A stretch of 64,000 nt of DNA, taken from the NCBI GenBank assembly GCA_009840175.1, contig VXOI01000216.1, forward strand, positions 1,774 to 65,773, in the 5' to 3' direction. Source of the stretch: Chloroflexota bacterium (GTDB taxonomy: Bacteria > Chloroflexota > Dehalococcoidia > Lucifugimonadales > UBA3495). A program made the position numbers and the translations under genes. Shown piece after piece: positions 1 through 64,000 of the stretch. How positions within the stretch are numbered: the first letter of the stretch is position 1; each line of letters opens with the position of its first letter. The notes under the pieces are model-generated. The model was given only the letters and a program-made list of their open reading frames with translations, was not told the origin of the DNA and did not search any database.

Positions 1-440
1 TTCTGATTCAGCTTGCGGACGAAGTTGCCTATGTCTTCGATGACGTAGACCACATGGCTGCACAGCGACACGTCGGCAGGTTCCACCACTGCGGTCAGCC
101 AATCGGACTCGACAACTTCAACAGCAATGCCCGACTCGTCAGCGGTTTCGCGCAGCACGGCGCACATACTGGGCGATGGCTCGACGGCTGTCACTGAGCG
201 GCAACTGAGGGCCAGCGGCAACGCCAGCCGTCCGCCGCCCGCGCCCACGTCCAGCAGCGTATCTTCAGGACGAAGGTAGGCGCGCAGCCGCTCCACCAGA
301 ACGTCGTCCGTGCGGTGCGGGTCGGCCTTGAACTGGCGGGCGTACTGCGTCCAGTGGTCGGTTGGACGCACACCCCGCATCCGGTCCGACTGTTCATGCT
401 CCACCCGCACCATTTCGCCCCAGGTTTCCACAGCGCTCAT
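1..440 (-). CDS. Class I SAM-dependent methyltransferase (3' end lies off the left edge of the window)
   Basis: My reverse-complement translation from the ATG at 438-440 gives MSAVETWGEMV...LLDVGAGGGRLALPLA (SAM-binding motif I). The frame stays open to position 1. It is absent from the ORF track because it is truncated by the window edge. Confidence 0.7.
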   Translation of the reverse strand, partial: MSAVETWGEMVRVEHEQSDRMRGVRPTDHWTQYARQFKADPHRTDDVLVERLRAYLRPEDTLLDVGAGGGRLALPLALSCRSVTAVEPSPSMCAVLRETADESGIAVEVVESDWLTAVVEPADVSLCSHVVYVIEDIGNFVRKLNQ

Positions 441-495
441 AGGTTCCTCTCGCCATCTTTGGAAGGATTGCCGACCGGAATAAGACGGAACTGCA

Positions 496-960
496 TTATC
501 GGAAGCGATTGTCGGGGGTGGTCCAGCGCAGCCGGGCGCCGACATTCACAAACCCCGCGCGCTCGTAAAACTCGATCTGGCGCTCGCCGATGCGCGGTGT
601 TCCCAGCTCAACGACCTGGCAACCGCTGGCGACTGCGTGCTCCAGGGCGAAGTCAATGACCGCCCTGCCGACACCGGAGCTGCGCCAGTCGGATTCAACG
701 TACATCTCCTGGAATATGGCATACCGCCCAATCGTGCGCACGGCCTGAACAAAGGATGCCGTACAGACGGCCCTCGCTGCGCCGTCCACTTCGGCGATTA
801 CAATAAACCCGGCATCTCCCCCGGCTGTAAGTTCGTCAAGAACCGGACCCGCCGCGTCCACAGGCCGTGAAGAACCGCCAAGCTCAACCAGCAAACCGTT
901 CACCAGCCGCAGGACTTCATCGCGGTCGGACGGTCTAGCCAGCCTGACGTTCAGTGCCAT
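496..960 (-). CDS. GNAT family N-acetyltransferase
   Basis: The C-terminal 154 aa of ORF 496..1215 start at an internal Met (MALNVRLARPSD...). GNAT acetyl-CoA motif WRSSGVGRAVIDFALEHA. The longer N-terminal extension runs through a hairpin repeat and is Arg/Pro-rich. Confidence 0.8.
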   Translation of the reverse strand: MALNVRLARPSDRDEVLRLVNGLLVELGGSSRPVDAAGPVLDELTAGGDAGFIVIAEVDGAARAVCTASFVQAVRTIGRYAIFQEMYVESDWRSSGVGRAVIDFALEHAVASGCQVVELGTPRIGERQIEFYERAGFVNVGARLRWTTPDNRFR

Positions 961-989
961 AGCAACTCCTACCGGAGATGATTGCAAAA

Positions 990-1020
990 CTCCCTCACCC
1001 TTGAGGGTGAGGGTGAAATC
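990..1020. repeat. REP-like hairpin repeat, family A copy 1 (CCCTCACCC-TTGA-GGGTGAGGG)
   Basis: Perfect 9 bp stem at 992-1000 and 1005-1013. It lies in the divergent region between the GNAT and sugar dehydrogenase genes and is related to 7 other copies in the window. Confidence 0.8.
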
Positions 1021-1091
1021 GCTGGAACGCAAAGCAGTCCGTTGGGAATTATACTCTCGCCCAGCAATGCCGAGCCGACGGAACTCAGGAA

Positions 1092-2327
1092 ATGTGTAAA
1101 ATTGAAGGCATGGGCGGAATAGTAACAATACTGCTGGCCGTGTTCGCCGCGCTGGTCGCCGGATGCGGCAGTCCCTCGCTGACACAGTTACCCGCAACTG
1201 CTCCGCTGTCCGCACCGTCCGAACCTACCCTGGAAACACTGCGGCTGGAGAGCGTCGTCAGCGCCGCTATCCTGGGGTTGATGGAGTTTGAGGATCCCAC
1301 CAATTTCGCTCAGGCGCCGGATAGATGGGTGTATGTCAGCGGCCAGCCAGGGCTGATAGTTGCCATCTCAGATCCCGCCCCACAGAAAGAAGGCAAAACT
1401 CACTCCGTCTACGAAATCCTGGACATCCGTGAGCAGGTCAGCGACCGGGGATGGGAGGAGGGTCTGTTAGGGCTGGCTATTGATCCTTATGACGCTGCGT
1501 ATCTGTATCTCTACTATTCTGCGGCCAACCCGCGCCGCTCAGTAGTGTCCAGGTTTTCCATCCCGGGGCCCGACAGCCCTGCCGCTGCCGACCCGAACAG
1601 CGAACTGGTTATCCTGGAGGTGCCGCAGCCCTACGCCAACCACAACGGAGGGCAGCTTGCCTTCGGCCCGGATGGCTACCTGTACATCGGCCTCGGCGAC
1701 GGTGGGTCGGCGGGCGACCCGCAGGGCAATGGGCAGGACACCTCTACGCTACTGGGCACAATCCTGCGCATTGACGTATCCGAGGCGACGAAAGAGCAGA
1801 CCTACACCATCCCGCCGGACAATCCTTTCGCCGACGGTGGTGGCAGGCCGGAAATCTGGGCCTACGGCCTGCGCAACCCCTGGCGCTTCTCCTTCGACCG
1901 CGAGACCGGCGAGCTGTGGGCTGGGGATGTGGGCCAGAACCGCTGGGAAGAGATAGACATCATCGAGCGTGGCGGCAACTATGGCTGGAACGCCATGGAG
2001 GGCAACCACTGCTTCCGCCCGCCATCCGGCTGCGAAAGCGAGGGCTTTATTCCTCCGGTGTGGGAGTATCCGCTGGAAGACGAGGCCTATTCGGTCATCG
2101 GCGGCTACGTCTATCGCGGCGCGGCCATACCGTGGCTGATTGGCGTCTATGTCTACGGGGACTTCTGCACCGGCCAGGTCTTCGGTCTGCGCTACGCTGA
2201 CGGCGAAGTGGTAGAACACAAGCTACTCGCCGACACCGGCCTGCGGATCGCATCCTTCGGGCAGGACAACGACGGCGAGTTGTATGTGCTGTCGCAGGGC
2301 GAGGGCATCTTCCGGCTTGTCAAGTAG
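1092..2327 (+). CDS. PQQ-dependent sugar (glucose/sorbosone) dehydrogenase family, probable lipoprotein
   Basis: Motifs HNGGQLAFGPDGYLYIGLGDGG, GLRNPWRFSFD, DVGQNRWEEID, GGNYGW. N-terminal LLAVFAALVAGCGS looks like a lipobox signal peptide. An alternative start exists at 1110. Confidence 0.85.
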   Translation: MCKIEGMGGIVTILLAVFAALVAGCGSPSLTQLPATAPLSAPSEPTLETLRLESVVSAAILGLMEFEDPTNFAQAPDRWVYVSGQPGLIVAISDPAPQKEGKTHSVYEILDIREQVSDRGWEEGLLGLAIDPYDAAYLYLYYSAANPRRSVVSRFSIPGPDSPAAADPNSELVILEVPQPYANHNGGQLAFGPDGYLYIGLGDGGSAGDPQGNGQDTSTLLGTILRIDVSEATKEQTYTIPPDNPFADGGGRPEIWAYGLRNPWRFSFDRETGELWAGDVGQNRWEEIDIIERGGNYGWNAMEGNHCFRPPSGCESEGFIPPVWEYPLEDEAYSVIGGYVYRGAAIPWLIGVYVYGDFCTGQVFGLRYADGEVVEHKLLADTGLRIASFGQDNDGELYVLSQGEGIFRLVK

Positions 2328-2344
2328 TTGTTTCCCAGAGATTT

Positions 2345-2385
2345 CCCCCTCACCCTAACCCTCTCCCTGAGGGAGAGGGGATTTT
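2345..2385. repeat. REP-like hairpin repeat, family A copy 2
   Basis: CCCTCACCC-TAA-CCCTCTCCC-TGA-GGGAGAGGG, with stem at 2359-2367 and 2371-2379. It lies between convergent genes. Confidence 0.8.
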
Positions 2386-2403
2386 AGAGACGGTTGCACC
2401 AAC

Positions 2404-3141
2404 CTACGCCGACAGGTGCTTGCCGTAGAACTCCAGCACGCGGTGCCACATATCCTGGGCCGGGGCGGCGCGGTAGCTGGGGCGGTAGTCGGCGAAGAAG
2501 GCGTGTCCGGCGTTGTCGTACATCACCCACTCGTAGGTCTTGCCGTGCTTGTCCAGCTCGGCCTTCAGCCGCTCGGCCTGTTCGGGCGTGGGATTCTGGT
2601 CCTCAATGCCAAAGAGCGCGAGCAGAGGGCAGGAGAGGCCGGAAACCATATCTATGGGGTTGACCGGGCGCAGGTCGGTAATTTCCTGGTCTGCGATGTG
2701 CCCGCCCGCAGAGTCCACGGCGGCGTCAATGTTGCTGCTGTGGCAGGCCATCATCAGCGTGTAGCGTCCACCGGAGCAGAAGCCGATGATGCCCACCTTG
2801 CCGTTGCTGTGGGCCTGCGACTTGAGGAAGAGGGCTGCACCGTCGAGGTCGTCCATCGCCCGCGAATCGGGGCTGGCGAAGAGCGTGGCAAGCACGTTCT
2901 CCGGCTCCGGCGTGCCCTCGCGGGTATAGAGGTCGGGCGCGATGGCCAGGAAGCCACGCCCGGCGAAGCGCACGGCGATGTCCTTGTGATGGTCCATAAG
3001 GCCCATGCCTTCCATGGTGACAATGACGGCGGGGTAATTGCCCGGCTCGGCGGGCCGACTGTAAAGGGCGTCAATCATGGTTCCGTCGCGGCTGGCGTAC
3101 TGGATCATGCCGGTCTCAAGCTGCTGTCCTGCCAGTACCAT
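2404..3141 (-). CDS. Dienelactone hydrolase family protein (carboxymethylenebutenolidase-like)
   Basis: Alpha/beta-hydrolase with nucleophile motif GIIGFCSGG and a C-terminal AGHAFF histidine region. GGAGGTGG Shine-Dalgarno sequence upstream of the ATG at 3141. Confidence 0.8.
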   Translation of the reverse strand: MVLAGQQLETGMIQYASRDGTMIDALYSRPAEPGNYPAVIVTMEGMGLMDHHKDIAVRFAGRGFLAIAPDLYTREGTPEPENVLATLFASPDSRAMDDLDGAALFLKSQAHSNGKVGIIGFCSGGRYTLMMACHSSNIDAAVDSAGGHIADQEITDLRPVNPIDMVSGLSCPLLALFGIEDQNPTPEQAERLKAELDKHGKTYEWVMYDNAGHAFFADYRPSYRAAPAQDMWHRVLEFYGKHLSA

Positions 3142-3304
3142 CGTTCCACCTCCGGGTGCGTCGGATGATGTAGTTTAACCCACGCGCCACAGGGCTGCAC
3201 CGTCGCCAGTTTCGTCCGAAGCCGCGATTGACGCAAGTGCCTTGGGGACTTACTCTGAAGCCACCCTATTCCGGGGAATCCGACAGGTGGGAGTCGCCAT
3301 AGAC

Positions 3305-4177
3305 ATGGTTATCAGCAAGCAGTCAACCTACGAAATTGAAGTACAGGACGTGGAATATCTCCGCCACGGAGATCAGCCGATGCTGGCGCGGGTGTTCAGG
3401 CCCATCGGCACTGGGCCTTTCCCGATTATGGTCGAGCTGCACGGCGGCGCTTGGGTCAGGGGAGACCGCCAGATAGGCAACGCCGCCAACGAAGAGTTGG
3501 CGAGGAACGGCGTCATCGTGGCGGCGCTGGATTTCCGCGTCCCGCCGGTGGCGCCCTATCCGGCCTCCCTTGCCGACATCCACTACGGCATTCGCTGGTG
3601 CAAGACGCAGGCTGAGTCCTGGAACGGCTTCCCAGGTGTCGTTGGCGCAATGGGCACCTCCAGCGGCGCGCACCAGGCTATGCTGCTGGGTATGCGCCCT
3701 AACGATCCCCGCTACACGTCGCTGCCGCTCTCGAATGGAGCCAGCGAAATGGACGGCTCCCTGGGCTGCGTAATCATGGTTTCTCCGGTGATTGATCCGC
3801 TGGGGCGCTATCGCTACGCCAAGGGCCTGCGGGAGGACTGCACGCCGCCCGCCGGAATCTTCGAGAGAGTCGTGCCCATGCACGACCTGTACTGGGAGAC
3901 CGAGGAGGCCATGGCCGAGGCTGCCCCTGCCCGTATGCTCGCCCGAGGAGAGCGCACGGACTTGCCGCCGACGCTGTGCCTGGCGCGCAGCTACGAGGAA
4001 GCTCATCCGCGCCCCGATCTCGACGAGTTCATCCTGCAATACCGCAAGGCCGGCGGGCAGCTCGACGTGACGATATTCGAGGGAGAGGGCGAAAGGATAT
4101 TGCAGGACATTTCCACCCCGGTAGCGAAGCAGGCTCTCGAACGGATGACGGCGTATATCCATCAGCACATCGGGTAA
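3305..4177 (+). CDS. Alpha/beta hydrolase (esterase/lipase, fold-3 type)
   Basis: Oxyanion motif HGGAW and nucleophile elbow GTSSGAH. The ORF track opens at a TTG at 3242. I prefer the ATG at 3305 (MVISKQ...). Confidence 0.75.
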   Translation: MVISKQSTYEIEVQDVEYLRHGDQPMLARVFRPIGTGPFPIMVELHGGAWVRGDRQIGNAANEELARNGVIVAALDFRVPPVAPYPASLADIHYGIRWCKTQAESWNGFPGVVGAMGTSSGAHQAMLLGMRPNDPRYTSLPLSNGASEMDGSLGCVIMVSPVIDPLGRYRYAKGLREDCTPPAGIFERVVPMHDLYWETEEAMAEAAPARMLARGERTDLPPTLCLARSYEEAHPRPDLDEFILQYRKAGGQLDVTIFEGEGERILQDISTPVAKQALERMTAYIHQHIG

Positions 4178-4186
4178 GGGGACGGG

Positions 4187-5017
4187 ATGATTGTAGTAAC
4201 CGGAGCGGCGGGAAGGCTGGGACGCCGCGTAGTGCAGTTGCTGGCAGACCGGGGTAAAGACGTTCTGGCAACCGACCAGGTGGGTGCCGACGACCTTCCA
4301 GTAGAGTTCGTGCGTTGCCATCTAGGCGACGCTACGGCGGTGCATGGTGTCCTCAAGGACGCTGAATCCGTCGTCCACATGGGAGCGATCCCAGGGCCGA
4401 CGCGGGCGGAACCACGGGTCATCTTCGAGAACAATGTCTCCGCCGACTTCAACGTGATGATGTCGGCGGCGGAGCTGGGACTGCGGCGCGTTGTCTTTTC
4501 CTCCAGCGCCTTCGGCATGGGATGGGCCCACGACGGCAACGCCTTCGTGCCGCTGTACCTGCCGCTGGACGAGGAGCACCCCATGATGCCCTTCGAGCCA
4601 TACGGCCTGACCAAGCAGGTTGGCGAGGACATCGGCAGGATGATCGCCCGCAATTCCGGCACCACCGTCGTCAGTCTGCGGTTTACCAACGTGGCGCTGC
4701 CCGAGGTGCAGGCGGAGTTTCCCTGGCCTGCACCAACGCCGGAGAATCCCCTGACGCTGGTGATGTGGGCCTACGCCGATGCGAGGGACGTGGCCGAGGC
4801 CCACGTACTGGCGCTGGATGCGGAAATAGAAGAGTATGAAGCGTTCATGCTCGCTCAGCCCACCAGCCGTTTCAATGAGCCGACCATTGACATTGTCAAG
4901 AGCAACTTCGGCGACCGTGTCGAGATAAGGGAAGGGTTGACCGGCACCAGCAGCGTCATCAGCACAGCGAAGGCCCAGCGGTTGCTGGGCTGGAAACCCC
5001 GTCACGACTGGAGGTAG
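4187..5017 (+). CDS. NAD-dependent epimerase/dehydratase (extended SDR)
   Basis: N-terminal Rossmann motif VVTGAAGRLG with a YxxxK-type core (PYGLTKQVGE). Confidence 0.8.
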   Translation: MIVVTGAAGRLGRRVVQLLADRGKDVLATDQVGADDLPVEFVRCHLGDATAVHGVLKDAESVVHMGAIPGPTRAEPRVIFENNVSADFNVMMSAAELGLRRVVFSSSAFGMGWAHDGNAFVPLYLPLDEEHPMMPFEPYGLTKQVGEDIGRMIARNSGTTVVSLRFTNVALPEVQAEFPWPAPTPENPLTLVMWAYADARDVAEAHVLALDAEIEEYEAFMLAQPTSRFNEPTIDIVKSNFGDRVEIREGLTGTSSVISTAKAQRLLGWKPRHDWR

Positions 5018-5052
5018 GCGGCAGGGGTTGCATCTTCTCAGTTAGACACTAC

Positions 5053-5079
5053 AGGGCCCGGCAAAGTTTGCCGGGCCCT
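5053..5079. terminator. GC-rich hairpin between convergent genes (possible bidirectional terminator)
   Basis: AGGGCCCGGC-AAAGTTT-GCCGGGCCCT, a 10 bp stem. No clear U-tract. Confidence 0.4.
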
Positions 5080-5106
5080 TGAAGTGCCCAAGAGACGAAA
5101 GGCAAC

Positions 5107-6261
5107 CTACTCAGGTATGCCCAAAGCCTTTCGCACCGCCGCGCCAATGGGGGTAAGCGGGCTTTCTTCCGGCGGCCCGTGGGGAACCATGCGGTTATGC
5201 TGAATGGCAACGGCCAGCCGGTGCTGTGGAACAGCCCAACCCAGGCAGCCGCCGGCCCCGTTATGCCCGAAGGCCAGCGGATTGCTGCCCATTGCGCCCA
5301 TACCCGGGCTGCCGGCGAAGTGGAAACCCCCGATGGTGCCGTTATGAGGTGTGCCACTTACAATGTCGTAGTCGCTGGGCGGGCGGGGTACGTGGAAGGT
5401 CCGCACCCGGTCCTCGGAAAGCAGACGCACACCGTCCAGCTCGCCGCCGTTGGCCAGCATCGCGTAGAACCGGGCCTGGCTCCGGGCATTCATTATCCCC
5501 TGTGCCCCCGGAATGCAGGCTTGGCGCACGTCGGAGCGGCCAAACACCTCCTGGGTGGTTGCAACCTCCGGTGGCGTGGCCCTGGGCCGCAGCGAGTCCG
5601 GCGGCACTCCCGGCGCGCCGGGAGGAATCGGCGGCAGATTGGTGAGCCTGGCGACCCGCGGTTCAACCTCTGACGGAATCCCAGCCCACAGGCCGGTGAT
5701 GCCGAGGGGTTGGCAGATTTCTTCCTGGATGAACTGGCCGAACGGCCGGTGCCTGGGATCAGTGCGGCGCACTATCTCGCCCACTACCCACCCGAAGGTA
5801 TAGGCCATGTAGCCGCTGCGGGTGCCCGGCTCGAAGAGCGGGTGCATCTCCGCGATCTGGCCCACCATCCAGTCCCAATCGCACATCAACTCCGGGGTAA
5901 CCCCCACGGGCATCAGGGGCACTCCGATGCGGTGGGTCAGCGCATCGAACACCGTTCCCTTGTCCTTGCCGTACTTGCCGAACTCGGGCCAGTACTTGGC
6001 CACCGGCTGGTAGTAGTCCACCAGCCCTCGTTCCGCCTGGATGTGAAGCGCCGTCGCCGTCATAGCCTTTATGTTGGAGAAGACAGGGAAGAGGGTGTCG
6101 CCATCAACCTCTTGGCCGGTGGTTTCGTCAGCCAGGCCGCCCCACTGGTCAATCACCAGTTCGCTGTCCAGGTATGCCGCCACCTGTACTCCGATTTCAC
6201 CCCGCTCTCCGATAGCGACATCAATAGCTTCCTGTACGATGCTCTGAGGACTCTCCGCCAT
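5107..6261 (-). CDS. Serine hydrolase, beta-lactamase/EstB-like family
   Basis: SxxK motif FSNIKAMT. Start chosen at MAESPQSIV (ATG at 6259-6261), which has GGAGAG upstream. Confidence 0.8.
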   Translation of the reverse strand: MAESPQSIVQEAIDVAIGERGEIGVQVAAYLDSELVIDQWGGLADETTGQEVDGDTLFPVFSNIKAMTATALHIQAERGLVDYYQPVAKYWPEFGKYGKDKGTVFDALTHRIGVPLMPVGVTPELMCDWDWMVGQIAEMHPLFEPGTRSGYMAYTFGWVVGEIVRRTDPRHRPFGQFIQEEICQPLGITGLWAGIPSEVEPRVARLTNLPPIPPGAPGVPPDSLRPRATPPEVATTQEVFGRSDVRQACIPGAQGIMNARSQARFYAMLANGGELDGVRLLSEDRVRTFHVPRPPSDYDIVSGTPHNGTIGGFHFAGSPGMGAMGSNPLAFGHNGAGGCLGWAVPQHRLAVAIQHNRMVPHGPPEESPLTPIGAAVRKALGIPE

Positions 6262-6343
6262 AGTAGCGTCTCTCCGTGGATGATTTATCTTACCGGCCTG
6301 GGCTGTCATACCCAGGACGTTGGCACGAAGCCTGCGAGGAATG

Positions 6344-7639
6344 CTAAGACTTGTGCGGCGGGTTGCTGATGTATTCCTCTGCCTTGCGGAGACCCAGTTC
6401 CCGCAGTTGCCTGGTGTCCTCGTCGGCGTTGGACGCCGGAGGCAGCGGGACCTGCGTGTCTATGCAGAACGTGGAAACGTGACCGTTCTCGTCCGTCCCC
6501 AGGGAGCCGGGTCCCTCACCCGCCTGCACGCCCCTTATGCCCCTTCGCAGTTGCCGACGGAACATCGTGACGCCCCGGTCGGTCGCGCCCAGGTGCTCCA
6601 GTCCATGGACGGCGATGGAGCGCTGGCTGACCTGGGCCTCGTAGTCGCTGGGCTGGAGCTGCTGGTCCCGGAAGTTGTCAGATATGGGAAGCTGCGCGGG
6701 CAGCATCTGGTCGCGGTCCAGCCACCAGGCAGGTTCCCGCTCTTCGGAATCGGAAATATGGCGAAGCTCCAGAATCATCGTGCTGGTGTCGTCCCGCGGC
6801 ACGATCCAGCGCGTCATCATCGGGCCGTCCAACCCTTCCTCCGGCCCCTTGCCGTCGTTCCAGATGGGAGCTATCTGTTGCACATTGGGCAGCACGCACT
6901 CCGTCGTCCGCACCCACACGTTGTCACCGACCCGCCGGGTGCCCATCGAGATCGCCCCCGCGGGCGTCTCCATGAAGTCGAGATTGGGAATGACCCCGAA
7001 CTCGTCAGTGAACTGCGTCCCAGCCACTATGGTATGCAGGAAGGAAGCGTGAACCGGGTCCATGGCATTCTCGAGTATTTGTAGCCAGTTGCACGGGTAG
7101 TCGTACCGCTTGCCGGGCATCAGCCGGTATCCATCGCGCTCGTAAGTGTCCAGGATGGGAAAGTCAGGAATTTCTTCGGGCGGGCCCATGTAGGCGAAGA
7201 TGATGCCCTGGAACTCGTGGACCGGGTACGCGCCGTGGCAGAGGCGGTCCTTGAAGGTGCTGCCAGCGGGCTCGCCGGGCGTTTCCAGGATGGTGCCGTC
7301 AACGTCGAAGAGCCACCCGTGGTAACAGCAGCGGATTCCCCGCTCGGAAACCAGTCCGAACTCCAGCGAAGTGCCCCGATGGGGGCAGTGGGCCTCGACC
7401 AGCCCGATGCGTCCGCTGAAGTCGCGGAAGGCAACCAGCTCTTCGCCAAGAATCTTCAGGCCGACGGGCACGTCGGCAAGTTCATCTGCGTAGCACACCG
7501 GCTGCCAGAACCGGCGCAGGTACTCACCCGCCGGGGTGCCGGGGCCGATGCGGGTCAACTCCGCGTCTTCCTGGGGAACCTGCGAATGGTAGTAGGCGCC
7601 GTATGTGCTCGAAAGGAAGGGAGCTCGGGTGGTTGCCAT
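6344..7639 (-). CDS. Rieske [2Fe-2S] non-heme-iron oxygenase, alpha subunit type
   Basis: Rieske motif CPHRGTSLEFG...CCYHGW and mononuclear Fe motif ENAMDPVHASFLH. GGGAGG Shine-Dalgarno sequence. No reductase or ferredoxin gene lies next to it. Confidence 0.9.
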   Translation of the reverse strand: MATTRAPFLSSTYGAYYHSQVPQEDAELTRIGPGTPAGEYLRRFWQPVCYADELADVPVGLKILGEELVAFRDFSGRIGLVEAHCPHRGTSLEFGLVSERGIRCCYHGWLFDVDGTILETPGEPAGSTFKDRLCHGAYPVHEFQGIIFAYMGPPEEIPDFPILDTYERDGYRLMPGKRYDYPCNWLQILENAMDPVHASFLHTIVAGTQFTDEFGVIPNLDFMETPAGAISMGTRRVGDNVWVRTTECVLPNVQQIAPIWNDGKGPEEGLDGPMMTRWIVPRDDTSTMILELRHISDSEEREPAWWLDRDQMLPAQLPISDNFRDQQLQPSDYEAQVSQRSIAVHGLEHLGATDRGVTMFRRQLRRGIRGVQAGEGPGSLGTDENGHVSTFCIDTQVPLPPASNADEDTRQLRELGLRKAEEYISNPPHKS

Positions 7640-7779
7640 CGTTTTCCTCCCTATGTGCGTCTCGGCTTTTGGGGAATAACGATACCTTTTCAGCTATCAT
7701 CGCACAAGACCGAAGCGCTGGTGATTCCTCTAAGGCGGAAACCGGGCGCTTCTCGCCATACGCGACGATTGCGAAGTGT

Positions 7780-7935
7780 TGTCTGAATCAGGACAGGAGT
7801 TACGCAGTTGACCGCTTTGTCACTCTGAGCGAAGCGAAGAGTCCTATCTCCGCAGACAGGGATTCTTCGCTTCGCTCAGAATGACAGGGCTGGACGGATG
7901 TTTTCAACCGCGTAACTCCTATCCTGATTCAGACA
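7780..7935. repeat. MITE-like nested inverted-repeat element M1 (about 156 bp)
   Basis: Outer arms TGTCTGAATCAGGACAGGAGTTACGC (7780-7805) and its complement at 7910-7935 match 25/26. Inner arms at 7818-7844 and 7860-7886 (TGTCAYTCTGAGCGAAGCGAAGARTCC) match 25/27. No plausible ORF. Confidence 0.8.
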
Positions 7936-7968
7936 TTTAAGTCGGACAATCCTTTCCAATCGTCCTGC

Positions 7969-9369
7969 CTAAATCCGGGGGCGGATGTTCTGGTTGTGGC
8001 TGAACAGGTTCGTCGGGTCGTACTTCTGTTTCAGGGCCGCCAGCCTCTGGAAGTTGTCCCCGAAGGCTGCCTGAATCTCCTCTTCACCTTCCTCTGCCTC
8101 CGTGCCAACCTGGTTGATGTATGCCCCCGATGAGAAAGGCGACAACGCCGAGGCCAGATCCCTGACCCATCGGATGTGGACCTCCGACTCACCTGGGTCA
8201 AGGAAGACCGCATTGGTGGCCCACTCGCACAGGGCTCCCCGGTGCCCGAAGGCGGTGTCGTTTACGGGCACGCGCCGGGCGGCGTTGCCCAGATACTGAA
8301 ACAGGATGGACGAGAGCGGCGAGGTTATCCGGTCGAAGTATTCCAACGCGATGTCCACCACGTCATCGCTGACCTGACTCATGAAGTGGGACTTCAGATA
8401 GTTGTTCCGTCCTGCTGGGGCAACCGCCAGCTTCTGCGCCTCGGTGTAAGGCATGGGACGAACACCGTCCAGCAGTGGCGGCCCGAATTCCCGGAGGGGA
8501 CGAATAACCCGCTCTCCTTCCTCGATAGAGCCGTGGTGGCAGAGGAGAATGGTGCAAACCTTATCGCCGCTTTCGGGGTGGGCGTTAAGGAAGGTAATCA
8601 GGTTCAGTTCGTCGGGCATGCTATCGGTCAGCTCGTTGACCATGGCGAAGAACCCATTCACCTTGCTGAACGGATAGACCAGGAAGCCCGCCAGCACCTC
8701 CGGGCCGACAGGATGCAGTTGATACTCGAGAGAGGTGACCACCCCGAAGTTGCCGCCGCCGCCCCTGAGCGCCCAGAGCAGATCGGGGTTCTCATTCGCA
8801 CTGGCCGTGAGCGAGCGCCCGTCGGCGGTTACCACGTCGGCGGAAACCAGGTTGTCGCAACTCAGGCCATGGCTGCCGGAAAGCCATCCGATGCCGCCGC
8901 CCAGGGTGAGACCGGCAATGCCGGTATCTACATCCGTCCCTCCCGGCGCGGCGAGTCCGAAAGCCTGGGTCTCGTGGTCGAATGCCCCCCACTTGGTACC
9001 GCCCTGCGCCCGGACAGTCCTGGCCGCCGGATCAACGCGAACGCCGGTCATGCGGGAAAGGTCAATCATCAGCCCGTCGTTGCAGACGCTGTTTCCCGGG
9101 AAGTTGTGGCCGCCGCCCCGCACTGAAATAAGCAGGTTGTTCTCCCTGGCGAAGTTGACCGAGTTGATCACATCGGCGGTTCCGCTGCATCGGGCGATCA
9201 GGGCAGGCCGTTTGTCCACCATGGCGTTCCAGACCTGCCGGGCCCCGTCATACCCAGCATCGCCAGGGAGCAGCGACTCACCATTCAGGATGCCCCTGAA
9301 GTCCTCGATTTCCGCTCCGCTGATGGCGGTGTAGTCGCCCGATAGGGTCGCAATTCTCAGGTCTGCCAT
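7969..9369 (-). CDS. FAD-linked oxidase with BBE (berberine-bridge-like) C-terminal domain
   Basis: VAO-type FAD domain with VRGGGHN (the usual covalent-FAD His context). C-terminal YDPTNLFSHNQNI is typical of the BBE domain. Confidence 0.85.
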   Translation of the reverse strand: MADLRIATLSGDYTAISGAEIEDFRGILNGESLLPGDAGYDGARQVWNAMVDKRPALIARCSGTADVINSVNFARENNLLISVRGGGHNFPGNSVCNDGLMIDLSRMTGVRVDPAARTVRAQGGTKWGAFDHETQAFGLAAPGGTDVDTGIAGLTLGGGIGWLSGSHGLSCDNLVSADVVTADGRSLTASANENPDLLWALRGGGGNFGVVTSLEYQLHPVGPEVLAGFLVYPFSKVNGFFAMVNELTDSMPDELNLITFLNAHPESGDKVCTILLCHHGSIEEGERVIRPLREFGPPLLDGVRPMPYTEAQKLAVAPAGRNNYLKSHFMSQVSDDVVDIALEYFDRITSPLSSILFQYLGNAARRVPVNDTAFGHRGALCEWATNAVFLDPGESEVHIRWVRDLASALSPFSSGAYINQVGTEAEEGEEEIQAAFGDNFQRLAALKQKYDPTNLFSHNQNIRPRI

Positions 9370-10011
9370 ACGTCTGCCCTCCTGCCAACTGTCGCCATCA
9401 TTGAATGCTGCCGATTATAGGGCCGAGAAGAAGGAGCCGCCAGTGAAACTTCCAATCAGTCGGGCCTTTCCAAAGTTGTTCAATCGGCCACACCGTTAGT
9501 CCTGGGCTTGCCGGAAGGGCTGCCGATTTCCCTGACACTTACCCCTTGCCATGCCCCGTGACCACTATCTATCGTTTATTTCGGATGGCAAGCGCGGCCA
9601 CCGGCTATGCCGGTCAGGGGATGGCAGAGATGCGACAGGCGGAACCTTTTCGGAGGGGTCCAGGCTTGAGGTAAGGCAGTTACCGGACAGAAATTGACAC
9701 AGTCGGACAATTTTTCAGGAGTTAGCCCCATCGTGCCTTACATTTCCATGAACATCCATCGAACCTGCAACCAACCCGCCATTAGGTAAATGGCACAAAA
9801 TGGCAGGAAATGGCAGCGAAAACAAGAGTTAGGCGGTTTGCGACCCTGCCTGCCGGCCAGGTCTGTGATGAGAGTGCCGCGCCAGTAGCCGCTGGAATCA
9901 CGGCGCGATGGCCCAGAACCCTTCTCAACACTGGCAACCGCCCGCCCGTCATTGTGATATATTGCCCTGTGCTCTGGCATCAGTAGGCGCAGATTCAAGG
10001 AGGTCAGCAGG

Positions 10012-11046
10012 ATGGCCGACAAAGAACAGGACTGGGAGTATGGCCTGCGCACCGAGGGGCACGGGTCCGAAGGTGAAGGGATTGGGCCGGTTGTGCTGGG
10101 TGAGAACGGCTTCCACTACCGGGTGTCCGGGCACAACTGGGGCAACCTTCCCGAGGGCGTTGTTTATCAAGAAGGAACTTCGGTTGCAGTGGACTCGAAA
10201 GACCACGTCTACGTTTTCAACCGCGGCACCATTCCGATGCTCGTGTTCGACACGGATGGGAACCTGCTGCGCACCTGGGGAGACGGCGTGTTCGCCAACC
10301 CCCACGGCGTGACCATCGCTCCGGACGATACGGTCTTCTGCGTGGACAACGGCGACAGCACGGTACGCCAGTTCACTCCCGATGGGGAGCTGCTGATGAC
10401 CCTTGGCACACCGCACAAGCCCAGCCCCAAGATGAGCGGCGAGCCGTTCAGCGTTCCCGCCCATGTGGCCTTCGACCGGCGCACCGGCGAGTTCTACGTG
10501 GCCGACGGCTATTCCAACGCCAGGGTGCACAAGTACTCGCCCGATGGAAAGCTCTTGTATTCTTGGGGCGAATCGGGCACCGGGGACGGTCAGTTCAACA
10601 TCGTCCACAACGTGCAGGTGGACAATGACGGCTGGGTCCACGTAGCCGACCGGGAGAACCACCGTATCCAGGTGTTCAACTCCCATGGGAGGTACGAGGC
10701 CCAATGGGGTAACCTCTCCCGTGCCGCCGCAATCTGCATAGACGATCGTTCGGGCGAGGAACTGCTTTACATCGGCGAGTACTTCTGCGGCATCGCCACC
10801 AACGACATAGGCACCGACCTCGGGCCTCGCGTGACGGTGATGAACACCAAGGGCAATGTGCTGGCCAGGGTCGGACGTGAGAGCTACGGCGACCAGTCGG
10901 GCCGGTTCTATTCCCCCCACGGAATAGCCGTTGACTCAAAGGGAGACCTGTACGTGGCGGAAGTGTCCTGGACCGACTACGGCCGACACATGAACCCGCC
11001 CCGCGAGCTGCGCTCCATGCAGAAGCTGGTCAGGGTTCCCGACTAG
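10012..11046 (+). CDS. NHL-repeat beta-propeller, peptidyl-alpha-hydroxyglycine alpha-amidating lyase (PAL)-like
   Basis: YVADGYSNARVHKYSPDGKLLYSWG and VADRENHRIQVF closely resemble, from memory, the animal PAL blocks DGYCNSR and VADRENGRIQCF (catalytic Tyr and Arg). Three PHG/VH blocks could supply the Zn-ligand histidines. No signal peptide. AAGGAGG Shine-Dalgarno sequence. Confidence 0.75.
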   Translation: MADKEQDWEYGLRTEGHGSEGEGIGPVVLGENGFHYRVSGHNWGNLPEGVVYQEGTSVAVDSKDHVYVFNRGTIPMLVFDTDGNLLRTWGDGVFANPHGVTIAPDDTVFCVDNGDSTVRQFTPDGELLMTLGTPHKPSPKMSGEPFSVPAHVAFDRRTGEFYVADGYSNARVHKYSPDGKLLYSWGESGTGDGQFNIVHNVQVDNDGWVHVADRENHRIQVFNSHGRYEAQWGNLSRAAAICIDDRSGEELLYIGEYFCGIATNDIGTDLGPRVTVMNTKGNVLARVGRESYGDQSGRFYSPHGIAVDSKGDLYVAEVSWTDYGRHMNPPRELRSMQKLVRVPD

Positions 11047-11068
11047 CCCGCGGCGGCCATGCCGCCCG

Positions 11069-11482
11069 CTAAATGCCCAGCGCCGCTACCCCGGCCCGGG
11101 CGATTGCTTCATCATCCAGCCCGCTGGGCAGACCGCCGACTCCGATGGCCCCCACCACCGCCCCTTCGTGGAGAACGGCGACTCCTCCCGGTATGGCTAT
11201 CAACTGGGGATCGCCGAAGGACTCCAGCGTCCTGCCCGTGCTGCTGAGTTGCTCGGCGAAAGCGGCGGTATCAATGCCCCTGACTGCGGAGGTGTAAGCC
11301 TTGCGAATGGCGAAGGTGGGCCGGAGGCAGCGGTCCATCCGTGCGTATGCCAGCAGGTTGCCGGCGTCGTCCACCACGGCCATATCCACCTTGCGCCGGT
11401 CAGTATCCCGGTTGTAGTCGGCGATCATAGCGGCGATGGCGTTCTGGGCCTGTTCCAGGCTGATCATTGTCTTGTTCCACAT
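11069..11482 (-). CDS. GlcG/HbpS-like (DUF336) heme-binding protein
   Basis: About 137 aa with PGGVAV....GAIGVGG and a C-terminal ...DDEAIARAG, as in the GlcG family. Confidence 0.7.
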   Translation of the reverse strand: MWNKTMISLEQAQNAIAAMIADYNRDTDRRKVDMAVVDDAGNLLAYARMDRCLRPTFAIRKAYTSAVRGIDTAAFAEQLSSTGRTLESFGDPQLIAIPGGVAVLHEGAVVGAIGVGGLPSGLDDEAIARAGVAALGI

Positions 11483-11497
11483 ATTGCAACCTCTTTC

Positions 11498-12910
11498 CTA
11501 GATGTCGGCAGTTGGGGGTCTCATAGTGTGCCACGGAGTGTTCTGCTCGTAGGCGTGGGCCAGCCGGAACACCATCTGCTCGCCGCCGGGAGGCCCGGCT
11601 ATCTGAAGGCCCACCGGCAGCCCTCTGCCGCCGAAACCGCAGGGCACCGAAATGGCGGGAGAACTGGCCAAGTTGAAAGTGTTGGTTCGCATGAAGGGCA
11701 AACGGGACGCGGTTTCCTTGCCGGTCACCGGGGGATCCTCGGTGAGGGGAACCGCCTGTCGGCCGGAGGTTGGCATAACCAGCGCATCGTAGGCGCCAAA
11801 GGCCGCGAGGACATCGTTACGCAACAAGGTGCGGAGCTTCTGGGCCTTCAAGTATGCCTGGGCAGGGACGAGGCTGCCGGTGAGCAGTCCGATGCGGTTG
11901 TCGTGGCCGAAGTCGTGGAGCCGTTCGCGGACCCACTCCTTCATGTTCTGGGCAGGTTCGACCGCGAGCAGCGTACCGGCTATGGCGTTGGCGTGGGCCG
12001 CTAGAGGAATGGATACCTCTTCAACCTCGGCGCCCAGTTCCGCGAGGACACCAGCGGCGGCGGTGACCGCGTCTGCCACGTCTGGTTCCACCACGTCGGC
12101 ATGGAGCAGCTCGGTTACGATGCCAACTCGCTTGCCCCGGATGTCGCTGTCGAGCGCCTGCCGGTAGTCGGGCACCGGGGTGTTCCAGGTGGTCGGGTCC
12201 TTGGGGTCGTGACCGGCGATGGCCGAGAGGGTGATGGCCGCGTCCTCGACAGTGCGGGAGATGGGTCCGATGGTGTCCATGGACCACACCCCGCGCATGA
12301 GACCGTAGCGGCTGACCCGTCCCCAGCCGGGCCTCAGCCCGACGACGCCGCACCATGCCGCCGGACGGCGTATGGAGCCGCCGGTGTCCTCGCCCAGGGA
12401 GGTGGCGCAGAGGAAGGCAGCGGTAGCCGCCCCCGACCCACCGCTGGAGCCGCCTGCGGAGATGCTCAGGTCCCACGGATTGCGGGGGGTGCTGAAACGG
12501 TGGGTGAATCCGGTGATGGCGAACTCGCTGAGGTTGGTTTTGCCCAACAGGATTGCGCCAGCGTCCTTCAGTCTGGCGACTACCGTAGCGTCGTCGTCCG
12601 GCACGAAGTCGGCGGTGATGCGCGCGCCGCCGGTGGTGCGGATGCCCTTAGTCCAGATCTGGTCTTTGACCCCCACGGGTATCCCGTGCATCGGGCCTCG
12701 GTAGTTGCCAGCCAGGATTTCCTGTTCAGCCCGCCCCGCCTCTTCCAGTGCTTGCTGATGAAGCACAGTGATGAAGGAGTTGAACTTGAAGTCAAGGTCG
12801 TCAATCCGTTGCAGGTAGGCCTCGACCACCTCCACCGGAGACAATTCTTTACTCTCGATGAGGCCGGCAAGGGCTGACACGGAATGGAGAGGAAGTTCGC
12901 TCCGGGCCAT
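11498..12910 (-). CDS. Amidase (amidase-signature family)
   Basis: AS signature GGSSGGSGAATAA and catalytic K context GIPVGVKD. AGGAGG Shine-Dalgarno sequence. Confidence 0.9.
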   Translation of the reverse strand: MARSELPLHSVSALAGLIESKELSPVEVVEAYLQRIDDLDFKFNSFITVLHQQALEEAGRAEQEILAGNYRGPMHGIPVGVKDQIWTKGIRTTGGARITADFVPDDDATVVARLKDAGAILLGKTNLSEFAITGFTHRFSTPRNPWDLSISAGGSSGGSGAATAAFLCATSLGEDTGGSIRRPAAWCGVVGLRPGWGRVSRYGLMRGVWSMDTIGPISRTVEDAAITLSAIAGHDPKDPTTWNTPVPDYRQALDSDIRGKRVGIVTELLHADVVEPDVADAVTAAAGVLAELGAEVEEVSIPLAAHANAIAGTLLAVEPAQNMKEWVRERLHDFGHDNRIGLLTGSLVPAQAYLKAQKLRTLLRNDVLAAFGAYDALVMPTSGRQAVPLTEDPPVTGKETASRLPFMRTNTFNLASSPAISVPCGFGGRGLPVGLQIAGPPGGEQMVFRLAHAYEQNTPWHTMRPPTADI

Positions 12911-12992
12911 AAGGGCCTCCTACGGTTTCCGGCTCTCTGATTTACCTATGGAATTGAAGGTAATCATAGGGGGCAACCCCAAGAGGGTCAAC

Positions 12993-14393
12993 TCAAAGAG
13001 CCGGTTGTAGTCGGTGCTGGGTGGCTTCCTCGTAGGCGTGGCCCACCTGTACCAGCATCGGCTCGGTCAGGCGCCTGCCGACGAACTGGATACTGAGGGG
13101 CAGGCCCTCGCTGTTCAGTCCGGCGGGCAGGGATATGGTGGGCGCTCCGCTGAAATCGGCTGGTATGGTGAACCGTCCCCAGGTCCATTCTTCCTCTTCC
13201 ATCGGGCCGTAGAGGGCTTCCGGCGTGACCCGTTCCGGGGGCGTGGTCATGGAGGGGCAGACCAGCACGTCTATGCTGTCGAATATCTCGGACAGGGTCC
13301 CGTTGAAGGACAGCCTGGTGTAGCTGGCAATAGCATAGTCGGTGGCGCTGTGGCGCGAACCCAGCTCCAGCCAGCCCCGGAACCAGGGGCCGTATTCGTC
13401 GGCGCGAGATGGGAAGGTATCGCGGTGGGCCGCAGCCGCTTCCGCCGAGCGGAGCACGCCCCAGGCCCGGGAGAGAGGCTCGGTGTCGGGCATTCGCACC
13501 GGCATCAGCCTGGCTCCCATGCTCTCCAGCAGACGGGCTCCTTCCAGCACCGCCGCGGCCAGCTCGGAGTCTACCTCGTCGCCGATGTACCGCTCGTCAA
13601 CGCCGATGCGGACGCCGCGCACTCCCTGGGACATCCCTCCCAGCATATTAGGCACCGGGGCGGTGAGCGAAGTGGGGTCGTTGGGGTCGTGTCCGGCGAT
13701 GGCTTGCAGCATCACTCCGGCGTCGGTGGCGCTGCGGGTCATAGGGCCGATGTGGTCAAGGGATTCGGCCAGGGCCAGCACGCCGTAGCGGCTCACCCGC
13801 CCCCAGGTGGGCTTGATTCCCACGGTGCCGCAGGCGGCGGACGGGAACCTGATGGAGCCGCCGGTATCGCTGCCCAGCGAGCCGTAGCACAACCCGGCGG
13901 CGGTCGCCACCCCAGAGCCGCTGGAGGACGCGCCGGACCAGCGGTCGGCGCCCCAGGGGTTCACCGGAATGTCGAACTCCGGGTTGTAGCCAGCCATCGC
14001 ACCTTCGGTGAGGTTCAGCTTGCCGAGAATCACGGCCCCAGCGGCGTTGAGCTTCTGCACCACTGTGCCGTCGAAGTCGGGCACGAAATCCCGCAAGACT
14101 TGAGCGCCGCCCATGGTGGCGACGCCGGTGGTGAAGCACAGGTCCTTGACGGCGATGGGAATCCCGTGGAGTCCGCCCCGGTAATTTCCGGCAGCAATCT
14201 CCTGCTCGGCAGCACGGGCCGATGCCATAGCCGAGTCGGTCATAACCGTGGCGTAGCTCTTGAGTCCGCCGTCCAGGGCCTCGATGCGCTCCAGGATGGC
14301 CTGGGTCAGTTCCACGGGAGACAGCTCCCTGGCCTGTAGGCGGGCGCCCACTTCCGCGATGGTCTGGTAGTGCAAAGGCGTATCAGGCATCAT
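12993..14393 (-). CDS. Amidase (amidase-signature family), paralog
   Basis: GASSSGSGVATAAG signature and GIPIAVKD. Same architecture as the neighbouring amidase. Confidence 0.9.
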   Translation of the reverse strand: MMPDTPLHYQTIAEVGARLQARELSPVELTQAILERIEALDGGLKSYATVMTDSAMASARAAEQEIAAGNYRGGLHGIPIAVKDLCFTTGVATMGGAQVLRDFVPDFDGTVVQKLNAAGAVILGKLNLTEGAMAGYNPEFDIPVNPWGADRWSGASSSGSGVATAAGLCYGSLGSDTGGSIRFPSAACGTVGIKPTWGRVSRYGVLALAESLDHIGPMTRSATDAGVMLQAIAGHDPNDPTSLTAPVPNMLGGMSQGVRGVRIGVDERYIGDEVDSELAAAVLEGARLLESMGARLMPVRMPDTEPLSRAWGVLRSAEAAAAHRDTFPSRADEYGPWFRGWLELGSRHSATDYAIASYTRLSFNGTLSEIFDSIDVLVCPSMTTPPERVTPEALYGPMEEEEWTWGRFTIPADFSGAPTISLPAGLNSEGLPLSIQFVGRRLTEPMLVQVGHAYEEATQHRLQPAL

Positions 14394-14503
14394 TCCACTC
14401 CTGTTTCGTTCCGCTGGCTCTCCGCAGAGGATACCGGATGCGGGGGCGATGGTAAACTTGGTGCAGCATCGCGTCCCAATCCGCAGCAGGAGATACGATC
14501 AAA

Positions 14504-15427
14504 ATGCGTATTGCCGTACCCGACCTGGTTTCCAACTCCTATTTTCCGGCGGTGGCCGCCGTGGAACTGGGGTTCTTCAAGGCCCAGGGAATAGACATGG
14601 AGTTGGAGATGGTCTTTCCGATTCCCAAGGCCATGGAAGGGCTGCGGGACGGCAGCATTGACTTCGTGGCCGGGCCTGCCCACGCGACACTGTCGGCGTT
14701 TCCCGGCTGGGATGGCGCAAAGCTGCTGGCGGCACTGTCCCAGCATACCTTCTGGGTGTTGGTGATGAGCGCTGACCTGGGGGTGCAACCCGGGGATGTG
14801 GAGGCGGTCAAAGGGCGACGCATTGGGGCAGCGCCGGGGCCGGACGCCGCGTTTCGCGCTCTGCTGACTGACGCGGGCATTGAGCCGGATAGGGACGGCG
14901 TGACGCTGGCCCCGGTTCCCGGCAGCGGTGAGCCCGGGGTGTCCTTCGGCGTTCATGCGGCACAGGCGTTGGAGAACGGCATGATAGACGGATTCTGGGC
15001 AAACGCAATGGGTGCCGAGGTGTCAGTGCGGAGCGGGATAGGCAGCGTGGTTCTGGACCCACGCCAAGGCGTGGGGCCGCTGGGGGCAAGAGACTATACC
15101 TTTGCGGCGCTGGTCACCACCGACAGGCTGATCGAGGACTCTCCAGCCACCGCAGAAGGAGCGGTGAGGGCGGTGGTGGAGGCGCAACGGGCGCTGCGGG
15201 CCGATCCGTCGCGGGCTGCGGATGTGGGGCAGCGGCTGTTCCCGTCTGACGAAGCGGTGCTAATCGAGGAACTGGTGCGGCGGGATGCTCCCTATTACAC
15301 CGCTGGAATATCCCCGGAATCCGTGACCAGCCTCAACGAGTTCTGCCGGAATCTTGGTCGGCTCTCTGGCGGCGTGGCCTATGAGCAGGTGGTTGCCAGC
15401 CGGTTTGCTCATCTCTGGGCTGAATAG
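14504..15427 (+). CDS. NMT1/THI5- or SsuA/TauA-like periplasmic-binding-fold protein without a signal peptide
   Basis: MRIAVPDLVSNSYFPAVAAVELGFFKAQGIDMEL... resembles aliphatic sulfonate/nitrate-type binding proteins. No N-terminal hydrophobic leader and no ABC permease or ATPase nearby. Confidence 0.6.
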   Translation: MRIAVPDLVSNSYFPAVAAVELGFFKAQGIDMELEMVFPIPKAMEGLRDGSIDFVAGPAHATLSAFPGWDGAKLLAALSQHTFWVLVMSADLGVQPGDVEAVKGRRIGAAPGPDAAFRALLTDAGIEPDRDGVTLAPVPGSGEPGVSFGVHAAQALENGMIDGFWANAMGAEVSVRSGIGSVVLDPRQGVGPLGARDYTFAALVTTDRLIEDSPATAEGAVRAVVEAQRALRADPSRAADVGQRLFPSDEAVLIEELVRRDAPYYTAGISPESVTSLNEFCRNLGRLSGGVAYEQVVASRFAHLWAE

Positions 15428-15439
15428 CAGGTGTGTTTT

Positions 15440-16432
15440 ATGAAAGTTGATATCAGGGTGCCCGTTGGCCTGCCGGTGCAGGAGACCGCCGATTTCATCG
15501 CCGGATGTGAGGCCGCTGGTTTCTCAGGAGTCGGAATCCACGACCACCAGCACAGCGGGCGGGACGTTTTTCTCACGCTGGCTCTGGCCGCCGAGCGGAC
15601 TTCCCGGCTCACCCTATACCCGGCAACCACCAACCCGGTCACCCGGCATCCCATGGTGCTGGCGTCGCTGGCTCACTCGCTGGAGGAGGTTGCGCCGGAG
15701 CGGATACGCCTGACCGTTGGCCCCGGCTACTTAGCCGTCGGCAATATCGGGCGGCCAAGGGCTACGGTAGATGCCATGCGCCGGGCTATCTTGACCATTC
15801 GCGGGTTGCTCCGGGGCGAGCGGCTGGAGTTCAGCGGGGTGGAGACCCGGCTGCGCAATGTGAGCGAGCGGCCGACGCCGGTGTTCATGACCGCCGCCGG
15901 GCCGCGGATGGTGGAGTTGGCCGGCGAGGTCGCCGATGGCGCGTTGCTGCTGGTCGGGCTGCATCCCAAGGCGGTGGAGGCCGCCCGCCGCCGACTGGAA
16001 GCCGGGGCGGCGCGAGCCGGACGCAGCCTCGACGGTTTTCAGACTATCTTCATCACGCCCACCACGGTGGCGGACGATGGCCCGGCTGCCCGACGCTTTC
16101 CGCAACAGTGGTTCCGTTCTGACCAGCCCTACCTGAAATACCCCAGCGACTCCAACCTTGTCTGGCTAAGGGAGGCCGGCATTGACCTAGCCGACGATTT
16201 CGTGCCCGAGAGTATCGGCGATGCGCAGGCGGCAGAAATATGCGACGCCTTCGGTCTGTTCGGGACAGCCGAGGAATGCCTGGCCAGGCTGAAGCGGGCC
16301 AGGAGCGAATCGGGCATCGAGCACGTATTCATCTTTCCCACCCACACCCAGGAGGGTGGTTACGATATGCCGCAGGCCGAGGTGAACGCCTTCCGGGAAA
16401 CAATTATCCCCGGGCTGGTGGCCCTTCCGTGA
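15440..16432 (+). CDS. LLM-class (luciferase-like) flavin/F420-dependent oxidoreductase
   Basis: TIM-barrel LLM pattern (GFSGVGIHDH..., LTVGPG, GLFGTAEEC). Start chosen at the ATG at 15440 (MKVDIRV). Confidence 0.8.
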   Translation: MKVDIRVPVGLPVQETADFIAGCEAAGFSGVGIHDHQHSGRDVFLTLALAAERTSRLTLYPATTNPVTRHPMVLASLAHSLEEVAPERIRLTVGPGYLAVGNIGRPRATVDAMRRAILTIRGLLRGERLEFSGVETRLRNVSERPTPVFMTAAGPRMVELAGEVADGALLLVGLHPKAVEAARRRLEAGAARAGRSLDGFQTIFITPTTVADDGPAARRFPQQWFRSDQPYLKYPSDSNLVWLREAGIDLADDFVPESIGDAQAAEICDAFGLFGTAEECLARLKRARSESGIEHVFIFPTHTQEGGYDMPQAEVNAFRETIIPGLVALP

Positions 16433-16482
16433 CAGCCTTGCGGTGACATCCGGTTCGGCAGTCTAGGCCCCCAAAGCAAACC

Positions 16483-17427
16483 TCAGTCAGCCGTTTCTGC
16501 GAACACTGGCATCACTTCCCTGGCAAACAGTTCCATGCTCTCGGTGGGGATGGGGTCGGGGAAGAGTAGGAAGAAATAGGTTATCCCGTTGTCAACGTAT
16601 CTCTTGATTTGTTCCACGCACTGCTCCGGCGTTCCGGCGATGGCCCGGGACAACGAAGCCCAATACTCAGCCTCGGTAAGATTCGCTTTGGCCGCCCCTT
16701 CGGAAACCAGGCCATTAAACTCAGACTCGCTGCCGGCAATCACAACCCTGGTGTTGTGGCTTACTTCTATCTCCGAAGGTTCCCGTCCGACATTTCGACA
16801 GTGTTCCCCAAGAACATCAAGGCTCGCCCTGTGCTCCTCGAGGTCCATCTCGAAACCCACGTTGCAGATGTCCGCATACCTTGCCACTGCCCGGAAAAGG
16901 TGTCTCTCTCCGTGTCCCCCTATCAGGAATGGAGGGTGCGGCTTCTGGACGGGTCCTGGAAGGTTTCTTGCTCCGTTCAGAGAATAGTACTCTCCCTCGA
17001 AGGTCACCTCATCTTCCGTCCACAGCCTCTTCATCATCTCTATGGACTCTTCCAGCATTTTCACCCTCACGGAAGTGGGAGGGAATTCCAGACCGGAGGC
17101 CAGGTGGTCCCCCCTGCCACCGCCAGCGCCGATTCCCACTTCCAACCTGCCGTTGCTGATGACATCCAGAGTAGAGGCCATCTTGGCAAAGACCGCAGGG
17201 TGGCGGTAGGTATTTGCGAGCACCAGAGGAGTAATCCTGATCCGGCTGGTCTCGGCAGCCAGGGCCGAAAGGGTGGTCCAGCACTCGAGGGTAGGCACAT
17301 TCAGCAGGTCGTAAAGCGTCGCGGAATAGTATCCCAGCCTGTCGGCCTCCATCCAGATCCGCCTGAGTGACTGGTAGGTGTAGCCTCCCTGATGTATGCG
17401 GACGCTGAACTTGACCTTGTTATTCAT
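16483..17427 (-). CDS. LLM-class F420/flavin-dependent oxidoreductase
   Basis: RLEVGIGAGG and AGTPEQCVEQIKRY are LLM hallmarks. Start chosen at MNNKVKFSV. Confidence 0.85.
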   Translation of the reverse strand: MNNKVKFSVRIHQGGYTYQSLRRIWMEADRLGYYSATLYDLLNVPTLECWTTLSALAAETSRIRITPLVLANTYRHPAVFAKMASTLDVISNGRLEVGIGAGGGRGDHLASGLEFPPTSVRVKMLEESIEMMKRLWTEDEVTFEGEYYSLNGARNLPGPVQKPHPPFLIGGHGERHLFRAVARYADICNVGFEMDLEEHRASLDVLGEHCRNVGREPSEIEVSHNTRVVIAGSESEFNGLVSEGAAKANLTEAEYWASLSRAIAGTPEQCVEQIKRYVDNGITYFFLLFPDPIPTESMELFAREVMPVFAETAD

Positions 17428-17565
17428 AGCTCTGACTAACAGCCTCAATTAACTCATCAACCAGAGGGGGTTTCCCGCGCATTTTGACTTCAACGGGCGG
17501 CGCCCTGTCATCTCAATCCGGCATTCAGGCTCACAGGCTCTTGGGGGGTCTTCCGGGGCATTCCT

Positions 17566-18576
17566 TTAGCCACAGGCTGGGATGACCTCTTCGCCGAACA
17601 GCCGTATGGCCTCCATTATCCTCTCGTGAGACGGGCCTCCCGAGTGGGCGTGGCGCAGCCGCAGCAGGAAGTATTCCGCTCCCACGGCCTCGCTCCAGCG
17701 CTGGAACTCTGCAACGCATTCCTCAGGTTCCCCCAGAATCAGCCGGTCCCTCCCCAGATTGTCCAGGGTTATTTCGTTTTCCGACCCGATGCTGCGGAAT
17801 TCTGAGAGCCCGTTGCGCCAGTAGTACTTGTAGGCTGTCATCACCTCCGGGCCGTACACCTCTTCGGCTTCGGCGCGGGTCTCGGCCACCCAGGCGTCCC
17901 GCATCAGGACCACGAGCGGCTCCCGCCCTTCCTGTACGGCGGCCTCCCGGTAGGTCTCCACCAGTTCGATGGTGTTGGCGAGGTCGGTGCTGGGCCCGGC
18001 CACGAACCCGTCGGCCATGCGTCCAGCCCGGCGCGCTCCAGGCGGGGTGCTGGCCCCGATCCACAAAGGAGGAGCAGGCTGCTGAAACGGGCTGGGCGTG
18101 ATGTGCAGGTTTTCCAGTTGATGGTATTCGCCATGGAAGGAGAAGGGTTCACCGCTCCAGCAGTGTCGGATGATCTCCACGCCCTCCTCGAACCGGCCCA
18201 CCCGCTGGCGCACTGGCACTTCGAAGGCCCGGAAGTCCGCCTCCTGGTATCCCAGACCCACGCCCAGAATTATCCGCCCCTTGGACACCAGATCCAGGGT
18301 AATCACGTCCTCCGCCAAGTGTACCGGGTTGTGCAGGGGCAGCAGGATCACCGACGTGCCTACGTTCAGGGTGCTGGTGTGGGCGGCCACCGCCGTAGCC
18401 ACGATCAACGGCGAAGGCAGAAAGCCGTCCCGGTCCTGGTGGTGCTCGCCGAAGAAGCAGGAGTCGAATCCCACCTCTTCTGCCAGTTTCGCCTCGGCGA
18501 TAACCTCATCTATTCGTTGGTCCAGCCGCTCGCCCCGGGGCGGGTCGGCGATTGAGCTGTAGATGCCGAACTTCAT
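17566..18576 (-). CDS. LLM-class flavin-dependent oxidoreductase
   Basis: MKFGIYSS..., GFDSCFFGEHH, RIILGVGLGY, ILGEPEECVAEF. Confidence 0.85.
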   Translation of the reverse strand: MKFGIYSSIADPPRGERLDQRIDEVIAEAKLAEEVGFDSCFFGEHHQDRDGFLPSPLIVATAVAAHTSTLNVGTSVILLPLHNPVHLAEDVITLDLVSKGRIILGVGLGYQEADFRAFEVPVRQRVGRFEEGVEIIRHCWSGEPFSFHGEYHQLENLHITPSPFQQPAPPLWIGASTPPGARRAGRMADGFVAGPSTDLANTIELVETYREAAVQEGREPLVVLMRDAWVAETRAEAEEVYGPEVMTAYKYYWRNGLSEFRSIGSENEITLDNLGRDRLILGEPEECVAEFQRWSEAVGAEYFLLRLRHAHSGGPSHERIMEAIRLFGEEVIPACG

Positions 18577-18748
18577 ACTTGTTCTCCCAAGGAGTGCCGC
18601 CAGACTACGCTGCCGTTCCGGCTTCTGCCGTAATGAGGGAATTAAAGCGGTCGCACGTCTGGCAACTCAATTTCACGACACCATACAGGTCGCAATTCCC
18701 TCCCTCGTCAGCGAGGTCAGATCTAACGAAATTGTCGTCGCCGTTTTC

Positions 18749-19198
18749 TTACTCAGTGGGTCGAAGGTAGCGGCGCAGTCTATCCTCCAGGCTTGGCCGC
18801 TCGTCGGCATCGGCGGATTGCCCTCCGGCGTGGCTTCTCATCCTGAGGGCATCTGCTTCGGCTGTCGCGTATGCCCTGACGAGTATCCTCGGCCCTGCGA
18901 CTTCCGGGTCCAACTGGATTCTTTCAGAATTCGGGCCGGTGGACCAGCCATGCCTGAAGATTGCCAATTGGAAGGCGAGCGCCTCTAATCCCACGACCGC
19001 CTCCACTACTCGCTTGCGTTCGTCCTCGGGCATCTCGGACCAGTTGTCCTGGATGGCCCTGTCGGCTGCTTCGTGGACCACTGCTTTCTGGGTTTCCTCG
19101 TCCGCTCCCTGTTCCAGTCGCAGGCCTGCGACCGCTCCCCGCTGGCGTTCGAATTTTTCTGTCTCGGTTTCGTGTCGGTTCATCTTCCTTACACTCAC
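18749..19198 (-). CDS. Hypothetical protein (acidic, helical)
   Basis: Open frame with normal composition between LLM genes and no motif I recognise. The start is ambiguous (GTG at 19198 or ATG at 19183). Confidence 0.45.
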   Translation of the reverse strand: MSVRKMNRHETETEKFERQRGAVAGLRLEQGADEETQKAVVHEAADRAIQDNWSEMPEDERKRVVEAVVGLEALAFQLAIFRHGWSTGPNSERIQLDPEVAGPRILVRAYATAEADALRMRSHAGGQSADADERPSLEDRLRRYLRPTE

Positions 19199-19305
19199 AC
19201 CGGTTCATGGATTAGGTACGGATCGGGGCGGACATGGCTGTTGCCTCCCTTCCCAGCAGTACCATTGTCCCCCCAAATCGGTCGCGTAATGAAACTGCGG
19301 GACTA

Positions 19306-19608
19306 TCAGGGGTTCAATTTCAGGAGGGCGGGACGTACCCTTGTGTTCCAGTAGTCGCTATCTCCGGCCTGACGCAGCTCCTCCACCAGCTGTGCCGTCT
19401 CCTTTCCCACAGCCTCGGTCAGTTCGGAGGCAGTGCGGTCTCCGGCCAGTTCGGTGATTGCCGTCCTTAACTTCATCACGTATTCCGCGACTTCATAGGC
19501 AGCCCGGTCGGAAGCTGAACGGGCTTGCAGGGCCTCTAGCTTCTCCAGCCATTCCAGACCCCTTCTGGCATCGTCGTACCTGTCGTCCAGCGCATTGGTC
19601 GTAGTCAT
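19306..19608 (-). CDS. Hypothetical small helical protein
   Basis: 100 aa with a GGAGGA Shine-Dalgarno sequence upstream of the ATG. Charged helical sequence with no recognisable family. Confidence 0.5.
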   Translation of the reverse strand: MTTTNALDDRYDDARRGLEWLEKLEALQARSASDRAAYEVAEYVMKLRTAITELAGDRTASELTEAVGKETAQLVEELRQAGDSDYWNTRVRPALLKLNP

Positions 19609-19654
19609 CAGGCGTCCTCCACTCTCACCAGCTGCTGTGCCAAGTATACAAGAG

Positions 19655-20581
19655 CTACTTGTGGAACTGGGGCAGCAACTCCTCGCCGAGAATGTCCAGT
19701 TGCTCCATGCTCTCCTCTGCGGGGCAGAGAGGGCGGACTACGAACTTGGACGCGCCGGACTCTATGTAGCGGTTGACGAACTCGGCGATGCGGTCCACCG
19801 GGCCGACGGCGGTGAACTCGGTGAAGTGGGCGTCGGGGCGCTGGCGGGTGACGTAGCGATTGGCTTTGATGGTTGCCTCTTCCACGTCATTGTTGACGTA
19901 GTACCCGAGTAGCACGCCAACGTGGTCGTCCTCAATCACGCGGTTGAACTCGTCCGCCGTCTCGAACAGGATGTCGTGGCCTTCCTTGACCTCTGCGGGG
20001 GTGGCGCTGGACACCAGCCAGCCGTCGCCGACGCGCCCGACGCGCCGGGCTGCTGCTGCGGTGCGTCCGCCAATCCATACCGGCGTTGACGGCTGGAGGA
20101 AGGGCTTGGGCGTCACCGATACGTTGTGGCAGGTATAGAACTCGCCCTCGTGGGTGACTACATCCTCCTCCCACAGGCGGCGCATGAGCTGGATGGCCTC
20201 GTCGGTGCGTGGGCCGCGACGTTCTTTGCTGACGCCGCAGGCCTCGTATTCTTCCGGCTCTTCCTGTCCCAGGCCCACCGCCGGGAAGAACCGGCCCTGT
20301 GACAGGAAGTCCAGCGTGGCAATCTGCTTGGCCAGGACCACCGGGTTGCGCAGGGGCATGGCGATGACGCTGGTGCCGAACTTCAGCTTGTCGGAATACG
20401 CGGCGACCATGGCGCAGGCCGTCATGGCTTCCAGGCTGAATTTCTCGCTGACGATGCGGTCACTGAGCCAGATGGAGTCGTAGCCGTGCCTGTCGCCGGT
20501 CTCCACCAACTCGCGCAGGTAGTTGGGGTTGTCGCCGCCCTCTCCGAAAGCTCCGGGCATATATCCGATGGCGATACTCAT
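19655..20581 (-). CDS. LLM-class F420/flavin-dependent oxidoreductase
   Basis: GYDSIWLSDR, FFPAVGLG and a C-terminal helical bundle, all typical of LLM proteins. Confidence 0.85.
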   Translation of the reverse strand: MSIAIGYMPGAFGEGGDNPNYLRELVETGDRHGYDSIWLSDRIVSEKFSLEAMTACAMVAAYSDKLKFGTSVIAMPLRNPVVLAKQIATLDFLSQGRFFPAVGLGQEEPEEYEACGVSKERRGPRTDEAIQLMRRLWEEDVVTHEGEFYTCHNVSVTPKPFLQPSTPVWIGGRTAAAARRVGRVGDGWLVSSATPAEVKEGHDILFETADEFNRVIEDDHVGVLLGYYVNNDVEEATIKANRYVTRQRPDAHFTEFTAVGPVDRIAEFVNRYIESGASKFVVRPLCPAEESMEQLDILGEELLPQFHK

Positions 20582-20625
20582 CTCAAATTCCTCTCTTTGC
20601 GTCTTTGCGTTAAAAAATCACCAAA

Positions 20626-21567
20626 TCACCCAGCGAGCGGCTCCATCCCGGCCTCGGCGCGGGCGTCGTTGATGTGGTCGAGGACTCGCTGGCGCAGCGG
20701 GGCTATTTCGTAGCCGATGTCGGCCAGCATCCGGCTGTTGTCCACGAGGTATACGTGGGGGACGGTGCGGTCGCCGGTGATTATCTGCGCGTCGGGGATG
20801 ATGCTGCGCACGGCGTCGGCCATGTCCTTGATGGTGGCGAGGTTGCCGCCGCTGATGTAGGTGCGGTGGTTCAGATTCTCCGCCAGCGCTGCCCGGACGA
20901 AAATCTCGGCGGCGTCCTCGGCGTGAATCATCGGCGACGGCTCATCCTCGTGGAAGGGCATGGATATGGTCTGTCCTATGGCGGGCAGCGACACCATGAG
21001 GCCGCCGATCATGCCGGTCATTCCGGTGACGCGCCCGTGGCCGAAAACGGTGCAGATGCGGATGCCCCGCAGATCGAGGCCGTAGAGGTCGGTATAGCGG
21101 CGGGCAGAGAAGTCGTTGACCGACTTGGTCATGCCGTAGACGTTGATGGGGTCGTTGACGTCGTCCTCGTTGATGAGCCGCTCCCCGAAGGTGTCCTGAA
21201 CCCCGTAGACCGCGATGGAACTGGCGTACACCACCCGCTCTATGCCGCACCACCGGGCCGCCTCGAAGACGTTGTTAGTGCCGCCGATGTTGACCTGCAT
21301 AGCGAAGTGGGGGCGGTCCTCGGTGTCGGGCGGCAACAGCGCCGCCATGTGTATGATGCGCGTGACCCCGTGGGCATTGATGGCCTCCATCAATTGGGGT
21401 AGTTGCGTCACGTCGCCCCGGTACAGCTTGATGCGGTCGAGGTAGGGCGTCAGGTTGGCGCGGGGTGGGGCGAGGTCGAAGCAGACCACCTCCTCACCGC
21501 GCTCCAGCAGCTTGCGTATGATGCGGTTGCCGATGAACCCGGTCCCGCCGGTCACCATCACGGACAT
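20626..21567 (-). CDS. NAD-dependent epimerase/dehydratase (extended SDR)
   Basis: VMVTGGTGFIGNRIIRKLL Rossmann motif and YGMTKSVND (YxxxK). Start chosen at MSVMVTGG, which has GGGAGA upstream. Confidence 0.85.
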   Translation of the reverse strand: MSVMVTGGTGFIGNRIIRKLLERGEEVVCFDLAPPRANLTPYLDRIKLYRGDVTQLPQLMEAINAHGVTRIIHMAALLPPDTEDRPHFAMQVNIGGTNNVFEAARWCGIERVVYASSIAVYGVQDTFGERLINEDDVNDPINVYGMTKSVNDFSARRYTDLYGLDLRGIRICTVFGHGRVTGMTGMIGGLMVSLPAIGQTISMPFHEDEPSPMIHAEDAAEIFVRAALAENLNHRTYISGGNLATIKDMADAVRSIIPDAQIITGDRTVPHVYLVDNSRMLADIGYEIAPLRQRVLDHINDARAEAGMEPLAG

Positions 21568-21805
21568 TTGCGTTCTCCCGGCACTTCCAATCCTTCGACC
21601 TTCCAAGAAGGGTCACTCATTTGGAAGATGTTTACTTATCAATCCGCGTCCATGATAGATTGGCGGCAGACGGCCCGCAATCCCCGGCAAGTTCCGACGC
21701 CTCAGCGTTTGACAATTCGGCCGCCTATGGTGTATCAATCATCTACTATCAGGCAAGTATGCCGGGCAGTTCGGCGAGACTTCGCTGTTGCCCAGGAGGA
21801 GGAGT

Positions 21806-22072
21806 ATGCCCGACACTTTCTATTGCAGGGTTAGCAACTTCCTGTCCGATCCTCGTGACCGGTTCATCGCCGTGGGGGAAACTTCCGACGAAGTCCTGGG
21901 AAAGGTCAAGGACTATCTGAAAAGTGAAGCCGGTGTGTCCCGCTATGGAGCCATTGATGTTGATGACCTGGAAAACAACATCAGGACGTGCATCTTCCAG
22001 CGGGGCACGAAGGCCATCCACAACCGTGCGCCGGATACCCGCTACTATCACGAGCCGCCGCCTCACGAGTAG
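21806..22072 (+). CDS. Hypothetical small protein (88 aa)
   Basis: Strong AGGAGGAGGAG Shine-Dalgarno sequence directly upstream of the ATG at 21806, a candidate TTGACA-N18-TATCAA promoter at 21709-21738, and an intrinsic terminator downstream. Confidence 0.5.
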   Translation: MPDTFYCRVSNFLSDPRDRFIAVGETSDEVLGKVKDYLKSEAGVSRYGAIDVDDLENNIRTCIFQRGTKAIHNRAPDTRYYHEPPPHE

Positions 22073-22105
22073 TCGCGGCCCGGCTGAAATCCCTCATAAC
22101 TCGTT

Positions 22106-22140
22106 GACCCCGCATCCCCCGAGCGGGGTCATTCTTTTGC
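22106..22140 (+). terminator. Intrinsic terminator
   Basis: GACCCCGC-ATCCCCCGA-GCGGGGTC followed by ATTCTTTTGC. Confidence 0.6.
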
Positions 22141-22149
22141 GCGGCAGAT

Positions 22150-22884
22150 TCACAAAGGACGCTTGGCCGGTATCCCGACGCGGCGGGGATAGCGCTCCGG
22201 CGTGGGAGCCACCTTCTCAAAGGCTACAACCACGCGGTTATCGGTCAGGCCGGGCAAAGACACCGGAAACAACCCCGCATTCCTTCCTCTGAGTTCCGAC
22301 AAGGCAATCTCCGCCTCCGCTAACTCCGTCTCCAACCCGCCGTGCTTCAGCGCCACCGTTTTTCCACCCACGCGGCAGAAGGGCAGCGCGTATTCCAGCA
22401 GCAGGGACAGTCGCGCCACGCCCCGCACCAGCGCCAGGTCGAAACTGTCGCGCAAATCAGGCTCGCGGGCCAGGGCCTCGGCCCGGCCGGTGTGTATGGC
22501 GACCTTTTCCAGTCCCAACACGCCGCAAAGGTGGTCCAGGAATGCCGTTTTCTTCCCTACCGACTCGATCAGGTGGAGTTCCTGGTCCGGGAAGGCCAGT
22601 TTCAGCGGCAGCCCCGGGAATCCTGCACCGCTGCCCACGTCCACCACCCTGCGAACTTCTGCCAAGCCCTCCGTCACCCCCCGATAAGGCAGGCATACCG
22701 TCAGAGAGTCCAGGAAGTGCCGGACTTGCGCCTCTTCGTAGCCGGTGATGGAAGTCAGGTTCGCCCGCTGGTTCCACTCCGTCAGTTCCCGGTAATACAA
22801 CTCGAACTGCTCAAGCTGTCCGGCGGAGAGGTTGATGCCCAACTCCTTCGCCCCTTCTGCCAGCAGCTTCATCGGCTGGGTCAT
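22150..22884 (-). CDS. rsmG: 16S rRNA (guanine527-N7)-methyltransferase RsmG
   Basis: LTEWNQRANLTSI, VVDVGSGAGFPGLPLKLAFP, LIESVGKKTAFL. Confidence 0.9.
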   Translation of the reverse strand: MTQPMKLLAEGAKELGINLSAGQLEQFELYYRELTEWNQRANLTSITGYEEAQVRHFLDSLTVCLPYRGVTEGLAEVRRVVDVGSGAGFPGLPLKLAFPDQELHLIESVGKKTAFLDHLCGVLGLEKVAIHTGRAEALAREPDLRDSFDLALVRGVARLSLLLEYALPFCRVGGKTVALKHGGLETELAEAEIALSELRGRNAGLFPVSLPGLTDNRVVVAFEKVAPTPERYPRRVGIPAKRPL

Positions 22885-22961
22885 TGCTCTTCACAGGCTG
22901 CCATGAGTCTTTCACCAAGAACTGGGGACGCCTTCTTCAAGGGAACCCAGCAACTCCTCCC

Positions 22962-23939
22962 TCACGCTCCACAGGCCGGCGTTTCGTCCACCGAGAGGGC
23001 AATCCCCAAAGGGCCCGTCACGGACTCTGCCAGTTGCGCCAGGCGGGGGGTGCCGACGACGATCTCCGACGGCAGACCAAGCAGAGTTTCCAGGAGTTTC
23101 ACCAGCATTTCCTGCCTGTCGGTATCCGACGGGTCAGGCCCCATGAAAAGTTCAGGAATCACGAATCCTGAGTCGGCTTCCACCAGCATAGCGGACACTG
23201 GGAAGTGAGGGCGCCCGCCCCTTTCCTCCCGGGCCGGCGCATGAAGGAAAAAGATGCCCAATTCCCAAACCGAGTCAGTCCGGGGCTTTGAATCGGCCAA
23301 CCGCTGGAGGCGTTCCACATCCGGGTAGTCCGGCGCGGGCGAAGGCAGGGGAAACAAGAGGGGCTCCCAACGATTATGCCACTCGCCGTTACGAAGTGTC
23401 CGGGTCAGAAACATATCAGGCTTATCTTCGTGGTCAAAGGTCAGTTTACCCTTCTCGACCAAAGACGCGAGGTCTGTCATGCTTCGCAATGCCCATGTCA
23501 GGAACACGGCCTCACCGTCCTCCAACCGCCAAGGCAAGTAGCCGGGCCTGAAGGTCTGGAACAAGGGCCACCGGCCTCGTCCACGGTATCTGAGTCCCAG
23601 ACCGCGAATCGTATCGCGTTCCGCCTTGGACAGCTCTTCGCGGTCGGCGAGCATGGCGGAAAGTGCATTCGTGGCGTCCAGACTTTCCAGCGAACCCAGT
23701 TCCAACGCTCCCGTCATCAGCATCAAGTATCCGGCCAACCCCTCGTCGCCCCGATACATGGCCAGTCCGTATTCCATTCCGCCGCTGCCCAGGACGACGC
23801 AGTAACCTTTTTCCTCTCCGGAGGGATGCTCGACGGTCACCAGATGGGTGTCATCGAAGAATTGCCAGGGAGCGGCCTGGTAGTATTCCCGAAACGCCTC
23901 ATGCAAGTCGAGCCATTGTTCGGAGCTTGGTTCGGCCAT
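22962..23939 (-). CDS. Conserved hypothetical protein
   Basis: Start chosen at MAEPSSEQWLDLHEAF.... Composition is normal and I recognise no catalytic motif. Confidence 0.55.
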   Translation of the reverse strand: MAEPSSEQWLDLHEAFREYYQAAPWQFFDDTHLVTVEHPSGEEKGYCVVLGSGGMEYGLAMYRGDEGLAGYLMLMTGALELGSLESLDATNALSAMLADREELSKAERDTIRGLGLRYRGRGRWPLFQTFRPGYLPWRLEDGEAVFLTWALRSMTDLASLVEKGKLTFDHEDKPDMFLTRTLRNGEWHNRWEPLLFPLPSPAPDYPDVERLQRLADSKPRTDSVWELGIFFLHAPAREERGGRPHFPVSAMLVEADSGFVIPELFMGPDPSDTDRQEMLVKLLETLLGLPSEIVVGTPRLAQLAESVTGPLGIALSVDETPACGA

Positions 23940-24134
23940 AGTTCTCACACAGTACCGCTTTGCTGTTGCCGGACACACTTCAACTGCCGGTGCGCGCCGT
24001 CCGGATTCTAGCACGCGCTTGACTGCAGAGGAGCAGCTTGCCGCCTTCATGGCGCAATTGACACGCAAATTGGCGGGCCGTAGAATTGCCCGTGTTCAGG
24101 AAATCCCCAAAGTGCGATTATCGGAAGGCAGAAA

Positions 24135-24371
24135 ATGGCGACGAAAGCGTATCTGCTGGTAGAGACCTCCGTGGGCAAGACCAGGGAAGTGGCTACTACG
24201 CTGACCGGGTTGCCGGGAATAGCGTCGGTAGACGTCGTAACCGGCCCCTATGACATCATAGCGATGATCAGCGCTGACGACATCTCCGTCGTTGGCGACC
24301 TGGTCACAGGCCACATCCACACCGTCAACGGCGTGGTGCGCACCGTAACCTGCGTAGCCGTCGGCGGCTGA
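24135..24371 (+). CDS. Lrp/AsnC ligand-binding-domain-only protein
   Basis: 78 aa, KAYLLVETSVGKTREVATTLTGLPGIASVDVVTGPYDIIAMI, the typical AsnC_trans_reg fold without an HTH. Confidence 0.75.
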   Translation: MATKAYLLVETSVGKTREVATTLTGLPGIASVDVVTGPYDIIAMISADDISVVGDLVTGHIHTVNGVVRTVTCVAVGG

Positions 24372-24434
24372 CCCAGGCCGCGCGCACGCCCGTACCCTAC
24401 CCCACCCTGCTTCACACCGCCAGGGAGAGCCGTT

Positions 24435-25610
24435 TTGGACTTTAAGTTTACCCCTGAAGATGAGTCTTTTCGCCAGGAACTCAGGACCTTCCTGGAAACT
24501 GAACTGCCCGGAACGTGGGAGGGCGGCGGACGCTACCCCGAGGAGGACGACTGGGACCTGACCCGCGTTATCCGCCGCAGGATGGCGGACCGGGGCTGGC
24601 TGACCATGCACTGGCCCGAAGAGTACGGCGGGCAGGGCGCATCGCCGGTGAAGTCGGCCATTTTCAACGAGGAAATCGCCTACCTGCGCGCACCCGGCCG
24701 CGACATCTTCGGCGTCCGAATGCTGGGGCCGACGCTGATGATTCATGGCTCTGAAGAGCAGAAGCGGACGCACCTGCCTCCGGTGGCTCGCGGCGAAGTG
24801 CAGTGGTGCCAGGGCTACAGCGAGCCGGAGTCCGGCTCTGACCTGGCTTCCCTCAGCACCCGCGCCGTGCGCGACGGCGACGATTTGGTCATCAACGGGG
24901 GCAAAATCTGGACGACGCTGGCCCACCGCGCCGACTGGATAATGCTGCTGACCCGCACCGACCCGGACGCCCCCAAGCATCGCGGCATCAGCTTCGTCCT
25001 GGTGGACATGAAATCTCCCGGTGTTACCGTGCGGCCCATCATCAACATGGCTGGGGGCCACGAATTCAACCAGGTGCTGTTCGACAATGTGCGGGTGCCC
25101 CGCGCCAACGTCGTGGGCGAAGAAGACCGGGGCTGGTACGTGGCGGTCACGCTGCTGGACTTCGAGCGCTCCGGCATTGACTACTCGGCCAACGCCCGCC
25201 GCCTGCTGGACGACGTCCGTGAGTATGCCACCGAGACTAAACGCAACGGGCAGCCACTCATGGAAGTCCCGTGGGTGCGCAGCCTGATGGCCGACCGCTA
25301 CATCGAGTGCGAAGTGGCCCGGCTGATTGCCTATAACGTCGCCTATATGCAGGGCCAGGGCCTGGTTCCCACCAGGGAAGCCTCAATGAGCAAGGTCTTC
25401 GGCAGCGAGACTGTGCGTCGTGTCACCGAGGCGGCGATGGACGTGCTGGGGCTGTATGGCACCCTCGGCCGGGAAGAGAAATGGGCGCCGCTGCGGGGCA
25501 GGGTCCAGGAACACTGGATGCTCAGCTTCTCCGGGACCATCGCGGCGGGCACTTCCGAGGTACAGCGGAACATAATCGCCGGCCGTGGCTTGGGGCTGCC
25601 GCGAGGCTGA
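24435..25610 (+). CDS. Acyl-CoA dehydrogenase
   Basis: ACAD N-terminal, middle and C-terminal layout: QWCQGYSEPESGSDLASL, GGKIWTT, SGTSEVQRNIIA. TTG start. Confidence 0.9.
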   Translation: MDFKFTPEDESFRQELRTFLETELPGTWEGGGRYPEEDDWDLTRVIRRRMADRGWLTMHWPEEYGGQGASPVKSAIFNEEIAYLRAPGRDIFGVRMLGPTLMIHGSEEQKRTHLPPVARGEVQWCQGYSEPESGSDLASLSTRAVRDGDDLVINGGKIWTTLAHRADWIMLLTRTDPDAPKHRGISFVLVDMKSPGVTVRPIINMAGGHEFNQVLFDNVRVPRANVVGEEDRGWYVAVTLLDFERSGIDYSANARRLLDDVREYATETKRNGQPLMEVPWVRSLMADRYIECEVARLIAYNVAYMQGQGLVPTREASMSKVFGSETVRRVTEAAMDVLGLYGTLGREEKWAPLRGRVQEHWMLSFSGTIAAGTSEVQRNIIAGRGLGLPRG

Positions 25611-25641
25611 TCTGCAATAGACTTCAGTGAGTCTGAGACGC

Positions 25642-25665
25642 AGGGGCGCACCATCGTGCGCCCCT
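25642..25665. terminator. Hairpin AGGGGCGCAC-CATC-GTGCGCCCCT between convergent genes
   Basis: Perfect 10 bp stem. The same stem sequence recurs at 39259-39280, and a related one at 49814-49839. Confidence 0.55.
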
Positions 25666-25682
25666 GTTAACGTATTTGGAGC

Positions 25683-26042
25683 CTAGGCGGCGCGCAACCG
25701 CGCTTCGCCTGTGGGGTTTCCCTGCATCGTGGCTTCCCGGCAGCGCTGCATAACGCGGAATACGGTCCGCACGGTTACCGAGAAGCGCTCGGCAGTTTCT
25801 TCAAGGCTCAATGATTCCTGTTGCATAATGTGCAACATACGAAAGTCGCTGGCCAGGCGACGATTGCGCTGGTACCAGGCCGGGTCGTCATACCTGCATT
25901 GGGGCAGCGGGCAATCGAGGCAGGAGTCCGAGGCTTCGCAGCCAGTATCCTCGTAGTGGTAGAATTCCGAAGCGTCATCGGAGAAAGCGCGTCCGTAATT
26001 TGAGCTGGCGGATTCAGGGCGGGCGGCAAGCAGCGTAACCAT
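25683..26042 (-). CDS. Small Cys-rich HTH transcriptional regulator (unassigned family)
   Basis: C-terminal HTH LSLEETAERFSVTVRTVFRVMQR, preceded by the cluster C-x5-C-x2-C-x4-C (GCEASDSCLDCPLPQC). Start chosen at MVTLLAARP. The ORF track extends to 26102. Confidence 0.6.
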   Translation of the reverse strand: MVTLLAARPESASSNYGRAFSDDASEFYHYEDTGCEASDSCLDCPLPQCRYDDPAWYQRNRRLASDFRMLHIMQQESLSLEETAERFSVTVRTVFRVMQRCREATMQGNPTGEARLRAA

Positions 26043-26080
26043 AACTGACCCCCAAACAGGCGTTCTAATAACGTAGAAAT

Positions 26081-26147
26081 AATTTAGAACATGAGTACAC
26101 ATCTTGTCAACTCTTTTACGACTGAATTTGAGAAAATGTTCTAAATT
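26081..26147. promoter_or_regulatory. Candidate operator pair in a divergent promoter region
   Basis: Perfect 12 bp inverted repeat: AATTTAGAACAT (26081-26092) and ATGTTCTAAATT (26136-26147). A third half-site-like GTTCTAA lies near 26062. AT-rich region between the regulator and the enoyl-CoA hydratase gene. Confidence 0.5.
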
Positions 26148-26183
26148 GGATTAACTTCAAAAGCAAGGATTCCTGGAGGGCCA

Positions 26184-26963
26184 ATGATTGAGTACGAAAC
26201 AATGACCTACGAACGCAAGGGCAGGATTGCTTACATAATGTTCAACCGCCCACAGGTGTTGAACGCGGTCAACAGCCAGTTCGAGCAAGACCTGCATGAA
26301 GCACTGCTGGAGTTCGATACCGACGATGAGGCCTGGGTCGGCATTATTCATGGCGCAGGCCGTGCCTTCTGCGCCGGGGCCGACATCAAGCAACGGTTCG
26401 TCGCCATGACCCCGCAGGAAAGCGCCCGCCGTGAGCGCGGCCCTAACCCGGAGGGTTACTTGGGGCGGACTATCAACTGGAAGCCGGTAATCGCCGCAGT
26501 CCACGGCTACGCGCTGGGAGCAGGCATCGTCATTGCCGCCGAGAGCGACATGATTGTCGCCTCAGAGGATGCCAGGTTCGGGATCACCGAGACCCGTCGA
26601 GGGTTGGCTGGCGGGAGGATATGGGCCAAGGTCAACGCCTTCATGCCCTCGAAAATCGCCAGCGAAATGGTCATCACCGGCGAACCCGTGGAGGCCGCCG
26701 AGCTTTACCGCCTGGGGCTGATCAACCGCCTGGTGCCCAACGGCTTCCACCTATCCGCCGCTGAGGCTCTCGCCGAAAAGGTGCTGAAGGCTCCTCCCCT
26801 TGCAACCCGCGTTGGGGTGAAGCTGACCCGCCGTCAGTGGGTGCAGACTGGGGCCGACGCCGATATGCAAACACTGCCTCTGAAGCTGCACATAAGCGAG
26901 GACTTCAAGGAGGCCAGCCAAGCCTTCGTCGAAAAGCGCTCGCCGGAATACAAGGCGCGATAA
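26184..26963 (+). CDS. Enoyl-CoA hydratase/isomerase (crotonase family)
   Basis: GAGRAFCAGADI oxyanion motif and the G..ETRRG second motif. Confidence 0.9.
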   Translation: MIEYETMTYERKGRIAYIMFNRPQVLNAVNSQFEQDLHEALLEFDTDDEAWVGIIHGAGRAFCAGADIKQRFVAMTPQESARRERGPNPEGYLGRTINWKPVIAAVHGYALGAGIVIAAESDMIVASEDARFGITETRRGLAGGRIWAKVNAFMPSKIASEMVITGEPVEAAELYRLGLINRLVPNGFHLSAAEALAEKVLKAPPLATRVGVKLTRRQWVQTGADADMQTLPLKLHISEDFKEASQAFVEKRSPEYKAR

Positions 26964-27022
26964 GGATTGGGGGGCGCACAAGAAATCCCCTCAGCAGTGG
27001 ATAGAGTCAGAAGCAAAAAATT

Positions 27023-27055
27023 CCCTCTCCCAGCGGGAGAGGGTTAGGGTGAGGG
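27023..27055. repeat. REP-like hairpin repeat, family A copy 3 (inverted orientation)
   Basis: CCCTCTCCC-AGC-GGGAGAGGG-TTA-GGGTGAGGG. Confidence 0.8.
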
Positions 27056-27082
27056 AGAAAGCCAGGGCAAAGACGCCCCCGT

Positions 27083-27424
27083 TTACCCCTCCACTTCCAC
27101 CTGCTGCATTCCGTAGGGCGACTTGCCGACAACCATGCCGTTATCGAGTTGCACCACCGCCTTCAGGTTGCGAAAGAACAGGAAGGTCCGTAAGTCTATT
27201 TGCAGGCTGACGGTATGCCTTGACAGTTCGGGAAGAGTAAGTAACTCCACGTCGTTCAGCCTGTGGGACTCGTAGGCGGAAACGTCCCGCCGGTGCACCC
27301 TGGTATCAACTGATACCTCCACGGCGCACCCGGCTCAAGAGGAGTGTTGCAGCAAATCAACCGCCGCCCGCCCTCCTTGATTGAGGATGTGTTCCGCCGC
27401 CCGCTGACTCAGTATTATTTCCAT
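27083..27424 (-). CDS. Candidate HesB/IscA-like selenoprotein with in-frame TGA (Sec) at 27335-27337, motif U-A-G-C
   Basis: ATG at 27422-27424 with GAGGT upstream gives MEIILSQRAAEHILNQGGRAAVDLLQHSS-TGA-AGCAVEVSVDT.... The TGA is in frame with the 79-aa GTG-start ORF 27083..27322 in the track. The N-terminus matches the IscA/HesB pattern M-x-I-x-L-S-x-x-A-A-x-x-I, and the TGA sits where IscA has its first conserved Cys (TSGCSG). A strong stem-loop starts right after the TGA. Confidence 0.6.
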
Positions 27425-27469
27425 GATGTTACCTCAGGTCGCAGGTTAGATGACATTTGCTGTCAGGGG

Positions 27470-28081
27470 TTATCCACTACCCAGCAGCAAGGCGTTTATC
27501 GTCGACACGCTGGCTGGGTGTACCGGTCTGCGGCGTTGCAGGCGCAGGGCCGACTCGCGGCAGAGGAACTCCAGCACGGCTTGATGCAGGCTTTCGTTGG
27601 CGACGTGACGCAGTTCCTGCTGGTAGGGGTAGGACTTTATCTTGTTGGGATCCAGCTTGTCGGCGATGAACACCAGCAGGCCCAGCGGCGTTAATCTGGG
27701 GTGCCCGGTGGTGTGAAAGCGCACCGCGTCTAGTATCTCTTCGTCGTCCAGGCCGTCCTCATGACGCAGCAGTTCCGCACCCACTGGGCCGTGCAGCGTT
27801 ATTGGGGCCTTCCGCTCGATGTCCAACAGCGGCAACTCGAAACGGTCGGCTTGACGCAGGATTTCCTTTTTCTTTGCCGCTCTCGCAACGTCGTGGCCCA
27901 GAATTGCCAGTTCGGCCCGTTCCTCGTCAATGCCGTGCCGCGCCGCCAGGTCCAGCCCCACATCCCTCACACGGAATATGTGGGCGCGCAACTTGTCGGG
28001 CAGCGAGTCAAACCGCTCCCGGAGCTTGGCGTTGGCTCCTTCGACGAGCTCAGGATGGACAAGCGAGCTGGAAGTGGTCAT
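27470..28081 (-). CDS. HD-domain phosphohydrolase, YqeK-like
   Basis: ILGHDVARA (HD motif), RFHTTG, FIADKLDPNK. 4-nt overlap with the upstream HIT gene. Confidence 0.75.
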   Translation of the reverse strand: MTTSSSLVHPELVEGANAKLRERFDSLPDKLRAHIFRVRDVGLDLAARHGIDEERAELAILGHDVARAAKKKEILRQADRFELPLLDIERKAPITLHGPVGAELLRHEDGLDDEEILDAVRFHTTGHPRLTPLGLLVFIADKLDPNKIKSYPYQQELRHVANESLHQAVLEFLCRESALRLQRRRPVHPASVSTINALLLGSG

Positions 28082-28428
28082 CCCATATCACCCAGTTGCC
28101 GCCCGCCCATCAGGTGGACATGAGGGTGAGCAATGGTCTGCTGTGCATCTGGCCCCTGGTTCAGCGTCAGCCGGTAGCCGCTGAGGGTGACGTTCTCGCG
28201 GCGGGCCATCTCCTCTGCCACCACGAACAGGTGCCCCATGACGGGCACCTGGCCTGGGCCGACGTAGGCCAGCGACGCGATGTGCATATTGGGAATGACC
28301 AGCAGGTGCACTGGCGACTTTGGGTTGATGTCCCTGACGACGAAACAGCGGTCATCACGGTATAGCACGTCCGGGTTGGCCGTATCGCGCGCTATGGAGC
28401 AGAAGATACATTGCGTGGCAGTGGTCAT
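28078..28428 (-). CDS. HIT (histidine triad) family protein
   Basis: CIFCSI.. N-terminus and the histidine triad HPHVHLMGG. Confidence 0.9.
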   Translation of the reverse strand: MTTATQCIFCSIARDTANPDVLYRDDRCFVVRDINPKSPVHLLVIPNMHIASLAYVGPGQVPVMGHLFVVAEEMARRENVTLSGYRLTLNQGPDAQQTIAHPHVHLMGGRQLGDMG

Positions 28429-28461
28429 CAGTTTTATCGCCTTCCCTTTTTCGGAAGTGTA

Positions 28462-28902
28462 TCACAAGGGAGCCGACTGCCCGGCCAGCCGCTCCAGCCG
28501 CCTGCGCTGGGCACGAGTCTCGACAGTGAAGGACGCCGGAAGCTGGGGGCTGACGGATTCCAGTTCGGCCAGATATTCCTTTATCCTGCCGATGGCATAC
28601 TCCACCCCTTCTTCGTGTTCCCAGTTTTCGTAGAAGTTCTGGTGCATGGATTTGGCAGACTGGAACATATCCCGCAAATCGGGACGCCCCAACTCGTCGA
28701 TTACTTGGTTGGAAATATCGAACAGCAACGAGTGAGACTGGTGGTGCCATCCACGCCCTTCGGCGATGGACTTGAGAGCACAAGCCGTTGCACCCCAGGA
28801 CTTCTCCGAAGCCTGTTTAAGGTCTCCCTGCCGCAGGTAGTCCTCGGCCCGGGCCATGTACTCCTGGCTCATGGCAGCATACTTGTTGTTGGGGGTCGTC
28901 AT
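28462..28902 (-). CDS. PaREP1/HEPN-like domain protein
   Basis: YMARAEDYLRQGDLKQASEKSWGATACALKSIAE...MHQNFYE resembles, from memory, the PaREP1/PaREP8 helical family. Confidence 0.55.
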   Translation of the reverse strand: MTTPNNKYAAMSQEYMARAEDYLRQGDLKQASEKSWGATACALKSIAEGRGWHHQSHSLLFDISNQVIDELGRPDLRDMFQSAKSMHQNFYENWEHEEGVEYAIGRIKEYLAELESVSPQLPASFTVETRAQRRRLERLAGQSAPL

Positions 28903-28907
28903 TGCGG

Positions 28908-30044
28908 CTATTCGCTCTCGATGCTGGCGAGGGCTAGTTCCTTGTGATAGTTGGCGTCACCGTAGCCGAGTTCTTGGACCTTGGCCCGGCGGGTGTATAG
29001 TTGCAAGTCGTGTTCCTTTGTGAAGCCGATGGCGCCGTGGCACTGGTGGGCGGTGGAGCAGACCCGGCGGTAGGCCTGGCTGATCCAAGCCTTGGCAATG
29101 GAAATTTCGCGCTGGGCTGGCAGATCCTGGGCCAGGCTCCACGCCGCCTGGTAGGCAACGCCCCGGCAGCCCTCGACGTCGGTTGCCATCTGGGCGCAGT
29201 GGTGCTGTACTGCCTGGAAGCTGCCGACGGGACGCCCGAACTGTGTCCGTTGCTTGACGTACTCTACGGTCATGTCCAGCACGGCGGACGCGCCCCCCAG
29301 CATGGTTATGCAATGCCCGGCCACGCCCCGCTGAATGGCCCGCTCCGCAATAGGCCAGCCACCGTTGACCTCGCCCAGCACCGAGCTGGCAGGCACACGG
29401 ACATTGTTCAACCGCACTTCGTACTGACGCTCGTTGCCGATTATGCGTATGGGCGATACTTCTAGACCGGGCAGGCCGGAGGGCACCAGGAAAAGAGTAA
29501 CGCCAGACGCCGGATCGCCTTCCTGCCCGGTTCGAGCAGCAACGATGATGACGTCCGCAACATGAGCATCCGGCACGAAGAGCTTGGTGCCATTCAGCGC
29601 ATAGCCGTCTCCATCCGCCGTGGCCGTGGCTTCAACGCCCCATGCCTCGAAAGTGGCGGACGATTCGGTTACCGCCAGGGTCAATATGCTGCTGCCATCG
29701 GTTACTCTGCTGAGCAGGTCGTTTTTCTGGGCATCGCTGCCCCCGTCCAGCACTGTCAGCCCGCCGAGCACGACGGTGGAAAAGTAGGGAGTGGGAGCCA
29801 GGGCGCGGCCTATCTCCTCCAGCAGCACAGCCAGGTCGAGGAAATCGCCGCCGGTGCCGCCGTACTGTTCAGGGAAGGGAACGCCGGCCCAGCCAAGCCC
29901 GGCAATTTGACGCCAGAGCTCGTCGGAGTAACCGCGCTCATCTTCCTCCATTTCCCGCACCAGAGTGGTGGGACATTCCCGCGCCAGGAACTCCTGTGCG
30001 CTGGTCTTCAGCATCTGCTGGATTTCGGTAAGGCCCATGTCCAT
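28908..30044 (-). CDS. Acyl-CoA dehydrogenase
   Basis: ACAD layout with a C-terminal ...GAIGFTKEHDLQLYTRRAK region. Confidence 0.85.
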   Translation of the reverse strand: MDMGLTEIQQMLKTSAQEFLARECPTTLVREMEEDERGYSDELWRQIAGLGWAGVPFPEQYGGTGGDFLDLAVLLEEIGRALAPTPYFSTVVLGGLTVLDGGSDAQKNDLLSRVTDGSSILTLAVTESSATFEAWGVEATATADGDGYALNGTKLFVPDAHVADVIIVAARTGQEGDPASGVTLFLVPSGLPGLEVSPIRIIGNERQYEVRLNNVRVPASSVLGEVNGGWPIAERAIQRGVAGHCITMLGGASAVLDMTVEYVKQRTQFGRPVGSFQAVQHHCAQMATDVEGCRGVAYQAAWSLAQDLPAQREISIAKAWISQAYRRVCSTAHQCHGAIGFTKEHDLQLYTRRAKVQELGYGDANYHKELALASIESE

Positions 30045-30165
30045 GATTATTTGCCTCTCTGGTGTTGGTTGCGCTGAACGCCGCGGCGCGGACAGTCTGC
30101 CGTGGCGGTGCCAGTATAGTCTATGCGCTATTGGCTCTCAACAAAGGTTCTTTCGATGTACCCTT

Positions 30166-30552
30166 TCATCGTGGTGAGTTCTGGTTGCCATTCCCAAACC
30201 TGCCAATCGGCACGACGGGCGTCAATCGTTCATTGACGGAATCGGTAGCTAAGTGAGCCGCTTCCAGAGTTGTCGCCCCCAGCAGCGGGCTGCTTCCTTC
30301 GGCGGCGAAGATCACAGGGGCAATTACTTCCATTCCCTCGATTACAAACACCGCGTATCCAAAGGGGATGTCGACTACGCGCTCATCTGCGAAGGCAAAG
30401 GCGCGGGTTTCGGTTGGCCGGACATTCACGCCCTCCAAGACATCCTGCGGGATGTAGCTGTGGACGGAACCCGTGTCAGCCAATGCTTGGACTTCAACAA
30501 AGGAAGACTCTTCCAAGTTGCCTACTAGCATTGAAACGCTGAAAGTTCCCAT
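30166..30552 (-). CDS. Retropepsin-like (clan AA) aspartic protease, small single-domain
   Basis: Active-site motif ALADTGS and downstream LLGATTLE. ATG at 30550-30552 with AGGAGGTG Shine-Dalgarno sequence, 4 nt after the cupin stop codon. The longer track start (30597) would overlap the cupin gene. Confidence 0.65.
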   Translation of the reverse strand: MGTFSVSMLVGNLEESSFVEVQALADTGSVHSYIPQDVLEGVNVRPTETRAFAFADERVVDIPFGYAVFVIEGMEVIAPVIFAAEGSSPLLGATTLEAAHLATDSVNERLTPVVPIGRFGNGNQNSPR

Positions 30553-30556
30553 TGAG

Positions 30557-30928
30557 CTACACCTCCTGGACAATCTCCACCGGCGTGTTGCGGGCAACGA
30601 TTATCTCCATTACTTCGTCGCTGTCGTTGACTGGCTGGTGGACGGCTTCGGCGGGAACGTAGATGAAGTCGCCGGGGCCGATGGGCAGGGGATTGTCCAG
30701 CTTGTCGCCCACGATGAAACGGCCGTGCCCCTTGACCACGTAGATGGCCGACTCGCAGTTTACGTGATAGTGGGGGCTGGAGGCGCAATGTGGCGGAATG
30801 GTGGCGATGGCCAGGTGAATGCCCGTCGAGCCAGTCAGCGCCTCGGACACCCCGGCAAGCCGCGTCATGGCGCCTGACTGGATCTCCACCTCCAGGCCGT
30901 CGTTGTGGATTACCTTGCACTCTGCCAT
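30557..30928 (-). CDS. Cupin domain protein
   Basis: Cupin motifs PHYHVNCESAIYVVKG and GDFIYVPAEAVH. Confidence 0.8.
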   Translation of the reverse strand: MAECKVIHNDGLEVEIQSGAMTRLAGVSEALTGSTGIHLAIATIPPHCASSPHYHVNCESAIYVVKGHGRFIVGDKLDNPLPIGPGDFIYVPAEAVHQPVNDSDEVMEIIVARNTPVEIVQEV

Positions 30929-30967
30929 TGCGGTCTCCTCTTGCCTGAGAGTATGCTTTGCCGCCCG

Positions 30968-32134
30968 CTAGATGCTGCGGACGAAGGCGTTCAGCCGCTC
31001 TATGGCCCTGCTGATGTTTTCCTGAGAGTTGGCGTAGGACAGGCGGACGTATCCGTCGCCGTATTCCCCAAAGGCCGAGCCGGAGAGCAATGCAACGCCA
31101 GCTTCCTGCATGGCGCGATCCTCGAACTCGCGGCTGCTCAGGCCGGTGTCCGCAATGCTGGGGAAGGCGTAGAACGCGCCCTCCGGCTCCGGGCAGCGTA
31201 TGCCTGGGATGCTGCGCAGGCCGTCGGTAATCAGGCGGCGGCGGGCGGCGAACTCAGCGGCCATGGCCTCCACCTGGTCGCGCGGGCCTTCCAGGGCGGC
31301 GATGCCCGCCTTCTGTGTGAAGGTGGCGGCGCAGGACACGCTGTTGACCGCCAGCCGGACAACGTGAGGCACCAGTTCCGGCGGCATGATACCGTAGCCC
31401 AAACGCCAGCCGGTCATGGCATAGCTCTTGGAAAACCCGTCAAGGATGATGGTGCGCTCTTCCATTCCAGGAATCGAGGCGATGCTGAAATGCTCGCCGG
31501 TGTAGAGGATGTCCTTGTATATCTCGTCGGCCATCACGTACAGGTCGGGATGCCGCATCACCAGTTCCGCGATGGTTCGCAACTCGCCTTCCGACAGGGC
31601 AGACCCACAAGGGTTTTCCGGCGTATTGAGGATAATCAGCCGGGTCTTGTCGGTAATCTGAGATGCGAGCTGGTCCAGGTCAGGGTGGTAGTTCTTGGAC
31701 TCCAGAAGCTGCATCGGAACAGGGGTGCAGCCGGTGAAGCGAATCATGGACTCGTATATAGGAAAACCCGGGTTGGGGTAAATGACTTCGACGCCCGGTT
31801 CACCCAGAGCCAGCAGCACATAGAACATGATGGGCTTGGCGCCGGGGGTGACCACCACGTTGTCCGGCTCGGTGTTGGTGCCCCGCACTTCGCGGCTGTT
31901 GCGGGCGATGGATTCGCGCAGTTCCGGAAGGCCAGCGGTGGGGCCGTAGTGGGTGAACCCATCGCTGATGGCCGCCATTCCGGCGTCTATGATGTGCCGG
32001 GGCGTGTCGAAATCCGGTTCGCCGATTTCCAGGTGGATGATTTCCCGTCCCTGGGCTTCCAGAGCGCGGGCCTTTGCCAGTACCTCAAAGGCGCTCTCGG
32101 TGCCCAGATCGTGCATTCGGGCGGCGACTGTCAT
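30968..32134 (-). CDS. PLP-dependent aminotransferase, class I/II (aspartate aminotransferase-like)
   Basis: NPENPCG, DEIY, and FSKSYAMTGWRLGY (PLP lysine motif). Confidence 0.9.
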   Translation of the reverse strand: MTVAARMHDLGTESAFEVLAKARALEAQGREIIHLEIGEPDFDTPRHIIDAGMAAISDGFTHYGPTAGLPELRESIARNSREVRGTNTEPDNVVVTPGAKPIMFYVLLALGEPGVEVIYPNPGFPIYESMIRFTGCTPVPMQLLESKNYHPDLDQLASQITDKTRLIILNTPENPCGSALSEGELRTIAELVMRHPDLYVMADEIYKDILYTGEHFSIASIPGMEERTIILDGFSKSYAMTGWRLGYGIMPPELVPHVVRLAVNSVSCAATFTQKAGIAALEGPRDQVEAMAAEFAARRRLITDGLRSIPGIRCPEPEGAFYAFPSIADTGLSSREFEDRAMQEAGVALLSGSAFGEYGDGYVRLSYANSQENISRAIERLNAFVRSI

Positions 32135-32154
32135 CTGTCCTCCGGTAGCCTGTT

Positions 32155-32195
32155 AATCCCTTTTCCCTTGAGGGAGAGGGCTAGGGTGAAATCCG
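32155..32195. repeat. REP-like hairpin repeat, family A copy 4 (degenerate left arm)
   Basis: CCCTTTTCCC-TTGA-GGGAGAGGG-CTA-GGGTGA. Confidence 0.65.
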
Positions 32196-32228
32196 CTGGG
32201 TAAGTCGTCATCGGATTGCAACGGCAGT

Positions 32229-33419
32229 CTACTCCGGTTGTGCCTGGTTCTGGGTGCGGACGGGCAGGCCGTAGATGCCTATGAACCCGGCCGCCGCAGT
32301 GTGATCGAACTGGTCCTGCCGGTCGTAGGTGGCGAGGCCATAGTTGTAGAGGGCACGCGGAGCCTGCCTGCCGACGACGGTGCAGCTTCCCTTGTGCAGC
32401 CGCAGTCGAACTTCGCCGGTGACGTGGCGCTGCGTGCTTTGCACGTAGGCGTCCAGGTCGGCCCGGTGGGCGGTGTACCACAGGCCGTTGTAAATCACGT
32501 CGGAGTATTCCTGGGCGATCCGGGCCTTGGTGCGGGCCTGCTCCTTGCTCAGGGTCATGGTTTCCAGCGCCTTGTGGGCCGCGTGGAGTATGACCGCTGC
32601 CGGACATTCGTAAATTTCACGCGACTTGATGCCTACGAGCCGGTTCTCCACGTGGTCAACGCGCCCCACGCCGTGCTCGCCGCCGACGGTGTTCAGGTGG
32701 CTGATCAGGGCCACGCCACCCATGGACTCGCCGTCTACGGAGGTGGGAACTCCACGCTCGAAGCCTATCTCGATATAAATCGGTTCATCGGGGGCGTCGG
32801 ATGCGGACTTCGTCCACAGGTAGGCGTCATCCGGCGGCTCCAGCCACGGGTCTTCCAACTCGCCAGCCTCCACGCTGCGGCCCCACAGGTTCTCGTCCGT
32901 CGAGAAGCGGCTGGCGCGGGTGTTGATTGGCAGGTTGCGGGCCAGCCCGTATTCGATTTCGTCGTCGCGGCTCATGCCCCAGTCGCGGATGGGCGCTATT
33001 ACCTGTAGGTCGGGGTCAAGGGCCATCACGCCCACCTCGAGCCGCACCTGGTCGTTGCCCTTGCCGGTGCAGCCGTGGGCCACGGCATAGGCCCCGTGCT
33101 CCCGCGCCGCCTCCACCAGGTAGCGGGCAATGAGCGGGCGGCCCAGCGCAGTAGCCAGCGGGTACTGCTCCTCGTACACCGTTCCGGCCTGCAGGCTGGG
33201 GTAGAGGAATTCGTCCACCAGCGTCTGCCGCCCGTCTACGATGACGGCCTCGACCGCTCCGATGGACAGCGCCCGCTGGCGGGTCGTCTCCAGGTCCACC
33301 ATCCCCAGGTCAATGGTGAGCGTGACAATATCGGCGCCGTATTTCTCCCTGAGCCACGGCACCGCCACCGTAGTATCCAGCCCGCCACTGTAGGCGAGGA
33401 CGATTCTATTTTGCGTCAT
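32229..33419 (-). CDS. argG: Argininosuccinate synthase
   Basis: Start at MTQNRIVLAYSGGLDTT (ATP pyrophosphatase motif). The 45-aa extension in the track overlaps hicA and is implausible. Confidence 0.92.
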   Translation of the reverse strand: MTQNRIVLAYSGGLDTTVAVPWLREKYGADIVTLTIDLGMVDLETTRQRALSIGAVEAVIVDGRQTLVDEFLYPSLQAGTVYEEQYPLATALGRPLIARYLVEAAREHGAYAVAHGCTGKGNDQVRLEVGVMALDPDLQVIAPIRDWGMSRDDEIEYGLARNLPINTRASRFSTDENLWGRSVEAGELEDPWLEPPDDAYLWTKSASDAPDEPIYIEIGFERGVPTSVDGESMGGVALISHLNTVGGEHGVGRVDHVENRLVGIKSREIYECPAAVILHAAHKALETMTLSKEQARTKARIAQEYSDVIYNGLWYTAHRADLDAYVQSTQRHVTGEVRLRLHKGSCTVVGRQAPRALYNYGLATYDRQDQFDHTAAAGFIGIYGLPVRTQNQAQPE

Positions 33420-33445
33420 TTGAGAAAGCGACTCCAGTTCATATA

Positions 33446-33670
33446 TCAAAGGGCTGACAAAAAATCTGCGACAGATACCTGTGCATCCTTGAGTATCTTG
33501 CGGACAAGTCGACGTTCCAAGTCTCGGGAACCATGGAACGGGACAGTTGTCCATCGTCCGTCTGGATGCTTCAGGATAATGTGGCTACCACGTTGGTGGT
33601 CGAACTCGAAACCTAGATTATATAAGCCTCCGAGGACTTCTCTGGCCCTGAGAGTCGGCATCCGGCCCAT
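33446..33670 (-). CDS. hicA: HicA-family mRNA interferase toxin
   Basis: ...LGFEFDHQRGSHIILKHPDGRWTTVPFHG.RDL....VRKILKDA is the typical HicA/YcfA fold with the catalytic His region. GC content is clearly lower than in the flanking genes. Confidence 0.8.
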   Translation of the reverse strand: MGRMPTLRAREVLGGLYNLGFEFDHQRGSHIILKHPDGRWTTVPFHGSRDLERRLVRKILKDAQVSVADFLSAL

Positions 33671-33676
33671 GGATTT

Positions 33677-33886
33677 CTACACCGTAATCCGGTGTACGCC
33701 TACGAAACGGTCTGCTACATCCGGGCGGTTCTCCCTTTCTTCCAGAACCAGGCAAATAACCTCTCTCATATTCCGCATGAGTTCCTCGAGAGTTAATCCC
33801 TGGCTGTAGCAGCCCTTTAGCTGAGGGACTTCGCCCACGTAGTAACCGTCTTCGTCCTGTTCCACGACGACATAGAAGTCCCGCAT
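33677..33886 (-). CDS. hicB: HicB-like (UPF0150) antitoxin domain protein, copy 1
   Basis: MRDFYVVVEQDEDGYYVGEVPQLKGCYSQGLTLEELMRNMREVI. No DNA-binding extension. Confidence 0.75.
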   Translation of the reverse strand: MRDFYVVVEQDEDGYYVGEVPQLKGCYSQGLTLEELMRNMREVICLVLEERENRPDVADRFVGVHRITV

Positions 33887-33888
33887 CT

Positions 33889-34140
33889 CTATCGCTCTTC
33901 CACCTCAACTTCCAGCTTATACACGCCAAGAAATCCGGAGTCCACGTCCAAGTCGTCATCTACCCGCGCAAGTATGATTGCCTTCTTGATGTTGACCATC
34001 AGTTCATCGAGATTCTCCCCATAGGCGGTACAGTCCCTCAATTGAGGGACCGTACCGATGAAGCCGTGGTTATCGTCCTTTTCAATCAGAACGTGATATT
34101 CTCGCTCGTCCATGTCCTTATCCTTGTCCGCCAAGAACAC
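33889..34140 (-). CDS. hicB: HicB-like (UPF0150) antitoxin domain protein, copy 2
   Basis: YHVLIEKDDNHGFIGTVPQLRDCTAYGENLDELMVNIKKAI is paralogous to copy 1. The probable real start is MDEREY at 34113. Confidence 0.7.
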   Translation of the reverse strand: MFLADKDKDMDEREYHVLIEKDDNHGFIGTVPQLRDCTAYGENLDELMVNIKKAIILARVDDDLDVDSGFLGVYKLEVEVEER

Positions 34141-34150
34141 AGTGCTGGCG

Positions 34151-35341
34151 CTAGATCTTCGCCAGCGCGGTGCTCAACCGCTCGGCCGCCTCGTCCACTT
34201 CCTCCCGCGTCACCGTGAGCGGGGGCATGAAGCGGACGGTGTTGGGGCGCGGACCGTTGAGCAGCAGGCCGGCCTCGTTGGCGTTGGCCAGCACCTGCGG
34301 CGATATGGTGTCCTCGAAGTCCATGGCCGCCAGCAGGCCCTTGCCGCGCACCTCAGACACGAAGGAGAAGCGGTCCTTGACCTCGTTCAGGCGGCCCAGC
34401 AGGTACGGCTCCATCTCCTTGACGTGGCCGGGGATGTCGTTGTCAATCATGTACTTGGTGCCGGCGTAGCCCGCAGCGGTGGTCAGGGCGTTGCCGCCGA
34501 AGGTGGAGCCGTGGTCGCCCGGCACCAGGGCCTGACAGTGGGCCTTGGACAGGAACGCGCCGATGGGAACGCCGTAGCCTAGGCCCTTGGCCAGGGTCAT
34601 AACGTCCGGCTCAACGCCGTATTCCTCGTATCCGAACAAGCTGCCCAGCCGGCCCATGCCGGTCTGCACCTCGTCCAGGATGAGCAGGATGCCCTGGCTG
34701 TCGCACCACTGGCGCAGGCGTTGCAGGTAGTCATCGTCTGGGATGATCACGCCGGCCTCGCCCTGCACCGGCTCCACCATCACGGCGGCGGTGCGCTCCG
34801 ACGTGGCGCTGATAACTGCCTCGACGTCGTTGTAGTCCACGTGGACGAACCCTGGCAGCAGGGGCGCGAAATTCTCTTGATAGTGGGGCTGGCCGGTGGC
34901 GGCGACGGTGGCCTGGGTGCGCCCATGGAAGGAGTTGAAGGCAGTGATGATTTCGTATGCGCCGTCGCGCTGCGTCTTACCGTAGCGCCGGGCCAGCTTC
35001 ATCGCGCCCTCCACCGCCTCGGCGCCGCTGTTGCCGAAGAAAATCAGGTCGAGACAGCTATTCTCGATTAGCATCTCGGCCAGTTGCAACTGCGGCACGG
35101 TGTAGAACTGGTTGGAGGTCTGGATGAGCGTACCGGCCTGCTCGGCGATGGCCTGGGTGAGCACCGGGTGGCTGTGGCCCAACTGGTTCACGGCCCAGCC
35201 GGCCACAAAGTCCAGGTACTGTTTGCCGTCGGCGTCCCAGACCTCGGTGCCCTGGCCGCGGACGATGACCACCGGCTGGCGGCGCACGGTCTGGGCGTAA
35301 TACTTCTTCTCAATGTCAATCCAGTCGCTGCTGTTGCTCAT
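34151..35341 (-). CDS. argD: Acetylornithine aminotransferase
   Basis: Class III aminotransferase: FGNSGAEAVEGAMKLAR, LILDEVQTGMGRLG, TLAKGLG (PLP lysine). Confidence 0.9.
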   Translation of the reverse strand: MSNSSDWIDIEKKYYAQTVRRQPVVIVRGQGTEVWDADGKQYLDFVAGWAVNQLGHSHPVLTQAIAEQAGTLIQTSNQFYTVPQLQLAEMLIENSCLDLIFFGNSGAEAVEGAMKLARRYGKTQRDGAYEIITAFNSFHGRTQATVAATGQPHYQENFAPLLPGFVHVDYNDVEAVISATSERTAAVMVEPVQGEAGVIIPDDDYLQRLRQWCDSQGILLILDEVQTGMGRLGSLFGYEEYGVEPDVMTLAKGLGYGVPIGAFLSKAHCQALVPGDHGSTFGGNALTTAAGYAGTKYMIDNDIPGHVKEMEPYLLGRLNEVKDRFSFVSEVRGKGLLAAMDFEDTISPQVLANANEAGLLLNGPRPNTVRFMPPLTVTREEVDEAAERLSTALAKI

Positions 35342-35466
35342 GGCGAGTCCTCATCTCCCGATAGTCCTTCAGGTTGCCGTTAGATTATCGCACAACCGCC
35401 GCAATCTTTCACACGGAAGAACTGCGGCGGCTTGAGAGGCGTATCGGCGGGGCTATTACGGTGGCT

Positions 35467-36282
35467 TCAGGAGCGCCGCCTCAACCCCGCCGTAATCGTC
35501 GTCCCCGTTGCGCGGCCTTGCAGGCAGTCCAGCAGGGCGTTGGGGTGGCGGCCGTCTGTGATGTCTGCGGTCGCGCCGCCTTCCAGTCCGCGCAGGCAGG
35601 CTTGCAGCTTGGGGATCATGCCGCCGCCGGCCACGCCGGAATTCAGCAGCGTGTTGGCCCGGCGCTGGTCCAGGCGAGGGATGACCCGGCCTCCGCCGTC
35701 CATTACACCGGCCACGTCGGTCAGGAACACCAGCCGCTCGGCCTGCAACTCCCGAGCCAGTTCCCCGGCCACGGTGTCGCCGTTGATGTTCAGGGGTTTG
35801 CCCGCGTTCTCCGAGCCGTCGAACTTATGCACACCCAGCGGCGCAATCATCGGGATGTAGCCAGCATCCAGCGCGGCGCGGATGGGGGCGGCGTTCACTT
35901 CCTGAATCTCGCCGACGTAGCCCAGTTCCGGGTTGGCGATGCCGCAGGTCAGCATACGGTTGTCTATGCCGCTGAGTCCGAGGCACCTGCCGCCCAACTG
36001 CTCCAGCAGCGAGACCAGTTCCTTGTTTATCAGCCCGCCCAGTACCGCCACGACGATTTCCAGGCTCTCGGCATCGGTGACTCGCAGCCCCCCGACGAAC
36101 TGCGGCGGGATGCCCTGGCGCTGCATCCAGCGGGAGATTACGTTGCCGCCGCCATGCACTACGACAACCTCCGTTCCATCCTGCTGCAACTTCACCAGGT
36201 CCAGCAGCGTGGTGTCGTGGCTGCCCAGGGTGCTGCCGCCGATTTTCACTACAATGGGCAGAAGGATTCTCCTGACAGACAA
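35467..36282 (-). CDS. argB: Acetylglutamate kinase
   Basis: VVKIGGS, VVVHGGG, LNINGDTVAG. Confidence 0.9.
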   Translation of the reverse strand: MSVRRILLPIVVKIGGSTLGSHDTTLLDLVKLQQDGTEVVVVHGGGNVISRWMQRQGIPPQFVGGLRVTDAESLEIVVAVLGGLINKELVSLLEQLGGRCLGLSGIDNRMLTCGIANPELGYVGEIQEVNAAPIRAALDAGYIPMIAPLGVHKFDGSENAGKPLNINGDTVAGELARELQAERLVFLTDVAGVMDGGGRVIPRLDQRRANTLLNSGVAGGGMIPKLQACLRGLEGGATADITDGRHPNALLDCLQGRATGTTITAGLRRRS

Positions 36283-36285
36283 AAT

Positions 36286-36367
36286 TTAACCACAGAGAAC
36301 ATAGAGGCCACAGAGATTTTTCTTTATATCCTTAGTCCTCTGTGCGCTCTGTGTTCTCTGTGGTTAA
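36286..36367. repeat. Long intercistronic hairpin (family C) between argJ and argB
   Basis: Perfect 16 bp arms TTAACCACAGAGAACA (36286-36301) and TGTTCTCTGTGGTTAA (36352-36367), extended by an imperfect 15 bp segment. AT-rich loop. Confidence 0.8.
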
Positions 36368-36380
36368 TAGCCTCAGTCGG

Positions 36381-37601
36381 TTAGGTGGTGTAAGCGCTGT
36401 TGATTACGACGTATTCCTCGGTCAGGTCGCAGCCCCAGGCCGTGGCGTTCTCGTCGCCCAGGTTGAGGGCGATGCGGAAGGTGACCTCGTCGCCCCGCAT
36501 CAGCGCCACCACGGCGTCGCGGTGGAAGGGGATGGGCCGGCCCGCCTCCATGATGCACACGCCGTTGATGAACAGGTCTATCTTCTCCTCCACCGCCTCG
36601 GCCTGGCTGCGTCCCAGCGCCGCCAGCAGACGTCCCCAGTTGGGGTCTGCGCCGTAGACCGCCGACTTGACCAGCAGTGACGAGCAGATGGTGCGGGCAG
36701 CGACGCGGGCGTCTTCGCTGGTGCGGGCGCCGGTGACCTCGACCACCAGCAGGTGGGTTGCGCCCTCGCCGTCGCGGGCCAGCAGGCGGGTGAGCTGCAC
36801 GCACACTTCCAGCAGTCCGGCCTTGAACGCCTCGGCCTCCGGCGTTCCGGCGGTGATGACCGGGTTCCCTGCGGCCCCGTTGGCCAACACCACCAGCGAA
36901 TCGTTAGTGCTGCTGTCGCCGTCAACGGTCAGCATATTCAGCGAGTAGTCGGCAACTTCCGGCAGCATCTGGCGCAGCAGGCCCTGGTCTATGGCGGCGT
37001 CGGTGGCAACGAAGCACAGCATGGTCGCCATATTGGGGTGGATCATTCCCGATCCCTTGGCCACGCCGCCGATTTGTACCTCTGTGCCGCTGATGTCCAC
37101 GGTCACACCCACTTCCTTGGGGTGGGTGTCGGTAGTCATCATGGCGCGGGCCAGCGGATTGCCTCCGTCCTCGGACAACTCAATCTGCTCCACGCCCGAC
37201 CTGATGAGGGTCATGGGCAATTCGACGCCTATGACTCCGGTGCTGAATACCAGCACTTCCTCGGGCTTCACGCCCAGGGAACCTGCGGCGATGACAGCCA
37301 TATCCTTGGCGTCTATGTAGCCCTGCTCGCCCACCCCGGCGTTGGCGATGCCCGAGTTGACCACCAGCCCCCGGATGGGCTGTCCCCCGGCAAGGGTTTC
37401 GCGGTTGACGGTCACCGACGGGGACACGATGCTGCTCTTGGTGAACACCCCGGCTGCGGCGCAGGGGGTATCCGACAGCAGCATGCCCACGTCCATCTTG
37501 TCGTCGGAATAGGTCTTGATTCCGGCATAGGTGCCGCCCGCCCGGAACCCTCGGGCCGTGGTGATGGTGCCGCCGTCAACTTTGCTGATACCGCCGGGCA
37601 T
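36381..37601 (-). CDS. argJ: Bifunctional glutamate N-acetyltransferase / amino-acid acetyltransferase
   Basis: MPGGISKVDGGITTARGFRAGG... and autoprocessing-site context ATMLCFVATDA. Only the C-terminal 406 aa of the 759-aa track ORF are ArgJ. Confidence 0.9.
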   Translation of the reverse strand: MPGGISKVDGGTITTARGFRAGGTYAGIKTYSDDKMDVGMLLSDTPCAAAGVFTKSSIVSPSVTVNRETLAGGQPIRGLVVNSGIANAGVGEQGYIDAKDMAVIAAGSLGVKPEEVLVFSTGVIGVELPMTLIRSGVEQIELSEDGGNPLARAMMTTDTHPKEVGVTVDISGTEVQIGGVAKGSGMIHPNMATMLCFVATDAAIDQGLLRQMLPEVADYSLNMLTVDGDSSTNDSLVVLANGAAGNPVITAGTPEAEAFKAGLLEVCVQLTRLLARDGEGATHLLVVEVTGARTSEDARVAARTICSSLLVKSAVYGADPNWGRLLAALGRSQAEAVEEKIDLFINGVCIMEAGRPIPFHRDAVVALMRGDEVTFRIALNLGDENATAWGCDLTEEYVVINSAYTT

Positions 37602-37697
37602 GGGCAACCGTCCTACATGCAGGATTGACCTATTGGTAGCTGTTTCAAGCCGCACAGAGTATACCATAAGGCGGTTCCTGTTCCGATAGCCAACGCG

Positions 37698-37841
37698 CTT
37701 TGCGATCAGGACGATTGCAAAGTAGCTGTAGTGGGTGCCTGTCATTCTGAGCGCAGCGAAGAATCCCTGGCTGCGGGAAAAGGACTCTTCGCTTCGCTCA
37801 GAGTGACAGGGTGGACTTTGCAATCGTCCTGGCTTTGCGAT
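37698..37841. repeat. MITE-like nested inverted-repeat element M2 (about 144 bp)
   Basis: Inner arms CTGTCATTCTGAGCGCAGCGAAGAATCC (37739-37766) and GGACTCTTCGCTTCGCTCAGAGTGACAG (37782-37809) share the core of M1. Outer arms CAGGACGATTGCAAAG (37707-37722) and CTTTGCAATCGTCCTG (37816-37831). Confidence 0.8.
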
Positions 37842-37940
37842 ACAGCGGGCTTGCCCATATACTTTGATTGAAGAGTATGTCTCTAACGTGATAGTGCCGT
37901 GGCTTGATAAAACCTGGGCCACGGCGGACGGTGTGATTAT

Positions 37941-39221
37941 ATGGCTAAAGTAACTCCCTTCCGTGGGTGGCGCTACAACCCGGCGGCGGTTGACGATATG
38001 GCCGCCGTGCTGTGCCCCCCGTATGACCTGATTACCCCGCAGATTCAGCAGGCCCTGATGGACCGGCACCCTCTGAACGTCATTCACCTGGAGGCCGGCG
38101 AGGGGCTGGACTGGTCCGCCGACCCGGCCGGTCGCTACGCCGAGACCTCCGAGCGGTTCGAGGAGTGGATGCGCGACGGAGTGCTGCGGCAAGACGCGGA
38201 ACCGGGCTACTACCTCCTCCGCCACGGCTTCACTCTGGGCGGACTGGAACGCTCCCGGCTGGGACTGATTGCCTGCGTCGGTCTGGAGGACTACGAGACT
38301 CGTCAGGTGCTGCCCCACGAGTTCACCGAAGCCCCGGCCATACGCGACCGGGTGACGCTGATGGAATCGGTGTCGGCCAACATCAGTCCCATCATGTCCA
38401 TCTACCGGGACGCTGGCAACGAGCTGGAGCCGGTCTTCCAACGGGTGATGGCTGGTACACCGGAAGTGGACGCAAGGGACGAATACGATACTGTCACCAC
38501 TATGTGGCGCATCGCCAATGACGAAGACATCGCCGCCATTGCCGGCTTCTTCGAGCGTCGCCCTGTCTTCCTCGCCGACGGGCATCACCGCTACGAAGCG
38601 TCCCGCCAGTACCAGATTGCCCGCCACGCCGAGGGGGCCGATGCCCCATCCAAGGCCCATAACTTCGTGATGATGACCCTGATTTCCTTCGACGACCCTG
38701 GTCTGGTGGTGCTACCCTACCACCGCAACCTGAGCGGCCTGAGCGACGAGCAACTGGCTCGCGTGAACTCCCGAATCTTGGAAGTGTTTGACGCCGAACC
38801 TGCTGGCAACCGCTCTGCGGCGGAAGTCGTGGAACTGGTCGAGGAGCGAGGCCGCACCGGCCGGGTCATGGCGGCCCTGACCCCGGACGGAGCGCAACTG
38901 CTCACGCTACGCCCCTCGGCCATCGCTGACGACTGGGGCGCAATGGCGGTCTCTGAAGCCTGGGTGCTGGAGGAAAAAATCCTGCGCCCAGAGCTGGGCA
39001 ACAGGACGCTGGAACACCTGGGATTCCTGCATGACCATGAAGAAGCCGCCGCCGGCGTCGCCAACGGCTCTCTGCAAATGGCCTTCTTGATGAAGCCCTT
39101 CCCGATGGACGCCTTTGAGGACATCGTCGGGCAGGGCCAGCGCCTCCCTCGCAAGTCCACCTTCTTCTACCCCAAGCTGCCCACCGGCCTGGTAATCAAC
39201 CGTATTGACGGGGAGATATAA
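37941..39221 (+). CDS. DUF1015 domain-containing protein
   Basis: N-terminal V.PFRGWRYNP....PPYD.I and ADGHHRYEAS, both typical of DUF1015. Confidence 0.8.
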   Translation: MAKVTPFRGWRYNPAAVDDMAAVLCPPYDLITPQIQQALMDRHPLNVIHLEAGEGLDWSADPAGRYAETSERFEEWMRDGVLRQDAEPGYYLLRHGFTLGGLERSRLGLIACVGLEDYETRQVLPHEFTEAPAIRDRVTLMESVSANISPIMSIYRDAGNELEPVFQRVMAGTPEVDARDEYDTVTTMWRIANDEDIAAIAGFFERRPVFLADGHHRYEASRQYQIARHAEGADAPSKAHNFVMMTLISFDDPGLVVLPYHRNLSGLSDEQLARVNSRILEVFDAEPAGNRSAAEVVELVEERGRTGRVMAALTPDGAQLLTLRPSAIADDWGAMAVSEAWVLEEKILRPELGNRTLEHLGFLHDHEEAAAGVANGSLQMAFLMKPFPMDAFEDIVGQGQRLPRKSTFFYPKLPTGLVINRIDGEI

Positions 39222-39258
39222 CCCCCAATAGCGGGCTTGGTTCACGCAGTAAAGCGTA

Positions 39259-39280
39259 GGGGCGCACCTATGTGCGCCCC
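39259..39280 (+). terminator. Intrinsic terminator
   Basis: GGGGCGCAC-CTAT-GTGCGCCCC followed by ATTTTCATT. Confidence 0.65.
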
Positions 39281-39312
39281 ATTTTCATTGCTGCACTTGC
39301 AGGAAGCCCAAC

Positions 39313-39753
39313 TCAGCCCCGCTCCTCGTACCGCGAAGTAATGGCCTGCTCGGCGCGCTTGCTGCCTTCCGCGATGAACACTTCCAGGCGGCGTATTTCG
39401 GTCGCAGTCTCTTCGTCTGCCGCTCCCCGGCGTTTCAGGTCGGCCAGGGTGGTCCGGGCTTCATCCACCTGCTTCAGCAGCACCAGTGATTCCAGTTCCT
39501 GGGTGGCCGAGGCCTTTATCTGCAACAACCGGCGGCGCACCGCCTCGGCGTCCGCTAGGCGCTCCTCGATCTCGCCCATTGCCGCCAGCGAAGCGTCGAG
39601 GCTGGCCTGCCCGTACATGGCCTGGCGCGGCACGCGGCGAAGCTGCTGCCGGAACTGGGAAATCTGCGCATCCAGTTGCGCTTCCTTGTTCTCCATCTCG
39701 GCCAAGCCGATACGGAGATTGGCCATGGCCTTTTCCAGTTGGGATACCGACAC
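39313..39753 (-). CDS. Hypothetical coiled-coil protein
   Basis: 146 aa, heptad-rich and highly charged (LEKAMANLRIGLAEMENKEAQLDAQISQFRQQL...). No family assigned. Confidence 0.5.
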   Translation of the reverse strand: MSVSQLEKAMANLRIGLAEMENKEAQLDAQISQFRQQLRRVPRQAMYGQASLDASLAAMGEIEERLADAEAVRRRLLQIKASATQELESLVLLKQVDEARTTLADLKRRGAADEETATEIRRLEVFIAEGSKRAEQAITSRYEERG

Positions 39754-39769
39754 TTTGTGCGCTCCGCAT

Positions 39770-39866
39770 CAGTCTGAATCAGGGTTGACGATATGAAAGG
39801 ATTTGCCGGATGAATTGGACTCTGTCCTGAAAGTCCTTCAATCCGGCAAACCCTGATTCAGACAGT
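39770..39866. repeat. MITE-like hairpin element M3 (about 97 bp)
   Basis: Perfect 15 bp terminal arms GTCTGAATCAGGGTT (39772-39786) and AACCCTGATTCAGAC (39849-39863). The terminal GTCTGAATCAGG is shared with M1. An inner TTTGCCGGAT/ATCCGGCAAA pair is present. Confidence 0.75.
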
Positions 39867-39868
39867 TT

Positions 39869-40981
39869 CTAACCTGCGCTGAACCCCACTTCTGGCAGCA
39901 ACTCGCGCAGGGCCTCGATTACCTCTTCGATGTCGTCCTCTGTAACGTGGCCCAGGTGCCCGATGCGGAAGATGCTGGTGCTCAGCTTGCCCTGTCCACC
40001 GGCCAGCACCACGTTCTTCTCCGTCCGCAGGCGTCCCATCAGCGCGCGCCCGTCAATCCCCTCCGGCATCTTCACTGCCGTGACGGTGTTGGAGGCATAC
40101 CGCTCGTCCGAAACCAGCAGTTCCAGCCCCAGTTCGCGGATGCGGTCGCGGGTGTGCTGTCCGATGGCGGCATGGCGCCCGAACACGCCTTCCAGCCCTT
40201 CGTCCAGAATCTTGTCCAGCCCCAGCGAGAGACCGTACATCGCTGCCACGTTGGGAGTGAAGGGAGTCTGCCCCCGTTCCAGCGTCTTCTTCGCCTCTTC
40301 CAGGTCGAAGTAGAACCGGGGCATGGTGGCCGTCTTCTGCGCTTCCCACGCCCGCTCGCTGACGCTGATGAAGGCCAGGCCGGGCGGAATCATAAACCCC
40401 TTCTGCGAGGCCGTGCCGACGAGATCGCAGTCCCAGGCGTCCACCGGCAAGGGCAGGCAGCCCAGGCTGCTCACGGCGTCCACCAGCAGCAGCTTGTCGA
40501 ACTCCTGCTTGGCGATGCGAGCGATTTCCTCCAGCGGGTGAGTGACGCCGGTAGATGTCTCGTTGTGGGTGATCATCACCGCCTTGACTTCCGGGTCGTC
40601 CCGCAGTACCTGCCGGATGGCGTCCGGGTCCACAGGCTCGCCCCACTCGAAGTCCAGCCGCGTGATGTCAGCGCCGAAGGCCACGGCCATATCAATGAAG
40701 CGGTCGCCGAAGGAGCCGGCCGTCGCCGCCACCACCTTGTCTCCGGGCGACAGCGTGTTGACCAGCGAGGCTTCCAGCGCCCCGGTGCCGGACGCGGTGA
40801 GGATGAACAGGTCGTTGCTGGTCATAAAGACCTGCTTCAACTGTGCGGTGACCTTGGTTATCAATTCGTCGAACTCGGGGCCGCGATGGTTGATCATAGG
40901 ATTCCCCATCGCTTCTACGATGTCGTCGGGGATGGGCGTTGGGCCGGGAGTTCGCAGGTTCTGGGGTTCGATTTTCAGCAT
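39869..40981 (-). CDS. Class V PLP aminotransferase (serine-glyoxylate / alanine-glyoxylate / SerC-like)
   Basis: Class V layout with VDAVSSLG and TASQKGFMIPPGL (PLP lysine). Confidence 0.8.
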   Translation of the reverse strand: MLKIEPQNLRTPGPTPIPDDIVEAMGNPMINHRGPEFDELITKVTAQLKQVFMTSNDLFILTASGTGALEASLVNTLSPGDKVVAATAGSFGDRFIDMAVAFGADITRLDFEWGEPVDPDAIRQVLRDDPEVKAVMITHNETSTGVTHPLEEIARIAKQEFDKLLLVDAVSSLGCLPLPVDAWDCDLVGTASQKGFMIPPGLAFISVSERAWEAQKTATMPRFYFDLEEAKKTLERGQTPFTPNVAAMYGLSLGLDKILDEGLEGVFGRHAAIGQHTRDRIRELGLELLVSDERYASNTVTAVKMPEGIDGRALMGRLRTEKNVVLAGGQGKLSTSIFRIGHLGHVTEDDIEEVIEALRELLPEVGFSAG

Positions 40982-41216
40982 GGCAAATCCTTAAATCAAT
41001 TGAGCCGGATGAAATTGGATGCCGCCGCCCCTTACATGGACGCGACGGATTCCGTTCAGGCAACACCAATTCCTCATTATAGCATTCCCATGTTACAAGG
41101 GAGTTAACCGCCCGCCCCGTCGTGCCCGGGAGGTCCGGCGGTATGGGCAGAAACGGAACCGGCCAGTATTATAGTGACACTGGCAAAACCGCAATCAAAC
41201 CGCCGCCTGAGAGAGA

Positions 41217-41837
41217 ATGGAGGACATCATGGCTCTGGAACTCAACCCCGGACATACGGCCCTGCTGGCCATGGACTTCGAGAACGACATCGTCCACGAA
41301 GAGGGGGCATTCAAGGACTTCGGCTTCGCGCAGATGGTGAAGGACAACGACGTGCTGGGCAAGACTGCCAGCCTGCTCACCGCCGCCCGCAACGCTGGCG
41401 TCCTGGTCATCTACGTCTCCGTCAAGTTCCGCCCCGGCTACCCGGAACGCCCGGCCAACGGCGGACTGTGGCAGGGACTCCACGGCGCCAACGCCCTCAT
41501 CGAAGGCACTTGGGGCGCGTCCATCCACGACGCCGTAGCCCCGCAGGAGGGCGAGCCGGTGGTCACCAAGCGCGGCGTCTCGGCTTTCATGGCCTCCGAC
41601 CTGGAGCCTATCCTCAAGAACAAGCGCATCGGCACGCTGCTGCTGGCCGGCGTCGCCACCAACTTCGTGGTCGAAGGCACCGCCCGCGAAGCCAGCGACC
41701 GGGGCTACAACGTCGTCATAGTCGGCGACTGCTGCGCCTCGGTGAACCAGGAAGCCCACGACGCCTCCCTCACCGTCGCCCTGCCCTTCCTCTCCACCAT
41801 CTCCAACAGCGAGGAAGTGACCGCCGCGCTGGCGTAG
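41217..41837 (+). CDS. Isochorismatase-family hydrolase (the usual nucleophile Cys appears substituted)
   Basis: ALLAMDFEND (Asp) and VSVKF (Lys) are present, but the GxxTxxCV position reads AGVATNFVVEGT. An alternative start exists at 41229. Confidence 0.75.
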   Translation: MEDIMALELNPGHTALLAMDFENDIVHEEGAFKDFGFAQMVKDNDVLGKTASLLTAARNAGVLVIYVSVKFRPGYPERPANGGLWQGLHGANALIEGTWGASIHDAVAPQEGEPVVTKRGVSAFMASDLEPILKNKRIGTLLLAGVATNFVVEGTAREASDRGYNVVIVGDCCASVNQEAHDASLTVALPFLSTISNSEEVTAALA

Positions 41838-41856
41838 CCTCGCTCAATGGACAGGA

Positions 41857-41892
41857 AACAGCGCGGCGTTCGATGCGGCGCGCTGTTTTTTT
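41857..41892 (+). terminator. Intrinsic terminator
   Basis: AACAGCGCG-N13-CGCGCTGTT followed by TTTTT. Confidence 0.7.
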
Positions 41893-41945
41893 GCCCGCGA
41901 AAATTGGTAACATAATGCAGGAAATGTGAATGGAGCCGCCGACCA

Positions 41946-44201
41946 ATGACCTATCCTGAGCCAGTCGAAGGGCGCAGCCTGCTGGAGGGCCTTAACCCGG
42001 CGCAGCGCGAAGCCGTGGAGCACGTTGACGGCCCGCTGCTCATCGTCGCCGGGCCCGGCAGCGGCAAGACCCGCGTCATCACCCACCGCATCGCCTACTT
42101 GGTGCAAGAGTACGGTGTCACGCCCTACAGCATCCTGGCCATGACCTTCACCAACAAGGCGGCGCGGGAGATGCGCGACCGGCTCAACCGTCTGGTCGGC
42201 TCCCACAGCGACGCCCTCACCGTCGGCACCTTCCATTCCTTCTGCGCCCGCCTGCTGCGGCGAGAGGGCGAGCGCGTCGGCCTGCCCCGCAACTACTCCA
42301 TCTTCGACGACGACGACCAGATGTCCGCCATCCGTCACTGCCTCGAGGAAGCCGACTACGACCCCAAGCGCTACCCGCCCCGGGCCGTGCTGGCGACTAT
42401 ATCGAAGGCCAAGAGCGTGTTGCAGGACTCGCAGACCATGGCGCAGCACGCCGTGGGCGACTACTTCGAGGAAGTCTGCGCCCGCGTCTACCGCCACTAC
42501 GAGGAACTGCTGGCCCGAAATGGCGCGGCGGACTTCGACGACCTGCTGCTCCGCACCGCGCAACTGTTCCGCGAGTTCCCGGAGGTGTTGCAGGCTTACC
42601 AGCACCGCTATAACTACCTGATGGTGGACGAGTTCCAGGACACCAACATCGCGCAGTACCGCATCTCCCAGATGCTGGCCCGCTCGCACCAGAACTTCTG
42701 CGTCGTCGGCGACCCCGACCAGTCCATCTACTCCTGGCGCAGCGCCGACGTGCGCAACATCCTCAACTTCAAGTCCGACAATCCCAGGGCGCGAGTCATA
42801 TCGCTGGGGCAGAACTACCGCTCCACCAGCAACATCCTCAACGCCGCCAAAGGCCTTATCGCAACTAACGGCCAGCGGCTGGACAATGACCTGTTCACCG
42901 AGAACACCGTCGGCCTGCCTGTGCAGTTGCACGAGGCATACACCGACGACGAAGAAGCAGACAGCGTCATCGCTGAGATCGGGCGTCTGTCCCGCGAGCA
43001 AGGCTTCAAGCTGGGCGACTGCGCCGTGCTGTACCGGGTCAACGCCCAGTCCCGCGCCCTTGAAGAAGCCTGCCTGAGCCAGGGCATGAAGTATCGCTTG
43101 GTGGGAGGCACTCGTTTCTACCAACGGAAAGAAATCAAAGACCTCGCCGCTTACCTGCGGCTGCTCTACAACCCGCAGGACGACGTGAACCTCTCGCGGA
43201 TTATCAACGTGCCGCCCCGTGGCATTGGAGCCAAGTCCATTCAGCAACTCGGAGAATGGGCGGCGTACCGGGAAAGCTCGATGTATGAGGGGATGCGGGA
43301 AATCGCCGCCTCCCACGCCGCCAGACAGTCCTGCCCTGCGCCGCTTGCCACTCGCGCCGTATCCTCTGTCGCCAGGTTCGTCGAGGCCATGGCCCGGCTC
43401 ATGGCCTTCAGCCAGGAAGTCGAAGTGGTCAAGCTCGTTGACTTGGTGCTGGAAGAGTCGGGACTGCGGAAGCACATTCAGGACAGCGACGACCGTCCCG
43501 AAGAACGCTGGGAAAACGTGCTGGCCTTCCGCGCCCTCGCCCAGGAGTTCAACGCCGAAACCCCGCCGGACGGACTTGGCTCCCTGCTGGAGCGCACTGC
43601 CCTTGTGTCGCAGGTGGATGAGTACGAAGAGGCCGAGGATTCTCTCACCCTCATCACGCTGCACCAAGCCAAGGGCTTGGAGTTCCCGGTTGTGTTCATC
43701 GTGGGGCTGGAGGAGGGACTGTTGCCCCACAGCCGCTCCATGGACAGCGAAGCCCAGTTGGAAGAAGAGCGGCGGCTCTGCTACGTTGGCATGACCCGCG
43801 CCCAGCAGCGGCTCTACCTACTGCGGGCCTTCCGCCGCGGCTTCAGGAACGGTACGGGCGGTGGCCCTGCGGTTGCCTCCCGCTTCCTGCGCGAGATACC
43901 CGAGGACCTCGTTGCCTCGGCGGACCTCGGCCCATCCCGGGCCGTCTCGCCGCCCACGCCCGGACGCGGCAGTTCCATCCGCGCCGCAGTGCTGGCCAAC
44001 GCCGCTGCGTCAGCAGCCCCGCCGTCTGGCCCGTCGCTTCGAGTTGGCGACTTGGTGCGCCATCGCGCTTTCGGTGAAGGCATCGTCACCGCCTACAATC
44101 CTTCCGCATCCGACGATGAAGTCACCGTGGAGTTCGCTGGCGGCGTGGGCGTGAAACGATTGCTGCTCAGCTTCGCCCCGCTGGAAAAACTGGACGACTA
44201 A
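41946..44201 (+). CDS. pcrA: ATP-dependent DNA helicase PcrA/UvrD (SF1)
   Basis: Walker A AGPGSGKT, DEFQDTN, YRS, VTLITLHQAKGLEFPVVF, RRLCYVGMTRA. Confidence 0.92.
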   Translation: MTYPEPVEGRSLLEGLNPAQREAVEHVDGPLLIVAGPGSGKTRVITHRIAYLVQEYGVTPYSILAMTFTNKAAREMRDRLNRLVGSHSDALTVGTFHSFCARLLRREGERVGLPRNYSIFDDDDQMSAIRHCLEEADYDPKRYPPRAVLATISKAKSVLQDSQTMAQHAVGDYFEEVCARVYRHYEELLARNGAADFDDLLLRTAQLFREFPEVLQAYQHRYNYLMVDEFQDTNIAQYRISQMLARSHQNFCVVGDPDQSIYSWRSADVRNILNFKSDNPRARVISLGQNYRSTSNILNAAKGLIATNGQRLDNDLFTENTVGLPVQLHEAYTDDEEADSVIAEIGRLSREQGFKLGDCAVLYRVNAQSRALEEACLSQGMKYRLVGGTRFYQRKEIKDLAAYLRLLYNPQDDVNLSRIINVPPRGIGAKSIQQLGEWAAYRESSMYEGMREIAASHAARQSCPAPLATRAVSSVARFVEAMARLMAFSQEVEVVKLVDLVLEESGLRKHIQDSDDRPEERWENVLAFRALAQEFNAETPPDGLGSLLERTALVSQVDEYEEAEDSLTLITLHQAKGLEFPVVFIVGLEEGLLPHSRSMDSEAQLEEERRLCYVGMTRAQQRLYLLRAFRRGFRNGTGGGPAVASRFLREIPEDLVASADLGPSRAVSPPTPGRGSSIRAAVLANAAASAAPPSGPSLRVGDLVRHRAFGEGIVTAYNPSASDDEVTVEFAGGVGVKRLLLSFAPLEKLDD

Positions 44202-44239
44202 TCTCCCTGCGCACTGAAAGAGGTAGCTGACTCAAGGCC

Positions 44240-45076
44240 ATGCTTGACAAGATGCGGGGCTACGCCCACCGGCTCACCAAATCCCACGCTTTTGAATACT
44301 TCATCATCGGTCTCATTCTCTTCAACGCCGTTGTCCTTGGCCTTGAGACCCTCCCATCCGTGATGAACGGGTATTCCTACTGGATAGGCTTGTCTCAGCA
44401 GGCAATACTGGGAGTGTTCATCATCGAGGCGGCCTTGAAGATATTCGCCCTCACTCCGAGGGCTGACCGCTATTTCCGCGATGGGTGGAATGTCTTTGAT
44501 TTCTCCATCATCGTGCTCTCCCTGGTTCCCGCTACCGGCGGATTCGCCGTCATCGCCCGCCTGGCCCGCCTGATGCGCCTCCTCAGGCTGGTGTCCGCCG
44601 TGCCGGAGTTGCGGCTGATAGTGGCGACGCTGGTACGCTCCATCCCTAGTATGCTCCATATCGTGGCCCTGATGAGCCTGATGGTCTACATCTACGCCAT
44701 CATCGGCTATCAGCTATTCCACGAGCATGACCCCGAACACTGGCGCAACCTCGGCATCTCCCTGCTGTCCCTCTTCCGCGTGGTCACGCTGGAAGACTGG
44801 ACTGACATAATGTACAAGGCGATGGAACTGCACCCACTGGCCTGGATTTACTTCGTCAGCTTCGTCATATTCGGGACATTCGTTGTAATCAACCTCTTCA
44901 TCGCGGTAGTCATCAACAACCTGGACGAAGCCAAGCAGGAACGCCTGCGCAAGCTGGAACAGCCGCCTACCTCCGAAAACCTCCTCAGCGAACTCCGCGC
45001 CACCCAGCAGTCCCTGCGCCGCCTGGAGGACCAACTGCAACGCCGCCAGGAGGAAGATGACGAAGGCAGCGGATGA
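44240..45076 (+). CDS. Voltage-gated ion channel, single-domain 6TM BacNaV-like
   Basis: S4 segment RLARLMRLLRLV (four Arg at every third position), pore/filter FRVVTLEDWTDIMY, and a C-terminal coiled coil. Confidence 0.85.
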   Translation: MLDKMRGYAHRLTKSHAFEYFIIGLILFNAVVLGLETLPSVMNGYSYWIGLSQQAILGVFIIEAALKIFALTPRADRYFRDGWNVFDFSIIVLSLVPATGGFAVIARLARLMRLLRLVSAVPELRLIVATLVRSIPSMLHIVALMSLMVYIYAIIGYQLFHEHDPEHWRNLGISLLSLFRVVTLEDWTDIMYKAMELHPLAWIYFVSFVIFGTFVVINLFIAVVINNLDEAKQERLRKLEQPPTSENLLSELRATQQSLRRLEDQLQRRQEEDDEGSG

Positions 45077-45192
45077 ACGCCCGTCGTTGTGCGCCACTGA
45101 CAGCCTGCAATTGACACCAGCCCGCGCCGGGGTGGAATATAGACGGCGATCTGCATTGCTGCTAAACGATACTGATACATAGGAGTCCTGTT

Positions 45193-46284
45193 TTGAAGGC
45201 CGCCGTACTGTACGAACCCAAGACGCCTCTGGTGATTGAAGACGTCGAACTGGACGACCCCAAGGAGGGGGAGGTCCTGGTGAAAATAGGTGCCGCCGGC
45301 ATCTGCCGCAGCGACCGCCACTTCATGCACGGCGACGCCCCCATCGCCCTGCCCGTAGTGCTGGGCCACGAGGGCGCTGGCACCGTCGAGGCCGTTGGTC
45401 CTGGCGTCACCTCCGTCCGACCCGGCCAGCAAGTGATACTCTCCTTCGTCACCGCCTGCGGACGCTGCAACTCCTGCCTCTCGGGCAACTCCCAGGTCTG
45501 TGACATGCACATGGCCACCGGCCCCAATATGCTGGACGGCACCCAGCGTCTGCATAAGGGCGATACCCGCATCCACCACATGGGCAAGGTCGCCTGCTTC
45601 GCCGAGTATGCCGTCATCCCGGAAATGGGCTGCGTTCCCATTGATATGCCCACTCCGATGGCCCAGGCCGCCCTAATCGGCTGCTGCGTTCCCACCGGCG
45701 TCGGCGCGGTGGTCAACAGCGCCAGGGTAACGCCCGGCAGCTCCGTGGCCGTTGTCGGATGCGGTGGCGTGGGAATCAACGTCATCATGGGATCGGCCTT
45801 GGCCAACGCCACCACCATCATCGCCGTTGACCTGCGCGAGAGCCAGCTCGAGTTCGCCATGAAGTTCGGCGCGACCCACACCGTCAACGCCTCCGATGGC
45901 GACCCGGTGGCCCGCGTAAAGGAGCTCACGGGCGGCAGGGGCGCGGACTTCACCTTCGAGGTGGTGGGGGCGTCCCAGACCATCAAGAACGCCTACGACA
46001 TGACCGGAAAGTCTGGCGTCTGCACCTTGGTGGGCATTGCCCCCTTCGGTGCCGAGGCCCCCCTGAACGCCGTGGACATGGTGCGGATGGAAAAGACCGT
46101 GCGCGGCACCTACTACGGCTCCACCCACGCCCGAGTGGATATGCCCAAGTTCGCCGATCTCTACCACGCCGGCAAGCTCAACCTCGACGAGCTGGTGGTC
46201 CGCCGCTACACCCTCGACCAGATCAACGAGGCCTACGACGACATGGACAAGGGCGAAATCGGCCGCGGCGTAATCGTCTTCTAG
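45193..46284 (+). CDS. Zinc-dependent alcohol dehydrogenase (MDR family)
   Basis: GICRSD.H, GHEGAG, structural-Zn Cys cluster CGRCNSCLSGNSQVC, Rossmann motif VVGCGGVG. TTG start with a TAGGAG Shine-Dalgarno sequence. Confidence 0.9.
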   Translation: MKAAVLYEPKTPLVIEDVELDDPKEGEVLVKIGAAGICRSDRHFMHGDAPIALPVVLGHEGAGTVEAVGPGVTSVRPGQQVILSFVTACGRCNSCLSGNSQVCDMHMATGPNMLDGTQRLHKGDTRIHHMGKVACFAEYAVIPEMGCVPIDMPTPMAQAALIGCCVPTGVGAVVNSARVTPGSSVAVVGCGGVGINVIMGSALANATTIIAVDLRESQLEFAMKFGATHTVNASDGDPVARVKELTGGRGADFTFEVVGASQTIKNAYDMTGKSGVCTLVGIAPFGAEAPLNAVDMVRMEKTVRGTYYGSTHARVDMPKFADLYHAGKLNLDELVVRRYTLDQINEAYDDMDKGEIGRGVIVF

Positions 46285-46308
46285 CCGCCCCTCCAGCGGC
46301 AAAGCGAC

Positions 46309-46352
46309 AAAAATCCCCTCCCCCTTGATGGGGAGGGTTAGGGTGGGGTGGG
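46309..46352. repeat. REP-like hairpin repeat, family A copy 5 (variant)
   Basis: CCCTCCCC-CTTGAT-GGGGAGGG-TTA-GGGTGGGG. Confidence 0.7.
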
Positions 46353-46390
46353 ACACTACTTGCCAATATCGCCAGGGAAATTGCCATCCC

Positions 46391-46834
46391 ATGAGTAACC
46401 ATACAAGCAACATCACAGTCAAATTGGTGGAAACCGAAGAGGATATGGAAGCGGCGGTATCAATCCGCTTCCGTGTCTTCGTTGACGAGCAGTCAGTCCC
46501 TGCCGAGATAGAACTCGACGAGTACGACGCCGTAGCCACCCACGCCATCGCCTTGGAAGGCGGGCAAGCCGTCGGCACCGGGAGAACGTACTTCGAAGAC
46601 GGGGAGGCCCGCATAGGCCGCATGGCCGTAGACTTGTCACACCGGCGCCGAGGCGTAGGCGGCGTCATCCTGCGCTTCCTCGAAGAGGAAGCCAAGTCCC
46701 AGGGCGCAACCGAAATCGTCCTGCACGCCCAGGACTATGTGAAAGCCTTCTACGCCGCCCACGGCTACACCGAGCACGGCGACACCTTCATGGAAGCCGG
46801 CCTCCTCCACATCGAGATGCGGAAAAGCATATAA
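46391..46834 (+). CDS. GNAT family N-acetyltransferase
   Basis: RIGRMAVDLSHRRRGVGGVILRFLEEEA (acetyl-CoA motif). Start chosen at MSNHTSNITV. Confidence 0.85.
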   Translation: MSNHTSNITVKLVETEEDMEAAVSIRFRVFVDEQSVPAEIELDEYDAVATHAIALEGGQAVGTGRTYFEDGEARIGRMAVDLSHRRRGVGGVILRFLEEEAKSQGATEIVLHAQDYVKAFYAAHGYTEHGDTFMEAGLLHIEMRKSI

Positions 46835-46840
46835 AAGTGA

Positions 46841-46868
46841 AAGGCCGAGCAACTGCTCGGCCCCTTTC
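46841..46868. terminator. Hairpin between convergent genes
   Basis: GGCCGAGC-AACT-GCTCGGCC flanked by AAAGG and CCTTT. Confidence 0.55.
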
Positions 46869-46887
46869 AATCCCAGGTTGGCCTCAA

Positions 46888-47205
46888 TTACGCTACGCCC
46901 GCAGGCTCCAGCACGGTCTCGATGACCTTGACCTCGATCTTGGCGATGTGGCTGGTGGGCTTGTCGCCGAGAGCCTTGCGCTCGTCGGAGCCGAAGTAGG
47001 CCGCTTCCTTTTCAGGGATTTCGTCGGCGCTGTTGAAGTTGCGAATCCAGATGAACTCGTTGCGGTCGGCGTTCACGAAGGTGGCGGAAATCGGCATCCC
47101 GATCTTGTCGTGGATCGGGCGAATTTCCTCGTCGAACACCTTGAGCCAGGAGTCCATCATGCCCCGGTTGATGGTGTAAGTCCGCAGTTGAGCTACCATT
47201 GTCAT
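46888..47205 (-). CDS. NIPSNAP family protein
   Basis: 105 aa; LRTYTI......F.........G.....F.......NEFIWI is the NIPSNAP-like dimeric alpha-beta barrel pattern. Confidence 0.65.
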   Translation of the reverse strand: MTMVAQLRTYTINRGMMDSWLKVFDEEIRPIHDKIGMPISATFVNADRNEFIWIRNFNSADEIPEKEAAYFGSDERKALGDKPTSHIAKIEVKVIETVLEPAGVA

Positions 47206-47249
47206 CCCCCTCTATCCGTAGTTTTAATTTGCTTTGCGTGCGGTTCCCG

Positions 47250-48350
47250 TTACGCGACTGCGTAATGATTCAGCGTGTCCTGGTCGAAGGCCAGTCCCAG
47301 CCCGGGCTTGTTGGGCACTTCAAGAGAGCCGTCTACAAAGGCGGGAGTCTCCTCCCAAAGCCGCAGTGACCACGGCATATACTCCACCGTCAGGCCGTTG
47401 GGGATGGAGGCCATTAGCTGGATGTGTATCTCCGGCACCAGGTGGCTCACCACCGGCAGGTTGAAGGCCTCGGCCATCGCCGCCACCTTGCGCCACGGCG
47501 TGATGCCGCCCACCCGCAGCAGGTCAATCATCACGATGTCCACCGACTCGTTCTCGATAAGCTGCCGGAAGGGGTTGACCCCGTAGACGTACTCGCCGGA
47601 GCATATGGGGGTGTACAGCGCGTCGGCCACCTTGGCCATGCCCTGGTAGTCGTCGTGGGCCACTACGTCCTCCAGCCAGAACAGGTTGTAGTCCTCGACC
47701 CGGCGTCCCACGTCAATGGCGCGGTTGACGCTCCAGAGCTGGTTGATGTCGCACATCAGGTCAACGTCCTCGCCCACGGCGTCGCGCAGGGTGCGGATGC
47801 GGTCCACTTCACGGCTGGCCAGTGGTTCCGCGCCCATCTGCGTCTTCATCTGCCGGAAGCCCTTCTCCACCAGCATCGGCCCGATTTCAGCCAGCCGCTC
47901 CACGTTCACCGGGCGCATCAGCGCGCCGCTGGCATAGGTGGGGACGCTCTTGCGGTAGCCGCCCAGCAGCGACGCCACCGTCTGCCCCAGGGCCTTGCCC
48001 TTGATGTCCCACAGGGCCATGTCCACCGCGGCCAGGGCCATGGTCAGCAGCCCGCCCGGCCCGGCGCCGGATGTGGCCTCCTGTATCCTACCGACGATGC
48101 CCTCTATCTCCATAGGGTCCTCGCCGATGGTCAGCTCGGCCAGCGCGTCCACCGACATACGCAACGCCCCGGCCACCGGGCTGGCCGAGAGTGCGGGAAC
48201 GAAGGTTAATCCCACGCCGTCTATCCCTTCGTCGGTGGTCATTTCCAGCGTTACGAATGCCCGCTGCCGCCCGGTGTCGGGCAGGCTGTTGGCCAGAGGA
48301 TCGTCGGCGGGAGTGTGGAGGAGGCGGGTCTGATATCCGGTAACTTTCAT
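47250..48350 (-). CDS. Enolase-superfamily enzyme (mandelate racemase/muconate lactonizing family)
   Basis: N-terminal capping domain plus a barrel with metal-ligand contexts LMCDINQ, FWLEDV, MIDLLRVGGIT. Confidence 0.85.
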   Translation of the reverse strand: MKVTGYQTRLLHTPADDPLANSLPDTGRQRAFVTLEMTTDEGIDGVGLTFVPALSASPVAGALRMSVDALAELTIGEDPMEIEGIVGRIQEATSGAGPGGLLTMALAAVDMALWDIKGKALGQTVASLLGGYRKSVPTYASGALMRPVNVERLAEIGPMLVEKGFRQMKTQMGAEPLASREVDRIRTLRDAVGEDVDLMCDINQLWSVNRAIDVGRRVEDYNLFWLEDVVAHDDYQGMAKVADALYTPICSGEYVYGVNPFRQLIENESVDIVMIDLLRVGGITPWRKVAAMAEAFNLPVVSHLVPEIHIQLMASIPNGLTVEYMPWSLRLWEETPAFVDGSLEVPNKPGLGLAFDQDTLNHYAVA

Positions 48351-48421
48351 GGCAGAGCATCCCTAATCGGTATCTGAAAGGCCTGGGCCATTCTATCACA
48401 ACAGCAGTTTGTCTATGGGGG

Positions 48422-48480
48422 TTGACAGCCTTTCGGCACGGCAATATACTCAATGGAGTTTAGTATTGCTGATTGAGTAT
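48422..48480 (+). promoter_or_regulatory. Near-consensus sigma70-type promoter with an overlapping inverted repeat (candidate PadR operator)
   Basis: TTGACA (48422-48427), 17 nt spacer, TATACT (48445-48450). 9 bp inverted repeat ATACTCAAT (48446-48454) and ATTGAGTAT (48472-48480), immediately upstream of the padR-like start at 48492. Confidence 0.55.
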
Positions 48481-48491
48481 TAGAGGCCGAC

Positions 48492-48869
48492 ATGAGTGGA
48501 ATGAAGAGTGAAGAGTATTGGGAGAACCTGGTGAAGAAAAGCCTTTGCCGGTTCCTGCTGCTCTCCCAACTGGCCAAGGGCCCGCTGCACGGGTACGCGG
48601 TAAATCAGGCTATCAAGGATGCCTGCAACGGCTGCTGCGAGCCTACTGAGGCGATGGTGTACTCGACCATGAAGGAACTCCAGGACAACGGCTACGTGGA
48701 GAGCCGGATGGAGGAACATCAGGGCCGCCGCCGCCGCGTCTGCTGGCTCACTCCGACGGGCGAGGAGGCCTTTCAGTCCGCCGCCCGTGTCTGGGAGCGG
48801 ATGCTGCCCGCAATACAGGACTGCGTGGCCCAAGCCCTCTACACTGCACCAGTGGAGGTCAAAGTTTAG
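48492..48869 (+). CDS. PadR family transcriptional regulator
   Basis: Winged-helix LLLLSQLAKGPLHGYAV and ...LQDNGYVES. Confidence 0.85.
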   Translation: MSGMKSEEYWENLVKKSLCRFLLLSQLAKGPLHGYAVNQAIKDACNGCCEPTEAMVYSTMKELQDNGYVESRMEEHQGRRRRVCWLTPTGEEAFQSAARVWERMLPAIQDCVAQALYTAPVEVKV

Positions 48870-48943
48870 AAGAACAGCACGCCTATGATTGTGGCAATAG
48901 CCAACCAAAACAGAAACACCGAACAAGCAAAGGAGGCAAACCA

Positions 48944-49762
48944 ATGGTTACAAATCAGAACGACATCAAGGAACTGGTACGGGAGCGCTACGGGGCGCGA
49001 GCTCAACGGGTTATCGAGCTTAGCCCGGTGATGGAACCCGCTGCCGAAGAACAGACCGACGGTTGCGGCTGTAACGTCGCTTCCGCCTGCTGCGGCCCCG
49101 AGGACATGGAACACGCCATGCGCCTGTACAACGACGGCCAGCTTGCCGGGCTGCCCGCCGAGTCCATCGCGGCGTCCGCAGGTTGCGGCAACCCCACAGC
49201 CCTGGCCGGACTCCAACCCGGCGAGCGGGTGCTGGATTTGGGCTCCGGCGGCGGCATTGACTGCTTCCTATCGGCCCAGCAGGTCGGCGAGACCGGGCGC
49301 GTTACCGGCTTGGACATGACGCCGTCCATGCTGGAGTTGGCCCGCAAGAACCGGGACAACCTCGGCTTCACCAACGTTGAGTTCGTCCAGGGAGAGATAG
49401 AGGCCATGCCTCTGCCCAGCGATTCCTATGACGTTATCATCTCCAACTGCGTTGTCTGCCTGTCCCCGGACAAGGATGCCGTGTTCAGCGAGAGCTTCCG
49501 GGTGCTGGCTCCCGGCGGGCGCATCCACCTGTCCGACGTGCTGGCCCTGACGCCCCAAGGCCCGGCGGTCACCGACGCAGAGAGCTGGGTTGCCTGCGCT
49601 GCGGGAGCCGAGTTCCACGAGGTCTACACCGACCGACTGCGCCGGGCCGGGTTCGAGGACATCGAAGTCAACGGTGAGGGCGTCGAGTTCTGGGACGAGT
49701 CGGAAAAGACTACTTACACCAACACCGCCAGCTTCAAGGTGACGGCTCGGAAGCCTGTGTAG
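48944..49762 (+). CDS. arsM: ArsM-like arsenite S-adenosylmethionine methyltransferase
   Basis: VRERYG N-terminus, Cys-rich GCGCN..ACCG, GCGNPTA, SAM motif VLDLGSGGGIDCF, SNCVVCLSPDK, and a later VACAAGAE Cys. Confidence 0.75.
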   Translation: MVTNQNDIKELVRERYGARAQRVIELSPVMEPAAEEQTDGCGCNVASACCGPEDMEHAMRLYNDGQLAGLPAESIAASAGCGNPTALAGLQPGERVLDLGSGGGIDCFLSAQQVGETGRVTGLDMTPSMLELARKNRDNLGFTNVEFVQGEIEAMPLPSDSYDVIISNCVVCLSPDKDAVFSESFRVLAPGGRIHLSDVLALTPQGPAVTDAESWVACAAGAEFHEVYTDRLRRAGFEDIEVNGEGVEFWDESEKTTYTNTASFKVTARKPV

Positions 49763-49813
49763 ATGGTTGGGTTTTCAGCATGAGCTGGCACGTCTTGTCG
49801 GCTGTATCCACGG

Positions 49814-49839
49814 AAGGGGCGCGGAACTCTGCGCCCCTT
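49814..49839. terminator. Hairpin between convergent genes
   Basis: AAGGGGCGC-GGAACTCT-GCGCCCCTT followed by CGTTTTGC. Confidence 0.55.
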
Positions 49840-49853
49840 CGTTTTGCATTGCG

Positions 49854-50573
49854 TCAATAGTATTTGATGGTCTTGAACGCTTCGGCGTATTTCAGGCCTA
49901 CCTTGGCGGCCGTTTCTGCTCTGCCAATGGGGAAATACTTTTCGGCGGCTTCGGGAGAGACTTGCGACTTGTGGGCCTTGAGGGCTTCGACGGCGGTGTC
50001 CAAGTAGCCGTCCACGTCTATGAAGCGGTCCGAGCCTTCCAGCCCGCCGACAATCCAGACCTCTCGCACCTTGTGCGGTTCCAGCCCTTCCTCCAGCAGT
50101 TCCGGGAAGGTCAGCCTGTCGCGGGCCGTCGGGAAGACAGCGGCCAGTGCAGCCTCGCCCGTCGCCAGGTGGTCGGGGTGGCTGCCGTAATAGCGGCTGT
50201 CTATGTCGCGGGTAGGCGGCTCGGTGATGACAATATCAGGCCGGTGGCGGCGTATCTCTCGCGCTATGTCCTTACGAAGTTGCAGCGTCGGCTCCAAGTA
50301 AGAGTCGGGGTAACCCAGGAACACCACATCCTTGAGACCCAGGACGCGGGCCGACTCCTTCTGCTCTTCAGCGCGAATCTTTGCCAGACGCTCCGAGGTC
50401 ATATCCGGGTCGTCGCTGCCCTTGGAGCCGTCGGTGCAGAGCACCAGCACCACTTCCCAGCCTTCGGCGCAGAATTTGGCCAGCGTTGCCGCGCAGGTCC
50501 ACTCCATATCGTCGGCGTGGGCCATGACGACCATCGCCCGGCTGTACGGTTCTTCCCTTTCCGAGTCCGCCAT
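49854..50573 (-). CDS. PIG-L/LmbE family deacetylase
   Basis: VVMAHADDME (the zinc-binding AHPDD-like motif) and the later HPDH. Confidence 0.85.
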   Translation of the reverse strand: MADSEREEPYSRAMVVMAHADDMEWTCAATLAKFCAEGWEVVLVLCTDGSKGSDDPDMTSERLAKIRAEEQKESARVLGLKDVVFLGYPDSYLEPTLQLRKDIAREIRRHRPDIVITEPPTRDIDSRYYGSHPDHLATGEAALAAVFPTARDRLTFPELLEEGLEPHKVREVWIVGGLEGSDRFIDVDGYLDTAVEALKAHKSQVSPEAAEKYFPIGRAETAAKVGLKYAEAFKTIKYY

Positions 50574-50718
50574 CTTTACTTCCTTGTTTATCTCTAATCA
50601 ATGTGTCGGCAATGGTAAACAGGTTAACGTACAGACCTGACAGTTTCCAGACAATGTTGTCATGGGTGTACACGGGTGATAGCCTGCGATTATGGAAGTC
50701 CACCGGAGGGAGCGTTGA

Positions 50719-51126
50719 ATGGCAAGGCTGTGGGCGATGACCGTCGACTTCGATTCCGTTGCGGTGGGCGACACGCTGCCAGTCCTTATCAAGTGGGAGA
50801 CGGAGGAGAGTATCCGGCGATACGCCGCGCTCCACGGCGAGGAAGCCGAAGGAGCAGTGCCCGAAGCCCTGCCCGCCAGGACGGTAGAGGGATATGTGAC
50901 CGAGCTTTTGAGCAAGGGCTTTCCCCTCGAACGCCTGGAAGCCGAGGGCAGCAGCGTCGCCGTGGAACACCTGCAACCCGTCCTCGCCAACGACACTATC
51001 AGCCTCTCGGGTCTGGTCGTAGACAGACACACGACGGACGGGCTGCGCCTCGTCGAGTGCGCCGTGGCCGTTGAGAACGACCGGGGCGAAGCCGTGGCCC
51101 GCGCCCGCGCCGTCGTCAGTTTGTGA
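50719..51126 (+). CDS. Hotdog-fold (MaoC dehydratase-like) protein
   Basis: About 130 aa ending in the long-helix/beta-sheet pattern ...TISLSGLVVDRHTTDGLRLVECAVAVENDRGEAVARARAVV. Confidence 0.6.
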   Translation: MARLWAMTVDFDSVAVGDTLPVLIKWETEESIRRYAALHGEEAEGAVPEALPARTVEGYVTELLSKGFPLERLEAEGSSVAVEHLQPVLANDTISLSGLVVDRHTTDGLRLVECAVAVENDRGEAVARARAVVSL

Positions 51127-51132
51127 CCGAGG

Positions 51133-51921
51133 CTACGCCTTCTCCAGCACCACCGGGTTGGACAACACGCCGATGCCCGGTATCTCCACCTCCACGAGGT
51201 CGCCGTCCTTCAGCGCTACAGTGACGCCCGTTGACCCGGAGAAAACCATGTCGCCCGGCTGCAAGGTTATCTGCTGGCTGATGTAGCTGACTATTTCGGC
51301 GAAAGTGAACAGCATCTCTTCAGTGTACCCGTGCTGCACTTCCTCGCCGTTCAGCCGCACTATCATTTCCAGTGCCTGCGGGTTGATGTCGGTCTCGATC
51401 CACGGGCCGACTGGGGCGAAGGTATCCGCGCCCTTGGCCCGCCAGAAGGTCCAGTCATCCTTCTGCCACGCCCGTTCCGAAACGTCGTTGCCGCAACTGT
51501 AGCCGAAGATGTAGCCGCCCGCTTCCTGGGGGCTGACCCGGCGGCAGGGCTTGCCGATTATGGCGACGGCCTCGCCCTCGTAATGGACTTCGCCGGAAGT
51601 ATCGTGGGGCAGGATGATGTTCTCCCCGGTGCCGGTTAGGGAATTGCGGGCCTTGATCCACGGCTCCGGGTGCTCCGGCACGTGGGGATCTTCGTCGCCC
51701 AGCACCCCGGCGGCGAACTCCAGGTGATTGGCGAAGTTCAGTCCTGGCCCCCAGATTTCCTTGGGGTCAGTCGGGGCCAGCAACTTCACGTCGGCCAGCT
51801 TGCGCCGCTCTCCGCTTGCCTTGAAATCGGAGAAGATGTCGCCCTCAATCTCGACGACCTCGTCGCCCTCGACTACGCCGTGGGCAATGTGTCCATTGCT
51901 CTGGAACCTTGCAATTTTCAT
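51133..51921 (-). CDS. Fumarylacetoacetate hydrolase (FAH) family protein
   Basis: MKIARF start; YEGEAVAIIGK, GYSCGNDVSER, PGDMVFSGSTGV. Confidence 0.9.
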   Translation of the reverse strand: MKIARFQSNGHIAHGVVEGDEVVEIEGDIFSDFKASGERRKLADVKLLAPTDPKEIWGPGLNFANHLEFAAGVLGDEDPHVPEHPEPWIKARNSLTGTGENIILPHDTSGEVHYEGEAVAIIGKPCRRVSPQEAGGYIFGYSCGNDVSERAWQKDDWTFWRAKGADTFAPVGPWIETDINPQALEMIVRLNGEEVQHGYTEEMLFTFAEIVSYISQQITLQPGDMVFSGSTGVTVALKDGDLVEVEIPGIGVLSNPVVLEKA

Positions 51922-52540
51922 GTGAGATTCTCTCCATCCGGTATCGAGATAATTAATCTGCCAAGAATTTAGCGGCTGGGGACGGCTCTGGCAACCTGCC
52001 AAAACTCGTGATGGAGGGAGAAGACAATTGGACAGGGGGATCTGGCGATGGCCTGCGGGACCGGGAAAGCGAGCCGAGGCGGGGGCACCGGGTCCTGATT
52101 ACCGGAGACAGCGTGGGAAAACCGGGACAGAATTTTCCCCGACTGTTCCCATGTTGTCCCATTTTTCCCATTCCGAGAGCATCGAACGGCGGGTTTTGTA
52201 TCTGAATTTCTGGGTTCGTTGGCCTACAGGACTGAAATTTTCGATTTCGGCCCCAATGTTCCTCCTTTGTCCTATTGGAGAGGAACGGGGCCGGCCGAAG
52301 CGCCGGATTGGTCTCCGGCGGGCCCAGAGACGAAGATACTTTGGGCAGGCGGCACCATAGAACAACTGTACGATATACTGATAGAGTTGGCAAGAACCGG
52401 ATGCTCTCTGGTTTCCAGATGCGATTGCCCTACCCCGTCATGCTGGTTCCATAGCTCTCTCACGGATGGCAAATCTGGTATACAATAGTGTGCCGACAAA
52501 GCAAGGCCCCAAGGCGGGCCTCCAACCGCAAGGAGCAATC

Positions 52541-53551
52541 GTGAAGCTGGGATTCTTTGTAACCAACCAGTACCTGCCCGGCGAGTCCATGACGGAAAAG
52601 ATTCAGGACAGCGTGGAACAGGTGGCCGCGGCCCGGGATGCCGGGTTCAGCCTCATCGCCACCGGGCAGCATTACCTGGCCGCGCCCTACCAGATGAGCA
52701 CCGTGTTCCCGTTGCTGTCCCGCCTGGCCGCTGAGTCCGGCGATATGCAGGTGGCCGCCACGGTGTTGCTATTGCCATTGCACAACCCGGTCGAGTTGGC
52801 CGAAAGCATCGCCACCCTCGACTGCATCACCGGCGGAAGGTTCGTCTTTGGTATCGGTCTGGGCTACCGGGATGAAGAGTACACTGCCTTCGGGGTTAAG
52901 CGCGAAGAGCGCGTGGGGCGGATGAACGAGTCGCTGGACATAATCAAGCGGCTCTGGGTGGAAGACGAGCTGGAGTACGAGGGCAAGTACTACACCATCC
53001 CGAAGACGGAACTTGCCAACCGCCCGGTGCAGCTACCTCATCCGCTCATATGGGTGGCCGCGAACAACGACGTAGCCATCCGCCGCGCCGCCCGGTGGGG
53101 GTATCCGTGGCTGATCAATCCTCACGCCACGGTGTCTATGGTCGCCGACCAGTGGACACGCTACACGGACGCGCTGGAGCACTTCGGCAATCCGGTACCC
53201 GTCGACCTGCCGATGATGCGCGAGATGTACGTGGCCGCCGACCGCGAAACGGCCTACATTGAGAGTCAGCCCTACCTTGAGGGCAAGTACGCGGCCTACG
53301 CTTCATGGGGCCAGGACAAGGCACTGCCCGGTGAAGAATCCTTCTCCGTTCCCTACCAGGACCTGGCGAGGGACCGCTTCCTGCTGGGCTCTCCCGGCGA
53401 CGTGGTGTCGGAACTCAAGCGCTACTCGGAAGAATTGGGCGTAAACATGATGATCTTCCGGATGCAGTGGCCCGGAATGCCCCAGGAGCAGGTGCTGAAG
53501 CAAATCGAGCTACTGGGCCGCGAGGTCATCCCGCAGATAGCGGACTTCTAG
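52541..53551 (+). CDS. LLM-class flavin-dependent oxidoreductase
   Basis: GTG at 52541 preceded by AAGGAG (VKLGFFVTNQY). GFSLIATGQHY, RFVFGIGLGY, LLGSPGDVVSEL. Confidence 0.85.
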   Translation: MKLGFFVTNQYLPGESMTEKIQDSVEQVAAARDAGFSLIATGQHYLAAPYQMSTVFPLLSRLAAESGDMQVAATVLLLPLHNPVELAESIATLDCITGGRFVFGIGLGYRDEEYTAFGVKREERVGRMNESLDIIKRLWVEDELEYEGKYYTIPKTELANRPVQLPHPLIWVAANNDVAIRRAARWGYPWLINPHATVSMVADQWTRYTDALEHFGNPVPVDLPMMREMYVAADRETAYIESQPYLEGKYAAYASWGQDKALPGEESFSVPYQDLARDRFLLGSPGDVVSELKRYSEELGVNMMIFRMQWPGMPQEQVLKQIELLGREVIPQIADF

Positions 53552-53618
53552 TTCCGCCTATGCGGGCAGCCCGTGGCGTCAACCCGGCAAAATCCCCGGC
53601 CTTAGCCGGAGGCTCGCA

Positions 53619-54404
53619 ATGACCACCAAGACATCTACAGGCGCGGGCAGGCTGGTCTATCAGTGGATTACTGAAATAGACTACGCCAGCCTGGAATATA
53701 ACCCGGACAAACCCGAGGCCCCGCCTGACGCTATGGAACAAGACCCGATACTGCGGGATTTCATGCACGTGCTGGCTGACCACTGCACCGAGTCCGACCG
53801 CAGCCCCGACAACTTTCTGAGTACCAACACAATCCTCTGCTACGACCGCAGCAACCTGAACGCGCGGGTACAGCCTGACTGCTATCTGGCCTTTGGAGTG
53901 GATGTCCGGGCCATCCGGCGGCGGAAGATGTACATGCCATGGGAAGTCGGGAAGCCGCCGGACTTTGCCCTAGAAGTCGGCTCCGAAAGCACCAGCGAAA
54001 ACGACATCGGCAGGAAACGGGAAATCTACGCCCTGATGGGCATCCCGGAATACTGGCTGTTTGACCCCACCGGCAGCGACCTGTACGGGCAGCCCTTGTT
54101 CGGCGGGCTGTTGGCGGACGGCGCATACCGACCATTGGAATTGACCACCGATCCCGACGGCATTCTAAAGGGATACAGCCCGATTCTGGAGTTATACCTG
54201 TGCTGGGACGAAGGACTGTTGCTTTTCTTCGATCCCGTAACCGCAACCTATCTCAGGAATTTGCGCCAAGAGAGGGCGCTGCGCGAAGCAGAACAGGAAC
54301 GTACTCAGGCCGAACTGAGCGCGGAGCGAGATGCACGTGAAGTGGAACAGGCGCGAATTAGGCATCTGGAAGAAGAATTGCGCCGCTTGAGGCAAGGCGG
54401 GTAA
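53619..54404 (+). CDS. Uma2 family (DUF820) PD-(D/E)xK endonuclease
   Basis: PDCYLAFGV...PDFALEVGSESTSENDIGRKREIYALMGIPEYWLFDP, plus a C-terminal coiled-coil tail. Confidence 0.85.
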   Translation: MTTKTSTGAGRLVYQWITEIDYASLEYNPDKPEAPPDAMEQDPILRDFMHVLADHCTESDRSPDNFLSTNTILCYDRSNLNARVQPDCYLAFGVDVRAIRRRKMYMPWEVGKPPDFALEVGSESTSENDIGRKREIYALMGIPEYWLFDPTGSDLYGQPLFGGLLADGAYRPLELTTDPDGILKGYSPILELYLCWDEGLLLFFDPVTATYLRNLRQERALREAEQERTQAELSAERDAREVEQARIRHLEEELRRLRQGG

Positions 54405-54447
54405 GCCAGCGAGAAGCGGCCAAAGCCACCAGCATTATAAACAGTAG

Positions 54448-56487
54448 GTGCAGACAGTGGTTCCTCCCGGCGACATTGGTCCCATCCCCATCTGGGTGGG
54501 TGTTTACGTTCTATTCGCGCTGGCACTGGCCGCCGGCGGCTACGCCATCTACCAACGAGTGTTCCGGCTGGTGCTGCAGGGCCGGTCTGAATACAGGTTT
54601 GACCGGCCTATTGAGAGGCTCACCGGCGCAATGGCCATCGTGCTGGGGCAGAAGAAGGTGTTGCAGCGAGTGCCTTTCGGCGACTGGGCCGGGCTGGGCC
54701 ACGCCGCCATCTTCTGGGGCTTCCTCACCTTCATGCTGTCCTATGCCATCTTCATCTTTGCAGCGGCGGCGTGGAAGCCCTTCCCGGAGTGGCTGCTGAC
54801 CGACACCGGCGCGATGGTGTACAGCAGCTACCTCGACATCCTGGCGGCCCTGCTGCTGGTGGTGCTGATGTGGGCGGCCGTCCGTCGCTGGGTAGTCCGG
54901 CCCCGCCGTCTGAGCTTCGACCTGACCCGCAACCCCGACGCCATCATCATTGTTGGCATGATTGCCGGGCTGATGGCATCCACACTGCTCACCCACAGCT
55001 TCTACGTTGCCGAAGGAGGAACCGGGCCGGAGGCCGACGTTATCATCGGCGGCGCGCTAGGCAGGCTGTTCATAGACTGGGGCATCAGCCAGTCCGCCGC
55101 CAGCGTCCTGCATGGCCTGTTCTGGTGGACGCACTTCGCCATCATACTGTTCTTCACGGTATACATTCCCTTCTCCAAGCACATGCACATGGTGGCTGCG
55201 CCGATCAACGCCTTCTTCCGCACCCTGGACTCGCGGGGGGCGCTGCCAGCCATGGACCTGGAGAACGCCGAACGGTTCGGTGCGTCGCGGGTGCAGGACT
55301 TCACCTGGAAGCAGCTTCTCGACGGGTACGCCTGCGCCGTCTGCGGGCGCTGCTCGGATGTCTGCCCGGCGAACGTGACGGGCAAGCTGCTGTCGCCCAT
55401 GCACATCGTCGAGAACCTGAAAGACCACATGATCGAGATAGGGCACCAGGGAGCGCGCGACCCGGAGCACGCGGAGCCATCGCCCATCCTGAACAACGCC
55501 ATACCTGAGACCGCCATTTGGGATTGCCTCAACTGCGGCGCCTGCATGGAGGAGTGTCCTGTTACGGTGGAGCACGTCCCGACCATCATGGATATGCGGC
55601 GCTACATGGTGCTGGAAGAGTCCAACGCTCCCGAAACGGCTATGAACGCCCTCATCAGCATGGAGCAGCGCGGCCATCCGTGGCGGGGAACCCAGTTTTC
55701 CCGCACCGACTGGGCCGAGGGCCTGGACGTGCCGACGCTGGCGGAGAACCCGGAAGCCGAGATCCTCTTCTGGGTGGGCTGCACCCCGGCGCTGGAGCAG
55801 CGCAGCCAGGCCGTGGCCCGCTCTATGGTCAAGGTTCTGAAGTCCGCCAAGGTTGATTTCGCCATCCTGGGCGACGAGGAGACCTGCACCGGAGATCCCG
55901 CAAGGCGCATGGGCAACGAGTACCTGTTCCAGATAATGGCGGCGCAGAACATTGAAACCATGAACAGCTACAACGTCAAGAAGGTGGTCACCATCTGCCC
56001 TCACTGCTTCAACACCATCAAGAACGAATATCCGCAGCTTGGCGGCGATTTCGAGGTGCTGCATTACAGCCAGTTTGTGGACGGCCTGATTCGCGAAGGC
56101 AGGATTAAGCCGGTCAAGATGATGGACGTCACTGTCGCCTACCATGATTCCTGCTTCCTCGGACGGCACAACGGAGTGTATGATGAACCCAGGAACGTGG
56201 CCCGCGCTATCCCCGGCCTGAAGCTGGTGGAAATGGAAGGGCGTTGCCGGCAGCGCGGTTTCTGCTGCGGTGCCGGCGGCGGTCATATGTGGATCGAGGA
56301 AAGCCAGGGCGAGCGCGTCAACCACGCCCGCACCGATCACTTCCTCGAAACTAACGCTCAGACCGTGGGTGTATCCTGCCCCTTCTGCCTCCAGATGATG
56401 ACCGAGGGTATACAGTCCAAGGGGATGGCAGACCAGAAGGAATCCAAGGACGTGCTGGAGTTGCTTTCAGAGAGCTTGGAAACATAG
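54448..56487 (+). CDS. Membrane-anchored Fe-S oxidoreductase: NarI/DsrM-like multi-helix N-domain fused to an HdrD/GlpC-like domain (2x[4Fe-4S] plus two CCG domains)
   Basis: About five predicted TM helices with conserved His (GLGHAAIFW, WWTHFAI, SKHMHM). CAVCGRCSDVCP and CLNCGACMEECP. CCG-type motifs ICPHCFNT and CCGAGGGHMW...SCPFCLQM. Confidence 0.8.
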   Translation: MQTVVPPGDIGPIPIWVGVYVLFALALAAGGYAIYQRVFRLVLQGRSEYRFDRPIERLTGAMAIVLGQKKVLQRVPFGDWAGLGHAAIFWGFLTFMLSYAIFIFAAAAWKPFPEWLLTDTGAMVYSSYLDILAALLLVVLMWAAVRRWVVRPRRLSFDLTRNPDAIIIVGMIAGLMASTLLTHSFYVAEGGTGPEADVIIGGALGRLFIDWGISQSAASVLHGLFWWTHFAIILFFTVYIPFSKHMHMVAAPINAFFRTLDSRGALPAMDLENAERFGASRVQDFTWKQLLDGYACAVCGRCSDVCPANVTGKLLSPMHIVENLKDHMIEIGHQGARDPEHAEPSPILNNAIPETAIWDCLNCGACMEECPVTVEHVPTIMDMRRYMVLEESNAPETAMNALISMEQRGHPWRGTQFSRTDWAEGLDVPTLAENPEAEILFWVGCTPALEQRSQAVARSMVKVLKSAKVDFAILGDEETCTGDPARRMGNEYLFQIMAAQNIETMNSYNVKKVVTICPHCFNTIKNEYPQLGGDFEVLHYSQFVDGLIREGRIKPVKMMDVTVAYHDSCFLGRHNGVYDEPRNVARAIPGLKLVEMEGRCRQRGFCCGAGGGHMWIEESQGERVNHARTDHFLETNAQTVGVSCPFCLQMMTEGIQSKGMADQKESKDVLELLSESLET

Positions 56488-56504
56488 CCTGATACTTAGG
56501 GGCT

Positions 56505-56545
56505 GCCCTCACCCTAGCCCTCTCCCTCTGGGAGAGGGAATAAAG
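56505..56545. repeat. REP-like hairpin repeat, family A copy 6
   Basis: CCCTCACCC-TAG-CCCTCTCCC-TCT-GGGAGAGGG. Confidence 0.8.
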
Positions 56546-56558
56546 GAGGAACGAGACC

Positions 56559-56807
56559 ATGCCCGGGATTGACCAGGTGACCATTGTCCGCAAGTGCAGT
56601 ATCTGCGCTGAGGAAATCGAGACAATGACTGTCAAGAAGGACAACATGATGCTCTCGTCTAAGGCATTGATATGGTGTCCAAGCTGCGAGGCCGAAAAAC
56701 CGGAGCGGCGGGACATAGCAGAGCGTCTCGAAACCATACAGCAGGAACAGGCCTCGTATCCTCCATCCCAGCTTGCGACGCCTTTCGGCGCGCCTCCGGT
56801 GCGATAG
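56559..56807 (+). CDS. Small zinc-ribbon protein (hypothetical)
   Basis: CSIC...(26 aa)...CPSC pairs. AAGGAGGA Shine-Dalgarno sequence upstream of the ATG. Confidence 0.5.
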   Translation: MPGIDQVTIVRKCSICAEEIETMTVKKDNMMLSSKALIWCPSCEAEKPERRDIAERLETIQQEQASYPPSQLATPFGAPPVR

Positions 56808-56808
56808 C

Positions 56809-57249
56809 ATGGCTACTCAGCACGACGACAATGAGGCCCTTCCGCAGGTTGCTCTGGTGCTGACCAGCAACCTGTTCTTCATACCGCGCATTGAGTCTGC
56901 CGCCATCCGCTCCGGCATGGAGGCAATATACGGGAACTCGGCTGTCGGCCTCCTCAAATCCACAGCGGGGCGCGATGTTGCCCTCGCTCTCATTGACCTG
57001 GAAACGGACGAAGCAGTGTGGGAAGAGGGTCTCTCTGTATTGAGTACAGCCCTGAAGTCCAAGCCCGGAGCAGGTGTGGATGACCATAGCGTGCCCTCAC
57101 CCATCATCGCCTATGGCCCGCACGGCGACGCCGAGACGCTGCGGAAGGCCCGGAGGCTGGGGTGTGACGCCGTGTTGACCAAGCGGGATTTCTCGTCACG
57201 CCTGCTGGAGTTGATGGGCACCAGGGGACAGGCGGTAATCTCCTCGTAG
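56809..57249 (+). CDS. CheY-like receiver-domain protein (possibly a pseudo-receiver)
   Basis: Beta-alpha pattern VALVLTS..., ALALIDLETD, PIIAYGPH, AVLTK. The acidic DD pair of canonical receivers reads TS. The ATG lies just past the stop codon of the preceding gene. Confidence 0.5.
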   Translation: MATQHDDNEALPQVALVLTSNLFFIPRIESAAIRSGMEAIYGNSAVGLLKSTAGRDVALALIDLETDEAVWEEGLSVLSTALKSKPGAGVDDHSVPSPIIAYGPHGDAETLRKARRLGCDAVLTKRDFSSRLLELMGTRGQAVISS

Positions 57250-57267
57250 GACTCTGATACTCGGTAT

Positions 57268-58074
57268 ATGTTGTGGACCTGGGCCGAAAAACAGTTCATC
57301 TTCTTCCCGGAACCGGAAGTTGCCAGCACCCCGGCCCACGCTGGACTCCGGTATGAGGACGTCTACCTGACCGCCTCGGACGGCGTTAATTTGCATGGCT
57401 GGTTCCTTCCCGCCCCCCATGATTCGTCCGGCCCGGAGACACAAACCTGGCTTTGGTTCCACGGCAACGGCGGGAATCTCGGTACTCGAGTCGGACAACT
57501 GGAACGGGCGCACCGTCTACTGGGTGTCCACCAGTTCATCTTCGACTACCGGGGCTACGGGAACAGCGAGGGCAGTCCATCCGAACGCGGCACGTACCTC
57601 GACGCTCGCGCTGCTTTGCATTACATCCGGCAGCGGCCCGATTTGGACTCCGGCCGGATTGTTTACTTCGGGCACTCGCTGGGGGCGGCGGTAGCTGTCG
57701 AGCTGGCAGTGTCCCATCCCCCGGCGGGATTGGCCCTGATTGCGCCCTTCTCCTCTATCCGCGACATGGCGAAGCTGGCATTGCCGCTGCCATTCGCGGG
57801 GTGGGTGGTGCGCAACCATTACAACTCGGTCTCCCTCATACCCGGGGTTCACGCCCCTCTCTTGATCCTGCACGGCGAGATGGACGATATCGTCCCCCAT
57901 TCCCAGGGTCTCAAGCTGTTTGAAGCAGCCAACCAGCCCAAGCGTTTCGTGACCTTGCCTGACGCATCCCACAACAACGCTCACCATGTTGCCGCTGACG
58001 TAATGGCCCTGGCCCTGCTGGAATTTCGCGACGGCCTGGCCGCCGGGAACCTGTTTCCGGCTACACCCCACTGA
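57268..58074 (+). CDS. Alpha/beta hydrolase (serine hydrolase)
   Basis: Nucleophile elbow GHSLGAA, with late D and H (GEMDDIV, DASHNN). Confidence 0.85.
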   Translation: MLWTWAEKQFIFFPEPEVASTPAHAGLRYEDVYLTASDGVNLHGWFLPAPHDSSGPETQTWLWFHGNGGNLGTRVGQLERAHRLLGVHQFIFDYRGYGNSEGSPSERGTYLDARAALHYIRQRPDLDSGRIVYFGHSLGAAVAVELAVSHPPAGLALIAPFSSIRDMAKLALPLPFAGWVVRNHYNSVSLIPGVHAPLLILHGEMDDIVPHSQGLKLFEAANQPKRFVTLPDASHNNAHHVAADVMALALLEFRDGLAAGNLFPATPH

Positions 58075-58354
58075 TTATTTCGGTCTGAACGTCCAGCAAC
58101 TCCACGTCAAGGCGCGACTCTTCGATAAAATTGAGCAGGCCGGAGAGCATGGCGTCGGCGTGTCCCCGGTCGTTGCTGACGCAGCAGACGCCCAGGGTGA
58201 GCCGCTGCCGCATATCGGCGTCCTCCACCTCTGCCACCGCCATGTTGAAGCGGTTGCGAATACGGTCCCCCAGCGACCGGGCAATCTGCCTCTTTTCCTT
58301 CAGGCTGGACGCCTCCGGCAGGTGAAGCGTCAACCGGCAAATCCCGACGTGCAA
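58061..58354 (-). CDS. DUF503 (YlxP-like) protein
   Basis: 97 aa; L.L.LP...SLKEKRQI.RSL.DR.RNRFN.AVAEV is the DUF503 pattern. Confidence 0.75.
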   Translation of the reverse strand: MHVGICRLTLHLPEASSLKEKRQIARSLGDRIRNRFNMAVAEVEDADMRQRLTLGVCCVSNDRGHADAMLSGLLNFIEESRLDVELLDVQTEIISGV

Positions 58355-58513
58355 CTCTCCTCCCTAAATTCGCTTGTATTCAGAGGATTGAAACATCACT
58401 TGTTTCCGTAATTGTCTGATATATTGACCCACAACAACAGGGATTATAGATTACGCAGTAACCCTGTTACTGTGGGTGCTTGGCGATCAGCTTTGCGAGG
58501 ACGGTATAGGCCA

Positions 58514-59176
58514 ATGGCTGGCGTCCCATTTTCCCCGGAAGATTCGCGTGATGAGGTGCCGGAGGTTGTCGTCAGCCGGCTGCCCCAGTATCTTCGCATT
58601 CTGAACCGCCTGATGGAAGACGGCATCATGGTGGTCAGCTCCCAGCAGTTGGGAGAGAAATTGCAGGTCACGCCAGCCCAGATTCGCAAGGATCTCAGCT
58701 ATTTCGGGAGGTTTGGAAAGCAGGGACGGGGGTACAGTGTCCGTGATCTGCTGGACCGGCTGCGCCAGATCCTGGGCGTCAACGCCTACTGGAACGTGGC
58801 GGTAGTCGGCGTGGGGCGCCTAGGCCGGGCCATCGTCAACTACCCTGGTTTCAACCCGGACGGCTTTCACCTGGTGGCTGCCTTCGATATCAACGAAGAC
58901 GTCATCGGGCAGGACGTGGGAGGTCTCACCGTCCATTCCCTTGACGACCTGCGGCGAGTGGTCACCGAGCGCAATATAAGCATCGCCATCGTGGCAGTTC
59001 CAGTTTCCCACACGCAGGAAGTGGTTGACCTGCTAGTGGCCTGCGGTGTCCGCGCCATTTTGAACTACGCGCCCATCATCCCTCATGTACGTGAAGGCGT
59101 CAGAATCCGCAACATAGACCCGGTGCTGTCCCTCCAGTCCATGACCTACTACATCAACAGCTCCGTCGAAGAATAG
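58514..59176 (+). CDS. rex: Redox-sensing transcriptional repressor Rex
   Basis: RLPQYLRIL, ISSxxLG-type HTH (VSSQQLGEKLQVTPAQIRKDLSYFG), Rossmann motif VAVVGVGRLGRAI. Start chosen at the ATG at 58514. The track opens at a TTG at 58412. Confidence 0.88.
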   Translation: MAGVPFSPEDSRDEVPEVVVSRLPQYLRILNRLMEDGIMVVSSQQLGEKLQVTPAQIRKDLSYFGRFGKQGRGYSVRDLLDRLRQILGVNAYWNVAVVGVGRLGRAIVNYPGFNPDGFHLVAAFDINEDVIGQDVGGLTVHSLDDLRRVVTERNISIAIVAVPVSHTQEVVDLLVACGVRAILNYAPIIPHVREGVRIRNIDPVLSLQSMTYYINSSVEE

Positions 59177-59206
59177 GAGCCTCACACCCTTCCATCGCGC
59201 CAAAAA

Positions 59207-59240
59207 AATCCCTCTCCCTTGAGGGAGAGGGTAGATTCCC
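59207..59240. repeat. REP-like hairpin repeat, family A copy 7
   Basis: CCCTCTCCC-TTGA-GGGAGAGGG (59210-59231), between the convergent rex and atpC genes. Confidence 0.8.
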
Positions 59241-59258
59241 GGTGAAGCAAGACCAACC

Positions 59259-59702
59259 TTATGAGCTGCTTACGGAGGGCGGCAACTGCCCGCCGCCCCT
59301 GGCGCGACGGCGGCGCACGGTTTCGAGACGGACTTGCGCCCGGCGCAGGGATGCCAAAGCCCGCTGCATCTGCATATCGGACGGACGGTTGGCGATTCTT
59401 TCTTGGGCGCGGCGCATGGCTTCCTGGGCGCGTTCCTCGTTGATTTCGTCGGAATGCTCGCAAGCGTCGGCCAGGATGATAACCCGGTCGCCCAGCACTT
59501 CCATGAAGCCGCCTGTAACGGTGAAGTAGCTGTCGGCGCCGCCCTTTCGGATGGTCAGCTCGCCCGGTTGGAGCATGGTCATCAGCGGGGCGTGCCGGGG
59601 CAGAATCCCCAACTGTCCATCAATGCCCGGGGCGATGAGCATATCCACTTCTTCACCGTACACCTGCCGCTCGGCAGTGGTGATTTCCAGCATCATCGGC
59701 AT
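59259..59702 (-). CDS. atpC: F0F1 ATP synthase subunit epsilon
   Basis: ...APGIDGQLGILPRHAPLMTML..G......GGFMEV, with a C-terminal helical hairpin. Confidence 0.9.
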   Translation of the reverse strand: MPMMLEITTAERQVYGEEVDMLIAPGIDGQLGILPRHAPLMTMLQPGELTIRKGGADSYFTVTGGFMEVLGDRVIILADACEHSDEINEERAQEAMRRAQERIANRPSDMQMQRALASLRRAQVRLETVRRRRARGGGQLPPSVSSS

Positions 59703-59708
59703 GGCTGC

Positions 59709-61127
<1,419 letters not shown>

Positions 61128-61140
61128 TCAGAGACAAGAT

Positions 61141-61521
61141 CTAAGCTCTGGTATTCAGATATAAGGCGCGTGGGTCAATGGAAACCGTCTCATTTTCAAG
61201 GTCTAGGACGATTTTCCACTGTTGAATTATATCCGCCCCAATGACAAGCTCCTCTGCTAAATCCTCGACAACGTAGAAATTGTGAGTCAGTCGAATTCCC
61301 TCTGCATCGACAGCCAAATTCATTATGCTGTCCGCAGTAAATCCGACCTGTCCATCGGCCATCATAAACGTCAACGTCTCAACCGCTGGGCCAGTGTCGC
61401 CCAAAATTTTCGCTATGTCGGCGCGTATGAAAGATTTGCTTGCTCCAGAGTCGTACAACACGCGCGCTGTATCACTGCCCCGATTCCCGGTAATAGTATG
61501 TTCCTTGATTATCAGCCCCAA
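61141..61521 (-). CDS. Retropepsin-like (clan AA) aspartic protease, small single-domain, embedded in the atp operon
   Basis: Active-site motif VLYDSGAS, later LVIGADIIQQW. TTG start 4 nt after the atpG stop codon, with a GGAGGGG Shine-Dalgarno sequence. GC content is visibly lower than in the flanking atp genes. Confidence 0.6.
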   Translation of the reverse strand: MGLIIKEHTITGNRGSDTARVLYDSGASKSFIRADIAKILGDTGPAVETLTFMMADGQVGFTADSIMNLAVDAEGIRLTHNFYVVEDLAEELVIGADIIQQWKIVLDLENETVSIDPRALYLNTRA

Positions 61522-61525
61522 CGCG

Positions 61526-62389
61526 CTACCCCTCCAGCACCGCCATGCCGCCGATGAGGTCCAGCAACTCGTTGGTGATGCTTTCCTGGCGCAGCTTGTT
61601 CATCACCAGCGTCAGGTCTTCGCTGAGCTGCTTGGCGTTGTCGGTGGCGTTGCGCATGGCGACCATCCGGGCCGACTGCTCGCTGGCGATGGATTCCAGC
61701 AGGGCGTGGTATACCTCCATCTCCACGAAGCGAGGCAGGAGGTTGCGGAGCACCGTCAGGTTGTCGGGCTCGTAGTAGTAGCCGACGCGCTGGGGGCCTG
61801 AAAGCTCCGAGGGCGTTATCGGCAGCAAACGCGCCACCACCGGCGTCTGGGACAGCGTGGAATTGAACCGGGTGTATGCCAGGTAAACTTCATCAGCCTG
61901 CTCTTCCGAGTAGGCGTCAATCAGCAGTTGGGATATGGCGATGGTGTCCAGTAGCTGCGGAGTTTCGCCAAGGTCAGTGAAGACCGCGCGCAGGTCGCTG
62001 CCGGAACGCACCATGAAGTCGCGCCCCTTGCGTCCCACGGCGATGGCCTGCACCGGCGCCTCCTGGTCGAGAATGAACTGCCCTACCCGGCGATTCAGGT
62101 TGGCGTGCATCCCGCCGCACAAGCCCCGGTCGGGGCTTATGACCAGCACGGCAATGTTGGAGACGGGGCGGACCTGCAACAGCGGCTGGGAAGCGGAAAC
62201 ATCGTCAGTGGGCTGGGCGGCCAGGTGAGCGATAACGTCCAGGATTTTCTCGGCGTAGGGCCGTCCCTGCAACACTGCATTCTGGGCACGGCGCATCTTG
62301 GACGCGGCAATCAGCGACATAGCGTTGGTAACCTTGCCGGTGTTGTCCACGCTGCGTATGCGGCGGCGTATGTCTCTAACGCTGGGCAT
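61526..62389 (-). CDS. atpG: F0F1 ATP synthase subunit gamma
   Basis: IRRRIRSV.NT.K.T.AM..IAASKMRRAQ N-terminus and C-terminal ...ELLDLIGG. Confidence 0.95.
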   Translation of the reverse strand: MPSVRDIRRRIRSVDNTGKVTNAMSLIAASKMRRAQNAVLQGRPYAEKILDVIAHLAAQPTDDVSASQPLLQVRPVSNIAVLVISPDRGLCGGMHANLNRRVGQFILDQEAPVQAIAVGRKGRDFMVRSGSDLRAVFTDLGETPQLLDTIAISQLLIDAYSEEQADEVYLAYTRFNSTLSQTPVVARLLPITPSELSGPQRVGYYYEPDNLTVLRNLLPRFVEMEVYHALLESIASEQSARMVAMRNATDNAKQLSEDLTLVMNKLRQESITNELLDLIGGMAVLEG

Positions 62390-62397
62390 TTTCTTTC

Positions 62398-62440
62398 GCC
62401 CTCACCCCGACCCTCTCCCAGAAGGAGAGGGAGATTAGGT
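62398..62440. repeat. REP-like hairpin repeat, family A copy 8 (inside the atp operon, between atpA and atpG)
   Basis: CCCTCACCCC-GA-CCCTCTCC-CAGAA-GGAGAGGG. Confidence 0.8.
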
Positions 62441-62499
62441 CGAGTTTCCCGCTTTATATATCCCCGCTATATATGTCATGGAAAGAGCGTTTCCCTGCT

Positions 62500-64000
<1,501 letters not shown>

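What the first reader, a model, noticed from the sequence alone, without database searches (positions are those of the whole stretch)
27083..27424. Likely missed selenoprotein: HesB/IscA-like ORF with in-frame UGA, a U-x-x-C motif and a SECIS-like hairpin
**What the sequence shows (minus strand).**
- An ATG at 27422-27424, with GAGGT 7-11 nt upstream, opens a 29-codon frame: MEIILSQRAAEHILNQGGRAAVDLLQHSS.
- That frame reaches a TGA at 27335-27337.
- The TGA is exactly in frame with the 79-aa GTG-start ORF in the track (27083..27322).
- Five codons (A-G-C-A-V) connect the two pieces. Read-through gives a 113-aa product with the local sequence HSS-U-AGC-AVEV.

**Family fit.**
- The N-terminus follows the IscA/HesB signature (M-x-I-x-L-S/T-x-x-A-A-x-x-I/V).
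- The TGA falls where E. coli IscA has its first cluster-ligand Cys (RTSGCSGM).
- The C-terminal CGCG ligands of IscA are absent, so a U-x-x-C redox couple looks more likely than Fe-S scaffold chemistry.

**Hairpin.** Immediately 3' of the UGA the mRNA can fold as follows.
- Lower stem: GCCGG(G)UGCGCC pairs with GGUGCACCGGC.
- An internal loop follows.
- Upper stem: GGUAUC pairs with GAUACC.
- Apical loop: AGUU, about 23 nt after the UGA, with G at loop position 2.

This is the geometry I recall for bacterial SECIS elements.

HesB-like selenoproteins have been reported in prokaryotic selenoproteome surveys. Ordinary gene callers would annotate only the truncated 79-aa piece.
Basis: partly seen in the sequence, partly recalled or inferred. 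Interest (0 to 1): 0.8.

Follow-up and report, generated by a model that had tools for sequence, protein, structure and literature searches.

The report
Missed selenoprotein gene, IscA-like fold
This is a real 113-codon gene whose internal UGA almost certainly encodes selenocysteine; gene callers cut it short everywhere, but it belongs to an already catalogued small selenoprotein family, so it is an annotation fix, not a new kind of system.

Summary
On the minus strand, ATG 27424, an in-frame TGA at 27337-27335 and TAA at 27085-27083 define a 113-codon frame.

Evidence that the TGA is read as selenocysteine:
- All 33 orthologous loci found, all Dehalococcoidia/Chloroflexota MAGs, have ATG, a conserved 29-residue N-terminus and TGA at codon 30. 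Their true terminators vary (TAA/TAG/TGA).
- dN/dS is 0.13 upstream of the TGA and 0.12 downstream.
- 23 nt after the UGA lies a 6-bp hairpin. Its loop is GGUC in all 33 orthologues (AGUU here), the same tetraloop as E. coli fdhF.
- Synonymous change in the hairpin codons is about 16-fold suppressed, and one compensatory pair exists.
- Distant homologues carry Cys at the Sec column and lack the hairpin.

Family and fold:
- The protein matches NCBIfam NF041239 / Pfam PF28096 ("CC/Se motif family (seleno)protein"), below cutoff (34.3 vs 40 bits).
- A model of a 50%-identical homologue has the IscA/SufA fold.

Caveats:
- UxxC is not conserved (Cys33 in 23 of 34), so it cannot be the shared mechanism.
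- The Sec machinery could not be checked in this genome.

Verdict: a new, mis-annotated member of a known family.

The parts
27083..27424 (-). Full selenoprotein coding sequence: 113 codons plus TAA, with Sec at codon 30. Product: MEIILSQRAAEHILNQGGRAAVDLLQHSS-U-AGCAVEVSVDTRVHRR...VEVEG
   Evidence: Translation. Colinear tblastn matches over residues 1-113 in 33 loci, all with ATG and TGA at codon 30. dN/dS is 0.127 for codons 1-29 and 0.115 for codons 42-100.
27431..27435 (-). Shine-Dalgarno-like GAGGT, 6 nt before the ATG
   Evidence: Sequence. Purine-rich GAGG/GGAG/AGGG motifs sit at the same distance in most orthologous loci.
27422..27424 (-). ATG start codon
   Evidence: ATG in 34 of 34 sequences.
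27335..27337 (-). In-frame UGA, the proposed selenocysteine codon (codon 30)
   Evidence: TGA in 34 of 34, while the terminal stops vary TAA/TAG/TGA. The preceding base is T in 34 of 34. Cys aligns at this column in nine full-length distant homologues.
27326..27328 (-). Cys33 codon (TGC), giving U-A-G-C in this clade
   Evidence: Cys in 23 of 34 orthologues; N, S or P in the others. It is a clade-specific feature.
27289..27334 (-). SECIS-like element as a whole: lower stem 27334-27323 with 27299-27289, an internal loop, and the upper hairpin
   Evidence: MFE fold. The lower stem is paired in 74% of cells, with a CG to GC compensatory change at pair 5:48 in 7 sequences.
27302..27317 (-). Upper SECIS hairpin GGUAUC-AGUU-GAUACC. 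The apical loop is 27311-27308, with G and U at loop positions 2 and 3
   Evidence: Paired in 100% of cells, with an A:U to G:C compensatory change in L029-L032. The loop is GGUC in 33 of 33 orthologues, the same as the E. coli fdhF apical loop. Synonymous divergence pS is 0.037 against about 0.59 in the flanks. It meets the published bSECIS constraints (PMC13188914).
27083..27322 (-). The truncated 79-aa GTG-start ORF that gene callers report, which is an artefact
   Evidence: Codon 35 is GTG in only 9 of 34 orthologues; the rest are GTT, ACT or ATC, which are not start codons. Public calls start at inconsistent places, giving 64 to 82 aa.
27023..27043 (-). Intrinsic-terminator-like hairpin (9 bp, 7 G-C) followed by AATTTTTT, about 40 nt after the stop codon
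27470..28081 (-). Upstream same-strand neighbour: YqeK-type HD phosphohydrolase (bis(5'-nucleosyl)-tetraphosphatase)
   Evidence: TIGR00488, 112 bits against a cutoff of 70; Pfam HD. It lies upstream on the same strand in 32 of 33 loci and in L035.
28078..28428 (-). HIT-family (HinT-like) gene, overlapping the yqeK start by 4 nt
   Evidence: Pfam HIT and DcpS_C. Conserved position in 32 of 33 loci.

Best explanation
The locus is one gene for a 113-residue selenoprotein.

Recoding (inferred from comparative evidence). Translation starts at ATG 27424. At UGA 27337-27335 the ribosome inserts selenocysteine instead of terminating. An mRNA hairpin inside the coding region acts as a bacterial SECIS element for the elongation factor SelB carrying Sec-tRNA(Sec). 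The hairpin has a lower stem and a 6-bp upper stem, and it displays G-U in a 4-nt apical loop 23 nt after the UGA. Translation then continues to TAA 27085-27083, and an intrinsic terminator follows.

Protein (family shown, fold shown on a homologue). It is a divergent Dehalococcoidia subfamily of the catalogued 'CC/Se motif family (seleno)protein' (NF041239/PF28096). It has an A-type Fe-S carrier (IscA/SufA/HesB) fold. Sec sits in the beta-hairpin loop that holds the first ligand Cys (Cys35) of IscA, within an invariant U-x-G motif.

Chemistry (inferred, about 0.4). The C-terminal Cys ligands are absent and the neighbouring Cys33 is not conserved. The selenol most likely acts as a single exposed nucleophile or ligand, for example in redox, chalcogen or metal hand-over, possibly across a dimer. 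Building an Fe-S cluster is less likely. In this clade Cys33 could form a selenenylsulfide with Sec30.

Context. The gene is the last member of a conserved HIT-YqeK-selenoprotein cluster.
For: Codon conservation:
- 33 of 33 orthologous loci are colinear over residues 1-113 or 1-100. All have ATG, TGA at codon 30 and a conserved N-terminus.
- Terminal stops vary TAA/TAG/TGA, while codon 30 is TGA in 34 of 34.
- dN/dS for codons 1-29 is 0.127 at dS 1.15, equal to the downstream region at 0.115.

Hairpin:
- The upper hairpin is 100% paired, with a compensatory A:U to G:C change made by two synonymous substitutions.
- Synonymous divergence in hairpin codons 36-41 is 0.037 against about 0.59 elsewhere.
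- Loop GGUC is identical to the E. coli fdhF apical loop.
- G23 and U24 of that loop are the conserved, SelB-relevant bases (PMC8659212).
- All four published bSECIS constraints are met (PMC13188914).

Cys homologues:
- Nine full-length Cys homologues align Cys to the Sec column.
- The two whose DNA was read (P0160 in L043, P0210 in L040) lack the hairpin.

Genetic code and family:
- TGA is an ordinary stop for 12 of 43 long ORFs in the window, so the code is not reassigned.
- NF041239 E = 1.8e-8 over the full length. All 18 subfamily members tested hit it. PF28096 CC_Se_fam hits relatives.
- The family is listed as a selenoprotein family in PMC13188914.

Fold:
- AlphaFold model of homologue P0092: pLDDT 75.5, pTM 0.68.
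- The nine best PDB matches are all IscA/SufA-type or putative Fe-S-biosynthesis proteins, led by SufA 2d2a (E 1.8e-4, TM 0.54).

Lineage and synteny:
- Dehalococcoidia MAGs are among the most selenoprotein-rich bacteria, with 46-49 selenoprotein genes (PMC13326102).
- Synteny with HIT and YqeK holds in 32 of 33 loci.
Against: - No selA, selB, selD or tRNA-Sec could be shown for this genome. None lies in the 64-kb window or in the 33 flanking loci, and the whole genome could not be reached.
- No other credible selenoprotein gene was found in the window.
- The window's apical loop is AGUU, not the GGUC of every orthologue. G and U at positions 2 and 3 are kept, but function is untested.
- There is no bulged U like U17 of E. 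coli fdhF.
- The NF041239 score of 34.3 bits is below the curated 40-bit cutoff.
- The family's Cys next to Sec is Ser here.
- The fold evidence comes from a 50%-identical homologue at moderate confidence. hhalign to IscA is not significant, at probability 11%.
- A related clade has CGA (Arg) at the Sec column yet keeps the hairpin. The hairpin could therefore have some role besides Sec insertion.
- No experimental data exist.
Confidence: 0.88

Rival explanations
1. There are two separate cistrons. A 29-codon leader peptide ends at UGA, and the downstream ORF is translated on its own from the GTG. The hairpin would be a regulatory or attenuator structure.
For: - Every public gene call treats it this way, giving products of 64-82 aa. 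29-aa N-terminal fragments are also called (P0215, P0225).
- 8% of TGAs in the window have a comparable hairpin by chance.
Against: - The stop is TGA in 34 of 34, whereas true stops drift among TAA, TAG and TGA.
- The frame and the 5-codon spacing never vary.
- Codon 35 is a start codon in only 9 of 34 sequences.
- There is no Shine-Dalgarno sequence before it.
- Cys homologues are continuous proteins with Cys at that column.
- dN/dS is equal on both sides of the TGA.
Confidence: 0.04
2. The UGA is read through as a standard amino acid rather than Sec. Candidates are Cys via a selC*-type tRNA-Cys(UCA) with a SelB paralogue, or Trp/Gly by near-cognate reading or code reassignment.
For: - Some database translations show W at this column (P0092, P0113, P0114).
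- SelB-like systems that deliver Cys at UGA have been described (Mukai 2017, as cited in PMC7609411).
Against: - Where the DNA was read, the W is a translation-table artefact over a TGA codon (P0113 in L035).
- TGA terminates 12 of 43 long ORFs in the window and 5 of 34 copies of this very gene.
- The hairpin has the canonical SelB-type GGUC loop.
- As cited in that review, selC* tRNA-Cys was found in Firmicutes, Thermodesulfobacteria, Nitrospirae and Proteobacteria, with no Chloroflexota named.
Confidence: 0.05
3. It is a pseudogene, a nonsense-mutated remnant of a Cys-type gene.
For: - An in-frame stop is present.
- Related sequences with CGA or GGA at the column show that the codon can mutate.
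Against: - The same TGA is kept in 34 species-level genomes at dS above 1.
- Strong purifying selection acts on both sides.
- Start, Shine-Dalgarno-like motif and synteny are intact across the orthologues, and the window copy is followed by a terminator-like hairpin.
Confidence: 0.01

Closest known systems
CC/Se motif family (seleno)protein: NCBIfam NF041239 'Moor_selen_rel', Pfam PF28096 CC_Se_fam, first predicted in Moorella thermoacetica
   Same: - Full-length colinear HMM match, residues 1-88 to profile positions 1-87 of 91, E = 1.8e-8.
- All 18 subfamily members tested match.
- Sec falls on the family's Cys/Sec column and G32 is conserved.
- Small size, about 100 aa, with a single Sec.
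- Already catalogued as a selenoprotein family (PMC13188914).
   Different: - The score of 34.3 bits is below the curated 40-bit cutoff.
- The residue before Sec is Ser, not Cys. P0229, which passes the cutoff, has C29-C30.
- The listed CxxU motif is absent: His27 here, Cys27 only in L032.
- This clade has Cys at +3 instead.
- It has the conserved FLFFRNLKA...NG C-terminal half and no C-terminal Cys.
- It has a fixed HIT-YqeK neighbourhood that the two Cys-form relatives examined (P0210, P0160) do not share.
A-type Fe-S carrier proteins IscA, SufA and ErpA (Pfam PF01521 Fe-S_biosyn; PDB 2d2a, 1x0g, 1r94, 1s98)
   Same: - Predicted fold: Foldseek probability 1.00, TM 0.50-0.57.
- The N-terminal M-x-I-x-L-[ST]-x-x-A motif is shared.
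- Sec aligns with the first ligand Cys35 in RTSGCSG.
   Different: - No Pfam hit, even at E <= 10.
- hhalign probability is only 11%.
- The C-terminal C-G-C ligands are absent, so a 3-Cys Fe-S site cannot form.
HesB-like selenoprotein (TIGR01911, motif UxGP) and IscA_HesB_Se (NF038090)
   Same: - Same idea: Sec replaces the first Cys of an IscA/HesB-type protein.
- U-x-G is invariant here, and L032 even has U-S-G-P.
- One subfamily member gives a faint NF038090 hit, E = 0.09.
   Different: - No TIGR01911 hit.
- It is a different sequence family.
E. coli fdhF SECIS element
   Same: - A hairpin inside the ORF just 3' of the UGA.
- The apical tetraloop GGUC is identical in 33 orthologues, and the window keeps its G and U.
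- The UGA-to-loop distance is 23 nt here against 18 nt in fdhF.
   Different: - There is no bulged U in the upper stem.
- The window loop is AGUU.
- The lower stem is longer and G+C-rich.

Membership tests
Bacterial selenoprotein gene (Sec-UGA plus bSECIS) | In-frame UGA conserved in orthologues, with coding conservation on both sides | tested here: met
   TGA in 34 of 34. dN/dS is 0.127 upstream and 0.115 downstream.
Bacterial selenoprotein gene (Sec-UGA plus bSECIS) | Homologues with Cys aligned to the UGA column | tested here: met
   P0160, P0166, P0180, P0189, P0194, P0202, P0210, P0195 and P0229.
Bacterial selenoprotein gene (Sec-UGA plus bSECIS) | bSECIS model: apical loop of 3-9 nt, upper stem of 4-16 bp, G in the first two loop positions, 16-37 nt from UGA to loop, MFE <= -7.5 kcal/mol | tested here: met
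   Loop AGUU, 6-bp stem, 23 nt, -28.8 kcal/mol for the element. Constraints taken from PMC13188914. No bSECISearch program or Rfam model was available.
Bacterial selenoprotein gene (Sec-UGA plus bSECIS) | RNA-level conservation or covariation of the SECIS | tested here: met
   100% pairing, one compensatory pair, pS 0.037 against 0.59 in the flanks.
Bacterial selenoprotein gene (Sec-UGA plus bSECIS) | selA, selB, selC and selD present in the same genome | not testable with these tools
   None lies in the window or in the 33 loci, and whole genomes could not be reached. The class Dehalococcoidia is documented as rich in selenoproteins (PMC13326102).
Bacterial selenoprotein gene (Sec-UGA plus bSECIS) | Selenium shown in the protein by 75Se labelling or mass spectrometry | not testable with these tools
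   This needs an experiment.
CC/Se motif family (NF041239 / PF28096) | HMM score at or above the curated cutoff (40 bits) | tested here: not met
   34.3 bits, E = 1.8e-8, over the full length. PF28096 is not in the local Pfam copy, but it is precomputed on relatives.
CC/Se motif family (NF041239 / PF28096) | Cys/Sec at the family's motif column, in a colinear protein of about 90-110 aa | tested here: met
   Alignment A5.
CC/Se motif family (NF041239 / PF28096) | A partner Cys next to or 3 residues before the Sec (CC, CU or CxxU) | tested here: not met
   The window has H27-S-S29-U30. Only L032 has C27. The CxxU motif is as listed in PMC13188914.
HesB-like selenoprotein (TIGR01911) | HMM match | tested here: not met
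   No hit at E <= 10.
HesB-like selenoprotein (TIGR01911) | UxGP motif | tested here: not met
   The window has U-A-G-C. U-x-G is invariant, but Pro occurs only in L032.
A-type Fe-S carrier IscA/SufA (PF01521) | Pfam HMM match | tested here: not met
   No families at E <= 10.
A-type Fe-S carrier IscA/SufA (PF01521) | IscA/SufA fold | tested here: met
   The model is of homologue P0092, not of the window protein itself. The nine best PDB matches are all IscA/SufA-type or putative Fe-S-biosynthesis proteins.
A-type Fe-S carrier IscA/SufA (PF01521) | Three ligand cysteines, C...C-G-C | tested here: not met
   Only the first position is occupied, by Sec. There is no C-terminal Cys.

The most novel reading that the evidence does not exclude
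The Dehalococcoidia proteins could form a functionally distinct subfamily: IscA-fold selenoproteins with a single, partnerless selenocysteine. In this reading the subfamily works together with the invariably adjacent YqeK (Ap4A hydrolase) and HinT-like HIT enzymes. One example would be a selenium or sulfur acceptor/carrier in a nucleotide-linked pathway, which would be a selenium-dependent process not yet described. Related to this, the retention of an intact, compensated SECIS hairpin in relatives with CGA at the Sec column could mean sense-codon Sec recoding in those organisms.
Probability: 0.12. Interest if true: 0.7.

Novelty: new member of a known kind. Interest (0 to 1): 0.4.

Why it matters
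- **Annotation.** All but a few of the roughly 200 public protein records found for this subfamily are 5'-truncated calls of 64-82 aa that lack the active-site residue. In an exhaustive search, 78 of 89 family representatives are truncated. This locus shows how to correct them.
- **HMM threshold.** The curated NF041239 threshold misses the Dehalococcoidia branch.
- **Structure.** The locus links the 'CC/Se' family to the IscA/HesB fold.
- **Partner cysteine.** The cysteine that partners Sec is evolutionarily mobile. It is at -1 or -3 in the canonical family, at +3 in this clade, and absent in marine clades. This constrains ideas about the chemistry.
- **Clean SECIS example.** The SECIS here has an fdhF-like GGUC loop, measurable suppression of synonymous change, and covariation.
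- **Limit.** None of this changes the general understanding of Sec decoding.

Tried and rejected
**Searches that found nothing**
- Local Pfam-A gave no hit for the joined protein, even at E <= 10.
- Rfam found nothing at gathering thresholds over the whole window, nor at E <= 10 on 27150-27480. I know of no curated bacterial SECIS family in Rfam.
- ARAGORN found no tRNA in the window or in the 33 loci.
- tblastn with E. coli SelA, SelB and SelD against the window plus all loci gave no hits.
- Two screens for further selenoprotein genes in the window gave only out-of-frame junk apart from this gene. One looked for TGA plus hairpin plus ORF context; the other for TGA-split ORFs outside long genes.
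- A PDB sequence-profile search gave only non-significant hits: SETD1B at E 1.1 and DsrR at E 1.6.
- No supplementary tables of the BSepDB paper were held, so I could not check whether these MAGs are listed.

I modelled the 50%-identical homologue P0092 instead.

**Apparent counter-examples that were rejected**
- P0023 (123 aa, 'LICCKTLLEPGC') looked like a sense read-through with a CC motif. Its DNA (L038, a 4x-coverage long-read contig) shows indel frameshifts around an intact TGA in the standard frame.
- P0092, P0113 and P0114 carry 'W' at the column. P0113's DNA (L035) has TGA, so the W comes from translation under a TGA=Trp table.

- I did not adopt the UxxC redox couple as the conserved mechanism, because Cys33 is missing in 11 of 34 orthologues.
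Full report
**1. Observation**

On the minus strand the window reads GAGGT (27435-27431), six bases, then ATG (27424-27422). Twenty-nine codons follow (MEIILSQRAAEHILNQGGRAAVDLLQHSS), then TGA at 27337-27335. Next come five codons (AGCAV) and the GTG at 27322 that opens the 79-aa ORF 27083..27322 listed by the ORF finder. Read through, the frame is 113 codons ending in TAA.

The lower stem is GCCGG(G)UGCGCC/GGUGCACCGGC. An internal loop follows, then the upper stem GGUAUC/GAUACC. The apical loop AGUU begins 23 nt after the UGA. The 76-nt region has an MFE of -35.1 kcal/mol, z = -2.33, and 2 of 200 shuffles fold as well.

The hairpin on its own is not strong evidence. Of the 1705 TGA trinucleotides in the window, 8% have a hairpin of at least 6 bp with a G in the first two loop positions at 16-37 nt.

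**2. Comparative test of the coding frame**

A protein search with the joined translation (U written as C) returned 111 relatives. Almost all are 64-82-aa calls that begin after the TGA.

A scan of species-representative genomes returned 33 loci, all from Dehalococcoidia or Chloroflexota MAGs. The tblastn matches were colinear over query residues 1-113 or 1-100. Translating them gave the following:
- Every locus has an ATG at the same place, preceded in most by a purine-rich Shine-Dalgarno-like motif.
- Every locus has a conserved 29-residue N-terminus and TGA at codon 30.
- The real terminators of the same genes vary among TAA, TAG and TGA, whereas codon 30 is TGA in 34 of 34.
- Codon 35, the supposed GTG start of the truncated ORF, is GTG in only 9 of 34. 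The rest are GTT, ACT or ATC, so the truncated ORF has no conserved start.

Among the 23 closer sequences, dN/dS is 0.127 for codons 1-29 (dS 1.15) and 0.115 for codons 42-100. The segment upstream of the TGA is therefore translated and selected just like the rest.

TGA is not reassigned in this genome. It ends 12 of the 43 long ORFs in the window.

**3. The hairpin as a SECIS element**

I aligned the 66 nt from the UGA onward in 34 sequences.
- The upper hairpin is paired in 100% of cells.
- L029-L032 carry GGUGUC/GACACC instead of GGUAUC/GAUACC. This is a compensatory A:U to G:C change made by two synonymous substitutions, GTA to GTG and GAT to GAC.
- The lower stem is paired in 74% of cells. 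It has a CG to GC swap at one pair in seven sequences.

Codons 36-41 (EVSVDT, the hairpin) have a synonymous divergence of 0.037, against about 0.59 in the flanking codons. By contrast, invariant residues elsewhere (A9, I13, G17, G18) use three or four codons each. This is RNA-level constraint.

The apical loop is GGUC in all 33 orthologues. It matches the apical tetraloop of the E. coli fdhF SECIS, which I read from the E. coli genome: UGA at codon 140 and the loop 18 nt downstream. In E. coli, G23 and U24 of that loop are the conserved bases and G23 is a SelB contact (PMC8659212).

The window is the outlier, with AGUU. Both changes are synonymous. They keep G and U at loop positions 2 and 3. 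They also change loop positions 1 and 4 from G·C to A·U. L035 has C·G at these positions, which hints that positions 1 and 4 pair.

All four constraints of the published bacterial SECIS model are met (PMC13188914). Those constraints are a loop of 3-9 nt, a stem of 4-16 bp, a G in the first two loop positions, 16-37 nt from the UGA, and MFE <= -7.5 kcal/mol. Rfam gave no match in this region.

**4. Cys homologues**

An exhaustive profile search of 1.84 billion cluster representatives found 89 family members:
- 78 begin at profile position 35 or later, so they are truncated calls.
- 2 are 29-aa N-terminal fragments.
- 9 are full-length.

The full-length ones (P0160, P0166, P0180, P0189, P0194, P0202, P0210, P0195, P0229) carry Cys at the column of the TGA, mostly as G-C-G-[KG]. 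Most also have a second Cys three or four residues from the C-terminus. The two whose DNA I read, L043 and L040, have no hairpin, even though one keeps the peptide EVSVST. A Sec/Cys pair with the hairpin restricted to the TGA genes is the classical signature of a selenoprotein.

Three apparent counter-examples are artefacts:
- P0023 (123 aa, 'ICCKTLLEPGC') comes from a 4x-coverage long-read contig. Its standard frame reads ...DLLQNSS*AG.
- The 'W' of P0113 overlies a TGA codon.
- P0092 and P0114 carry the same 'W', so the same explanation is inferred for them.

**5. What family it is**

Local Pfam-A finds nothing, not even Fe-S_biosyn. NCBIfam gives one hit, NF041239 'CC/Se motif family (seleno)protein'. 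The match has E = 1.8e-8, 34.3 bits against a 40-bit cutoff, and covers residues 1-88 on profile positions 1-87 of 91. All 18 subfamily members tested hit it, the best at E = 3.4e-12. Relatives carry the precomputed Pfam family PF28096 CC_Se_fam.

A 2026 review lists this family as a selenoprotein family first predicted in Moorella thermoacetica, with motif CxxU. It lists the HesB-like selenoprotein separately as TIGR01911, with motif UxGP (PMC13188914).

The window protein departs from the named motif. It has H27-S-S29-U30-A-G32-C33. Only L032 has Cys27 (CxxU). P0229, which passes the cutoff at 45.4 bits, has C29-C30.

It is Asn, Ser or Pro in the marine clades. Gly32 is invariant across the 34 orthologues, so U-x-G is the conserved motif.

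**6. Fold**

The tools would not accept the read-through sequence of the window. I therefore modelled P0092, a 106-aa homologue that is 50% identical, using a 12-row alignment. The model has mean pLDDT 75.5 and pTM 0.68. The Sec column lies in the turn between strands 19-28 and 34-40.

The nine best Foldseek matches in the PDB are all IscA/SufA-type or putative Fe-S-biosynthesis proteins:

| PDB entry | Protein | E-value | TM-score |
|---|---|---|---|
| 2d2a | E. coli SufA | 1.8e-4 | 0.54 |
| 1x0g | IscA with [2Fe-2S] | 2.5e-4 | 0.55 |
| 1r94, 1s98 | E. coli IscA | 1.7e-3, 1.8e-2 | 0.50, 0.51 |
| 2p2e, 2apn, 1nwb | further matches of the same type | 2.1e-3 to 1.2e-2 | 0.44-0.48 |

DsrR (2k4z) follows at rank 11.

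The sequence-level links are weak but point the same way:
- hhalign to E. coli IscA has a probability of 11%, yet it places Sec on Cys35 of RTSGCSG.
- DsrR scores E = 1.6 in the PDB profile search.
- One subfamily member gives a faint NF038090 IscA_HesB_Se hit.
- The Cys form P0160 gives a faint hit to NfuA.

It is not a family assignment.

**7. Context**

The gene is followed by a terminator-like hairpin at 27043-27023 plus a T-run. An enoyl-CoA hydratase gene converges on it.

Upstream on the same strand lie a YqeK-type HD phosphohydrolase (27470-28081; TIGR00488, 112 bits) and a HinT-like HIT protein (28078-28428). Further upstream are a PaREP1-family gene and an acyl-CoA dehydrogenase gene.

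The order HIT, YqeK, selenoprotein gene is kept in 32 of 33 loci, including those only about 50% identical. It is also kept in the more distant L035. The two Cys-form relatives examined (P0210, P0160) have other neighbours.

In seven loci, 1-2 kb of extra DNA sits between yqeK and the gene. Co-transcription is therefore not obligatory.

**8. Mechanism**

Shown by comparative evidence: one ORF, a conserved UGA, a constrained SECIS-type hairpin and Cys homologues.

Inferred: SelB carrying Sec-tRNA(Sec) binds the hairpin and decodes the UGA as Sec.

The protein's chemistry is inferred only. Sec occupies the first-ligand position of an IscA-type fold. The C-terminal ligands are gone and no partner Cys is conserved. 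I therefore favour a single exposed selenolate acting as nucleophile or ligand (redox, chalcogen or metal transfer, perhaps across a dimer) over Fe-S scaffold chemistry. In this clade Cys33 could form an optional selenenylsulfide with Sec30. I put about 0.4 on that functional reading and about 0.88 on the gene encoding a selenoprotein.

**9. What could not be done**

The Sec machinery could not be sought in the whole genome. None of selA, selB, selD or tRNA-Sec lies in the window or in the 33 flanking loci. I found no second selenoprotein gene in the window.

The literature shows that Dehalococcoidia MAGs of the same naming series are among the most selenoprotein-rich bacteria known, with 46-49 selenoprotein genes (PMC13326102). 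This makes the machinery likely but does not prove it for this genome.

**10. Verdict**

This is a genuine selenoprotein gene, systematically mis-annotated. It is a divergent, sub-threshold member of a catalogued family, so I rate it a new member of a known kind, of moderate interest.

The most curious loose end lies outside the window. Relatives with CGA (Arg) at the Sec column keep a perfect SECIS hairpin, even a compensated one.

Noticed in passing
L036:514-819, L037:189-494 (P0115); L048:533-838, L049:280-585 (P0116): A related clade has CGA (Arg) at the Sec column, in the context LIC-MS[ST]-R-ST, with the invariant Gly32 replaced. Even so, it keeps a perfect SECIS-type hairpin with a GGUC loop. 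P0115 and P0116 differ from each other by the compensatory pair GGUAUC/GAUACC versus GGUGUC/GACACC. Sister sequences seem to have a stop at that codon (P0215, P0168). This could be a fossil SECIS after recent Sec loss, a second role for the hairpin, or (speculatively) sense-codon Sec recoding. The contigs are at most 1 kb.
   Followed up: partly
L034:203-523 (P0112): This variant has GGA (Gly) at the Sec column and two new cysteines just upstream (LVCACVGGG). Its hairpin is kept but the loop is GGUA. The contig has only 1.4x coverage, so it could be a real Sec-to-Cys-relocation variant or contain errors.
   Followed up: partly
window 27308-27311 (minus strand), compared with alignment A2 columns 27-30: The window's apical loop AGUU differs from the GGUC of all 33 orthologues at loop positions 1 and 4. 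L035 has CGUG. The three versions (G..C, A..U, C..G) would all allow a Watson-Crick pair between loop positions 1 and 4, leaving only G-U exposed.
   Followed up: partly
window 27338 and 27334 (minus strand); alignment A2: The base before the UGA is U in 34 of 34 sequences (codon 29 is always TCT or ACT, whereas Ser28 uses four codons). The base after the UGA is G in 33 of 34. This suggests a constraint on the context of the Sec codon.
   Followed up: no
L004:7770-10000; also L003, L007, L012, L015, L016, L017: In seven loci, 1-2 kb is inserted between yqeK and the selenoprotein gene. In L004 the insert carries ORFs of 97 and 159 aa, plus a 397-aa ORF on the opposite strand. It also contains a duplicated copy of the yqeK 3' end (...VHPASVAAINALLL), which suggests mobile DNA inserted at this spot.
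   Followed up: partly
window 28462-28902 (minus strand); L003, L004, L014: A PaREP1/PaREP8-family gene, a family described as archaeal, sits upstream of the HIT gene. Its copy number varies: three copies in L003, two in L004 and L014, and none in L018 or the marine clades.
   Followed up: no
window 25683-26102 (minus strand): A conserved 139-aa ORF with a Cys-rich stretch (CEASDSCLDCPLPQC) has no Pfam or NCBIfam hit. It is syntenic in nearly all loci at 51-86% identity.
   Followed up: no
L038:1501-1872 (P0023): This public 123-aa 'full-length' protein comes from a 4x-coverage long-read contig. It is a double-frameshift artefact that skips the TGA. The yqeK gene in the same locus is also split into two calls of 130 and 67 aa.
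   Followed up: yes
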